Source of the DNA: Octopus sinensis
Lineage: Eukaryota
NCBI RefSeq assembly: GCF_006345805.1
Contig: NW_021833008.1
Location: 1 to 64,000 of the forward strand
Direction of reading: 5' to 3'
DNA: 64,000 nt
Shown: one piece after another, positions 1-64,000 of the stretch
How positions within the stretch are numbered: position 1 is the first letter of the stretch
Layout: the number at the start of each line of letters is the position of its first letter
The notes under the pieces: model-generated
Databases searched by the model: none
What the model saw: the letters and a program-made list of their open reading frames with translations, nothing else
Told to the model about the DNA's origin: nothing
Program-made: the position numbers and the translations under genes

Positions 1-150
1 TATAGCTCCAGATCAACCAAAGCATTCTGAGTAGATGTGGCAGATATAACTGAAAGGCCATCATATATATATATATATATATCTTATGATAAAAGGCAGA
101 TTTTCTCTGCTTGTTACCATGTTCGTATTTAATACAATTCTACAATATAG

Positions 151-605
151 AATTTCTTCAATTGGAATTTACCTATGATTTTTCGAACTAGATTTGATTG
201 GGTCATGGCGTATAAAGTTTTTTCAATTTGACCCCCAATTAAGCAAAAATTCGAGAAAAGTAATATTTTACGATTTGCCTCTCTAATTTCAACTGCTACA
301 CGCCTGCTATTACCACACTTTCTCCTACTTTCTCTTTGCAAGTGTACCTTAAACAGTACTCAAAAAATACAGAGCAAACAGAAACAAATAAATACATAAC
401 GATTTACTCCTCACACAATTTCTTCAATTGGAATTTACCTATGATTTTTCGAAGTACATTCCATTCGGACATGGCATATAAATTTCTTTCAATTTGACCC
501 CCAATTAAGCAAAAATTTGAGAAAACTCAATATTTTACGATTTCCCTCTCTCACTTCAAAGGCTTTACTCCGCCTATTACCACACTTTCTCCTACTTTCT
601 CTTTA
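151..605. repeat. Imperfect direct repeat, two ~190-bp copies, period ~266 bp
   Basis: aatttcttcaattggaatttacctatgatttttcgaa...ccacactttctcctactttctcttt occurs at 151 and again at 417 with scattered substitutions. Confidence 0.85.
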
Positions 606-1301
606 CACACATAGACACGCAAACATATACATATATGACAGTGACAAACACAAACGTTTCAAACAACTACATACAAATACTCAAACACACACACACACAC
701 GTGTGTGTTTGTTATTAGTAAAAAAGGCACCAAACACAATTCACTTTCTCATTCGAACACATTTGCAAACACACAGCAACAATTCACTGACATATGGTGA
801 GTAGATGCTAGCCGCTCACATTAATGAGTTACACTATTACACCAATTGTACTGGGACTGTTGTCTACTTCCCGTTAGTTTTTAGTGTCGAGAAAACAAAA
901 CTTTCTCGAGAAAGAACAAAAAAAACACTCCTAGATTTCACAAAGGACTTTAAGAAACGATAGGAAGTAAGTTCAGTTGAAGAAAAGAGACGGATTTAAG
1001 GAAATCAGACGGTCGAATTAGAATGATAACTCAACAGAAAAGGTAAATTGGTTTTTATTTACTTTCTGTCGCTAAGTTTTCGTAGTATTAATTTGTGAGC
1101 GTACTTCAGTTGTCAATTGTTGAAAGAAAATTGTAAGCTAAGAAGGTGTGTGTGTGTGCGTGTGTGTGTGAGTGTGTGTAGGAAGTGAAGGATAAAAATA
1201 TGGCAAGAAGTGGACAGATGTACATATATATATACATACATCCATACATACATGTGTGTGTGTGTGTGTTTGTATGTATGTGTATTAATGTGTGTGTGTT
1301 A

Positions 1302-1658
1302 TCTCTCTCTATATAAAGCTGAAGTTGTCTGTGTGCGCCAGGTTTGGTAGCCTTCAACTAACACTATCTCCTCCGAGACCCTGCGGCGCAAGTTGACCAA
1401 AATTGAGAGTATGATAGAAGGGTTGCTCTTCCTTCCGTAGAAGATAAAATTCAAATCGGACCATGTTAACACCAAAAATTATTTACATCAAAAAGGTGCA
1501 TTTTTCACTGCTGTGTCGCCACTTTTCGGTGTATTTCAACCACAAAAATGTTCACTTGAAGGGAATAACAAGCTACATAATGCAAAATTTTTACTTTTCA
1601 AAAATTCCAATTCCAGCGGGTCGAAACAAACCTGAGCAACGCCAGGTGATACTGCTAG
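1302..1658 (+). mobile_element. Non-autonomous Helitron
   Basis: 5' TC(TC)n-TATATAAA start; 3' hairpin cctgagcaacgccagg (1631-1646) followed by CTAG at 1655-1658 and then T; no TSD. Confidence 0.8.
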
Positions 1659-1670
1659 TATATATATATA

Positions 1671-2970
1671 AATCCCTTCAGGTAGATGGCTCTGCTCGAT
1701 CTGTAGGAAAGGCATAGGTAGAGACTTTATAAGATGTACCCAGTATAAGCTATGGACACATAAGTGGTTCAGCAATATCAAAGGAAGGCCAACTGGGAAG
1801 ATAGTTTTTGTATTTGGCAGATGCTCAAGAGCAATAAACACTGAAAATATGCAGAGAACAATTTCCGCAACATTCCAGGGAGAAAAACTAGTAGTTGATA
1901 GCTTCCATTACCTAGGTGACCAAGTCAGTAGCGGGGGAAGGTGCGCTGAAAGTGTAGCTGCTAGAATAAGAATAGCCTGGGCAAAGTTCAGAGAGCTCTT
2001 ACCTCTGCTGGTAACAAAGCGCCTCTCGCTCAGAGTAAAAGGTAGGCTGTATGACACATGTGTACGAACAGCCATGCCATACGGCAGTGAAACATGGGCC
2101 ATGACTGCTGATGACATGCATAAGCTGGCAAGGAATGAAGCCAGTATGCTCCAATTGATGTGTAATGTCAGAGTGTAAGTACCTTGAGAGAAAAGTTGGG
2201 CCTAAGAAGCATCAGATGTGGTGTGCAAGAGAGATGACTGCGCTGGTATGGTCATGTGGTGAGAAAGGATGAGGATAGCTGGTATGGTCATGCGTTGCGT
2301 ATGGATAAGGACAGCTGTGTGAAGAAGTGTCATACCCTAACAGTGGAGGGAACTTGTGGAAGAGGTAGACCCAGGAAGACCTGGGATGGGGTGGTGAAGC
2401 ACGACCTTTGAACATTAGGTTTCACTGAGGCAATGACTAGTGACCGAGACCTTTGGAAATATGCTGTGCATGAGAAGACTCGGCAAGCCAAGTGAGACCA
2501 TAACCGTGGCCTATGCCAGGGATATAACCAGCCCACTTATGAGTACCTTTCCTTCACTGGACACTAAACTATGCTTGCAAAGACCTGTTGAGGTAAATGA
2601 AATTGAAATGAAATTGGATGACTGGCATCAGTGCTAGTGGGGCGCTAAGAGCACCATCTGAGCATGATTGTTGCCAGAGCAGCTGACTAGCTTCTGTGCC
2701 GGTGGCACGTAAAAAGCACCATTTGAGCGTAATCATTAGCAGTGTCGCCTTACTGGCACTTGTGCCAGTGACATGTAGAAAAACATTCGAGCGTGGTTGT
2801 TGCCAGTGCCGCCGGACTGGCTCCCATGCAGGTTGCACGTAAAAAACATCATTTGAGCATGGCCATTGCTAGTACCGCCTGAAAGGCCCTCATGTCAGTG
2901 GCACGTAAAAGCATCCACTACACTCTCAGAGTGGTTAGTGTTAGGAAGGGCATCCAGCTGTAGAAACTCT
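1671..2970 (+). mobile_element. 5'-truncated, degenerate RTE-clade LINE (RT C-terminus plus 3' UTR)
   Basis: ORF 1849-2178 [16 protein letters not shown]...[16 protein letters not shown] is nearly identical to the 48188-50161 ORF; 3' UTR motif array at 2630-2970. Confidence 0.92.
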
Positions 2971-3028
2971 GAAATCAGAAATACTAAATTTCTAAATCTC
3001 TCGTAGAGACGTGTACAGTGGTGGGGCG

Positions 3029-3393
3029 ATAGAATGGTTGTATACTGTCAATCTAACATGAACGTGACAGTAGGAGGGGGGGATTTTGATAACCAGTGAA
3101 TAGACTTCACTGAAATTAGAAATATACATTACGAGTCGAGGCAGATATCAATAGCTGACCGGTGTCTGCTAGTCTAGGCCGACAAAGGACAATGATCCTG
3201 AAACACGCGTGTCTCTAGATGCAGCCCTGGCGGCTGGGGGTATTTGTCTCCCCTTCGTAAATGTATATAAGGACACAGGAAAAATGTGTCAAAGCCATCA
3301 GGAGGCGTCGATGCTTCCTAGGGCTAAACAGCGGTGGTGTACCCTCCCCTACTGTCACGTTCATGTTAGATTGACAGTATACAACCATTCTAT
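3029..3393. mobile_element. MITE-like element with 46-bp perfect terminal inverted repeats
   Basis: 3029-3074 atagaatggttgtatactgtcaatctaacatgaacgtgacagtagg is the exact reverse complement of 3348-3393; outer ends carry TA; no convincing ORF inside. Confidence 0.85.
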
Positions 3394-3410
3394 ATATTTA
3401 TATATATATT

Positions 3411-3443
<33 letters not shown>

Positions 3444-3451
3444 TATATATA

Positions 3452-3474
<23 letters not shown>

Positions 3475-3482
<8 letters not shown>

Positions 3483-4418
3483 AACGGCAGTTTGTCTGTC
3501 TGTGTGTCTGTCAGGTTGTACCCTCACCCTGACCACGGCTTTCAACCGATTCTGATGAAACTTGACACACACATAGCCCAATGTCATAATTCAAAACTAA
3601 CCAGCGAAAATTTTGAAAAGTTCCCCCAGTTCTGAAAAAAATCGATAAATTCAACATGGGGTTGAGAATCAGAAACACAAACCACAGACTGTCTAGGGGA
3701 CGCAACTCGACCATTTTAACTCTCAACTCCATCAATATCCAGCTACTTGAAGCTATTCCTGGTGATGTCCACTTCTACAAATCTATTGATAGGACAGCAG
3801 ACCCCACCGAGCTTGCCGATTATCCTGTTGAATTCTGAATTCACTTGAACCGCCAGGCCTGCCGCCACACATCCTGAAGTTAAAAGTCAGTGCGCCCATT
3901 ATGCTCATCAGGAATTTGGTTCCACCTAAACAGTACAACGGCACACGTCTGGTTGTGAAACATTTGCCACCACATTTAATAACGGCCACAATACTTACCG
4001 GTTGTGGGAAGGGAGAGAACGTCTTCATTCCACGCATGCACCTTCAACCGTCGGGCGCTGACCTACCAATCGACTTCAGGCGTTCTCAGTTTCCTGTTAA
4101 ACTCTGCTTCGCAATGTCCATCAATAAATCCCAAGGCCAAACGCTACAAGTTGCTGGGTTACAGTTGGGCGAACAGTGCTTCGCCCACGTTCAAATCTAC
4201 GTGGGCTGTTCACGCGTTGGGAGGCGCAATGATGTTTTCATGTTTTCGCCCAAAGGGACAGCTAGGAACATTGTATACACAGAAGTATTCGAGTGAAGAG
4301 AAGACATTGCAACCTACACATGCACCTTCCTTCCCTAGAGGGAAAGGACTAGATTGGGATTAGTCGTTGCCTACTAGGGGCTCTTACATACCCGGGCAAC
4401 GCCGGGCTATGCTGCTAG
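3475..4418 (+). mobile_element. Composite Helitron: non-autonomous 5' module fused to a helicase C-terminus and 3' terminus
   Basis: 3479-3726 matches the Helitron 5' modules at 52821 and 53849; 3' hairpin cccgggcaacgccggg at 4391-4406; CTAG at 4415-4418. Confidence 0.88.
3725..4296 (+). pseudogene. Helitron Rep/Hel Pif1-family helicase, C-terminal fragment with one frameshift near 3836
   Basis: Translation ...[21 protein letters not shown]...NGTRLVV...[23 protein letters not shown]...[10 protein letters not shown] contains the Pif1 helicase motifs. Confidence 0.92.
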
Positions 4419-4914
4419 TATATGTATTCTGACCAATCAGTGTGTAGCATCACTCAATTACTTAAGCTGATTGGTTGGTTTAGGTGTCACGCTTTGTTGA
4501 ACATGTCAAGAGTCCTGTATCTTAACCTGGCCCAGGTAGCAATTGTTGGGCTATTTTTAGAAATGTTGTAAATAGCCTTTGTCAGGGATTTTTATATTTC
4601 AATTGTCATCATCATCATTGTCAAGACCTTAATTATTGTTGCTTGTGGTGATGGTGGTGGCAATAGAACTTTTAACCCTAAATAAGATAATTTTCCTGCT
4701 ATCTTCATCTGGATCACCTTTAGTATTGTTGTTGTTGTTAGTGGTCATGGTCGTAGCAGTAGAAGTAGTACCTCTAAGTATTATCATTATTATTGCTTAT
4801 TTAGCTTGGGTTCAAATTTATCAATAAAATTCTTTTCTGTCGGAAAATATATATAATATTTCCATTCTACAATTTACACAGCCCAAGTGAAATCGAGAGG
4901 AAAATCAGAGAAAA

Positions 4915-5395
4915 GAAAGACTCAAGAGATTAAGACTGTATTCCTTAGAGCGTAGGCAAGAAAGATATGCCATAATATACATCTGGAAGATCCTGGAAGG
5001 ACTTGTCCCAAACTTTGGCATTGAGAGTTACACAAATACTAGAACTGGGTGTCACTGCATAGTGCCAAGGACTCCAAATTTGCCATCAAGATGTAGGACA
5101 AGATACTGTGATAGCCTGGGCTTTAGGGGTCCACAGCTCTTCAATAGCCTCCCGAAGGACCTGAGAGACCTCCATGGAGTGGATGCAGATGTCTTTAAAA
5201 TAAAACTGGACCTCTTCCTGTCAGGTGTCCCAGATGAACCAACTTCACAGCAGGAAGTGCAGATGAGGGCAGCAGCATCAAACTCTCATGCACCAAATGG
5301 CAATTGCTAAAAAGCATTCGTGAAGTAAAATTATGTAGCAACACTGAATGGCAGTGCCCCAGCATGGCCACAGCTCGTGAGCTGAAACTAGATTT
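4915..5395 (+). mobile_element. CR1-type LINE 3' fragment
   Basis: RLRLYSLERRQERYAIIYIWKILEGLVPN...GPQLFNSLPKDLR...FKIKLDLFLSGVPDEP is a typical CR1/L2-group ORF2 C-terminus. Confidence 0.8.
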
Positions 5396-5744
5396 TATGA
5401 AAAATATATGTATGTATATATATGTGTGTGTGTGAGTGTGCAGTGTGTGTATGTGTGTGTGTTAAAATGAGGTAGATTTCGTGAAGCACTTTGAGGTATG
5501 ATTTAAAGAATGTGGTTGTGTAAAGCCAGAACAATGCCAGAAGGTACAAATTAAACTACAAATGGAAAAGGAAAAAGATCAAAGTTGCAGTTTTACCTTT
5601 TATTTCTATATTTTAGCACGAAGACCCATTCTTCAAGAAATTCAGAAAAGTGGTGGTTGGAAAAAGTGTTGCTTAGAAGTAGTGTGTGTGTGTGGTGGGG
5701 CAGTGAAGGTGGGAAGAAGTGACATGTGCAGGTTGTTGTGCTAT

Positions 5745-6630
5745 AACAACTAGTCTGCTTCGTGTAGTTTCTTCCTGTCATTAATGGCTGGTTTCAATTT
5801 ATTTATAAGGAGGGCTTCCATAATTTTGAGATTACCCCTGTGTGTTAGGTTGCCTTGATGGAAACTTTGAAATTCTGGGTTTAGCACTTCTTGTGGTGTT
5901 TCTTTATCAAAGTGTCTATCTGCATATGCTTGTTTATTTGAATGTGTAGTTTCCTAGTAGTGCTCTCTATGTAGGGTGCCCCACATTTATTGCAGATGAC
6001 CTCATATACTACATGTTTTGATGTCATTGATGGGGCAGTTGGTGAGTGTGCACCCCACAGTGCTCTCTTTGGTATTTTTCCTTGATAGAGCTTTCTTCAG
6101 GGATAGACCGGTGTGTACCAGCTGTATGTAAGTCTCTCCCTGCGGATGGCATGTTGGATAGCTGCTGATGTTCTGTCTTCAAAGTAGGGCAGTCTAAGGA
6201 AGCACGTTCTGATCTGATGTTTTGGGCTCTGTGTGTAGTTTACCCACTTTCATGATTCACAGAGGCAGTCTTTTAGCTGTTGATGGTGGATAGCCATTGC
6301 ATGCTAAGTTCTTGAGGAACCGCTTCATGCTGATGGCTTTGTCACTTACTTCACTGCATCTGTCCCTTATGCATGTTATTTCATTTTGTATGTGTGCAGT
6401 TTTGGCTCTGGTGGATTGGGCCGAATCATAATGCATGAATAGATTCCTAGTCATGCTCCTTTTGTAAAGATTCATGTGGATGTAACCATCCTCTGTGATC
6501 TTGATTTGAAATCCAACAGAGAGAGGGTTCCAGACTTGTCTGGGTGTTCATTTTCAAATTTATGTGACTGTCAATGTAGTTGAATTTTTTATGTATGCAA
6601 TATACTCCTTCCTGTGAAGGGGTGAACATC
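5745..6630 (-). mobile_element. Penelope-like element, degenerate (RT C-terminus plus GIY-YIG endonuclease)
   Basis: Minus-strand RNLFMHYDSAQ...NEITCIRDRCS...LACNGYP, then VVYEVICNKCGAPYI(E)STTRKL and EALLINKLKPAIN. Confidence 0.8.
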
Positions 6631-6692
6631 TCACATTATTCCATCTTTACTCAACTACATTCTTTAAATACATATGGATATATATATATATA

Positions 6693-7550
6693 CTAGCTGA
6701 CATTCCCGGGAAAGTGGGGCTTGTCCCTTTGTTCCATTCTCATAATTGTTTCGCTAATCCAATAACAGCAATACAAAGTATCAGTCTTACACAGCATCTT
6801 GTTTTTAGGAATTCCCAATAAGTTATGAATTCCCAAATTGTGAAGTCAGTTATGTAATAACATGAAATTAATTACCTGATAGTAAGAATTCAAGTAAAGT
6901 ATCCCTGAAAATGGCTTTAATACATTCCTAAATTATATAGAACATAGGAGAAAATATTAATAAGGTATGTATACTAAAATCATGAAGCATGTTACATAAG
7001 AACAGGCTAATCATATATGAGATGATAACAATTCAAAATTAAGCAACTCTGCAAATGGCTTTTGTATGTTCCCAGAGAATATTACCCTCAGGGGCACTAG
7101 TGTTGGTATATTCGTGAATAATTCACTAATTGAATTAAGTAGATCTATTGTATAGGAAAATACTATTTACTTGTTATAGGTTGTACTAGATAAATTGCGA
7201 AAATAACTCTGTCGGTTCTAATACTAAGAAATAAGCATACTCAATTTCCTTTTGCTAAATAATTTAGGAAATGAAAGGGTTATTTCTCTTGGCTATAAAT
7301 AAGGACCCCTTCCAGGGGCAAATGGGTTATTTTCCCTTGGTTTTTAAAATAGAATATATTAGATATATATAAGGATCACTTCCAGGGACCCTATTATCGA
7401 TTTTGCAACAATCTGAGGGTGCCATGAGGTTTTCAGACATGTGTTTTACTCTCATGTCAAGTTTTATCAAAATTGATAAAACTATGTAGGAGGAGTTAGC
7501 TAACAACTCCACAAACACACCCACAGACAGAATTTCCCACATATGTAGTA
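6693..7550 (-). mobile_element. Non-autonomous Helitron, copy 1 of a head-to-tail pair
   Basis: CTAG terminus at 6693-6696 next to a GC-rich hairpin-like segment; 6730-7095 is paralogous to 7590-7995. Confidence 0.7.
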
Positions 7551-7995
7551 CTAGCTGAAGTACTCAGTAATTCCTTGGAAATCGGGGATTATCCCATGGT
7601 TCCATTCTCATAATTGTTTTGCTTACCCAATAACAATAATACAAAGTATGTAACCGTTAAAACGTTTTTTGTGCATTTATTGAGAATACCAAACTGTCTT
7701 ACACCGGATTCTGTTTTTAGGAATCCCAAATTTTGAAGGCAGTTATGTAATAACATGAAATTAATTACCCGATAGTAAAATTTCAAACAAAGTAGCCCCA
7801 AAATGGCTTTAATACATTCCCAGAGTATATAGAACTTAAGAGGAAACACTAATAAGGTATGTATACTAAAATCATGAAGCATGTTATGTAAGGACAGGCT
7901 AATCAGATAGGAGATAATAACAATTCAAAGTAAATAACTCTGAAATAAGCTTTTGTGCATCTGCAGAGAATATTACCCTTAGCGGCGCTAGTGTT
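7551..7995 (-). mobile_element. Non-autonomous Helitron, copy 2 (3' half only)
   Basis: CTAG at 7551-7554 abuts the 5' tip of copy 1; homology to copy 1 ends at ~7995 where mariner sequence begins. Confidence 0.68.
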
Positions 7996-10320
7996 TACTT
8001 CGCAAGTTGTGAAATTTGTGTTTTTGTGATCATGTTTGTGCTATAGTTTGCAATTTTGTCATAAACTGAAAGTTGGAACCAAGGGCCAATCTGAAATTTT
8101 GCATTAAACTTGGGAAGTCTGCTACAGAGACATTGATCATGCTTTGGCAATCTTACGGCGATGAGGCAATAAGTCGTATGCAAAGTTTCAAGTAGTGTGG
8201 GTGCTTCAAAAGTGGAAGAACATCCTAGGAGATAGGGAGCAATCTGGGTGACCTACCATGAATGTCAGCCTGTAAATTCATCAGTTTGTGCATGAGGATC
8301 ATCTGAAGAGAACAACATTGCTGATGCTGGTTTGTCATATTGGTTCATCGAGGCAATCCTAACATCTGAATTGAACATGTAGTGTGTCTTTGCCAAGTTT
8401 GTTCCCTGCCTGCTGACTACTGAACAGAAAGAACATCATGTCAAAGTCTGTCAAGATCTCCATTGGCATGCCACTGATGACTCATCCTTTACATCAAGGA
8501 TCATCACCGGTGATAAGAGTTGGGTCTATGGGTACAACCCTGAGATGAACCAACCATTATCCCAATGGAAGAGGCCTTCATCACCATGACCAAAGAAGGC
8601 ATGACAGAGCTACAGCTCAATCAAGAGCATGCTCATTGTTTTTTCAACATAACCAGTATTGTGCATAAAGAATTCATCCCCCAAGGCCAGACAGTCAATG
8701 TAGAATTTTACTGCGATGTTGTGAAGCATTTGAGGGAGGACATTCGCCGAAAGCAACCAGATCTTTTGAGCACACAGAAGTTGATTCTTCATGATGACAA
8801 TGCTCCTTATCTGAGTTCCTTGCCAAAAACAACATGGTATCACTCTCACACTTGCCCTATTTGCCAGGTTTAGCATTTACAGACTGCCATCTCTTTGCCA
8901 AGGTAAAAATTCAGCTCAAAGGTTGCCATTTTAACACTATTGTCATGATCAAGAGTGAATCACAGAAAGTCCTCGACTCGCTTACAGAAAATGACTTCCA
9001 GGCCAAATTCCAATAGTGGCAGGAATGCTGGGATCAGTGTATTGCTGTGCAAGATGACTTTTTCAAAAGAGATGCTGTTAAAACTTAAGTAAACAAGTTA
9101 TTTTTTTATTAAAGACTAGCAGTGTAGCCCGGCTTTGCCCGGGATTAAGTTAGGATTATTAAGCTAATCAAGTTCTTTATTTCAAACCAAACTAAGTAAC
9201 ATCGATGTCATATTTGAGCGAAATCTGTTGAAATTGATAAACTTTTGGTTGAAAATGAGTTGCAGATGACTTGATTGGGAAATCCCATAAGGAATCGGTT
9301 TATTGATTTTTTTTCAACTCATCGATTTTTTTCATTTTCGGTTTTGGAGAACTTAGAGCATTCAAAGATCCCATGACTCCTAAGTAATGCTGGCATCAAG
9401 TTTGAACAAAATACATAAAATTGGTAAAAGTTATGGTTGAAAATGGGGTGTAGCCATTTTATTGGGAAATCCTATAAGGAATCGGTTTATCGATTTTTTT
9501 TTGATTTATTTTATCCTGATTAAATGGAAAACCCCATAAGGAATCAGTTAATTGGTTTTTCATCCCAAATAGGACTTAACCGAACACAATATTGTTGATT
9601 CAAAAAATAAATATTTATACTTTAAAGTTGGTTTTCACACCCAACTCAGTTCTGCAGAATCGGTGTCGTGATGGGAGCGCATGGATTGATCAGGCTGCAC
9701 ATGCACATGTGATCAGGTTGCACATGCCAGCCCTTTGAAAACACCACCCCCATCATCTAACCCCCCTTTGCCCATGGGTTGGAAGCCTTCCAGCAAGGAA
9801 AATAGAATGCCCAAAAGAGCTCCCGCTCCTCTGTTTCAGAAGTGATTACATTCAGATCACAACTAAGTCTTAAGAATATATATATATATACAACACACAC
9901 GATCATACACATATTGCATACATGTGTTTTGTTTGGATACATGTTCGTGTGTGTGTGTATGTGTGTGTGGTGTGTGTTGCCGTATATCGACAAAATACTT
10001 AACAAAAGTTTTAACAAAAACTTACTCATAGCTAGAAGGGGACTTAACTCCTGTTGTAAACAAAGGTGGATTTCTCCGACTTGAAAATTGCTAAAAGTTT
10101 TGGCTGAAAATTCATTTTTACCACTATGCTGGTGCCGCTGGGAAAAATATGTGATGAAAATACAGCTAGGGTCATGACGAATGTCCTAAAATTGGAGCGA
10201 CATGCATGCTAATTTGAGGACATGCATAAATTACATCCACACACACACACACACACACACATCATACCTTTTATATATACAGATAACTACTCTGGGAACT
10301 TTTTAATACCATTCCCTACC
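7996..10320 (+). mobile_element. Degenerate mariner (DD34D) transposon, interrupted by a Helitron at 9116-10283
   Basis: QRANLKFCIKLGKSATET; IITGDKSWVYGYNP; LILHDDNAP; HLPYLPGLAFTDCHLF; mariner-type terminal sequence ctgggaactttttaatacc resumes at 10292. Confidence 0.88.
9116..10283 (-). mobile_element. Complete non-autonomous Helitron (1168 bp)
   Basis: Minus strand starts TCTGTATATATAAAA (10283) and ends cccgggcaaagccgggctacactgCTAG (9116); inserted between A and T; paralogue at 30030-30743. Confidence 0.88.
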
Positions 10321-10344
10321 TTTTAATATTCTCATTGTCTTTAA

Positions 10345-10570
10345 GGTGGTGAACTGGCAGACTCATTAGCACACTGAACAAGATGTTTTGTGGCATTTTG
10401 TCCAGCATTACATTCTCAGTTCAAATTCCACTGAGGTTGAGACTTTGCCTTTCATCCTTTCCAGGTCAATAAAATAAGTACTAGTTTAGTATGTGATCAA
10501 CTTATTCCCTCCTAGTTTAGTATGTGATCAACTTATTCCCTCCTCCGAAATTCCTGGCCTTGTACCAAAA
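10345..10570 (+). mobile_element. tRNA-derived SINE (family A), degenerate
   Basis: A-box-like tggcagactc and B-box-like gttcaaattcc, then ctttgcctttcatcc...aataaaataagtac; paralogue at 12050-12260. Confidence 0.7.
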
Positions 10571-11106
10571 TTTGAAATCAATATTTTCATCGTCTTCTTC
10601 ATCATTCTGTCCGCTGTTAATTTTTGCCCAATTAAATATATTAAATAAAATCTTTTAAATTTTAAAACTAAATGTAAATACAAATACAGATTTCACAGAA
10701 AATAGAACAAAATGGTAATCATCTGTGTTATTTAAATAAAGTTCAGGAACCGAATATCTCTTCATATTTGAATGTCTGATTTCACATCCTAAAGTAGGTG
10801 TGTGCTTCTGATTGACATGTTTCTTTTACATTTCTCCTGATCATATGATATGATTATAATATTTGAGACATTGACAGAAAGTTGATGCCTTAGGCATTAT
10901 CTATGATACATGGGTGTGATTCCTCTTCTCTCTGAAATATTCTCTGTACATGTATTCACATTTAATTTTAAATTATACTTTAAAACAAATTTTTCAATTA
11001 ATCCTCTTATTTCAAGTTGTTGTCTTGCATTAGAAAAATTACTTCTAGGAATAACAAGGTAGCTATTAAATGATTTATATGTGTTTTATATTTTCATTTC
11101 CTTCAG

Positions 11107-11377
11107 TTTCTCTTGGAATAATTGAGGGTGGCACAAAATTTACCAGGAAGAATCAACCAGTAACTTTTGAATGTCCTGTTGAAAAGCAAAACTTTAAACA
11201 CTGGCAAATGATGATGGAACAGTCATTAACAGAATTTATAATACTTAAGCATTAAAGCAAATGTGTTTCCTAACAATGTCAGCATCATAAACATCACACT
11301 TCTTGAAAATAATGAGCAAGCAATTGTTTGTGAAATCACCACTGATAAGATAAGATTTTATGCAAGACCATTATTCA
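11107..11377 (+). CDS. Putative host exon encoding an Ig-like domain (frameshifted)
   Basis: Acceptor ttttcatttccttcag ends at 11106; donor gtaagt starts at 11378; both phase 1. Translation has PVTFECPVEKQNFKHW and NNVSIINITLLENNEQAIVCEI. Length of 271 nt is 3n+1. Confidence 0.5.
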
Positions 11378-11765
11378 GTAAGTACAAATATAAATCATTT
11401 GTATGTATTTTCCTGTTAATATTAATCTATTATGACCATGAAGAAAGTATATTTCTATAAACACTAACTTTGAGTTTCATTCAATTCACAAAATGTTGTA
11501 ACAAACTAATACTGCCAATAATACATTGAAAGAATGTTCATTTTAATACATGATGAAGATGATGATGATTTTTCTTCTCTGTATTTTATCCTATATATGT
11601 TGTTCTATCAGTATTTACATGTTGAAAAATATATCTTTCCTTGTACTACAAAACATTCAGTGCTACAAAAACAAACTTGTTTGTTTACATATGACAAAAT
11701 CTGTATTGCATCTAGCGTTTCTGGATGACTTATAAGTTCTAAATTGCAGAAGAATTTGTCAGTAA

Positions 11766-11836
11766 ACCAGTTTAGCTTAATGGTAAAGCACTTGACTGGA
11801 AATCAAAGGGATGTGAGCTTGATTCCCATGGCTGGT
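11766..11836 (+). pseudogene. tRNA-like cloverleaf (degenerate tRNA or SINE head), anticodon loop reads GGA
   Basis: Acceptor accagtt/ggctggt; D stem gctt/aagc with tggt loop; anticodon stem ttga/tcaa with loop ctggaaa; T arm gtgag-cttgatt-cccat is degenerate. Confidence 0.55.
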
Positions 11837-12049
11837 TGCTGACAGATTTTTCTACTCTGTAAGGCTTTTATTCTATATATGCTGTACAGTCAGTATTTAC
11901 ATGTCGAAAAAAAATATCTTTCTACTTGTACTACAATACATTTCAGCAATTCAAAAACAAACTTGTTATATATTGCTGCCAATAATATTTTAATGTTTAT
12001 AATTTTCCTCATTATATTATTCCAGTGTTATTGAAATAGCAATATTACA

Positions 12050-12260
12050 GCTGAGCTGGCCGAATTGTTACTGTGCTGGGAAAAATTCTTAGCAGCATTT
12101 CTTTAGATTTTAAGTTCTGAGTTCAAATGCTGCTGGAATCAGTTTTGCCTTTAATTCTTTGGCATCGATAAAATAAGTACCAATTGAACACTAGGGTCGA
12201 TTTAAGTGACTTTACTCCTTTGAAATTGATGGCCTTGTGCCAAAACTTGAAATCAGTTTT
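12050..12260 (+). mobile_element. tRNA-derived SINE (family A)
   Basis: gagctggccgaattgtt...ttctgagttcaaatgc...tttgcctttaattc...gataaaataagtacc is paralogous to 10345-10570. Confidence 0.7.
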
Positions 12261-12509
12261 ATCACTGAGATTAAATGTTTGATTTCAGAAGAGTGACCTA
12301 GTTGATTCATAAATTATCTTGGTTGATGAAATTAACAAAATTATTAATTATTCTAAAAAGCTGAGAAGTCATCATCATCATCTTCGTATCTTAAAATGAA
12401 CATTCTTTCAATGCATTAACTTTTTTAGTGTGTATACTGGTTGGATTTCTGATTGTCATCAGAAATGTTATTCTTGAATATGCACACACGCACATACACA
12501 CAAGTATAT

Positions 12510-14850
12510 ATTATCATCATCACCATCATCATTGTCATCGTTTAGCATCAATTTTCATGTCGGTATGAGTGAGATGGTTTGACTGGAGCTGGCATGGCCA
12601 TGAGCTGTACCAGGCTCCATTGACTTCTGTAGGTTGATAAGGTTGAGATGTTGGAGATGGTGAGGGGAAAGAGCCCCTTGCAGACAAACATTACACATCA
12701 TACTGAACATAGTAACTTCACACCTTTCTAGTCTTTGCATGCCCTCTACATTCAGGGACCATGGCTGACTATCACGTAGCATTCCTGTTTCTGCACAGGC
12801 ATCACACAACTTTCCTTTCTCTCAGAAAGAGAGACTTTTGGTTGCTACTTGAAGTGAAAGATCTCTGAACTTTCTCCATCTTATTCTAGCAATTTCATTT
12901 CCTCCTCCACTGAAAATTAGGTCACCTAGCTAGCAGATATTGCCCAGTACTTTAGAGCACCTTCTTAGGCATTTGTGAAAATCCATTTCCTGTATACTTG
13001 TAGATTTTATGACTCCTATGCATTTTCCACATACAGACACTACTTTCTCTGTTAACCTCCCTACTGTTCCACTGCACCTGTTGTGCATCCATTGCTTGCC
13101 CTGAATACACTGAAATGAATTTCTGCCTACACCATTCTTACATTCTGAGAAAAACTGTTTACCTGAAGTGAGTAGGGTCCTGTTTGTTTTCTTGTTTACT
13201 AAGGCTTTTGTCTTTGCTAAGTTAACTTCAGGGCTCTTTGATTCCAGGCTTTGCTTCACACCTGAAACTTTTTTCTAGTTTTGTTACAGATTCTGCTATG
13301 AGAGCAAGGTAATTTACATATAGTAGTTCTCATTGGTTTCCAGGCTTAAATTCCTCTGTTATGACCTGGAGGACAGTTCTGAATAAGAGGTGGCTGAGGA
13401 CTGAGCCTTTATGTACACCTAACCCTAAAATTTATCTGAATCTATCACTGTTCTCATGACTAACCCTAATATTATTTATAGCAACCCTGTATAATACCTG
13501 TAGTGCTTTTCACAAGCCATCTATCCATCTCTAGCTTCCTGAAAGACCAGCATATTACAGAGCAGGGTGCTCTGTTGAATGCTTTCTCCAGGTCAACTAA
13601 TGCCAAGTACAACAGCTTATTCTTAGCTTAATATTACCCTTGTACTTGCCTGACTTCTCCCATTACTGTGCCAAACTGCATTTCATCTAGCTTAATGTGT
13701 TTCTAATTAATTGGGTTATTATTCTCTCCATAACTGTTATCACTTTGTCAAGTAATTCGAGGCCTCTATAATTAATTATGTTAAATGCATTTCATTTACT
13801 GTTTTAGTAGCTGATTATATGATCCTGGTATACCAGTCATTGGGGATTATACCTTCCTGAATAACCTAATTAACTAAACAGTGTCCAGACTGTATCCTTC
13901 TTTATAGATATTTTAAGCATCTCAACAGTGACTCCTGATGAACCAGGGGTTTTTCCAGTCTCTATATCTTTAATTACATTATTTATCATACTGCTGTCTA
14001 TATGAATGGTTGGCCTCTCTGTTGGGTTCACATGATGGGGAGACTCCCTTTTTCTATTCATCCGCCACATTTAATAGCCCTTCACAGTAGCTCTTTCACA
14101 CATTTTTCTTTTCCAAATCACGAAATACTAGCATGCCATTATCTATCTGTACACATTTTATCTCCCACAACGTCTCAATCCTCTCTGACACACTCTTTTA
14201 CTATTTTACTTGTTTCAGTCATTTGACTGTGGCCATGATGGAGCAGTGCCTTTAGTCGAGCAAATCGACCCCAGGACATATACCTTGTAAGCCTAGTACT
14301 TACTCTCTCGGTCTCTTTTGCTGAACTGTGAAGTTACAGGGATGTAAACACACCACAATTGGTTGTCAAGCAATGTTGGTGGGGACAAATATAGACACAC
14401 AAACATTTACACACACATATATATATATACATATATACGACAGGTTTCTTTCAGTTTCCATCTACCAAATCCACTCACAACATTTTGGTCATCTGATGCT
14501 ATAGTAGAAGATACTTGCCTAAGGTGCTACACTATGGCAATAAAACCGGAACCATGTGGTTGGTAAGCAAGCTACTTACCACACAGCCACTCCTGCACCT
14601 GTGTAGCAATATGCAAAATCTGAAGTCTCTGATCTTCATACTGTAAGATATTGGCAAACCTCTTCCTGTCTGCTTCTACCTTAGCAAGATAAATCTGGTA
14701 CCTTGCTTCCCTTTTAGCTAACTAATATGGTTCTTTGCTACCATCCCTTTTCCACATTTTCCAAACCCATTTCTTCTCTTTTATAGCCCTGTCGACCTGA
14801 TTGTTCCACCACCATATCACCTTTGATCTGGCAAAAGCTTTGCTCCAACC
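12510..14850 (-). mobile_element. Old degenerate RTE LINE, interrupted by a SINE at 14199-14597
   Basis: (CAT)n tail at ~12515; minus-strand KQSLESK.PEVNLAKTK...CSECKNGVGRNSFQC; GKTPGSSGVTVEMLKI; WWWNNQVDRAIKEKK. Confidence 0.85.
14199..14597 (-). mobile_element. tRNA-derived SINE (family B)
   Basis: Head ggtgcaggagtggctgtgtggtaag...catggttccgg; internal (TA/TG)n; paralogous to 53370-53750. Confidence 0.8.
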
Positions 14851-16100
14851 ACAAATCATCATCATCATCATTTCACATCTGGGTTGGATATTGACAGGCT
14901 GGCTTGACAGAAGATTGCAACAGGTTTCACTAACTGTTTTGGCAGGGGTTTTATGACTGGATGCCCTTGCTAACACCAACCAACTTATAGAGTGAGCTGA
15001 ATGATTGGAGAAACGAAAGAAAGAGGCACTCAATGCATTTGTGAGCAATACATATGTTAGTATTTAATAACAGTTTGTTTGACTCCAAGCAACTTAAAGT
15101 TTGTAGGCTTGTCATATGAATCTAGCTCCTCAGACTTAGGTAATCAAATATATATTTATACATATATATATAGTTGAAAAATTTCATTATAGGTATAAAT
15201 ATACCAAAAACAAGTATAAAAAATGGAGAAAAATGATGTTGAATCAAAATTAGATTTAATACAATATTGGATTCAATACATATGCACATTTTGAAAGACA
15301 AAAATATATGTAAGAAAAAATTATAATCATAGTAATTATAATTAAATTTATGCATACTTTTAAATAAAGTAAAATAAAATAAAATAAGGTACAATGAGAG
15401 AGAATACAGATGGGGTAATAGGGAAAAATCAGATATTTACAAACAAGTTGTAAAAGGGAAAAATAATAATAGTGAGAGGGAAGAAAAAGAAAGACTTATC
15501 AATGTGTATGCAAGTCTATATGTGCAGTAAACTATAACATAAAAATAAAAATCTAATGGATATGTTTAAAGAAATAATAACAGGTTGTGAGACAAAGTAT
15601 AATATAAACAAACCCACATGTGTCTAGTAGAATATAACGCAACAGGTTCACTAGCAGAAAAAATCCATAGAGAATTATATGTATACATATTAATAATGGA
15701 AAACAAAAATATATATATATATTACAAGAGGCTTAAACCTGAGAGACAAGACTATGTTTGAAAATGATACAATATTTAAGTAAAATGGTACATACAAGCA
15801 GAGAAAAAAACAAAACAAAAAAAACTTAACTAAGAGAAACAATGATATCAGACAGGACAGGCCAGTGTACTCAGAAGTGTTCTCTTACTCAAAACTAGCC
15901 TGAGACAATCAAAAAAGAATAAGCACAAATACAAATATATGAAGGAGAAAATATTAATTTACAAGTTATAGAAAAACGTATACACTTACCACAAGGATAT
16001 ACAATCATACATAGATACACACATACATACAAGGGTGCATGTATAAGGGAAGATACAAATAAAATAATAAAGGAGTACATATTCACATAAGACATATATA

Positions 16101-19063
16101 TCATCATCATCATCATTTAGCGTTCGCTTTCCGTGCTAGCATGGGTTGGACAGTTCAACTGGGGTCTGGGAAGCCAGAAGGCTGCACCAGGCCCAGTCTG
16201 ATCTGGCAATGTTTCTACGGTTGGATGCCCTTCCTAACGCCAACCACTCCGTGAGTGTAGTTGGTGCTTTTTACGTGCCACCAGCACAGGTGCCAGGCTG
16301 GGCTGGCAAATGGCCACAGTCGAATGGTGCTTTTTACGTGCCACCGGCACGGGGGCCAGGCGAGAGAATGCCAACGGCCATGATCCGATGGTGCTTTTTA
16401 CGTGCCACCAGCACAGGGGCCAGGCCAGGCTGGCAACAGCCATGATCGGATGGTGCTTTTATGTGCCACCGGCACAGAGACCAGCCGGGGCAGTGCTGGC
16501 AACGGGCACGTTTTGATGGTTCGCTTACGTGCCCCCGGCACTGGTATCACAGCTACAATTTCCATTGATGTTGATCGATTTCGATTTTGATTCTGATTTC
16601 CACTTGCCTCAACAGGTCTTCACAAGTAGAGATTTGTGTCCCAAGAAGGAAAGGCATGCATAAGTGGACTGGCTACATCCCAGATAGAGGCCATGGGTTA
16701 TGGTCTCACTTGTCCTGCCAGATCTTCTCACGCACAGCATACTTCCATAGGTCTCGGTCTCTAGTCTCTTCGTCGGTGAAACATAAAGTTCGGTGGTCGT
16801 GCTTCACCACCTCGTCCCAGGTTATCCTGGGTCTATCTCTTCCACAGGTTCCCTCAACCGCTAGGGTGTGGCACATTTTCACACAACTGTCTTTAGCCAT
16901 TCTCGTCACATGACCATACCAGCTCAAACGTCTCTCTTGCACACCACAACTGATGCTTCTTAGGTCCAACTTTTCTCTCAAGGTACTTACACTCTGTTGA
17001 GTATGAACACTGATATTACACATCCATCGGAGCATACTGGTTTCATTTCTTGTGAGCTTGCGCATATCCTCAGCAGTCACAGCCCATGTTTCACTACCAT
17101 GTAGCATGGCTGTTCGTACACATGCATCGTACAGTCTGCCTTTTACTCTGAGCGAGAAGCCCTTTGTCACCAACAGGGGTAAAAGCTCTCTGAACTTTGC
17201 CCAGGCTATTCTTACTCTAGCAGTTACATTTTTAGCACACCCACCCCCGCTACTGACTTGGTCACCTAGGTAATGGAAGCTATCAACTATTTCTAGTTTT
17301 TCTCCCTGGAATGTGGTGGAAGTTGGTCTCTGCACATTTTCAGTGTTTATTGCACTTGAGTATCTGCCACATACAAAAACTATTTTCCTAGTTAGCCTTC
17401 CTTTGACATTGCTGCACCTCTTATGTGTCCATAGCTTACACTTGGTACATCTTATAGAGTTTCTACCTACGCCTTTTCTACAGATCGAGGAGGGCCATCT
17501 GCCTGAAGGCGTTTGTGATTTGTCTACCTTCCTACTTATTAGGACTTTGGTTTAGCTAGGTTGACTCTAAGGCCCTTTGATTCTAATCCTTGCTTCCACA
17601 CCTGAAACTTCTCCTCCAGTTCTGATAGTGACTCAGTAATTAGAGCAAGGTCACCAGCATAGAGGAGCTCCCAGGGGCATCCTGTCTTGAATTTCTCCAT
17701 TATTGCCTGGAGGACTATGATAAATAGGAGGGGGCTGAGGACTGAGCCTTGGTGGACCCCAACCTCTACCCGGAATTCTTCACTGTACTCGTTGCCAACC
17801 CTCACCTTACTAGCAGCGTCCCTGTACATGGCTCGCACAGCTCTCACTAACAATTCATCTATCCCTAGTTTCCTCATTGACCACCAGATAAGTGATCGGA
17901 GTACCATGTTGAAGGCTTTCTCCATGTCAACAAAAGCCAGGTACAGGGGCTTATCTTTGGCTAGGTATTTCTCCTGCAGCTGTCTTACCAGGAATATAGC
18001 ATCAGCAGTACTTTTCCCTGGCACGAGCCCAGACTGCATCTCATCTAAACTAACTCTCTCTCTAATTAGTTGGGCTATGACCCTCTCCGTAACCTTCATT
18101 ACCTGATCCAATAGCTTGATACCCCTGTTGTTATTTGTATATAGGGCGTCACCTTTAACTTTTTAGCAGTTGACTATTATGCTGCTACACCAGTCATTGG
18201 GAATGACTCCTTCGTGTATCACCTGGTTAACTATATGGGTGACTGGGCTATAGCCGACACTGCCAGATATTTTAATCATCTCTGCAGTAATTCCTGATGG
18301 GCCTGGGGCTTTCCCTGTCTTCATGCTTCTAATTGCCTTAACTACCAAGGAACTGTCAACTCGGATAGCTTGTCCCTCTGTTGGATCGACATTCGACAGA
18401 CTCTCTTTATCCCATTCATTTTCTTTATTCAGCAACCTTTCATAGTGGTGTCTCCAAACCTCTCTCTTTGCATCCTCATTTAGCGCAAGTGAACCATCAT
18501 CCATGCGAACACATTTCTGTCCTACCACATCACGATTTTCTCTCACACTCTGTCTTGCAACACGAAATACCTCAAGTCTTTCTTCCTCATGGCTCAGAAC
18601 ATTGTTAAATTTTTTCTTATCTGCTTCCACTCTGGCTAAATACACCTGCCTCCTAGCTTCCCTTCTTGCAGTCTGATACAATTCCCTGCTACCACCATTC
18701 TTCCAGTGCTTCCAAGCCTGTTTCTTTTGTCTAAGAGCCCTGTCAACTATATTGTTCCACCACCACGTTATTTTGGGTCTTGAGGGGACTTTGCACCAAC
18801 CACAGATCTGGTCAGTGGCTCTCAGCAGGTTGTCCCTTAGAGACCTCCAGTTGTCTTCTGCCCCATGTGAAGCTATATCCCCTTCTATTTCGTCAAAGTC
18901 TTCAAGTAATATGTCTCTAAATCTCTGTCCATTTGTAGGATCTTTAAGCTTCCAGATCCTTCTTCTCCATGTTGGTCGTCTTCTGGTCGTCCTCTTGGTC
19001 CTGATCTTAAAGTCACTAACTACCAGTCTATGTTGTGGGGTACATTCTTCGCCTGGGAAGGTT
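16101..19063 (-). mobile_element. RTE LINE, 5'-truncated within the endonuclease; several frameshifts
   Basis: ORF pieces 18163-19083, 17539-18111 and 16706-17335 carry RT motifs ([17 protein letters not shown]); 3' UTR and (CAT)n tail at 16101. Confidence 0.95.
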
Positions 19064-19116
19064 AAATATATATATATAAACAATTGCAGTGTGGAAGGTG
19101 TTTATAAGCACAAAGT

Positions 19117-19167
19117 TTTGTCAGTGAAGAGGTCGTGGTTTCAAAGCGACGAAAATATTTTGACAAA
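19117..19167 (+). ncRNA. Degenerate minimal type-I hammerhead-ribozyme-like fold
   Basis: Stem I tttgtca/tgacaaa; core gtgaaga (CUGANGA with C3G); stem II gtcgt/gcgac; GAAA; palindromic mini stem III aaatattt; enclosed by 32-bp inverted repeats. Confidence 0.45.
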
Positions 19168-19319
19168 TTAAATTTAAGTGTTGAAGTGAATCTAACGGTT
19201 TTTGTGTGTTTCTTAAATGGTTTATAAATACCTTCCACACTGCAATTGTTTTCGCTCCAGCACATGAACTCAGATCAAGTCACTCACTATGCAAGTATAT
19301 CACCGTAATATATATATAT

Positions 19320-22300
19320 AAATTAGAGAAAAACCACTATTATGTAATTCAAACAATGATAGATGTAAATCATACCATATAGAAAAAATAAAATATGTGA
19401 TAAAACATTTACCAAGATCACAATAAAGTACATAATAATAAATAAACAAACAGTATATAAATAGTAAATAGACTACATATATTTTGTGGCCATATCTTCA
19501 ATTTAAATTACAATTAAATTTAAATTTAATCGGAGCATTAAGTGTGGTTGCTTTGTGAAATAATTTGTAATGTAAAATATTATAGTATATGTAATGAAAA
19601 GTTTTAATTTCTTTTGTACTATTGAATTGAATAATAATAATAAGTACTTTCGTTATTCCCTTAATATTCGAAATATTAGATCTGGGCTATGTTATATGTT
19701 TTAATTTAAAATTTTTTAGTTCATAAAATATCTTTGAAAAAATAAGTATACATTTTATTTAAAAAATAATGGTGAAATTCATATGATTATTGATTAAAAA
19801 AATATGTATTTCTAATTTTTTTTATTTAATTATAATTTAAGATACATACATTTATTTAATTATTATTATTATAATAATTATTATATGTGAACTAAAATCT
19901 AAAATATTATTCATGGTTGTTTTGTGAAATAGTTTGTAACGTAAAATATTACAGTATAGGTAGTGAAAAGTTTTTTCTTTTTTTCTTTATATACTATTGA
20001 ATTTAATAATAATAATAAGTACTTTGTTTATTGTATCAATGAGCGAAATATTACTTCTAGACATAAATTAATTTAATAAGTTTTAATTATTTGTGAGTAT
20101 ATTTTTTAAATATATACAAAATACTATTGCAGGGTTGTGGCTGCAGCATTGTTGATATAAGATATATTATAAGTCTACACATGTTTGTGTAGGGTTTAGT
20201 ACATAGTTAGAATCGTATCAAATTAGATGTTGATTTTAATAAGTAAATGAATATATAATTTAATTAATTAATGAATATAGATTAAATTATAGTAATTTAG
20301 CTTAACTTAAGTATTAGATGTATTTTAAGTATTTTTATTTTAATTAATTGGACTCATATTTTTCCAGTAAAGATATACTATAGCTTGTTTAGATTATTCT
20401 CAAAGTTAAAATATATCTTCACAGATAAATTACATATTTCTATCTATTTACCCTATTTTTTCATGTTAGGTTTTTAATACTGCAGACTACCTTTCTATGA
20501 CACTCTACTGCAGACTACCTCGTTGACGAACGACAGAGACCTTATCTTTGTGGCTGGTGACTTCAATGGTCATGTTGGACGACATGCTAGGGGCTTCCAT
20601 GGCGTACATGGAGGCTATGGCTATGGCTCCCGCAACGAGGAGGGAACCAGGCTGCTGCAGTTCTGCGATGCAAATAATCTTATGATTTGCAACACTAACT
20701 TCAGGAAACCTACCAGCCACCTAGTCACTTACCGATCGGGCCAACATACCAGCCAAATTGACTACATCCTTGCAAGGCAAAGGGAGAGATGGCTGCTTAT
20801 AAATGCCAAAACCTTCCCAGGTGAAGAATGTACCCCACAACATAGACTGGTAGTTAGTGACTTTAGGATCAGGACTAGGAGGACAACCAGAAGACGACCA
20901 TATGGAGAAGAAGGATCTGGAAGCTTAAAGATCCTGCAAATGGACAGAGATTTAGGGACATATTACTTGAAAACTTTGACGAAGTAGAAGGGGATAGAGC
21001 ATCACAGGGGGTAGAAGACAGCTGGACGTTTCTAAGGGACAACCTGCTGAGAGCCACTGACCAGATCTGTGGCTGGTGCAAAGTCCCCTCTGACCTAGAA
21101 TAACGTGGTGGTGGAACAATATTGTAGACAGGCTATTAGAGAAAAGAGACAGGCTTGGAAGGTCTGGAAAAATGGGGGTAGCAGGGAATTGTATCAGACT
21201 GCCAAAAGAGAAGCTAGGAGACAGGTTTATTTAGCCAGAGGAGAAGCAGATAAGAAATAATTTACCAATGTTCTGCACCGTGAGGACCAAAGAGTGGAGG
21301 TGTTTCGTGTTGCAAGACAGTGTGTGAGAGAGAATCGTGATGTGGTAGGAGAGAAGTGTGTTCGCATGGAAGATGGTTCACTTGCGCTAAATGAGGATGC
21401 AAAGAGAGAGGTTTGGAGATGCCACTATGAAAGGTTGCTGAATAAAGAAAATGAATGGATAAAGAGAGTCTGCCGAATGTTGACCCACAGAGGGACCAGC
21501 TATCCGAGTTGATAGTTCCGTGGTAGCTAAGGCAATTAGAAGCATGAAGACAGGGAAAGCCCCAGGCCCATCAGGAATCACTGCAGAGATGCTCAAAATG
21601 TCTGGTAGTGTCGGCTATAGCCTAGTCACCCGTATAGTTAATCAGGTGATACACAAAGGAGTCATACCCAATGACTGGTGTAGCAGCATAATAGTCAACT
21701 GCTACAAAGGTAAAGGTGACGCCCTAGATACAAATAACTACAGAGGTATCAAGCTGTTGGATCAGGTGATGAAGGTTACGGAGAAGGTCATAGCCCAACT
21801 AATTAGAGAGAGAGTTAGTTTAGATGAGATGCAGTTTGGGTTTGTGCCAGGGAAAAGTACTACTGATGCTATATTCCTGGTAAGGCAGCTGCAGGAGAAA
21901 TACCTAGCCAAAGATAAGCCCCTGTACCTGGCTTTTGTTGACATGGAAAAAGCCTTCGACAGGGTCCCCCGATCCCTTATCTGGTGGTCAATGAGGAAAC
22001 TAGGGATAGATGAATGGTTAGTGAGAGCTGTGCGGGCCATGTATAGGGACGCTGCTAGTAGGGTGAGGGTTGGAAACGAGTACAGTGAAGAATTCCGGGT
22101 AGAGGTAGGGGTCCACCAAGGCTCAGTACTCAGCCCCCTCCTATTTATCATAGTCCTCCAGGCAATAACGGAGGAATTCAAGACAGGATGCCTTTGGGAG
22201 CTCCTCTATGCTGATGACCTTGCTCTAATTACTGAGTCGCTATCAGAACTGGAGAAGTTTCAGGTGTGGAAACAAGGATTAGAATCGAAGGGCCTCAGAG

Positions 22301-24203
22301 TCAATCTAGCTAAAACCAAAGTCGTAATCAGTTGGAAGGTAGACAAATCACAAACGCCTTCAGGTAGATGGCCCTGCTCGATCTGTAGAAAAGGTGTAGG
22401 TAGAAACTCTATAAGATGCACCAAGTGTAAGCTATGGACACATAAGAGGTGCAGCAATGTCAAAGGAAGGCTAACTAGGAAGATGGTTTTTGTATGTGGC
22501 AGATGCTCAGGAACAATAAACACTGAAAATGCTCTGAGACCAACTTCCGTCACTTTCCAGGGAGAAAACTAGAAATAGTTGATAGCTTCCGTTACCTAGG
22601 TGACCAAGTCAGCAGCGGGGGCGGGTGTGCTGAAAGTGTAACTGCTAGAGTAAGAATAGCTTGGGCAAAGTTCAGAGAGCTCTTACCTCTGCTGGTGACA
22701 AAAGGCCTCTCGCACAGAGTGAAAGGCAGACTGTATGATGCGTGTGTACGAACAGCCATGCTACATGGAAGTGAAACATGGGCTATGACTGCTGAGGATA
22801 TGCGTAAGCTTGCAAGAAATGAGCCAGTATGCTCCGATGGATGTGTAATGTCAGTACTCATACTCGGCAGAGTGTAAGTTCCTTGAGAGAAAAGCTGGAC
22901 CTAAGAAGCATCAGTTGTGGTGTGCAAGAGAGACGTTTGTGCTGGTATGGTCATGTGGCGAGAATGGATGAAGATAGTTGTGTGAAAAAGTGCCACACCC
23001 TAGCTGTTGAGGGAACCTGCGGAAGAGGCAGACCCAGGAAAACCTGTGACAAGGTGGTGAAACACGACCTTCGAACTTTAGGTCTCACTGAGGAAATGAC
23101 TAGAGACCGAGACCTCTGGAAGTGTGCTGTGCATGAGAAGACCCGGCAGGACAAGTGAGTCCATAACCTGTGGCCTTCTACATGGGATGGAGCCAGCCTA
23201 CGTATGCATACCTTCCCTTCTTGGGACACAAAACTCTACTTGTGAAGACCTGTTGAGGCAAGTAAGGATCAGAATCGAAATCGATCAATGGAAATTGCAG
23301 ATGTGTTACCAGTGCCGGTGGCATGTCGAAACTCTACTTGTGAAGACCCGTTGAGGCAAGTGAGGATCAGAATCAAAATCGATCAATGGAAATTGCAGAT
23401 GTGTTACCAGTGCCGGTGGCATGTAAGAGAACCTTCCATTTCGCGACCGTTGCCAGCACCGCCCCGACTGGCCTCGTGCCGATGGCACGTAAAAAGCACC
23501 ATCCGTTCGTGTCCGTTGCCAGCCTCGCCTGGCCCTCGTGCCGGTGGCACATAAAAAGCACCATCCGTTCGTGGCCGTTTGCCAGCTCTGTCTGTGCGAG
23601 TGGCACGTAAAAAGCACCCACTACACTCACGGAGTGGTTGTCGTTAGGAAGGGCATCCAGCCGTAGAAACACTGCCAGATTTGACTGGGCCTGATGAAGC
23701 CTTCTGGCTTCACAGACCCCAGTAGAACCGTCCAACCCATGCTAGCATGGAAAACGGACGCTAAACGATGATGATGATGATGATGAATTGTATTATAAAC
23801 ACTTGGTCATACATTTTAAGTTTAAAATTTAGTTAATGGAATTTCTTTTATAAGAAGAATCATGTTTTATTTCTTTAAGAAATATTGTTTAATTCTGTTT
23901 GATTATTTATTAAAAATATGTATTTATTGTTATTATTGTTGACTTGAGGAGTGACTATACTTTTAAATTGAATTGTTTTTGGATTGATTAAATCTAAATT
24001 TAAATTTAATTGTAATTCAAATTGAAGATATAGCCACGAAACATACGTAGTCTTTTTACTAATTATATATTGTTTGATTATTTATTATTATATAATTTAT
24101 TATGATCTAGGTAAGTGTTTTATCATATATTTTATTTTTTCTATATAGTATGATTTACATCTATCATTGTTTGAATTATATAATAATTGTTTTTCTCTAA
24201 TTT
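19320..24203. mobile_element. AT-rich foldback-like unit with ~210-bp inverted ends, containing an RTE insertion
   Basis: 19320-19531 is an imperfect reverse complement of ~23993-24203; both outer ends lie in (TA)n; internal direct subrepeats near 19545 and 19915. Confidence 0.6.
20478..23785 (+). mobile_element. RTE LINE, young, 5'-truncated in the AP endonuclease
   Basis: GDFNGHVG and QIDYIL (APE, 20523-20987); RT ORF 21520-22572 with [10 protein letters not shown] and LYADDL; (GAT)n tail at 23767-23785. Confidence 0.96.
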
Positions 24204-24249
24204 ATATATATATATATATTTATATATTATATTGTGAAATTTGATTTTA

Positions 24250-25970
24250 AATGTCTTGCAAACTACTTGCACATGCAAGTGCTACCAGTCAAAAGCTCCG
24301 TATACCGGAAGCCAGCAAGTGTATGGGGTCATCAGGAGAGAATGTGCGCCGTTTCGGGGCCTACCTCTCAACGGCATCAATGCACACCAACCAAATCCAG
24401 TGGCTAGCCTTCTCCATTGTAGATTGGATATCAGTCATGATGGTATGGACTTTACGATGAGTTAGGCCTAGCGATAACAACAGTCGTCTCACGCTGTGTC
24501 CAACAAACCCTCTACATCCGACTTCGATAGGAAAATGTTCCGCTTTCCAGCCTGCGTCTTCACATTCCTCGAGGAGGTTTAAATAACGGTTCAATTTTCG
24601 AGCCCAAGCGGCATCCATATTATCTTCATGAGGAACCGTTAGCTCGACTATATTTACAACTTTCTTTCTTTCACCCCACATCAAAATATCTGGTTTTTTC
24701 ATAACTGGGATGGGTAAGAAAACCTGGCACCCAGGTAAATCTGCAGTTACCTCCCAATAGCCGTTCCACTTTTCATTTCTCTCAGGAAGTTTCTTCATCT
24801 TCTTCTTGAAACGGATCCCCTGACCTGGTCGCACGAAGGTAATGAAATCTCTTGATGGTACTTTCAACGGTTTTTCCTCAGTGTTGTTGAGATGAATTTG
24901 GTTCTTTATGGCATTGAAGATAACCTTAAGGACCAAGTTGTGCCTCCATGTATACCTGTTCAATGCTAATGAACAGTTGGAAAGAATATGTTTTAGTGTA
25001 CCGACCTTTCTACATTTGCAGATGTCATTCTCTGAGACGTTCCATCTTACTAGATTCGTAGGTGATGGCAAAACATCATAAGATGAACGAATCAGGAAAC
25101 TCAGCCAAGATGTCGTCCACTTCCACTTCTCATCCCAACTTATCTTCCTCTCAACAACATGTTCTTCCCATCTCGTCATCTGACCTTGATGAACACTCTC
25201 TTCTCTCTGCTTCTCTTGTTTTGACGCTGTTGCTAACAACAGATCTGCATTCACTCTGCATCATGCTTGCAAACGGTCTGAACTGATCCACGCCAAAACC
25301 AATTTCTTTCCGATGGTTCTGCGTTGCTCCCACCGTATCTATGTGTATAAGAGAAGACAAGATGTCATCAGTTTCTGCTTCTGCTTTCCACTTCCTGGCT
25401 GTTTTCACCTCTGGTGGGTTACGCCTGATTTCCATATCCTTCGATTCTCTCAGCATCATGACCGTCCGTATCTTCCCCAGCTTATATATTTCGACTATTG
25501 ATGCTATTGGTAGCTGCAACAAACCTCTTTTACGATAAAGAGCTGAGCTGTTCAATATACGAGGTAGGCCTAGCCACTTTCTAATGAACACATTACATTT
25601 TTGTTCAATGCTTTCAACTCGTGTCAATGCTACCTCGTATATTAAAAGTGGCCACGCAAGTCGCGGGTAAAGCCAAACTGCAAGCACCAAATTTTATATT
25701 TACCTGGTAACTTCAAATTATCAATCGCTGATAACCTAGCCTCGGCCTGTTTCATAATTTCAATCCCACGACTTCTGTCTGACAATGTTCCAGCATATAC
25801 TCATCCCAAGCTCTTGACGGGCTCTTCCTTGACTGTTGGAATGCTTTCTTCGGATATTCGAAATGTAAATTCTTTCTGCTCTCCCTTAACAAATGTCAGA
25901 CTACGCGACTTTTTTGCTCTAAATTGCATCCTTGACCACCTTACAAGTTCGTCTAATCTCAATTTTTCCC
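24250..25970 (-). mobile_element. Hero-type non-LTR retrotransposon with restriction-like endonuclease, 5'-truncated
   Basis: CKCRKVGTLKHILSNC zinc knuckle, RYTWRHNLVL, KPDILMW...VELTVP...RKLNRY, PIEVGCRGF; upstream WLYPRLAWPLLIYEV and WSRMQFRAKKSRS. Confidence 0.85.
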
Positions 25971-25993
25971 TGCAAGTTTAGAGTTATACACCC

Positions 25994-25996
25994 TAA

Positions 25997-26030
<34 letters not shown>

Positions 26031-26072
26031 GTTATTATTATTATCATTATTATTATTATCATTATTATTATT
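25994..26072. repeat. (AAT)n/(ATT)n microsatellite
   Basis: Direct reading. Confidence 0.95.
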
Positions 26073-26854
26073 ATATATATATATATAATCAAAATAGCAA
26101 CAAAGATATCCAGAGATAATGCAGTATGATCATTTCATGCAACTCCATTTAATTGAACAATGCAATCATTATGTCAATTTAATATGTAGAGCAATCTTTA
26201 GCTACACAAAGACTGGTTTTAATTAAATTAGAACAGATGGACACATTAGTATAATTTTACCTAAAATCTCCAAGAAGTTAAGGAGATAGACAAAGAACAT
26301 CTTGTACCTACAACAGCATAGTCGTAACTAAATTTATTTTCAAGAAGACACTGCCTGTCATTGATTTTTTGTTTTGTTGTTTTTTCATGGGGTCAGTTTT
26401 ACTTTATAGACTAGTTTATCATATCCCTTGTATATTTAAGGCTGAGAGAAACAGAGGGTAGTATCTGTTTGGGGTAGGGTTGATGAAGTAAACAGACATT
26501 CTAGATGGTATAGACATAAAAATCAAGATTTATTAGAAGCAGTGTCATGAGGTTTTGTAAGAAAAAACTTGAAACAAGATGTTAGCTGATAATTAAGGAG
26601 TCACCCACTAGCAGACCATTGATAATGAAACAGGGGAAGTCTTATCATGTAGTACTATAGTTGAATACTATAAAACAATGTTGCTATATTGTATACAGAT
26701 GAAGTTATTCAAAAGATTATTAAGAAGAATATTGTAACAAAAGATAGAAATTTATGAATACTTTTGAGTATATATCAAACTTTTACCACAATAGAGGGAG
26801 GAAAAGAAATTATATTAGAAAAGTTTAATATTTATACATATTGCATACTTAATA

Positions 26855-27420
26855 TAGATGTCTCCCCTATGTACATCATGTTCATGTCTTTACAAGCACC
26901 TTCTATGCATCTTCTGCTGTAAACTACATTTCGAGGTCTACGGTTAATGCCAGGGTTTGAAAAGTCAGGGAACTCCGTCAGATCACAACTATGTAGGATG
27001 TACCCCTTTGAGAATACCATATGCACCAATGATAACTGCATGGTAAGTAGGATTAACCCTGGCATTAACTGTAGACGTCGAAATGTAGTTTACAGCATAA
27101 GATGCACAGAAGGTGCTTGTAAAGACATGAACATGATGTACATAGGGGAGACATCTAGGAGCATTGTGGAACGACTAAATGAACATCTGAGACAATATGA
27201 TGACAAAAAACAGTCCTCCATACTCTACCAACATGCCAAAGACCACCGTGGAGGCAACTTGGGTCAACTTGACATCCACATCTTATCCAAGCACCCAAAA
27301 GACCCAACACTCAGACAAATACGGGAGTACATCCTTATAAAGGAAACCTCCCCAATACTAAATAGGAAATATACATAGTAGATATCATACCTCCATACCA
27401 CAGTTTACACAGGAGATAAT
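26855..27420 (+). mobile_element. Penelope-like GIY-YIG fragment with an inverted 5' duplication
   Basis: ORF 26947-27378 NVVYSIRC...MYIGETSRSIVERLNEH...RQIREYILI; 26855-26957 is the reverse complement of 27055-27157. Confidence 0.88.
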
Positions 27421-27479
27421 CAAACATGTTGGGAATGACTAATTTAACATGATTTGGTTTAGAAGGAATAGAATGTTAC

Positions 27480-29170
27480 AAGTGGTTAGGTTTTGCTTTA
27501 TATTTTTTTCAATGAGGTGAGTTTCCTTATTTAAAAATGTTAGAAATGGTTAAGTTTTGGCTTATATTTTTCAATGAAGAAGGTTTCCTTATTTAATCTA
27601 ACTTGTGTTGGTGTTCCAATGGTACATTGATAGAATGGAAAGATTATAAATTGTGGTAGTAGTTGCTTTGCACATTACTCAATATGTTCACTAAAGGGTA
27701 TCATTCTGTATTCTGGGAATGCAATCTGCTGTCGATGCAGAGTGCATCTGCATCTGAGCGATAATCCCGTGGACCCTATGTAGTTTTGGTGGCAGCCCAA
27801 GAATCTTATGGCGTAAATCAGGTTTTCTGAAGTCCAAGTAAAATTTGATTTGATTTTGAATTTTTGTCCCTCCTTGAAGAGGGATTCTGATCCTTCTAGA
27901 AGATTTGGGCATGTTGTGCAATTCGGTCTACCACATTTCTTCACTTTTGCATCCGTTATTTTAGAAAATAATTTTGCCTTTGTGACGATTTTTTAGTGAT
28001 TTTGGTTGTTTGTAGCTTTTAATGATTTTATGTATATGTAAAATTTTCTTTAATTTGGGGTCCTTATGTAGCATTGGTAAATTTTGGGTGATGATGGTGA
28101 AGGCTTCTTTGTTTCTGGGGTTGTATGTGGATATGTACGGCAGTATTTTCGGTGAAGGTGTGTTGCTGTGTTGAACTTTTCTTAAGGTTTCTCTGTCAAT
28201 TGTGTTGCACGTCTGATTCCATCCTCTATGAGTTGAACTGGGTAGTGTCTGTCAATTAGGGTGTTTTTGAGTTCTTGCTATCTAAAGTTTCTGGTATTTT
28301 GTTCTGACACTATTGTGCATATCCTTCTTGCAAGGTTGAATGGGATGTTTGTTTTGGTGTGTCTTGGGTGGCATGAATCAAAAAGTAGATATTGTTTGGC
28401 ATCTGTGGTTTTGTAAAATATGTCCATTTCTGTTTTTAGGTTTATTTTTTTAATTAGTATATCTAAGAATGGAAGCTCCTTTTGGTTGTACTTCATTGTG
28501 AACTGTATGTTTGGGTTGATGCTGTTCAATAGGCTTTTGAAATTTAGGAGTTTATCTTTGTTTTCATTCCAGATTATGAAACAGTCGTCTAGGAAACTTT
28601 TTCAATTTTCTTTTATGTATTCGGAAAGGGGGTTTCCAAAGGTAGATAAAGATTCCTGGCATCTTATTACCTCCAGGTAGCTCATTGTTAGGTTTGCAAT
28701 GACTGGTGCTGCCCTAGTACCCATAACAAATTGGATTTTGAATGGAAAAATGCATTGTTAATCATGACGTGGTTAATTTGTAGGATGAATTCAACCAATT
28801 TAGTTATGAATTTTTTACTGATCCTTTTTGGTATTTCTTCCAGAAATTGATCCAGCCAGAACTGAATTGCCTCTTTCCCATAATTATTAGGTATACTAGT
28901 ATATAAATTAACTACATCAAATGAAACCATAATTGTTTCTTCCTTGACTTTTTTTGGAAGGTGATTTAACATATCCAAGTCACCTCTGGTATGGCTATTG
29001 ATGTGTTTAAGGAGGATGACCATAAATAGACTTAGTCTTTGTGTTTCACAGGCTGGGCCAGCTACAATTTGTCGTAGTTTTAGGTCCCCTGGGTTTGGTG
29101 TATGTATGTACGTCTGGTGATTTTTTAATGGTTTCATTTAGAAATTTGAAAAGAAAATATGAAACTGGTT
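27480..29170 (-). mobile_element. Penelope-like element (RT, Cys-rich linker, GIY-YIG), degenerate
   Basis: MVSFDVVNLYTSIP; FLDDCFIIW; LPFLDILI; YLLFDSCHPRHTK; CGRPNCTTC; NLIYAI...YIGSTG; last ~64 bp of the ORF duplicated at 27481-27600. Confidence 0.9.
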
Positions 29171-29259
29171 ATTTCTCCAAAAATTATGTTACTATATGCA
29201 TTGTTATGGGGAATGGGAGTGGGGAAATGTTTTCATTTCAAGGATGCACCTTTATCCCA

Positions 29260-29985
29260 CGGGGTCAGACATACCATTTAACATCCGCAGATCGCTATGT
29301 TCATCAACAAATCCCAAGGCTGAACACTATCAGTGGCGGTCATCCATTTAGGGGAGCCATGCTTTTCACATGGGCAACTTTATGTGGCCTGCTTCTGTGT
29401 GGGGAGTAGAAACACTCTTTTGTGTATGCTCCTCAGGGCAGAACACGCAATGTCGTCTATAGCGACGTAGAAAGAACAAGAAGTCATCACTGCAGATGAT
29501 ATGGTTATAAACAGGTGATACGGAAGCATTGGCCAGACATATTCTCAAACCATGGCAGCATGACTCATGGACTCTTCCTCTCCTTTATTGGACAATGTTG
29601 ACTTCTGCAACAACAATGCTCACTCGGCTGATATTAGTACTTGGTCAAGTTGCTCATAGAGTTAGGCTTCAAGGGCCAGGCCCCTTGTTTTTTTGTTAAG
29701 GCTATTGGTGAGTTTTCCTAAGTTACTCCAATCTGGATCCTCAATGCAAACCTTTGAATTAACCTTCTCTAATGCAACCTTATCCAATCCAAATCTTTGA
29801 GTCAACCTTTTTCACTGCAGATCTCCAATGCAAACCTTCGATGCAACCTTCTCCAATGCAGATCTTCAGTGCAACCTTCTCTAATGTATATTTTTGATAC
29901 AGCCTTGACTGATAGTACCCCTAGGAGGGGTTAGGACTAGATTGGGATTAGTCGCTGCCTTTTAGAGGCTCCCAGGCCCCCTTTC
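29260..29985 (+). mobile_element. Degenerate Helitron helicase C-terminus and subterminal region
   Basis: AMFINKSQG, CFSHGQLYVAC, YAPQGRTRNVVY; ggactagattgggattagtcg shared with 4347-4370; hairpin/CTAG terminus absent. Confidence 0.8.
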
Positions 29986-30029
29986 CCTAGGTTAGCTTAA
30001 GCTTAGGTTAAGGCTTAGTTGTAATCCGA

Positions 30030-30743
30030 ACATAACCTCTTCTGACACAGAGGATCGGAAGCCCTTTTGGGCATTCTATTTTCCTTGCCGGATGGGCTCC
30101 CAGCCCATGGCCTAGTGAGGGTAGCAGGTTAGATGATGGGGTTAGGGTTCGAAAGGGCAGGCATGAGCAACCTCATCACCTCTGCCAGTCAAACTCCAAA
30201 CCCGTGTGTTCCCATCGTGACAATGATTCTGCAAAACTGGATTGGGTATGAAAACCAACTTTAAAGTATAAATATAGATTTTTTGAATCAGCAATGTTGT
30301 GTTCAGTTAAGTCCTATTTGGGGTGAAAAACCAATAAACTGATTCCTTATGGGGTTTTCCATTCAATCAGGGTGAAAAATCAATAAACCAATTCCTTATA
30401 GAATTTCCCACTAAAATTGGCTACAGCCTATGTTCAACCATAACTTTTACCAGTTTTGTTCAGACTTGATGCCGACATTACTTAGGACTAATGGGATCTT
30501 TGAATGCTTTAAATCCCCCCCCCCCAAAAAAAAGCAATCGATGAGTGAAAAAATTGATAAAACGATTCTTTATGGATTTCTCAATCTATTTGTCTGCAAT
30601 CTATTTTCAGCCAAACGTTTACCAATTTCAACAGATTTCACTCAGATTTGATGTCCGTGTTACTTAGTTTGGTTTGAAACAAAGCACTTGATTAGCTTAA
30701 TAATCCTAACTTAATCCTAGACAGCGCCGGGCTATGCTGGTAG
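30030..30743 (+). mobile_element. Non-autonomous Helitron 3' arm, paralogous to 9116-9845
   Basis: Reverse-complement match to the 9.1-9.8 kb element; ends cctagacagcgccgggctatgctggtag. Confidence 0.8.
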
Positions 30744-30802
<59 letters not shown>

Positions 30803-30819
30803 GAGTAGTGGGTAGCGAT

Positions 30820-33800
30820 TTTCTTCACTACTTCAGGGAGTGATGACCCAGCCTGACATGAGTCCCGGGCTCAGCTGGCTCTGGCTGACAGTACCTGGTA
30901 TGGGCCTCTATCCAGAGTTATGGAAAGGAGACAACCTTCAAAGATATCCAGAGTGGAGCCCTGAAGGCGGTTTAGTGTTCAACTCGACACTCTTCCGGCA
31001 GCTCCTGCAACCAAGCTGGTGCCAAACATAATGCTCTGCACTCCTTTGGGCTATATTAGAAAGGTTGAGAGAGGAATCCTGATGATTGGGCTACCCAGGA
31101 TTTTCTTATTTCTAGCCCAGGCCTGCGCAAAACTGGAAAGGACACTTCAGTGCTGCTGTAAAAAGCTGCAGAAAAGACATGGGAGGTAGCAGTCACTAGT
31201 GATAAGTCTATTCAGATTGGTGTAAGATATGGGCGCTACGGGTTACCTCTGATGGTGGAAGGGACCCCCGTGTCTCATTGGTTAACTACTGCCCACCTCA
31301 AGCTGGGCAGCCCCCGGTTAATAAGGTACTGACCCATCACAGGCCGCCTGCTTCATTGGGTGCTTGGAGCTAAGAGTTTGACTTGAAAAATGGCCTGCAA
31401 CCTCTGCATCAGGCAAACAACTGAAAGACAAGAAACTACCAGTCCTGCAGTTAGCAAGCTGGAATGTCAGGACCATGTGCCCTGGCATATCTAATGACCT
31501 ACTCAGGGTGAAAACACACGAAAGACGGCCATCATTGACCGTGAACTAAAGAGACTTAACATATACATTGCTGAACTGCAGGAGACAAGACTCCCCTGAA
31601 ATGGCAAACACAAAGAACAGGATTTCACTTTTTTTGGCAGGGAAGCGATCCAGAAGAACCTCGTCAGCATGGTGTTGGCTTTGCAGTGAGAAACTCATTA
31701 CTCTCCTCAACAGAACCACCATCAGGAGGCACTGAGCGTATCCTCTCACTGCGCTTCCCAACCTCTTTTGGCTCAGTACATCTACTGAGCATCTATGCTC
31801 CCACTCTCTACAGCTCAGAGGAGACCAAGAACCAGTTCTACAAAGATCTCAACTGTGTCATTAGAAATATACCAACCAATAAAAACAGCTACCTTCTAGG
31901 AGATTTTAGTGCTTACGTGGGATCTGACCATGATTCATGGCCCATTTGTGTTGGACACTTTGGTATTGGCAACATGAATGACAATGGTAGAGACTACTTG
32001 AATTTTGCACATACCATAACCTGTGCATCACCAACACATTCTTTGCCAACAAGCCATCCCACAAGGCATCTTGGAGACATCCAAGATCTCACAACTGGCA
32101 TCAGTTGGATCTCATCATTACATGAAGATCCTTTCTGAATTCTGTTCAACTGACCCGTAGTTACCACAGTGCAGATTATGACACAAATCATTCACTAATA
32201 AGAAGCAGGGTGAGGATTCTGCCTAAAAATGTCCATCGCTCCAAGAAAATGGGCCAACCATGCATTAACACTGCCAGAACCTCAGACTCTACACTGCAAA
32301 AATGTTTTGCTGTTTCTATCAAGGTTGCCCTCAGTAGCTGCCCAACCTCCTCTGCTGAAAGTAGGTGGAATTATATCAGGGAAGCTGTGTATACCACGTC
32401 AATAGATACTTTCAGCATGAGAGAAAGGCAAAACCCAGATTGGTTCAGTGCTGGGCTCTCAGAGCTGGAACCAGTTATTGAAGCAAATCGCACAGCTCTG
32501 ATGCAATACAAGAGTGATTCTTCTACAAAGACACTCAAAGAACTCAAAAAGGCAAGAAGTAAAACCCAACTGACTGCCAGACGCTGTGCAAATAGGTATT
32601 GGCAGGAAATGTGTCAGAGTATCCAGTCAGCTGCTGACAGTAGTGACACCCGTGGGATGTATGCTGGTTTGAAGAAGTCCCTCGGTCCATCTGCAACCAA
32701 GTCAGACCCTCTGAAATCAATTACTGGAGATCTCATCAAGGACCAAATCAAGCAAATGGATAGATGGGTAGAGTACTACCAGGATCTCTACTCACGGGAG
32801 ACCACAGTAGCTGAGGCTGCAATTGAGGGTGTCAAGATCTTGCCAGTCATGTGTGAACTTGACAATCTGTCATCTATTGCAGAGCTCAACAAGGTTATTG
32901 ACTTCCTAGCCAGTAACAAGGCTCTGGGAAAAGATGGCATCCACTCATAGATATTCAAAGCTGGCAAAAACACTGTCCTGCTTCAGCACCTTCATGAGCT
33001 TCTGTGTCAGTGCTGGGAAGATGATACAGTCGCTCAGGATATGCGGGATGCTAACATCATTATGCTTTAGAAAAACAAAGGTGACCGTGGTGATTGTAAC
33101 AATTACCATGGAATATCACTTCTAAGCACTGTTGGAAAGACCTTTGCTCACGTTATCCTGTCCAGGCTACAACTGCTTACTTCTCAAATTTATCCAGAAT
33201 CACAGTGTGGCTTTAGAAGAAGCAGATCAACTATTGACATGATATTCTCCATATGCCAACTTCAGGAGAAGTCCAGAGATCAGAGAATGCCATTATATAT
33301 GGCCGTCATTGACCTGACAAAGGCCGTTGGCTTGGTAAGTAGAAAAGGCCTCTTCATCGTGCTCCAAAAAATCAGATGTCCACCAAAACTGAAGATCATT
33401 AAATCTTTCCATGATGATATGCAAGGCACCATACAGCACAATGGTTCATCATTAGCCTCCTTCCAAATAAAAAACGGGGTAAAGCAAGGTTGTGTCCTTG
33501 CTCCTACATTATTTGTCATTGTCTTCTCGCTGCTGCTGTCACATGCCTTTGAGACATCATGATGGAGTGTTTCTGCACAGTAGAAGTGACAGGAAACTGT
33601 TCAATCTCTCGCATCTGCATACCAAGACCAAAATCAGAAGTGTCCTGATCAAGGAGATACTATTTGCTGATGCTGCTGCTCTGGTATCACACACAGAAAA
33701 AGCCTTGCAAAGGCTCATCAACTGTTTTGAGCAAGCATGTAGTGACTTTGGCTTAGTTATCAGTCTCAAGAAGACCGACATCATGGGTCAGGCTACATCA

Positions 33801-34190
33801 GACATCCCAAACATATATTGGAGACCACAGACTACAGGAGGTGGAGAAGTTTACCTATCTTGGCTCTACCATTACCTATAACCTATCCCTTGATGCTGAG
33901 CTCAATATACGCATTGGCAAGGCAACTGCTTGATGGCCCAACTCTCCAAATGGGCATGGGACAACAATAAGCTGACCAAGACCACAAAAATAAAGATTTA
34001 CCAGGCATGTGTACTTAGCACTCTACTATATGGAAATGAGACTTGGACACCATACACATGCCAAGAGCATCGCCTAAATATCTTTCACCTGCGCTGCCTC
34101 CGGAAAATCCTCGGCATCAAATGGCAGAATCATGTCCCCAACAAAGATGTCCTGAAGCAAGCAGGAATACCAAGCATGTTTACACACCTC
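30820..34190 (+). mobile_element. Near full-length BovB-like RTE LINE, degenerate (5' UTR, APE, RT)
   Basis: LASWNVRTM, ELQETRL, GVGFAVRNSL, LLGDFSAYVG, DMIFSICQLQEK, GVKQGCVLAPTLF, LFADAAAL, YQACVLSTLLYG; multiple stops and frameshifts. Confidence 0.92.
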
Positions 34191-34769
34191 ACATATATAC
34201 TACATGCACAATTTTATAAACTTAATTCACAGTATACTCCCTCTTTCTCCCTCACTTTTTACCTTACCCTCTTTTTCTCTCTCCTTTTCCTTTCACTCTT
34301 CACCTTTCCTTTCAACTAATCACATGAAAGCATTACAGCCGGGCTAAGTAATAGAGTAAAAAAAAATTTCATTAAAAAAAAAATTTACACATTTAGCCCA
34401 GTCATACTATCCAACTGATGCCAGCATGGACAACAGACGTTAAATGATGATGATGATGATGATACACACACACACACACACACATATATATATGAAAATA
34501 CACACACACACACACACATATATATGAAAATACACACACACAAGTAAGCACATTAATGGAAAATACAAAATGGAAAACATAGTGCTCAGATACCTAAGAC
34601 AGAATTATATACTTTTATTAAAGCTGAAAAATCTTCACAAAACTGTTTCACGGTTTCACATTTCTGTTTGTTGGACAGTTGTGATGATTACTGAATTAAA
34701 ATCATGATGGCACATGTAACTTAATATGATATAATAAAATTCAGTTTAGTCAATTAATAACTGTGATGG

Positions 34770-35260
34770 TCTTTTTGTGTGCCTTAGGCTCAATTGCTGG
34801 AGACTGATGGTTATGTGAAGCTGCTGTAGACTAATTAAACCCTGACTGGATAAGGTTGATGCAGGAAGGCCATATGTATGACAGCAGGATTATGTTCCTT
34901 GTATCTGCAGAAGGAGTCAGAAGTGGTTTTTGGAAAATTCCTGTGACTTCACAAGCTCCAGTTTCAGGTCTCCCAATTTCCCCAATTGTAATCTCAGGGA
35001 TTACTATGCATGGTACGTGATTGAGAAAGAGACCAACTGCTCTGCCTGCAACACCAAAGCTAAGCTGGTAGCCAAGATCAAAGAAGTTATCCAGAGCTAT
35101 TTTGGGGCAGTGATGGAAGCTAGAGGTGACTACTTTGAGTAAATTATTATCTCCCAGTCATAATGTAGTCGATATTCTTCTTAATATTTTTAAATACTTA
35201 ATTTTTGGATGGGATTTTGAGTTTTCTTTTTGTTTCATGCAAACTGTCAAATTTAGCCCA
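34770..35260 (+). mobile_element. Tc1/mariner-superfamily (DD37D-like) transposase C-terminal remnant
   Basis: GRPYV*QQD...SQKWFLEN...SPNFPNCNLRDYYAWYVIEKETN...VMEARGDYFE*. Confidence 0.75.
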
Positions 35261-35289
35261 GACACTGTGTGTGTGTGTGCATGCGTGCG

Positions 35290-37940
<2,651 letters not shown>

Positions 37941-38234
37941 ACCACTATTTTCCCACTCTTCCCAAGATTGTCACTTTGTTTTTATGGCCCTATCTACCTC
38001 ACTGTTCTACCACTTAGTCACATTTGGTCCTGCTGAAACTTCGCTTCATTTCGGGATTTGCTCTGTTTCCTTGTCTCATAATAATTTCATCTGTTCTGAA
38101 TTTTACACATTTCTAACACCTGTGTGTGTGTGTGTGGTGTGTGTGTGTGTGTGTGTGTGTGTGTGGTGTTTGTGTGTATGTATCTGTCTGTCTGTCTGCA
38201 TGTATTTCTATCTGTGTGCATATATGTATGTATT

Positions 38235-38276
<42 letters not shown>

Positions 38277-38324
38277 CATGTGTGTATTTATGTATATGTA
38301 TGTGTAATATGTATATATTTGTAT

Positions 38325-40260
38325 ATCATCAACTTTTAACATCCATGGGTCTGACAGTTTGCCAGGATCTGGTATGCCAGAGGACTGTACCATGCTCTAT
38401 TGTCTGCTTTAGCATGGTTTCTACTGGTTGATGCCCTTCATAACACTAACCACTTTATGCAATGTTCTGGGTGCTTTTTACATTGCACCAGCCCCACAGG
38501 AAACACTAAGTAACTTGACAAAGACCCCGGAGGAGAAATACTGAGGGAAGTGGCTTTGTGCCAGTCAATGAGAGCTTAAAAAGTTTAATCATGTAATAAA
38601 TATAGGTGTCTTGCTGAAGAAGAGATATATCGATAACCCTATTGGAAAAGAAAGGAATTAAAGAGTGAGACAGTTAGACAGAAGGATAAAGAGAGAGACA
38701 GGGAGTATGATTGAGAGAGAGAGAGAGAGTTAGGGAGAAAGATAGAGAAAGAGAGAGAGCGAGAGAAATGATGGTAGACATGTGTTGGGACATACCTGCA
38801 AGGTACAATGGGGGGTAAATATAACTTAAGTGGTACAGTGAATCGGCAGTGGGTAATAGAAGGGCAAATTTCATACCAGTGTGAGGAGAGAAGGTTAGAG
38901 ATGGGATACAGGTGATCATATTAAGTGAACATGGGAGATATAGGAGTGGCTCAGGATGGGGTGGCATGAAGACTATGGTAGATATGTGAAGGCGTTAAGA
39001 GTGATGACAGAAAATAAAGTGTTAAGGATGGAGTGTAGCAAAGAGGAGAGAGAGCAATGGCTAAAGGCAATAAAAGGCGGTGATTGGTGAAAACATTGAG
39101 AAATGGAAGTGGTTCCAGGAGAAAGATGAAGAAGATAACCAAAAGGGAGGGGATGAATGTGCCTGAGAGTAGAACTTGCTCTCAGGTGATTACAGCAGCT
39201 GAGTAATACAAAAGATAGAGAAGCCAAGGCTAGGGAAATGATTGATGAAGGGGAGAGAATGGAGTTGGGGCAGAGCTCCACATATCCAAGCTTTACAAAT
39301 GTGGTTTCAGGATATCAGTTCTACTGTGGTGATGGCCTTCTTGAGTACAAAAACCATCAATCATCTTGGTCCTTTGTCATCTTTGTAAGACTGAGCATCT
39401 TGAGATCAGCCTTCAATACATCATTCCATGTCTTTCTCGGTCTTCCTCTTCCACAAGTTTCATCCACTTTAAGTGCTCAGTACTTCTTTATGCAACTGTC
39501 CTCGTCATAAGCATCCCATGACCAAATCAATGCAGTCTTCTCTCTTGCACACTATATGTAATTCCTCTTACACATAACTTTCCACTCAATAGATTACCAC
39601 TTTCTTGTATATGCACACTGGTATTGCACATGCAATGGAGCATACTAGCTTTATTCCTCTCCAGACTTGCATGTCTCACTATAGCATTGCCATTCATTTC
39701 TCTCAGAGAGAGAGAGAGTTTTTTGTTGCCAACAGAGATAAAAGCTCTCTGATTTCTTCCATCCTCTTCTTATTCCATCAACTACACTTTCAGAACATCT
39801 TCCTCCACTGCTAATCAGTCACTTAGATAGCAGAAATTATCTTCTACCTCTAGGGAGCCTTTGGGCATGTCAATAAATCAATTTCCCATGTATCTGTAGA
39901 CCTCATGGCTCCTATGCATTTTCTATGTAGAAACACTTCTCTCTCCATTAACCTTCCTGTGATTCCACTGCATCTCTTGTTTATCCATTGCTTTCACTGG
40001 GTATACTGTATGGAATTCCTGCCTAAACCTTTCCTTCATATTGAGTATAGCCATTTACCTGAAATGAGTAGAGTCTTATCTATATTCTTATTTTCTAGAA
40101 CCTTGGTCTTTCCTAAATTAACTTTAAGGTTACTCAGTTCCAGGGTTTTCTTTCACACCAGGAATTCTTTTCCAACTTTGCTACAGATTCTGTTATGAGA
40201 GCAAGGACATCAGCATACTGTAATTCTGAAGTGAAGCTAGTCTTAGATTTCCCTTGTAAA
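38325..40260 (-). mobile_element. Old degenerate RTE LINE 3' portion
   Basis: Complement of ...NLAKTKVL...CSI*RKGLGRNSIQ...; [17 protein letters not shown]; RTE-type 3' end near 38330. Confidence 0.75.
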
Positions 40261-40419
40261 ATGGGGCCTCGCTTCTGTTCCAACATAGCTCTAAAGGTTT
40301 TTAACTCTTATTTCTTACAATATAGGTGCTACCTGGCACCCTCAGTCACAATAGGTGACAATCAAATTTTTGCTTTACGGTTTTATATTGTGTATAGCTA
40401 CCTTTTATAATTTGTACAT

Positions 40420-41170
40420 TAGTATTTTGCTGAATCAGCCATAAATTCATAACCTGCCAACAGATGGCAGTGCACAGTTTGTGTATAAAGTGAGAGCTAG
40501 CAATGGCCTTCACAAGGCAGAGTGCTGAGTGATATAGATGTGATTACTTCACAAGTTGTGAAATATGTTTTTTTGTAATCATGTGTATGCTGTAGTCTGC
40601 AATTTTGCCATGGACAATAACAAAGAGCCAATGGGATATTTTGTGTTAAACTTGGTAAGCCTGTTTCAGAGACATTGAGCATGCTTCTGCAAGCTTATGG
40701 TGATGATGCAAAGGGTTGTATACAATGTTTCTTGTGGTATGGGCACTTCAAAAGTAGAAGAACTTCCCTGGAAGATGATGAGTGATCTGGAAGATCTTCC
40801 ACAAGTGTCACCTCCAAAAAAGTGCTATTGTGCATTGATAATTTGTTCCCCAAGACCAGATGGTCAGTTGAGAGTTCTACCATGATGTTTTGAAGCATTT
40901 GATGGAGGACATTCAGTGGAAGTGACCATATCTGTGGAGCATGAAGAACTGGATTCTTTATGCCAACAATGCACACAGTCACTGAACTCTCCTCGCACAT
41001 GAGTTTCTCATAAAGCAATATGGTATCTCTTCTGCACCTGCCCTATTTGCCAGATTTAGCTCCAGATTCCCACCTCTTCCCCAAGATGAAAATGCAGCTC
41101 AAAGGTCGCTGTTTTAACACTGTTGTTGAGATTCAAAGTGAATCACAGAAAGTCCTCAACTCACAGAAAA
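40420..41170 (+). mobile_element. Internally deleted mariner, same family as 7996-9115
   Basis: FCVKLGKPVSETLSMLLQAYGDD; HLPYLPDLAPDSHLFPKMKMQLKGRCFNTVVEIQSESQKVL. Confidence 0.85.
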
Positions 41171-41469
41171 CTACTTACACACATACACACACACACACAT
41201 TCTCTTGTTTTATATGTATACATATTTCTTATTTGATGTATTTAATATATTTGATGTGTCCAATTTGTTTATCCCCATAATTGATTCTATACCTGCTTAA
41301 CCGGATCCCTCTTATAGCCTTTCTTTACATTGTGAAATGATCCCCTGTAAAGACATCAGAGTCTAAGTCTGAATCTTTTGAGCACTGTTAAGTGTTTTCT
41401 CTATGGAGAATATCTGGATCTCATCTGTGAACTATATAAATACACACACACACACATATATATATATAT

Positions 41470-43903
41470 ATGAGGAAACCAGGCTACTGGAGTTCTGTGA
41501 TGCATGTAAACTTTTAATCTGCAACGCTCACTTCAGGAAGCCAGACAACCACCTTATAACCTATCAATGAGGGGACTCTGCTAGCCAGATTGATTTCATC
41601 CTCACTAGACAACGGGACGCAGGGTTGCTCTTAAATACAAAGATCCTCCCAGGTGAAGAATGTACACCCCAGCATAGGCTAATCATTAGTGACTTTATGC
41701 TCAAGGCCAGAAGGATACCAAGAAGTAGACCAATCCAAAAAAGAAGGATTTGGAAGCTAAAGAACCCTTCACATGGTCAGAGATTTAGAGACATCCTCAT
41801 CAAGAAAGTTGAGGAGAGGGAGGAGGAGCTACAAACATCGGACATAGAAGGTAGCTGGAAATTCCTACAGGACAGCTTGCTGAGTGCTACAGACCAAGTG
41901 TGTGATTGGTGCAAGTCCATCTCATCAGAGGGTCATAGTCTATCTCATCAGAGAGAGAGTCTGCTTAGATGAGTTGCAGTTCAGTTTTGTGCTGGGTAGA
42001 AGCACCACTGATGCTATATTCCTGGTTCGACAACTGCAGGAGAAATACCTAGCTAAAGATAAACCCCTATACTTAGCTTTTGTGGACTTGGAGAAAGCCT
42101 TTGACAGGGTGCCCCAATCCCTTATCTGGTGGGCGATGCGGAAACTGGAGATTGACGAATGGTTAATAAGGGCTGTATTAGGATTGTCAATGAGTATAGT
42201 GAAGAATTCTGGGTAAAAGTAGGGGTCCACCAAGGTTCAGCCCTCAGTCCCCTTTTAATCATCATAGTCCTTCAGGCAATAACAGAGGAATTCAAGACGG
42301 GTTGCCCCTGGGAGCTCCTCTATGCTGATGACCTGGCCCTCACAACAGAATCACTACCGGAACTAGAAAAGAAATTTTGTGTGTAGAAGCTAAGTTTGGA
42401 AACAAAAGGCCTTAGAATCAATGCAGCAAAGACCAAAGTTCTAGTAAGTAGGAAGGCGAACACATCATACACCGCCTCAGGTGGCCCTGCTTGATCTGTA
42501 GAAAAGGTGTAGGTAGAAACTCCATAAGATGTACCCAATGTAAGCTATGGACACATAAGAGGTGCAACAACATCAAAGGAAAATTTATCGAGAAGATAGC
42601 TTTCGTGTGCAGCAGATGCACAGGCCAATAGACCCCACAGATACTTAGAAAACAGATTTGATCACACTCCAGGAGGAGAAACTAGAAGTAGTTGATAGTT
42701 TTCTGCTACCTAGGTGACCAAGTTAGTTGTGGGGGTGGATGCTCAGAGAGTATTACCACTAGAATAAGAATAGCCTGGCCAAAGTTTAGAAATCTTCTTC
42801 CCCTACTGGCGACAGAGGGTCTCTCGCTCAGAGTGAAAGGTAGATTATACGACGCATGTATGGGAACTGCAATGCTACATGGCAGTGAAACGTGGGCCGT
42901 GACTGCGGAGGATATGCGTAGGCTCGAAAGAAATGAAGCTACCATGATCCACTGGATGTGTAATGTCAGTGTGCATGCACGACAGTGTAAGTGCCCTGAG
43001 AGAAATGTTGAACATAAGAAGCATCGGATGTGGCATGCAGGAGAAGCATTTCTGTTGGTATGGTCATGTACTACAGATGGGTGCGGAGAGATGTGTGAGG
43101 AAGTGCCACCCCCAAACTGTTGAAGGAATCCAGGGTAGAGGTAGACCCAGGAAGACACGGGATGAGGTGGTCAAGCATGACCTTCGAACGTTGGGCCTCA
43201 CAGAGGCCATGACAATAGACCGAGACCTCTGGAGATATGCTGTGACTGAGAAGACCCGACAAATGAAGTGAGTTCATGGCTCACAGGATGGCCTGCTGTG
43301 CTTGAGGAGACCTATTGAGTCAAATACATCAACATCAAAATAAAAAATCAAATGGATATTGTAGTTGTGATACCCATGGCGGTGGCATGTTGGGCCTCAC
43401 AGAGGCAATGACGAAAGACCGCGACCCCTGAGATATGCTGTGACTGCGAAAACCCAACAAATAAAGGTAGTTTATGGTTCGCAGGATGGCCTACTATGCT
43501 TACCTTGTGCTTGAGGAGACCTATTGAGTTAAGTACATCTACATCAAAATAAAAATCAATGGAAATTGTAGAAGTGATACCTGTACTAGTAGCATGTAAA
43601 AAGCACCATCCGAACGTGGCCGATGCCAGCGCCGCCTTGACTGGCGTCCGTGCTGGTGACACGTAAAAAGCACCAACCAATCATGGCAGTCTACCGTCCT
43701 CCCCTGGTCTCTATGCCAGTGGCATGTAAAAAGCACCCACTACACTCACTGAGTGGTTGGCGTTAGGAAGAGCATCCAGCTGTAGAAACACTGCCAGATG
43801 AGACTGGAGCCAGATGCAGCCTCCTGGCTTCCCAGACCCCAGTTGAACCCTCCGACCCATGCTAGCATGGAAATTGGATGTTAAACGATGATGATGATGT
43901 ATG
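41470..43903 (+). mobile_element. RTE LINE with a large internal deletion and chimeric/duplicated 3' end
   Basis: APE (QIDFIL, PGEECTPQHRL) jumps at ~41925 to RT (ERVI...LIRER); ORF end duplicated at 43191 and 43390; (GAT)n tail at 43887-43899. Confidence 0.9.
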
Positions 43904-44399
43904 TATATCCATGTAACTCCTCTGCAACAAGACATGGCATATCCATGTAATTCCTACAACAGTAATACACCTATATCTGTCCCCTCTGTACTTTAAATCT
44001 CACAACTGCTACAAAGCTACACTCTCCCAGTTGGTAGGGTATTTTGTGTTGCAAGGTACTTGTTGACCCTGTTAATGCTGTTGCCATGTAAAAAGCACTG
44101 GTGCTGGTGCCACATAAAATCACCAATACAATCTGTAAAGTGGTTGGCATCAGAAAAGCCATCAAGCTGCAGAAACCATACCAAAACAGACAGTGAACAT
44201 TGTTGTGGCTTCTAGCTTTGTCAGTTCCTGTCAAACTTTCCAACATATGCCAGCATGGAAAACAGATGTTATTATGATGATGATGATGATGATATACTTA
44301 GATGTACATAAATATAAACATACACCACAGTAATTATCTTCTCTTTCTCTTATAAGCAAGGTTTTGTGTCATTCTGGATTGACTTCCCAGCAACATTGC

Positions 44400-44665
44400 T
44401 GAGAAGCTTCTTCTGGAGTCTCAGTATAGTTTCAGAAGTGGCAGAGTGATATTGGATAGGATTTTTGTTTTGCATCCTGTCAGGCAACTTCAAGAGAAAT
44501 GCATTGAACAGAAGCTGGACTTGTATGAAGTCTCTGTTGATCTGAAGAAGACTTTTGATCCTGTAAATAGAAGTGCTTTATGGAATGTTCTGAATCTTCA
44601 GTGTCCTGTTAAGTGTGTTCCTCTGCTTAGATGTTTTCATGATAGAATTGAGAGTATGTGTTGAA
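44400..44665 (+). mobile_element. BovB-like RTE RT fragment
   Basis: DRIFVLHPVRQLQEKCIEQKLDLYEVSVDLKKTFDPVNRSALW. Confidence 0.75.
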
Positions 44666-44686
44666 ATGGTGTTAAACAAAGCCATA

Positions 44687-45100
44687 TATCTCTATATATA
44701 AAACTGAAATGTTTTTGGACCGCTTGGATCGCTTTCAAGGCCACTACAACCCATCGGATTGACACCAAAATTTACAGGGACATGTAAAATGAGGTGACGA
44801 TGCCCGTGGGCTACCTTAGAAATCCCTATATGAAAAGGTGTCGTTGCTAGGGCCAAAAATCCACTTTGACAAGTCCACTCCCATTCTTTTACATATCTGT
44901 CTTCCTCACTCACGCTATTTCCTCCATTCCCCTCTAACTCCCCTTCAGTTTCCCTTTATAAGTTCGTCAAACGGCGTTCTTTATCTCACTGTCTGCATTC
45001 ATAGAGAGAATTATCATTGCCACCAACAACACACAATCATGAGAACAAATATTATGAATCAGATATTCCTTGCGTTCATTTATATATGTGTGTTCTATAT
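44687..45100 (+). mobile_element. Non-autonomous Helitron 5' portion
   Basis: Starts TCTCTATATATAAAACTGAAATG, resembling the 5' end at 46623; no 3' terminus seen. Confidence 0.55.
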
Positions 45101-45358
45101 ATAAATATGTATATATAATGTATATATACAAAGTGTATATATCTGTATTTATGTATATTAAACTTTTTAATACTTTTTCATAGTTATATTTATTTTTAAA
45201 CAAATTATAAATATAATTTAATAATTTTTATTGTAAATTTAAATAATTTAAATTTTTCAATTTTATATTTTATATATTTTCTATATTATATTTTTATTTT
45301 TATGTTTTTGGTTTTTCAGTTTCATTTGCCTATTAGTGGTTTTATCTCTAATTTAATG

Positions 45359-45390
<32 letters not shown>

Positions 45391-46259
45391 TTGTATATAT
45401 AATGCGTGCACACACACACACACACATATATACATATATATATATAATGTGTGCATTATGTGGTCGGTCGATTCAGCTGAAAATATGCACACCTATGTTA
45501 AAAGTGCTGGCAAGTTTGCATGACAACTATTTTTTTCCTCAAATGAAAGGCGTGACCTCTAGGACAAAATTCCTCATCTTATAAATTGTGGCCCCAGTAG
45601 ACCCGAATGAAATCGGGTTATATTAACCAAAATGTGAAAAGGGGTTTAAATGGGGCTGGAAGGGGATTAAAATTTAAAGGAGCGGGTGTTTAGCAATTCT
45701 CTGTTACATCAAGCTAAAAAATTTGCGCCAGCCTTTTAATCGTCAATGTGTTGCCGTCCATGATGAAGAAGTTTTGAATGCTTGCCATCGTGAGTCTACT
45801 GTCGTGAGAAAGAATCACTTCAAAACTTGGTGTTTATGAATTTTCTTTTACATCAAGTTCAAAATTTTACGCCAGCCGTTAAACTGTCAATACATTGCTG
45901 TCCATCGTTAAGAAATGCCAGCCATGGTGACTCTACTATCCTCAGATTCTATCCCTTCAAACTTTGGTTTCCAATATTTTATTATTTTTATTCAGCTAGC
46001 AAGTTCGTCTGTCCTTTTTAAATGTTAGCGTTTTGCTGTCTGCCTTGAAGCAGACCTTTCCGTTGCCACTGCCTGATATTTATGATTGATCTTTCTAAAT
46101 ATTTTATTTCTCAACTTACTCAAGATCTTTTGTTGTTTATAAATGGGAGAGAGATAGATAAAGATAGAGAGTAAGAGAAAGCGAGGGAGAGTCCGAGAGA
46201 AGGGAAGAGTAAGAGAGTGGGGAAAGTGAGAGAGAAAGGAGAGAGAAACAAAGAGGGAG

Positions 46260-46550
46260 AATCATCATCATCATCATCATCATCATCGTTTAACGTCCAT
46301 TTTCTGTGCTAGCACGGGTTGGACAGTTTGACTGGGGTCTGGAAAGCCAGGAGGCTGCACCAGGCTCCAGTCTGATCTGGCAGTGTTTCTACAGGTGGAT
46401 GACCTTCCTAACGCCAACCACTCTGTGAGTGTAGTGGGTGCTTTTTTCGTGCCGCCGGCACTGGTTCCAGGGGGGCTCGCAGCGGCAACGATCGGTTGGT
46501 GCCAGTCAAGGTGGCGCTGCAATCGGCCACGTTCGGATGGTGCTTTTTAT
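46260..46550 (-). mobile_element. Solo RTE 3' UTR fragment
   Basis: (CAT)n-cgtttaacgtcc...ttctacaggtggatgaccttcctaacgccaaccactc, matching the 3' end of the RTE family. Confidence 0.85.
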
Positions 46551-46559
46551 GTGCTGAAA

Positions 46560-46920
46560 GGAAGCAACAGAAAGTAACAACCACACTCTTACCCGCGCGT
46601 AGACCGGGTCACCTTCAGCTAGTCTATATATATAAAACTGAGAATGTATGTCTGTCTGTCTGTGTGAATCACTAAAACTTGAGAACTACACGACCAATTT
46701 CATTCAATTTTATACATGCGTTACTTGGGGTCCATGTAGTGTCATGGGCAAAAAAAAGTTTTTAAGTTCATGCCTAGGGCGAGCCCACAGCAATATCATA
46801 TCTTCTCCACTATTTCAGTATTACGTGTTAAAAGTGAAACAAAAACATCTCTATTGTAATGTCAGATGCTTTCAGTTTAATATTGAAACTATTAAAGTGA
46901 AACTATTATATAACTTGACA
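46560..46920 (+). mobile_element. Helitron 3' terminus fused directly to a Helitron 5' terminus (CTAG|TC)
   Basis: Hairpin acccg...cgggt (46591-46609), CTAG at 46619-46622, then TCTATATATATAAAACTGAG from 46623. Confidence 0.75.
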
Positions 46921-47898
46921 GAGTGTACTTTGAGAGAAAAGTTGGACCTAAGAAGCATCAGTTGTGGTGTGCAAGAGAGAGGTTTGCGCTGGTATGGTCA
47001 TGTGATGAGAATGGATGAAGGTAGTTGTGTGAAAAAGTGCCACACCCTAGCAGTTGAGGGAACCTGTGGAAGAGGTAGACCCAGGAAAACCTGGGACGAG
47101 GTGGTGAAGCACGACCTTTGAACTTTAGGTCTCACCGAGGAAATGACTAGAGACCGAGACCATTGGAATTATGCTGTGCGTGAAAAGACCCGGCAGGATA
47201 AGTGAGGCCATAATCCCGTGGCCTCTACCTAGGATGTAGCCAGCCCACTTATGCGTTCCTTTCCTTCTTGGGACACAAAACTCCACTTGTGAAGACCTGT
47301 TGAGGCAAGTGAAAATCAAAATTGTAATCTATCAACATCAGTGGAATTTGTAGCTGTGATACCAGTGCCGGTGGCACGTAAGAGAACAATCGGAACGTGG
47401 CTGTAGCCAGTGCCGCCCTGAATGGCTTCCGTGCCAGTGGCATGTAAAAAGCACCATCTGATCGTGGCTGTTTGCCAGCCTCGTCTGGCACCTGTACCGG
47501 TGGCTTGTAAAAAGCACCCACTACACTCACGGAGTGGTTGGCGTTAGGAAGGGCATCCAGCTGTAGAAACACTGCCAGATGAGACTGGAGCCAGATGCAG
47601 CCTCCTGGCTTCCCAGACCCCAGTTGAACCCTCCGACCCACGCTAGCATGGAAATTGGATGTTAAACGATGATGATGATGTATGGCAGTCTACCGTCCTC
47701 CCCTGGTCTCTATGCCAGTGGCATGAAAAAAGCACCCACTACACTCACTGAGTGGTTGGCGTTAGGAAGGGCATCCAGCTGTAGAAACACTGCCAGATCA
47801 GACTGGGCCTGGTGCAGCCTTCTGGCTTCCCAGACCCCAGTTGAACCGTCCAACCCATGCTAACATGGAAAGCGGACGTTAAACGATGATGATGATGA
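46920..47898 (+). mobile_element. RTE 3' fragment with a doubled 3' terminus
   Basis: TLREKLDLRSISCGVQERGLRWYGHV...[13 protein letters not shown]; two (GAT)n tails at ~47668 and ~47885. Confidence 0.92.
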
Positions 47899-48030
47899 CG
47901 AACCATTAAGAGTGGACATCTATTTTGCTAGAAGATCCGCTATGGTCTTATATGCTACACCGCTGGTTTTCAATTCATATTAATCAAATTAATATTCAAT
48001 TTTTCACCCTTATTATTTTAAATTCAAATT

Positions 48031-48064
<34 letters not shown>

Positions 48065-48142
48065 GATGTATACATATAGATGTATATATATAGATGTATA
48101 TATATAGATGTGTATATATAGATGTGTATGTATATGGCTGTA

Positions 48143-48186
<44 letters not shown>

Positions 48187-48187
48187 A

Positions 48188-50161
48188 GTGTATCAGACTG
48201 CCAGAAGGGAAGCTAGGAGACAGGTCTATCTAGCCAGAGGGGAAGCAGATAAAAGAAAATTTGCCAATGTCCTGCGCCGTGAGGATGAAAGACTTGAGGT
48301 ATTTCGTGTTGCAAGACAGTGTGTGAGAGAGAATCGAGATGTGGTAGGAGAGAAATGTGTTCGCATGGAGGATGGTTCACTTGCGCTAAATGAGGATGCA
48401 AAGAGAGAAGCTTGGAGACGCCACTATGAAAGGTTGCTGAATGAGGAAAATGAATGGGATAAAGAGAGTCTGCCGAATGTTGACCCAACAGAGGGACCAG
48501 CTATCCGAGTTGATAGTTCCGTGGTAGCTAAGGCAATTAGAAGCATGAAGACAGGGAAAGCCCCAGGCCCATCAGGAATTACTGCAGAGATGCTCAAAAT
48601 ATCTGGTAGTGTCGGCTATAGCATAGTCACCCGTATAGTTAACCAGGTGATACACGAAGGAGTCATACCCAATGACTGGTGTAGCAGCATAATAGTCAAC
48701 TGCTACAAAGGTAAAGGCGACGCCCTAGATACAAATAACTACAGGGGCATCAAGCTGTTGGATCAGGTAATGAAGGTTACGGAGAGGGTTATAGCCCAGT
48801 TAATTAGAGAGAGAGTTAGCTTAGATGATATGCAGTTTGGGTTCGTGCCAGGGAAAAGTACTACTGATGCTATATTCCTGGTAAGACAGCTGCAGGAGAA
48901 ATACCTAGCCAAAGGTAAGCCCTTGTACCTGGCTTTTGTTGACTTAGAGAAAGCCTTTGACAGGGTCCCCCGATCCCTTATCTGGTGGTCAATGAGGAAA
49001 CTAGGGATAGATGAATGGTTAGTGAGAGCTGTGCGAGCCATGTACAGAGACACAGCTAGTAAGGTGAGGGTTGGCAACGAGTACAGTGAAGAATTCCGGG
49101 TAGAGGTTGGGGTCCACCAAGGTTCAGTCCTCAGCCCCCTCCTATTTATCATAGTCCTCCAGGCAATAATGGAAGAATTTAAGACAGGATGCCCCTGGGA
49201 GCTCCTATATGCTGATGACCTTGCTCTAATTGCTGAGTCACTATCAGAACTGGAGGAGAAATTTCAGGTGTGGAAACAAGGATTAGAATCGAAGGGCCTT
49301 AGAATCAACCTAGCCAAAACCAAAGTCCTAATAAGTAGGAAGGTGGACCAACCACAAACGACTTCAGGTAGATGGCCCTGCTCGATCTGTAAAAAAGGTG
49401 TAGGTAGAAACTCTATAAGGTGCACCAAATGTAAGCTATGGACACATAAGAGGTGCAGCAATGTCAAAGTAAGGCTAACTAAGAAAATAGTTTTTGTCTG
49501 TGGCAGATGCTCAGGAGAAATAAACACTGGAAATGTGCAGAGACCAACTTCTACCACGTTCCAGGGAGACAAACTAGAAGTAGTTGATAGCTTCCGCTAC
49601 CTAGGAGACCAAGTCAGTAGCGGGGGTGGGTGTGCTGAAAGTGTAACTGCTAGAGTAAGAATAGCCTGGGCAAAGTTTAGAGAGCTCTTACCCCTGCTGG
49701 TGACAAAAGGCCTCTCGCTAAGAGTAAAAGGCAGACTATATGATGCGTGTGTACGTACAGCTATGCTACATGGTAGTGAAACATGGGCCGTGACAGCTGA
49801 GGATATGCGTAAGCTTGCAAGAAATGAAGCCAGTATGCTCCGATGGATGTGTAATGTCAGCGTTCATAATCGTCAGAGTGTAAGTACTTTGAGAGAAAAG
49901 TTGAACCTAAGAAGTGTCAGTTGTGGTGTGCAAGAGAGACGGCTGCGCTGGTATGGTCATGTGACGAGAATGGCTGAAGATAGTTGTGTGCAAAAGTGCT
50001 ACACCCTAGCAGTTGAGGGAACCTGTGGAAGAGGTAGACCCAGGAAAACCTGGGACGAGGTGGTGAAGCACGACCTTCGAACTTTAGGTCTCACCAAGGA
50101 AATGACTGAAGACCGAGTCCTATGGAAGTGTGCTGTGCATGAGAGGACCCGGCAGGACTAG
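48188..50161 (+). CDS. RTE ORF (5'-truncated): uninterrupted 657-codon RT region with an inserted PHD-like finger
   Basis: No stops or frameshifts; [39 protein letters not shown]; CSIC...CTKC...HKRC...CGRC. Confidence 0.95.
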
Positions 50162-52560
50162 TCAGGCCATATCCCGTGGCCCCTACCTGGGACGTAGTCG
50201 ATCCACCTGTGCATACCTTCCTTCTTGTGACACTTGTGAAGACCTGCTGAGGCAAGTGAAAATCAATCAAAATAGATGAACATCAATGGAATTTGTATCT
50301 TTGTGGTACCAGTGCCTGTGGCACACAAGAAAACCATCCGAACGTGGCCGTAGCCAGTACCGCATCGACTGGCCTCCGTGCTGTGGGAACATGGTGGCAC
50401 ATAAAAACACCATCCGAAGACCCGGCAAGACTAGTCAGGTCATAACCCGTGGGCCCTACCTGGGACGTAGTCAGTCCACCTGTACATACCTTCCTTCTTG
50501 TGACACTTGTGAAGACCTGCTGAGGCAAGTGAAAATCAAATCAAATCAAAACAAATCAAAATAGATGAACATCAATGGAATTTGTATCCTTGTGGTACCA
50601 GCGCCGGTGGCACACAAGAATCCATCCGAACGTGGCCGTAGTCAGTACCACTTGTGGTACCAGTGCCGTGGCACACAAGAATCCATCCGAACGTGGCCGT
50701 AGTCAGTACCGCATCACTCGCCATCGTGCTGTGGGCACATAACAAACACCATCCGGTCGTGGCCGTTCACCAGCCTCATCTAGCACCTGTGTCGGTGGCA
50801 CATAAAAAGTAGTCAGTACCGCTTGTGGTACCAGTGCCGGTGGCACACAAGAATCCATCCGAACATGGCCGTAGTCAGTACCGCATCACTGGCCATCATG
50901 CTGTGGGCACATAACAAACACCATCCGGTCGTGGCCGTTCGCCAGCCTCATCTAGCACCTGTGTCGGTGGCACATAAAAACACCTTCCGAAGACCCGGCA
51001 AGACTAGTCAGGCCATAAACCATGGTCCCTACCTGGGACGTAGTCAGTCCACCTGTGCATACCTTCCTCCTTGTGATACTTGTGAAGGCCTGTTGAGGCA
51101 AGTGAAAATCAAAATCAAATCAAAATCAAAACAAATCAAAATAGATGAACATCAATGGAATTTGTATCTTTGTGGTACCAGTGCCGGTGGCACACAAGAG
51201 AAGACCATCCGAAAGTGGCCGTAGCCAGTACCGCATCGACTGGCCTCCGTGCTGTGGGCACATGACAAACACCATCCGATCGTGGCCGTTCGCCAGCCTC
51301 ATCTAGCACCTGTGTCGGTGGCACATAAAAACACCATCCGAAGACCCGGCAAGACTAGTCAGGCCATAACCCATGGCCCCTACCTGGGACGTAGTCAGTC
51401 CACCTGTGCATACCTTCCTTCTTGTGACACTTGTGAAGACCTGTTGAGGCAAGTGAAAATCAAATCAAAACAAATCAAAATAGATGAACATCAATGGAAT
51501 CTGTATCTTTGTGGTACCAGTGCCGGTGGCACACACTTTGTGGTACCAGTGCCGGTGGCACACAAGAGAACCATCCGAACGTAGCCAGTTCCACATCGAC
51601 CGGCCTCCGTGCTGTGGGCACGTAACAAACACCATCCGATCATGGCCGTTCGCCAGCCTCATCTAGCACCTGTGTCGGTGGCACATAAAAACACCTTCCG
51701 AAGACCCGGCAAGACTAGTCAGTCCACCTGTGCATATCTTCCTTCTTTTGACACTTGTGAAGACCGGTTGAGGCAAGTGAAAATCAAATCAAATCAAAAT
51801 AGACAAAATAGATGAACATCAATGGAATTTGTATCTTGTGGTACCAGTGCCTGTGGCACACAAGAAATCCATCAGTGCCGTAGTCAGTGCGGTGGGCACA
51901 TGACAAACACCATCCGATCGTGGCCGTTCGCCAGCCTCATCTAGCACCTGTGTCGGTGGCACATAAAAACACCATCCGAAGACCCGGCAAGACTAGTCAG
52001 GCCATAACCCATGGCCCCTACCTGGGACGTAGTCAGTCCACCTGTGCATACCTTCCTTCTTGTGACACTTGTGAAGACCTGTTGAGGCAAGTGAAAATCA
52101 AATCAAAACAAATCAAAATAGATGAACATCAATGGAATTTGTATCTTTGTGGTACCAGTGCCGGTGGCACGTGGCACATAAGAAAACCATCCGAACGTGG
52201 CCGTAGCCAGTACCGCCCGCATCGACTGGCCTCCATGCTGTGGGCACGTAACAAGCACCATCCGATCGAGGCCGTTTGCCAGCCTCATCTGGCACCTGTG
52301 TCGGTGGCACATAAAAAACACCATCCGAGCGTGGCCGTCTGCCAGCCTCGTCTGGCACCTGTGTCGGTGGCACATAAAAACACCATCCGAGCGTGGCCGT
52401 CTGCCAGCCTCGTCTGGCACCTGTGTCGGTGGCACATAAAAAACACCATCCGAGCGTGGCTGTCTGCCAGCCTCGTCTGGCACCTGTGTCGGTGGCACAT
52501 AAAAACACCATCCGAGCGTGGCCGTTTGCCAGCCTCGTCTGGCACCTGTGTCGGTGGCAT
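50147..52560 (+). repeat. Tandem array derived from the RTE 3' UTR (six ~270-570 bp units plus five 62-63 bp units)
   Basis: gacccggca(a/g)gactagtcag recurs at ~50146, 50419, 50993, 51343, 51704 and 51981; ccatccga(g/t)cg units at 52258, 52321, 52383, 52446 and 52508. Confidence 0.92.
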
Positions 52561-52770
52561 AAAATCACCCACTACACTCTCGGAGTGGTTGGCGTTAGGA
52601 AGGGCATCCAGCTGTAGAAACACTGCCAGATCTGACTGGACTGGTGCAGCTTTCGGGCTCCCCAGACCCCAGTTGAACCGTCCAACCCATGCTAGCATGG
52701 AAAGCGGACGTTAAATGATGATGATGATGATGATGATATATATATATATACATGTATATATATATATATT

Positions 52771-52810
<40 letters not shown>

Positions 52811-52811
<1 letters not shown>

Positions 52812-53782
52812 CTCTCTCTATATAAACGGCAGTTTGTCTGTGCGTGTTTCTGTGTGTCTGTTTTCTCGTACCCTCACCCTGACCACGGCTTTCAACCGAT
52901 TCTGATGAAACTTGACACACACATAGCCCAATGTCATAATTCAAAACTAACGCAGCGAAAATTTTGAAAAGTTCCCCCAGTTCTGAAAAAAATCGATAAA
53001 TTCGACATGGGGTCGAGAATAAAAAAAAACAACCACAGACTGTCTAGGGGACGCAACTCAACCTTTTATTACTCTCAAAAAAAAAATTTACCATCATTTT
53101 TTTTCCATTTTTTGCTATTTTTTGGCTATAACTCTCTAAAAATGCTTTATAGTTATTTCCCTTACAAACCTGAGCAACGCCGGGCGATACTGCTAGTATA
53201 TATATATAGATGTGTATTTATACATGTATATGTATTGCTGTATATGTATACATCTATATGTATAGCTGTATATGTATAGATGTATTTCTATAGATATAGA
53301 TGTACATGTAATATATACACATATATACATGCATACATATACACACACACACACAGAGGCACACATACATAGGTGCAGGTGTGGCTGTGTGGTAACAAAC
53401 TTGGTTCCAAAACACATGGTCCTCAGTCTCAGTCCCACTGTGTGGTTACTTAGCATGTGTCTTCTGCTATAGCCTCAGACCAACCAAAGCCTTGTCAGTG
53501 GATTTTGTAGACAGAAACTGAATAAATCAATTGTATATATATATATGTATGTATATATGTAAGTCTATGTGTGTGTCTTTGTGTTTCTCCCTCATCACTG
53601 CTTCACAACTGGTGTTCGTTTATTTATATCCCCATAACTTACTGGTTTCTTAAGAAGAAACTGATAGAATAAGTACCAGGCTTATCAAAATAAAAAAAAA
53701 GCACAAGGCAGTGTCTCTTATTTTTGTTTGGCCACTCAGTTGTATCTATCAATTTATCTTTTGTGTGTGTGTGTATATACAT

Positions 53783-53814
<32 letters not shown>

Positions 53815-54870
53815 TATATATATATATATAAGCACATATCTCTCTCTATATAAACGGCAGTTTGTCTGTGCGTGTTTCTGTGTGTCTGTTTTCTCGTACC
53901 CTCACCCTGACCACGGCTTTCAACCGATTCTGATGAAACTTGACACACACATAGCCCAATGTCATAATTCAAAACTAACGCAGCGAAAATTTTGAAAAGT
54001 TCCCCCAGTTCTGAAAAAAATCGATAAATTCGACATGGGGTCGAGAATAAAAAAAAACAAACCACAGACTGTCTAGGGGACGCAACTCAACCTTTTATTA
54101 CTCTCAAAAAAAAAATTTACCATCATTTTTTTTCCATTTTTTTGCTATTTTTTGGCTATAACTCTCTAAAAATGCTTTATAGTTATTTCCCTTACAAACC
54201 TGAGCAACGCCGGGCGATACTGCTAGTATATATATATATAGATGTGTATTTATACATGTATATGTTTGCTGTATATGTATACATCTATATGTATAGCTGT
54301 ATATGTATAGATGTATTTCTATAGATATAGATGTACATGTAATATATACACATATTACATGCATACATATACACAACACACACACAGAGGCACACATACA
54401 TAGGTGCAGGTGTGGCTGTGTGGTAACAAACTTGGTTCCAAAACACATGGTCCTCAGTCTCAGTCCCACTGTGTGGTTACTTAGCATGTGTCTTCTGCTA
54501 TAGCCTCAGACCAACCAAAGCCTTGTCAGTGGATTTTGTAGACAGAAACTGAAATAATCAATTGTATATATATATATGTATGTATATATGTAAGTCTATG
54601 TGTGTGTCTTTGTGTTTCTCCCTCATCACTGCTTCACAACTGGTGTTCGTTTATTTATATCCCCATAACTTACTGGTTTCTTAAGAAGAAACTGATAGAA
54701 TAAGTACCAGGCTTATCAAAATAAAAAAAAAGCACAAGGCAGTGTCTCTTATTTTTGTTTGGCCACTCAGTTGTATCTATCAATTTATCTTTTGTGTGTG
54801 TGTGTATATACATACACACACACACCACACACACACACACATATATATTATATATATATATATATTGATA
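52811..54870 (+). repeat. Tandem duplication (period ~1028 bp) of a Helitron + SINE cassette
   Basis: tataaacggcag at 52821 and 53849; Helitron CTAG ends at 53196 and 54226; family-B SINE at ~53370 and ~54400. Confidence 0.92.
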
Positions 54871-55089
54871 TGCATTTCGTAGACAGGAACTGAAGCAAAT
54901 CAATCGTATATATATGTATGTATATATGTAAGTGTATATGTGTCTTTGTCTCTGTGTTTTGCCCTCATCACTGCTTCACAACTGCTGTTCATTTATTTAC
55001 ATCCTCATAACTTACTGGTTTCACAAGAAGAAATTAATAGAATAATATAATATTTTTTTTTGCCCACTCAATTGTATCTATCAATTATC

Positions 55090-55286
<197 letters not shown>

Positions 55287-55289
55287 CAC

Positions 55290-56588
55290 CCTAATGTGGG
55301 CCTGAACTCCCAAATTTTAGTTATTTCTTTTATGTTCCAAAACTAGGTCAAAAGTACTGAATGGATCTTTATGAAATTTGAAAATTATATTCTATGCATA
55401 AGGGCCATAACCCCCATGACAATTCATATATTTTTGCTGTTGATGAAATTTTAACCATAGATATTAGATACTAATGAAGTAATATTTATAAAATTTCATC
55501 ATCTTATAAGTTAGAAAGACCATTCCATGGGGACTTAACATCACAATTTTGTCATTTTATCTAAGCAAAAATGAATACAGTTGTGCTCTTGGAAGCTGTA
55601 GGGTTACTCAAGCATAAAAGATGAGCATTATTTGTAATTCAATGGTACAACAGTGCAACAGTTTGCTTTGACATACACTTACATTGTGATTTCTGCAATG
55701 TGGTGCATAAATTGTCAAGTAAATGAGAGGCATCTTTGCCTCCACTGATTCAGTTGCAAAGTGTTGAGTAAAGTTATTTGATTGCAGACCTCCTTTCAGT
55801 CTTTTTATTATCACTGGGTCACACATAGTCCCCAGATTGTACCATTGATTTCAAGGCCTTCCCAGGTGAGTGACTGATTATTCAAAGACATTTATAGATT
55901 GTAAATTTACACTGTCCAGTTACATATCAGTATAGTGGTCATTTGCAAACTCCAGGGGTGACACTTTCAATTCTCCTTAGGCCTCACGTCACACAGTTGT
56001 TAATGTTGATTTCAGTTGGGTCACGTCCTTCCAATTGCTATACATTCGTAATGTATCTTACGGCTGTGCCTGTCACCTAGATGGTGAGGAATCCTACATT
56101 GGGAGTGGTAACGACTAAGGTAGGGTAGCTGACTGCTTATTGTGATCATTCATCTTTTCGTTTCCTGTAGCTTTGCTCTTTTTTACAAACCCAGTGAACA
56201 TATATTTCTTAATTCAAAGAAATTCAAACAATAGATATAAGACCCAAGTTAAAAAGATTCTCAACAATTCAACTTCTCTGGTTGACATTAAGATGCCCAC
56301 CCCCAACAGGGGCCTTAACTCTCACATTTTAGAGCTCCATGACCATCATGTTTCAGGAGCAAAATCCTTTTAACAGGTTCAATAAGACTGGAATTTTGGA
56401 ATATGCGCATAAAAATCTGTAGTATGGGATACATGTGACACGATTACAATTTTTTAGGGTGTGTAAAGAGGGAAATAACCCTCATCTGCAATTTTGATAA
56501 AATTCGAAACATAGGTATTCCAGTTCATTACAGAAAATATAACAGAAAAGTCTAATTCTTCAATTGAATGTAACACGGGCAACGCTAG
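55290..56588 (+). mobile_element. Possible degenerate Helitron-type element with unexplained interior
   Basis: Ends cacgggcaacgCTAG|T at 56588; tttatgaaatttg motif near the left end; interior 55560-56250 matches nothing else in the window. Confidence 0.4.
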
Positions 56589-56621
<33 letters not shown>

Positions 56622-56699
56622 CAACTTCATTTGCCTTGTATTTTCTTTGGTGTTCTCGATGGATTTTGAGAAGTGCTTACATGGATTCTATATGGGATA

Positions 56700-57800
56700 C
56701 TGAACAATGGGGATGATGTTGCTGCCAAAAAAAAGGCATCCTTATATGTAAATTCTTGTATAGTGATGACTTTCATATTTATCTTGATGCTCACTCCCAG
56801 AATGATAGGCAGCATCTTATGGACTCCTTTTCAACAGCATGCAATGCATTGAGCCTAACAACCAGCCTACAAAAGACAGTCATAATATACCAATCTGCAC
56901 AAGGTAAAGCCTACTCTTGTGTTTATCTATATGGACAGAAATTGTTGCTTGTGGAAAAATTTTTGTATTTAGACAGTACTGTGAAAATGACGAATATTCT
57001 TGATAATGAAATTTCCCTCCATATCAAGAAAGCCTGTGATGCATTTGGAAAATTTGTTAGAAGTTTAGGGTCTTGGTATGGAATTTCAGTTGTGACAAAA
57101 TCAAAAGTCTGCAATACTTGTAATGTTGTTTTTATTGCGATCGTCTTGTCAGATCTTTGTTATTTACTAGAAACATATGAATAGGCTGTCATCTACTAAA
57201 TGCTCAGTAACAAACATAAGTGACAAATTCCTTGAATTCAATAAGCCTAGTTTCTAGCTATAGTTTCTAGTAGTTGAAGATTATGATGCAGTGGTTATAT
57301 GGTCAAGATGGAAGACGGTTGGATTCCTTAGCAATTTATATGTTGTAAGTTTGGTCAGGGTAAAAGACCAGCACACAATCTTAAATGAAATAAGAACTGC
57401 ATCAAGAATATATTGGAAAAGATTAAAATGTTGGAAAATGGAAGAGACATCATTCTAGATCATTCATTATAGATAAAATCAGTGCATCATCACTGGAAGG
57501 AATTTGAATGAAATTGTACTGAGCATGAAAATCTCAAGAGAGATGTTCATAAGGGTCTTGATGTTAATCTGCCTGAGAATGTTGGTTTAACATGTAACAA
57601 ATGTGGTTGTTTCTAAGACAGACATACCATAGAAGTCACCAGAGAAGCCACACACACACAGAGGAACATTATTAACTATACATTGTGCAGCATCTCTTCT
57701 TGCAGTGAATGTGGAAAAGAATGTGCATCAGGAGACAGAGTGAAATGCCATGACAATTCACCAAAGCAATACTATAACACCATCATTGGTGCCCATCATT
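56700..57800 (+). mobile_element. Old BovB-like RTE 3' fragment with C-terminal zinc-finger remnants
   Basis: LYSDDF...MDSFSTACNALSLTTSLQKT...KFLYLDS...IKKACDAFGK; CSECGKEC. Confidence 0.78.
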
Positions 57801-58859
57801 GTGATATATCAAAAGCCACATCAATGTTGCTTATGTTCAAAAGAACTATCAAGTAGTGGCATTATTTGAAATGAAGTTGCAACTATTATATATTTGTGTG
57901 TGTGAGAGAGAGAGAGAGAGAGATAGAAGAAAAAATATTACTATACTGCTGAGTATTGTGCCTTATTTTATGAAAATTACAAAATGGTTTTTACCTTCAA
58001 AAGAGAAATGCAAGTTGTACATATATGTGTTCATATACAAGCACATATGTCATTATAGTATATTCTACATATACTCAGTACTATATACTGTGTATTGGTA
58101 TGTATGTATGTATGTATGTATGTTGTGCTGCTGGACTTGGTGTTCTGGATATGGTGCTGAGGAGGGAGCAGTAACTTCCTGAAGTATGTATACACCCATT
58201 ACCTGTTTTTCCGTCTTCGTTTGCATTGTTTACATGAATATGTTCATGTGAAAAGTGTTGTAACTTTCAGTACTGGCTCTAGAGTCTGACTTGTTGAAAA
58301 TCTGTGTTTATTTCTCACAAAAAGCTTTTCATATCCTCTCTTAATTATTGTCTGGATGGTGTTTGTATTTTCTTTCTAAAGTTGGGATCCTTCATTTGCT
58401 TGCAATGTGCCCACCCTTCCAGCCCCACTATCTATACCCACTCTACTCATTCCCATCCCCAACACCTATACCCTTTCACCACCCACTATACCTACACCCT
58501 TTACTCGTTCTGAAAACCTATCTTCTGTACCAGAATCTCTCTTAACAACCCTTCTGTTGCTCTTCCCTCCTTTTTTCTCTCTCAGTAGTGTCTCACCTCT
58601 GTTACTGTAATATGAATGCTATAGCTTGTATGCTTTGCACCAAAATGTAACTGAAGAGAACCTATCAATTAACTAATCAACTAATAAATTTTGATTTATC
58701 TTAGTATTAAGTAGGATTGTAAAGCACACTCACCTCCAGTAGATGCAGCAAATGTGACATGAATGAATAATGGTTGATTAACTGTGAGGACAACTGACAT
58801 GTGTGTTACTGGCAAATGCTTGTTGAAAGTTTCTTTTTAGATGCTGTATGCTGTCACCC

Positions 58860-59735
58860 ATCCCTGTTCCCTCCTACCTCCGATTTCACTTCCTTACAGT
58901 TGGCACTGTCACTGTAGGCACATTGAAAGGTAGGTCTGGTGAGATAGTTGAGATGTCTCAGTGGAAGTGTGCCAATATGTGTTGTATTCAAGAAGAAGGG
59001 TGGAGGGGAGCTTCATCCAGGTTCCTCACAGGCAAAGAACATAAGTATAAAATCTTCTAGGAAGACAATAATGGTGGGGTAGGTGGTGTTAGCATACTTT
59101 TATTTAATAAATTGGTGGATAAGGTAATTGAGGTACTCAGACTGTGAGAGAGGATATTTAAGCTTAGATTAGTTACACAAGGTAGTACAGCAACAATTAT
59201 TTCCACCTGTGCTCCTCAACCATATCTACCAAATGAACAAGAGGATCGATTTTGCAGACTGCTTCAAGGACAAATGCCAGTGACCTTATTTTCATGACTG
59301 GTGACTTCAGTGGACATGTTGGACAGCATCCAGTTGGCTTCGGTGGTGTACATGGTGTACCTTCTGGGGTGAGAAATCTACCCCTTATCATAGGTTAGTC
59401 ATTAGTGACCTCAGACTTCAGGCTAGAAGAATTCCAAGAAGCAGACCAGTCTAGAAAAGAAGGATTTGGAAGCTTAAGGATCAGTGATTTAAAGACACTT
59501 TAAATGAAGCATTTGATGAAGAAAGGTTACAGAAATGTAACCTAGAGGACAACTTGGAGTTTCTACAGGTTAATTTAGTGAGAGCCACTGATCAAATTTG
59601 TGCCTGGTGCAAAGTCCCAACTAGATGTAGGGACATGGTTGTAGGACAGTGTAGTAGACAGGGCCATTCGACAAAGAAACAGGCCTGGAAGAATTGGAAG
59701 AGTAGTGGCATCAGAGAACTATATTAGATAGACTG
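58860..59735 (+). mobile_element. RTE endonuclease-region fragment with an internal deletion
   Basis: VGTVTVGTLKGRSGEIVEM...CCIQE; MTGDFSGHVG; RRIWKLKD. Confidence 0.82.
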
Positions 59736-59829
59736 AAAGGAATTAAATTTTGTTCGATTATTATTGTAAAAATATTGATTTCTATATTTGTTATTTGATA
59801 ATTATAAGTTACGATATGTATATATATTT

Positions 59830-62480
59830 CATCATTATCATGATCATCATCGTTTAACGTCCGCTTTCCATGCTAGCATGGGTTGGATGATTTGACTGAG
59901 GACTGGTGGACCAGATGGATGCACGAGGCTCGAATCTGATCTGGCAGAATTTCTACAGCTGGATGCTCTTCCTAACGCCAACCACTCCAAGAGTGTAGTG
60001 GGTGTTTTTATGTGCCACAAGCAAGAGGGCCAGTCAGGCAGTACTGGCAACGGCCATGCTCAAATGGTGTTTTTACATACCACCTGCACAGGAGCCAGTC
60101 CAGTGTCACTGGCAATGACATTGCTCGAATGTTCTTTTATGTGCCACTGGCACAAGTGCCAGTAAGGTGACGCTGGTAACGATCACGCTCAAATGGTACT
60201 TTTTACATGCCCCTTGCATGGAAGTCAGTTAGCTACTCTGGCAATGATCATGCTCGGATGGGGCTCTTAGCGCTCCACTAGCATGGATGCCAGTTATCGA
60301 ATTTGATTTTGATTTCACTTGCCTCAACAGGTCTTCGCAAGCAGAGATTAGTGTTCAGAGAAGGAAAAGGTACGCAGAAGTGGGCTGGTTACACCCCTGG
60401 CACAGGCAAACGAGGTTATGGTCTCATTTGGCTTGCCGGGTCTTCTCAAGCACAGCATATTTCCTAAGGTCTTGGTCACTAGTCATTGCCTCGGTGAAGC
60501 CTAAAGTTCAAAGGTCGTGCTTCACCACTTCACCCCAGGTCTTCCTAGGTCTGCCTCTTCCACAGGTTCACTCAACAACGAGGGTGTGGCACTTTTTCAC
60601 ACAGCTATCATCATCCATTCACGCCACATGACTATACCAGCACAGTTGTCTCTCTTGCACTTTAGATCTGATGCTTCTTAGGTCCAACTTTTCTCTCAAG
60701 ATACTTAAACTCTGTCAAGTATGCACACTGACATTACACATCCATCAGAGCATACTGGCTTCATTCTTCGCGAGCTTACTCATGTCCTCAGCAGTCACGG
60801 CCCATGTTTCACTGCCATGTAGCATGGCTGTCTGTACACATGCGTCATACTGTCTACCTTTTACTCTGAATGTAAGAGCTCTCTGAACTTTGCCCAGGCT
60901 ATTCTTTTTCTAGCAGCTACACTTTCAGCGCACCCTCCTCCGCAACTGACTTGGTCACCTAGGTAATGGAAGCTATCAACTACTAGTTTTTCTCCCTGGA
61001 ACATGGTGGAAGTTGTTCTCTGCACATTTTCAGTGTTTATTGCTCCTGAGCATCTGCCACATACAAAAACTATCTTCCCAGTTAGCCTTCCTTTGATATT
61101 GCTGCACCTCTTATGTGTCCATAGTTTACACTGGGTTCATCTTATAGAGTATCTACCTATGCCTTTTCTACAGATCGAGCAAAGCCATCTACCTGAAGGG
61201 ATTTGTGATTTGTCTGCCCCCCCTTATTAGGAATTTTGGTTTTAGCTAGGTTGACTCTAGTTTTGATAGTGACTCAGCAATTAGGGCAAGGTCATCAGCA
61301 TAGGGGAGCTCCCAGGGGCATCCTGTCTTGAATTCGTCTGTTATTGCCTGGAGGACTATGATAAATAGGAGGAGACTGAGGACTGAACCTTGGTGGGCCT
61401 GTACCTTTATCTGGAATTCGTCACTGTATTCATTGCCAACCCTCACCTTACTGACAGCGTCCCTGTACTTAGATTGCACAGCTCTTACTAACCATTCATC
61501 TATCCCTAGTTTCCTCATTGGCCACCAGATAAGGGATCAGGAAAACCCTGTTAAAGGCTTTCTCCATGTCAACGAAAGGCAGGTACAGAGGTTTATCTTT
61601 GGCTAAGTATTTCTCCTGCAGCTGTCTCACCACAAATATAGCATCAGAGGTGCTTTTTCCTGGCATGAACCCAAACTGTGACCCTCTCTGTGACCTTCAT
61701 TACCTGATCCAACAGCTTGATATCTCTGTAATTATTTGTATCTAAAGCATCACCTTTACCTTTGTAGCAGTTGACTATAGTGCTGCTACACCAGTCATTG
61801 GGTATGACTCCTTCATGTATTACCTGGTTAACTATACAGGTGGCTAGGCTATAGCCAACACTGCCAGATATTTTGAGCATTTCTGCAGTGATTCCTGATG
61901 GGCCGGTGGGTTTTCCCTGTCTTCATACTCTTAATTGCTTTATCTACCAATGTACTGTCAACTCGGATTGCTGGTCCCTCTGTTGGGTTGACATTCGGCA
62001 AACTCTATTTCTCTCATTCATTTTCTTTATTGAGCAACCTTTCATAGTGGCGTCTCTTTGCAGCCTAGTTTAGTGCAAGTGAACCATTATCCATGCAGAC
62101 ACATTTCTCTCCTACCACTTCACGATTCTGTCTCACACACTGTCTTGCAACACGAAATATCTCAAGTCGTTGGTCCTTACGGTGCAGAACATTGGCAAAT
62201 TTTTCCTTATCCGCTTCCCCTCTAGCTAAATAAATCTGTCTCCTAGCTTCCCAGTCTGATACAATTCCCTGTTACCACCATTCTTCTAGTCCTTCCTTCC
62301 AAGCCTGTTTCTTTTGTCTAACAGCCCTGTCAACAACATTGTTCCACCACCATGTTATTTTGGATCAAGAGGGAACTTTGCACCAGCCACAGATCTGGTC
62401 AGTGGCCCTCAGCAGGTCCCATAGAAACCTCCAGTTGTCTTCTGTGAAGCTATATCCCCTTCTATTTCGTCAAAGGCTTC
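59830..62480 (-). mobile_element. RTE LINE, degenerate, with internal deletions
   Basis: (CAT)n-cgtttaacgtcc 3' end at ~59840; [14 protein letters not shown]; [20 protein letters not shown]; ITWWWNNVVDRAV. Confidence 0.92.
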
Positions 62481-62653
62481 AAGTAATATGTCTTATTTTT
62501 ATTATTGTCATTATCTTGTGAATGATAATCTTAACGTATTACATAAATTTACATTGGGAAATAGTTTTGTAAGACAAAATCTTATTGAATGGGTAGGAAT
62601 TTTTATTTGTTATGTAATATTGCATTTAAGTAAATACTTTTAATAATAATAGG

Positions 62654-62862
62654 AACTTTGAATAATTCTATTAATGAGTGTAACATTAAATCTATATATA
62701 AATTTATTATATAAGTTTAACTAATTTCATCATCAACATCATTATCGTTTAACATCCGTTTTAAACGATGATGATGATGATGATGATGAAATTAGTTAAA
62801 CTTATATAATAAATTTATATATAGATTTAATGTTACACTCATTAATAGAATTATTCAAAGTT
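62654..62862. repeat. Near-perfect 209-bp palindrome
   Basis: Outer 82 nt of each arm are exactly reverse-complementary; centre is (cat)n-cgtttaa catccgtt ttaaacg-(atg)n. Confidence 0.95.
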
Positions 62863-62982
62863 TGTGTGTATATATTTGAACCATTTTTCTATTTTTAATT
62901 ATTGTAGTTATAGTTTGTAGTAGTATTATGTATATAAGTTAGAATGAAGTTTTTTAGTATATATTACATAATTAGAATAAGA

Positions 62983-64000
62983 TTTCCCACTGATATTGAC
63001 GTTAGAGAAGCGAACGAAGTTGACTCTCAACATAAAATCTCGGACATAACCTTCACTGCCACTGACATCATAGCAGCAATAAATGAGGTCAAATACTACT
63101 CTGCTGTAGGCCCTGATAGATTCCCCGCTAGTCTCCTGAAGGAATGTAGACACCAACTTGCAGTCCCTCTGACCAACCTCTGGAGAAATTCGTTAGATGC
63201 AGGTTATATACCGAAACAGTTTCTATCCCAGTCAATCATCCCGGTTTTCAAACAGGGAAACAGATCCCTCGCACTCAACTATCGTCCAATCTCACTCACC
63301 TCTCACATCATCAAAGTGTTTGAAAGAGTGTTAAGATCAAGGATGGCTGACTTCCTGGAGACCCAGAAACTCCTAAATGCAAATCAGCATGGCTTTCGCT
63401 GTGGCAGGGACTGTCTAACACAGCTCTTACACCACATTGAAGATGTACTCAAAGCCTTGGGAACAGGTTCGAACTCTGATGTCATATATCTTGACTTCAG
63501 TAAAGCGTTCGACAGGGTAGACCATAATATCCTACTCTCAAAATTGGCAAATGTTGGAATCCGTGGAAAAGTTCTACACTGGATCAAGTATTTCCTGGCG
63601 AATAGAACACGACATGTTGTAGTTGATGGAGTCCACTCAAGCCCAGCAAAAGTCACCAGCGGTGTCCCCCAGGGAACTGTCTTGGGTCCGCTACTCTTCA
63701 TAATCTACATAAACGACCTTTCCAGTGTCGTACATTACTGCAAAGTGAAAATATTTGCTGATGACACCAAGCTCCAGCAAATCGTCAATGAAGAAGCAGA
63801 CCGAACTCAACTCCAGTCTGATCTATATGCTGTGAGTCAATGGGCAGACAGAAACAAAATGCAACTGAACGAGGGAAAATTTGAGCTGATGCATTTTGGA
63901 AGAAATTCCTCACTAAAACAGCCATACTCTCTTCCTTCAGGGGAACCGCTCACAGCCTCTAACAACATCAGAGACCTAGGTGTAATTGTTGATGACGATC
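62983..64000 (+). CDS. CR1-type LINE reverse transcriptase, open frame running off the window
   Basis: Translated by hand: SAVGPDRFP, NYRPISLTSHIIKVFE, QHGFR, YLDFSKAFDRVDH, GVPQGTVLGPLLF, FADDTK, RDLGV; no stop in ~339 codons. Absent from the ORF track because it has no terminator. Confidence 0.93.

What the first reader, a model, noticed from the sequence alone, without database searches (positions are those of the whole stretch)
47521..47898. 218-bp circularly permuted copy of the 43.7-43.9 kb LINE end inserted into another LINE 3' UTR
At 43686-43903 the order is A (gcagtctaccgtcctcccctgg...cactgagtgg) then B (gagactggagccagatg...aaattggatgttaaacg(atg)n-tatg). At 47.58-47.77 kb the same private variants appear as B then A, joined by an ATG microhomology (43683-43685 and 43901-43903). 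The repeat period there (47521 to 47739) is exactly 218 bp, the length of the donor segment. The copy includes non-element flank (tatg) and differs at about 3 sites. This fits a small DNA circle formed from the donor and integrated 3.8 kb away by single crossover in the shared UTR core. A double template switch with slippage would look the same.
Basis: partly seen in the sequence, partly recalled or inferred. Interest (0 to 1): 0.72.

Follow-up and report, generated by a model that had tools for sequence, protein, structure and literature searches.

The report
Permuted neighbour-copied insert in LINE tail
A 218-bp piece of one decayed LINE retrotransposon's 3' end was copied, tail first and front second, into the matching spot of another LINE 3.8 kb away; the rearrangement is real, of a known kind, has no evident function, and the sequence alone cannot show how it formed.

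Summary
Window 47467-47897 aligns end to end with the donor 43686-43903 written twice.

E2 is a 5'-truncated LINE 3' end (46913-47897). It reads: own A2, core, then donor-type B1, (GAT)4G, tatg | donor-type A1, core, then own B2 and tail.

- The donor-derived tract is at least 47581-47749 (167/169 identical) and at most 47532-47798.
- The junction tatg|gcag (47684|47685, ATG microhomology) is unique in the window.
- Only 1 of about 11 element tails in the window is followed by element sequence.

The source is the E1 locus itself, not a master RNA. The tract carries E1's private variants and E1's probable 4-bp target-site duplicate (tatg).

The circle reading is only partly supported. The "exactly 218 bp" period is forced by one tail-to-A junction plus in-register homology, so it is not independent evidence.

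My best reading (about 0.45) is homology-guided copying during repair or replication: E2 to E1, a 218-bp backward slip at ATG, then back to E2. It is favoured by cis proximity in a family with about 11 tails per 64 kb.

Rivals are a small circle, a lost tandem-duplication allele plus conversion, reverse-transcriptase switching, and misassembly. The host genome could not be reached.

It is a new example of a known kind, of low to moderate interest.

The parts
41473..43899 (+). E1: old, 5'-truncated, frame-broken LINE (endonuclease-end, RT and C-terminal remnants, about 630-bp 3' UTR, (GAT)4G tail). This is the donor element.
   Evidence: ORF fragments and nucleotide similarity to the intact-ORF copy at 48188-50161 and to L001. 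Private-site density 60/341 = 17.6%.
41469..41472 (+). tatg immediately upstream of E1; candidate left copy of a 4-bp target-site duplication in a (CA)n(TA)n tract.
   Evidence: Sequence read directly.
43683..43685 (+). ATG just before the donor segment; left microhomology.
43686..43903 (+). 218-bp donor segment: A1 (last VNTR-like unit), conserved core, B1, (GAT)4G tail, and tatg flank (43900-43903, which holds the right ATG microhomology 43901-43903).
46913..47897 (+). E2: 5'-truncated LINE 3' end of a younger subfamily; the acceptor, including the 218-bp insert.
   Evidence: Closest copies are 22862-23326 (87.5%), 16997-16390 (86.3%) and 49884-50381 (85%), against 76% to E1. Private-site density 10/370 = 2.7%.
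47581..47749 (+). Minimal E1-derived tract (B1, tail, tatg, A1, left core); 167/169 identical to the permuted donor.
47532..47798 (+). Maximal E1-derived tract. Both switch points lie in the shared core, between markers 47531/47581 and 47749/47799.
47682..47684 (+). ATG at the novel junction (tatg|gcag, 47684|47685). It joins E1's 3' flank to the start of A1.
   Evidence: (unique in the window).
47641..47641 (+). Tract-specific substitution (c; E1 and all other copies have t).
47726..47726 (+). Tract-specific substitution (a; E1 and most other copies have t).
47799..47897 (+). E2's own B2 and (GAT)4G tail; near the family consensus.

Best explanation
This is a templated insertion made by homology-guided copying from the neighbouring LINE copy during DNA repair or replication.

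Proposed path (inferred):
1. A 3' end in E2's conserved 3'-UTR core, from a break or a stalled fork, paired with the homeologous core of E1 3.8 kb upstream in the same orientation.
2. It copied B1, the (GAT)n tail and 4 nt of E1's flank.
3. It came off, re-primed 218 bp back on E1 at a 3-nt ATG microhomology, and copied A1 and the core again.
4. It returned to E2 in register within the core.

The net result is a 218-bp gain in E2 that looks like a circular permutation of E1's end, with E1 unchanged.

Shown by the data: the E1-locus origin, the direction, the junction, the in-register switch intervals, and the intact donor.

Inferred: the enzyme (DNA polymerase rather than reverse transcriptase), and that the junction formed on the nascent strand rather than on a circle or an earlier tandem-duplication allele.

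No function is implied. It is a neutral scar in a repeat.
For: 1. The tract carries E1's private states and its probable target-site duplicate tatg. So the template was the E1 locus, not a family master.
2. Direction. A1 is contiguous with E1's own upstream 3' UTR, which belongs to the older subfamily also seen at 46261-46560. The rest of E2 belongs to another subfamily.
3. Both outer switch points fall in the longest identical stretch between E1 and E2 (20-49 bp blocks). The inner junction has 3-nt microhomology. This is the usual signature of template switching.
4. Cis proximity. The window holds 9 cores and about 11 tails of this family in 64 kb. Yet the donor is the nearest well-matched same-orientation copy.
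5. Local precedent. The neighbouring copy's 3' UTR (50161-52737) holds a 171-bp tandem duplication at 96.5% identity and a 287-bp block at 99% between otherwise 75-87% similar units. Exchanges and duplications of 170-290 bp therefore recur in these 3' UTRs.
6. Experimental precedent. Yeast break repair makes jumps into and back out of a 72%-identical template, copying a few hundred bases. It also makes microhomology-bounded tandem duplications, and it leaves the donor unaltered (PMC12891019).
Against: - In the yeast data the backward slips that give tandem duplications lie within about 40 bp behind the polymerase. Template jumps there need about 200 bp of adjacent homeology. Here the backward jump is 218 bp, with only 3 nt of microhomology and no adjacent homeology that I could see.
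- After copying B1 and the tail, the nascent strand could simply have annealed to E2's B2, giving a plain conversion.
- Nothing in the sequence excludes a pre-formed junction, whether a circle or a tandem-duplication allele.
- The proximity argument extrapolates family density from one window.
Confidence: 0.45

Rival explanations
1. Small circle. A 218-bp extrachromosomal circle formed from E1's end by joining at the ATG microhomology, without loss of E1. It then either integrated into E2 by one crossover in the shared core, or served as a go-round template for repair of a break in E2.
For: - A perfect circular permutation with a single novel junction and 3-nt microhomology.
- The size is in the range of nucleosome-sized germline eccDNAs (about 180 and 360 bp), which mostly have microhomology under 5 bp (PMC10581685).
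- Permuted duplicates in the human genome have been attributed to eccDNA reinsertion, with smaller undetected cases predicted, and there are cattle and yeast precedents (PMC7188851).
- With a circle as template, no polymerase back-jump is needed.
Against: - A freely diffusing 218-bp circle has no reason to choose the copy 3.8 kb from its origin among what is probably a very large family.
- A crossover would have to occur within at most about 49 bp of perfect identity on a very stiff circle.
- Germline small eccDNAs appear to come largely from dying cells.
- The published reinsertion cases are cut-and-inserted without homology, not in register.
- The marker pattern and the 218-bp period do not discriminate between the models.
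Confidence: 0.2
2. Two steps. E1 (on this or the homologous chromosome) once carried an ordinary 218-bp tandem duplication made by slippage at the ATG repeats. A short ectopic gene conversion of about 170-260 bp then copied the duplication junction into E2. The duplicated E1 allele was later lost, or is simply not the assembled haplotype.
For: - Tandem duplications and short, nearly identical conversion-like blocks of similar size are visible in the neighbouring copy's 3' UTR.
- Each step is a common kind of mutation.
- It predicts the same product.
Against: - It needs three events: duplication, conversion, and loss or non-sampling.
- E1 in the window shows no trace of a duplication.
Confidence: 0.12
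3. Reverse-transcriptase switching at the birth of E2. During target-primed reverse transcription of E2's RNA, the LINE enzyme switched in the conserved core onto an RNA containing E1 with its flank (a read-through or host pre-mRNA). It jumped from the ATG before A1 to the ATG after the tail, then switched back.
For: - LINE reverse transcriptases make double template jumps that yield tripartite chimeras (PMC2104539).
- The jump lands on the (ATG)n-like tail where this enzyme normally initiates.
- Timing is compatible. There are 2 tract-specific changes in about 200 bp, against E2's private density of 2.7%. With about 5.4 changes expected in 200 bp, Poisson P(2 or fewer) is about 0.1, computed by hand from the counts.
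Against: - The template must be a transcript of the old E1 locus including its flank, not an active master.
- Donor proximity is unexplained unless a nascent local transcript was used.
- It needs three switches, two of them homology-guided and in register.
- A circular-RNA template is unlikely. None of the four possible junction placements has AG...GT on either strand, read directly.
Confidence: 0.1
4. Either it is an ordinary structure of a subfamily (many copies with a tail-to-A junction, for example a 218-bp satellite monomer derived from the LINE end), or it is an assembly or amplification chimera.
For: - These 3' UTRs are repeat-rich and duplication-prone.
- No reads or other genome copies could be examined.
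Against: - In the window, 1 of about 11 tails is followed by element sequence, and the A1 and B1 strings occur exactly only at E1 and E2.
- A distant relative has the canonical order.
- The tract carries two substitutions of its own and clean in-register switch points. That is not what a collapse or chimeric read typically gives.
Confidence: 0.08

Closest known systems
eccDNA-mediated (circularly permuted) duplication: Takahashi & Innan 2020 (PMC7188851), which also cites cattle and yeast reintegration precedents (among them the cattle colour-sidedness case; my identification of it, from memory)
   Same: The copy is a circular permutation of a contiguous donor with one novel end-to-start junction. 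The donor is retained. The mechanism is inferred from sequence pattern only.
   Different: - Those cases are 20-130 kb (the detection floor was 500 bp); this one is 218 bp.
- Those inserts are cut anywhere and placed without homology. This one is in register inside a homologous repeat, 3.8 kb from the donor, so polymerase template switching explains it equally well.
Template switching during homologous break repair: interchromosomal template switches and microhomology-bounded tandem duplications in yeast (PMC12891019); MMBIR/FoSTeS templated insertions (PMC8421209)
   Same: - Jumps into and back from a diverged homologous template.
- A few hundred bases copied.
- Junctions at short perfect matches within longer homeology.
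- The donor is unaltered.
- The template is nearby.
   Different: It needs an extra 218-bp backward re-priming at only 3 nt. That is longer than the roughly 40-bp window seen for tandem duplications in yeast. It is seen here as a fixed or assembled germline variant in an animal repeat, not a selected reporter event.
LINE reverse-transcriptase template jumping (bi- and tripartite chimeric retrocopies, PMC2104539)
   Same: A multi-part chimera within a LINE 3' end, with a junction at an element's 3' terminus.
   Different: The parts are homologous and in register. The foreign part comes from a decayed neighbouring locus together with its flank, rather than from abundant cellular RNAs.
Tandem-repeat growth in retrotransposon 3' UTRs (as in the neighbouring copy at 50161-52737)
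   Same: A gain of a unit of a few hundred bp inside the VNTR-like 3' UTR of the same family.
   Different: Here the added unit is not a copy of the acceptor's own sequence. It comes from another copy.

Membership tests
Circle-mediated (eccDNA) permuted duplication | The copy is a circular permutation of one contiguous donor segment, with a single novel end-to-start junction. | tested here: met
   Continuous alignment to the doubled donor. Junction at 47684|47685.
Circle-mediated (eccDNA) permuted duplication | A circular molecule with that junction exists or existed. | not testable with these tools
   There are no circle-sequencing data or reads. Metagenome scans found nothing.
Circle-mediated (eccDNA) permuted duplication | The pattern cannot be produced by a simpler or local copying route (the argument used in PMC7188851). 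| tested here: not met
   Donor and acceptor are homologous, in the same orientation and 3.8 kb apart. In-register template switching gives the identical product, and the 218-bp period is forced.
Templated insertion by polymerase template switching (SDSA/BIR/MMBIR/FoSTeS type) | The inserted sequence is templated from a nearby locus that remains unchanged. | tested here: met
   E1 is intact at 43686-43903. The tract is 167/169 identical to it. The distance is 3781 bp.
Templated insertion by polymerase template switching (SDSA/BIR/MMBIR/FoSTeS type) | Homology or microhomology at every switch point. | tested here: met
   The two outer switches fall within 20-49 bp identical core blocks. The inner junction has ATG, 3 nt.
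Templated insertion by polymerase template switching (SDSA/BIR/MMBIR/FoSTeS type) | Excess point mutations in the newly copied tract (error-prone synthesis). | tested here: inconclusive
   There are two tract-specific substitutions in 169-218 bp. They cannot be told apart from ordinary later decay.
Non-LTR (LINE) retrotransposon 3' end with microsatellite tail | Reverse-transcriptase ORF upstream. Apurinic-type endonuclease in full-length relatives. | tested here: met
   RVT_1 E = 5e-33 in the 657-aa ORF of the neighbouring copy. Relatives carry PF03372 plus PF00078, with or without a PHD domain. E1 and E2 carry remnants of the same ORF end.
Non-LTR (LINE) retrotransposon 3' end with microsatellite tail | Canonical order: VNTR-like units, conserved core, B, (GAT)n, then flank. 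| tested here: met
   Seen in nine window copies and in the distant relative L001. Only E2 departs from it.
   Within the window it is 1 of about 11 tails, and the junction 20-mer is unique. The genome-wide test was not possible.
Reverse-transcribed circular RNA or chimeric retrocopy | Canonical back-splice signals (AG...GT) at the junction, or an insert that is the same age as the host element. | tested here: inconclusive
   There is no AG...GT at any of the four junction placements on either strand (read). Timing of the tract against E2 is not resolved.

The most novel reading that the evidence does not exclude
A nucleosome-sized (218-bp) extrachromosomal circle, budded from the end of a dead LINE next to its microsatellite tail, was written back into the germline by homology with a neighbouring LINE. 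This could have happened by crossover or as a go-round repair template. It would be a sub-500-bp case of eccDNA-mediated duplication, below the detection floor of published surveys. It would also suggest that microDNAs can seed tandem-repeat growth in retrotransposon 3' UTRs.
Probability: 0.18. Interest if true: 0.55.

Novelty: new member of a known kind. Interest (0 to 1): 0.27.

Why it matters
By itself it matters little. It is one neutral rearrangement inside repeats, with no coding or regulatory consequence visible.

Its value is as a clean, datable specimen. The donor, the acceptor, all three switch intervals and the donor's flank can all be read. That shows dense, homeologous LINE 3' ends acting as substrates for complex local copying. 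It also shows how the VNTR-like 3' UTRs of this family can gain units from other copies.

A genome-wide census could turn a one-off anecdote into a test. If many such in-register permuted inserts exist, the donor-acceptor distance distribution would separate circle reinsertion from template switching.

Tried and rejected
- **Scans for independent copies or other individuals.** I scanned the public metagenome contigs for the A1 string and for the family core. The genome collection on hand is prokaryotic only.
- **Protein search with the neighbouring 657-aa ORF.** The best full-length identity was 56%, and one partial hit reached 74%. The host species is evidently not in the protein or contig collections. 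I therefore did not spend a search on the junction-spanning 64-aa ORF (47669-47863).
- **Full-text search for the core sequence in papers.** It gave 0 hits. The organism was not identified. Rfam gave only one tRNA.
- **Secondary structure.** I checked whether structure brings the two ATG sites together. The RNA fold of 43683-43903 is no better than shuffles (z = -0.10).
- **Circular-RNA origin.** There are no canonical splice signals at the junction.
- **Two independent head-to-tail retrotranspositions.** Rejected. Both halves would have to be reciprocal chimeras that share an old copy's private changes and its flank.
- **Transfer from E2 to E1.** Rejected on subfamily contiguity.
- **Dating the transfer against E2's insertion.** Underpowered: 2 changes per roughly 200 bp against 2.7%.
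- **Using site 2 (both E2 copies G, E1 A) to discriminate the models.** It does not. A later E1 mutation, mismatch repair, or staggered switch points all fit.

Full report
**What is there**

The window is repeat-rich eukaryotic DNA, about 31-51% G+C per 2-kb block. It is dense in one non-LTR retrotransposon family.
- The copy at 48188-50161 has an open 657-aa ORF with a reverse-transcriptase domain (RVT_1, E = 5e-33) and a weak, sub-threshold match to a PHD-type zinc finger.
- Full-length relatives in public data add an apurinic-type endonuclease.
- The canonical 3' UTR runs as follows: several 45-60-bp units of the form ggtggcacgtaaaaagcacc...; a strongly conserved core (cactacactc.cggagtggttggcgttaggaagggcatccagctgtagaaac); a roughly 100-bp 'B' segment; and a (GAT)n tail.
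- Nine window copies show this order. So does a distant relative on a metagenome contig (L001, 74% amino-acid identity).

**Check of the observation**

The quoted strings are present at the stated coordinates.
- Aligning 47450-47950 to the 218-bp donor (43686-43903) written twice gives one continuous alignment, 47467-47897 against positions 1-432.
- Column by column, E2 reads:
  - its own last unit A2 and left core (marker 47531 g; 47552 g);
  - then E1-type B1, from 47581 on;
  - then the tail (GAT)4G and tatg;
  - then, at 47685, E1-type A1 and left core (marker 47749 t);
  - then E2's own B2, from 47799 at the latest, and its tail to 47897.
- The E1-derived tract is at least 47581-47749 (167/169 identical) and at most 47532-47798.
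- All 13 columns in 43683-43903 where E1's state is absent from six independent copies reappear in E2, in the predicted half.
- In the window the A1 and B1 strings occur exactly only at E1 and E2. The sole looser match is a 3-mismatch B1 match in the inverted copy at 46347-46377.
- The junction 20-mer occurs once.
- Of about 11 family tails in the window, only the one at 47668-47680 is followed by element sequence.

**Direction and source**

- E1 (41473-43899) is an old, frame-broken copy, with private-site density 17.6%.
- Its A1 unit is contiguous with its own upstream 3' UTR. It shares subfamily traits (caccaacc......cccctgg, ggagcc, cctcc) with the inverted copy at 46261-46560.
- E2 (46913-47897) belongs to a younger subfamily. 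It is 85-87.5% identical to the copies at 22.9, 17.0 and 49.9 kb, against 76% to E1, and its private-site density is 2.7%.
- So A1 and B1 are native to E1 and foreign in E2.
- E1 is bracketed by tatg at 41469-41472 and at 43900-43903, inside (CA)n(TA)n-like sequence.
- Several other copies also sit in TA-rich microsatellite. So tatg is most simply E1's 4-bp target-site duplicate.
- Because the tract in E2 carries that tatg, and carries E1's changes at 99% identity, the template was the E1 locus, or a very recent duplicate of it. It was not a master RNA, and it was not an independent insertion. (The only other member of E1's subfamily in the window is 86-87% identical to E1.)

**What the 218 does and does not show**

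Given one junction that joins E1 position 43903 to 43686, and given that both outer boundaries lie in register in homologous sequence, the net gain must be 218 bp. This holds whatever the mechanism, so the exact period adds nothing.

The marker pattern does not help either.
- A single crossover with a circle predicts one E1 allele and one E2 allele at every marker. Site 2 shows G in both E2 copies, while E1 has A.
- This is explained equally by a later G-to-A change in E1, by mismatch repair, or by staggered switch points.

**Mechanism**

Four routes give the identical product:
- (a) Nascent-strand template switching during repair or replication: E2 to E1, a backward re-priming at ATG, then back to E2.
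- (b) A 218-bp circle from E1, used by crossover or as a go-round repair template.
- (c) An earlier tandem duplication at E1, followed by a short ectopic conversion.
- (d) Reverse-transcriptase switching onto an E1-containing transcript when E2 was made.

I favour (a), at about 0.45, for three reasons.
- **Proximity.** The family is so dense (9 cores and about 11 tails in 64 kb) that a diffusible intermediate would rarely land on the nearest good-homology neighbour. Cis proximity is what a homology search from a broken end favours.
- **Local precedent.** The 2.5-kb 3' UTR of the adjacent copy contains a 171-bp tandem duplication at 96.5%. It also contains a 287-bp block at 99% among units that are otherwise 75-87% alike. 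DNA-level exchanges of this size therefore recur here.
- **Experimental precedent.** Yeast break repair shows jumps into and out of a 72%-identical template over a few hundred bases, with the donor unchanged. It also shows microhomology-bounded tandem duplications (PMC12891019).

Against (a):
- Those duplications arise within about 40 bp behind the polymerase, and jumps need about 200 bp of homeology.
- Here the back-jump is 218 bp on 3 nt.

For (b):
- The size and microhomology match germline small eccDNAs (PMC10581685).
- Permuted duplicates have been ascribed to eccDNA reinsertion, with sub-500-bp cases predicted (PMC7188851).

Against (b):
- Those circles appear to derive largely from dying cells.
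- The published reinsertions are not homology-guided.
- Proximity is unexplained.

Route (d) remains possible.
- LINE enzymes make double jumps (PMC2104539).
- Timing is unresolved: 2 tract-specific changes in about 200 bp, against 2.7% for E2, give Poisson P of about 0.1.
- However, it needs a transcript of a dead neighbouring locus including its flank.
- A circular-RNA template lacks canonical splice signals at all four junction placements.

**Limits**

- The host genome, its reads and other individuals could not be examined.
- Two metagenome scans found nothing.
- The protein collections hold no close relative of this species.
- A literature search for the core sequence found nothing.

**Verdict**

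This is a real, neatly resolved templated insertion between neighbouring LINE 3' ends.
- It is a new example of known kinds of event: template-switch insertion or circle-mediated permuted duplication.
- The mechanism is not decidable from this sequence.
- No function is implied.
- Interest is low to moderate. It would rise only if a genome-wide census or an allele survey showed a circle route or a recurrent process.

Noticed in passing
window 48188-52737: The neighbouring LINE copy has an open 657-aa RT/PHD ORF and an unusually long (about 2.5 kb) 3' UTR. That UTR is built of 5-6 repeats of the ORF-end/3'-UTR-start segment (spacings 273-638 bp). It includes a 171-bp tandem duplication at 96.5% (50638-50808 / 50809-50980) and a 287-bp block at 99% (51246-51532 / 51884-52170) among units 75-87% alike. 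This indicates ongoing duplication or conversion inside the 3' UTR.
   Followed up: partly
window 48031-48186 and 52737-52827; 41421-41472 and 43900-43910; also 16100, 59843, L001 about 2030: Copies of this family tend to sit in (TA)n-type microsatellite. The tail (GAT)n is directly followed by atatat... in several copies, and one copy is flanked by (TA)n on both sides. This suggests a TA-repeat target preference.
   Followed up: partly
L001 1830-2050 versus window cores (e.g. 47521-47570): The roughly 45-nt 3'-UTR core (ctacactc.cggagtggttggcgttaggaagggcatccagctgtagaaa) is almost identical between the window and a relative whose ORF is only about 74% identical. The surrounding UTR has diverged. 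This looks like a selected 3' recognition element.
   Followed up: no
window 46261-46560 (- strand): An inverted copy of E1's older subfamily lies between E1 and E2. It forms 86-90% inverted repeats of 107-199 nt with both (I1-I3). No rearrangement involving it was seen.
   Followed up: no
window 44078-44293: A much more diverged, short member of the same 3'-end family (core aaagtggttggcatcagaaaagccatcaagctgcagaaacc, (GAT)6 tail) lies 180 bp downstream of E1. It was missed by the 3-mismatch core search.
   Followed up: no
window 11766-11837 (+): A tRNA match (Rfam RF00005, 49.9 bits). It could be a gene or the head of a tRNA-derived repeat.
   Followed up: no
window 62720-62790: An (atc)-like run plus cgtttaac (the reverse complement of the tail-proximal gttaaacg) is immediately followed by aaac(GAT)7. 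This may be two family tails facing each other.
   Followed up: no
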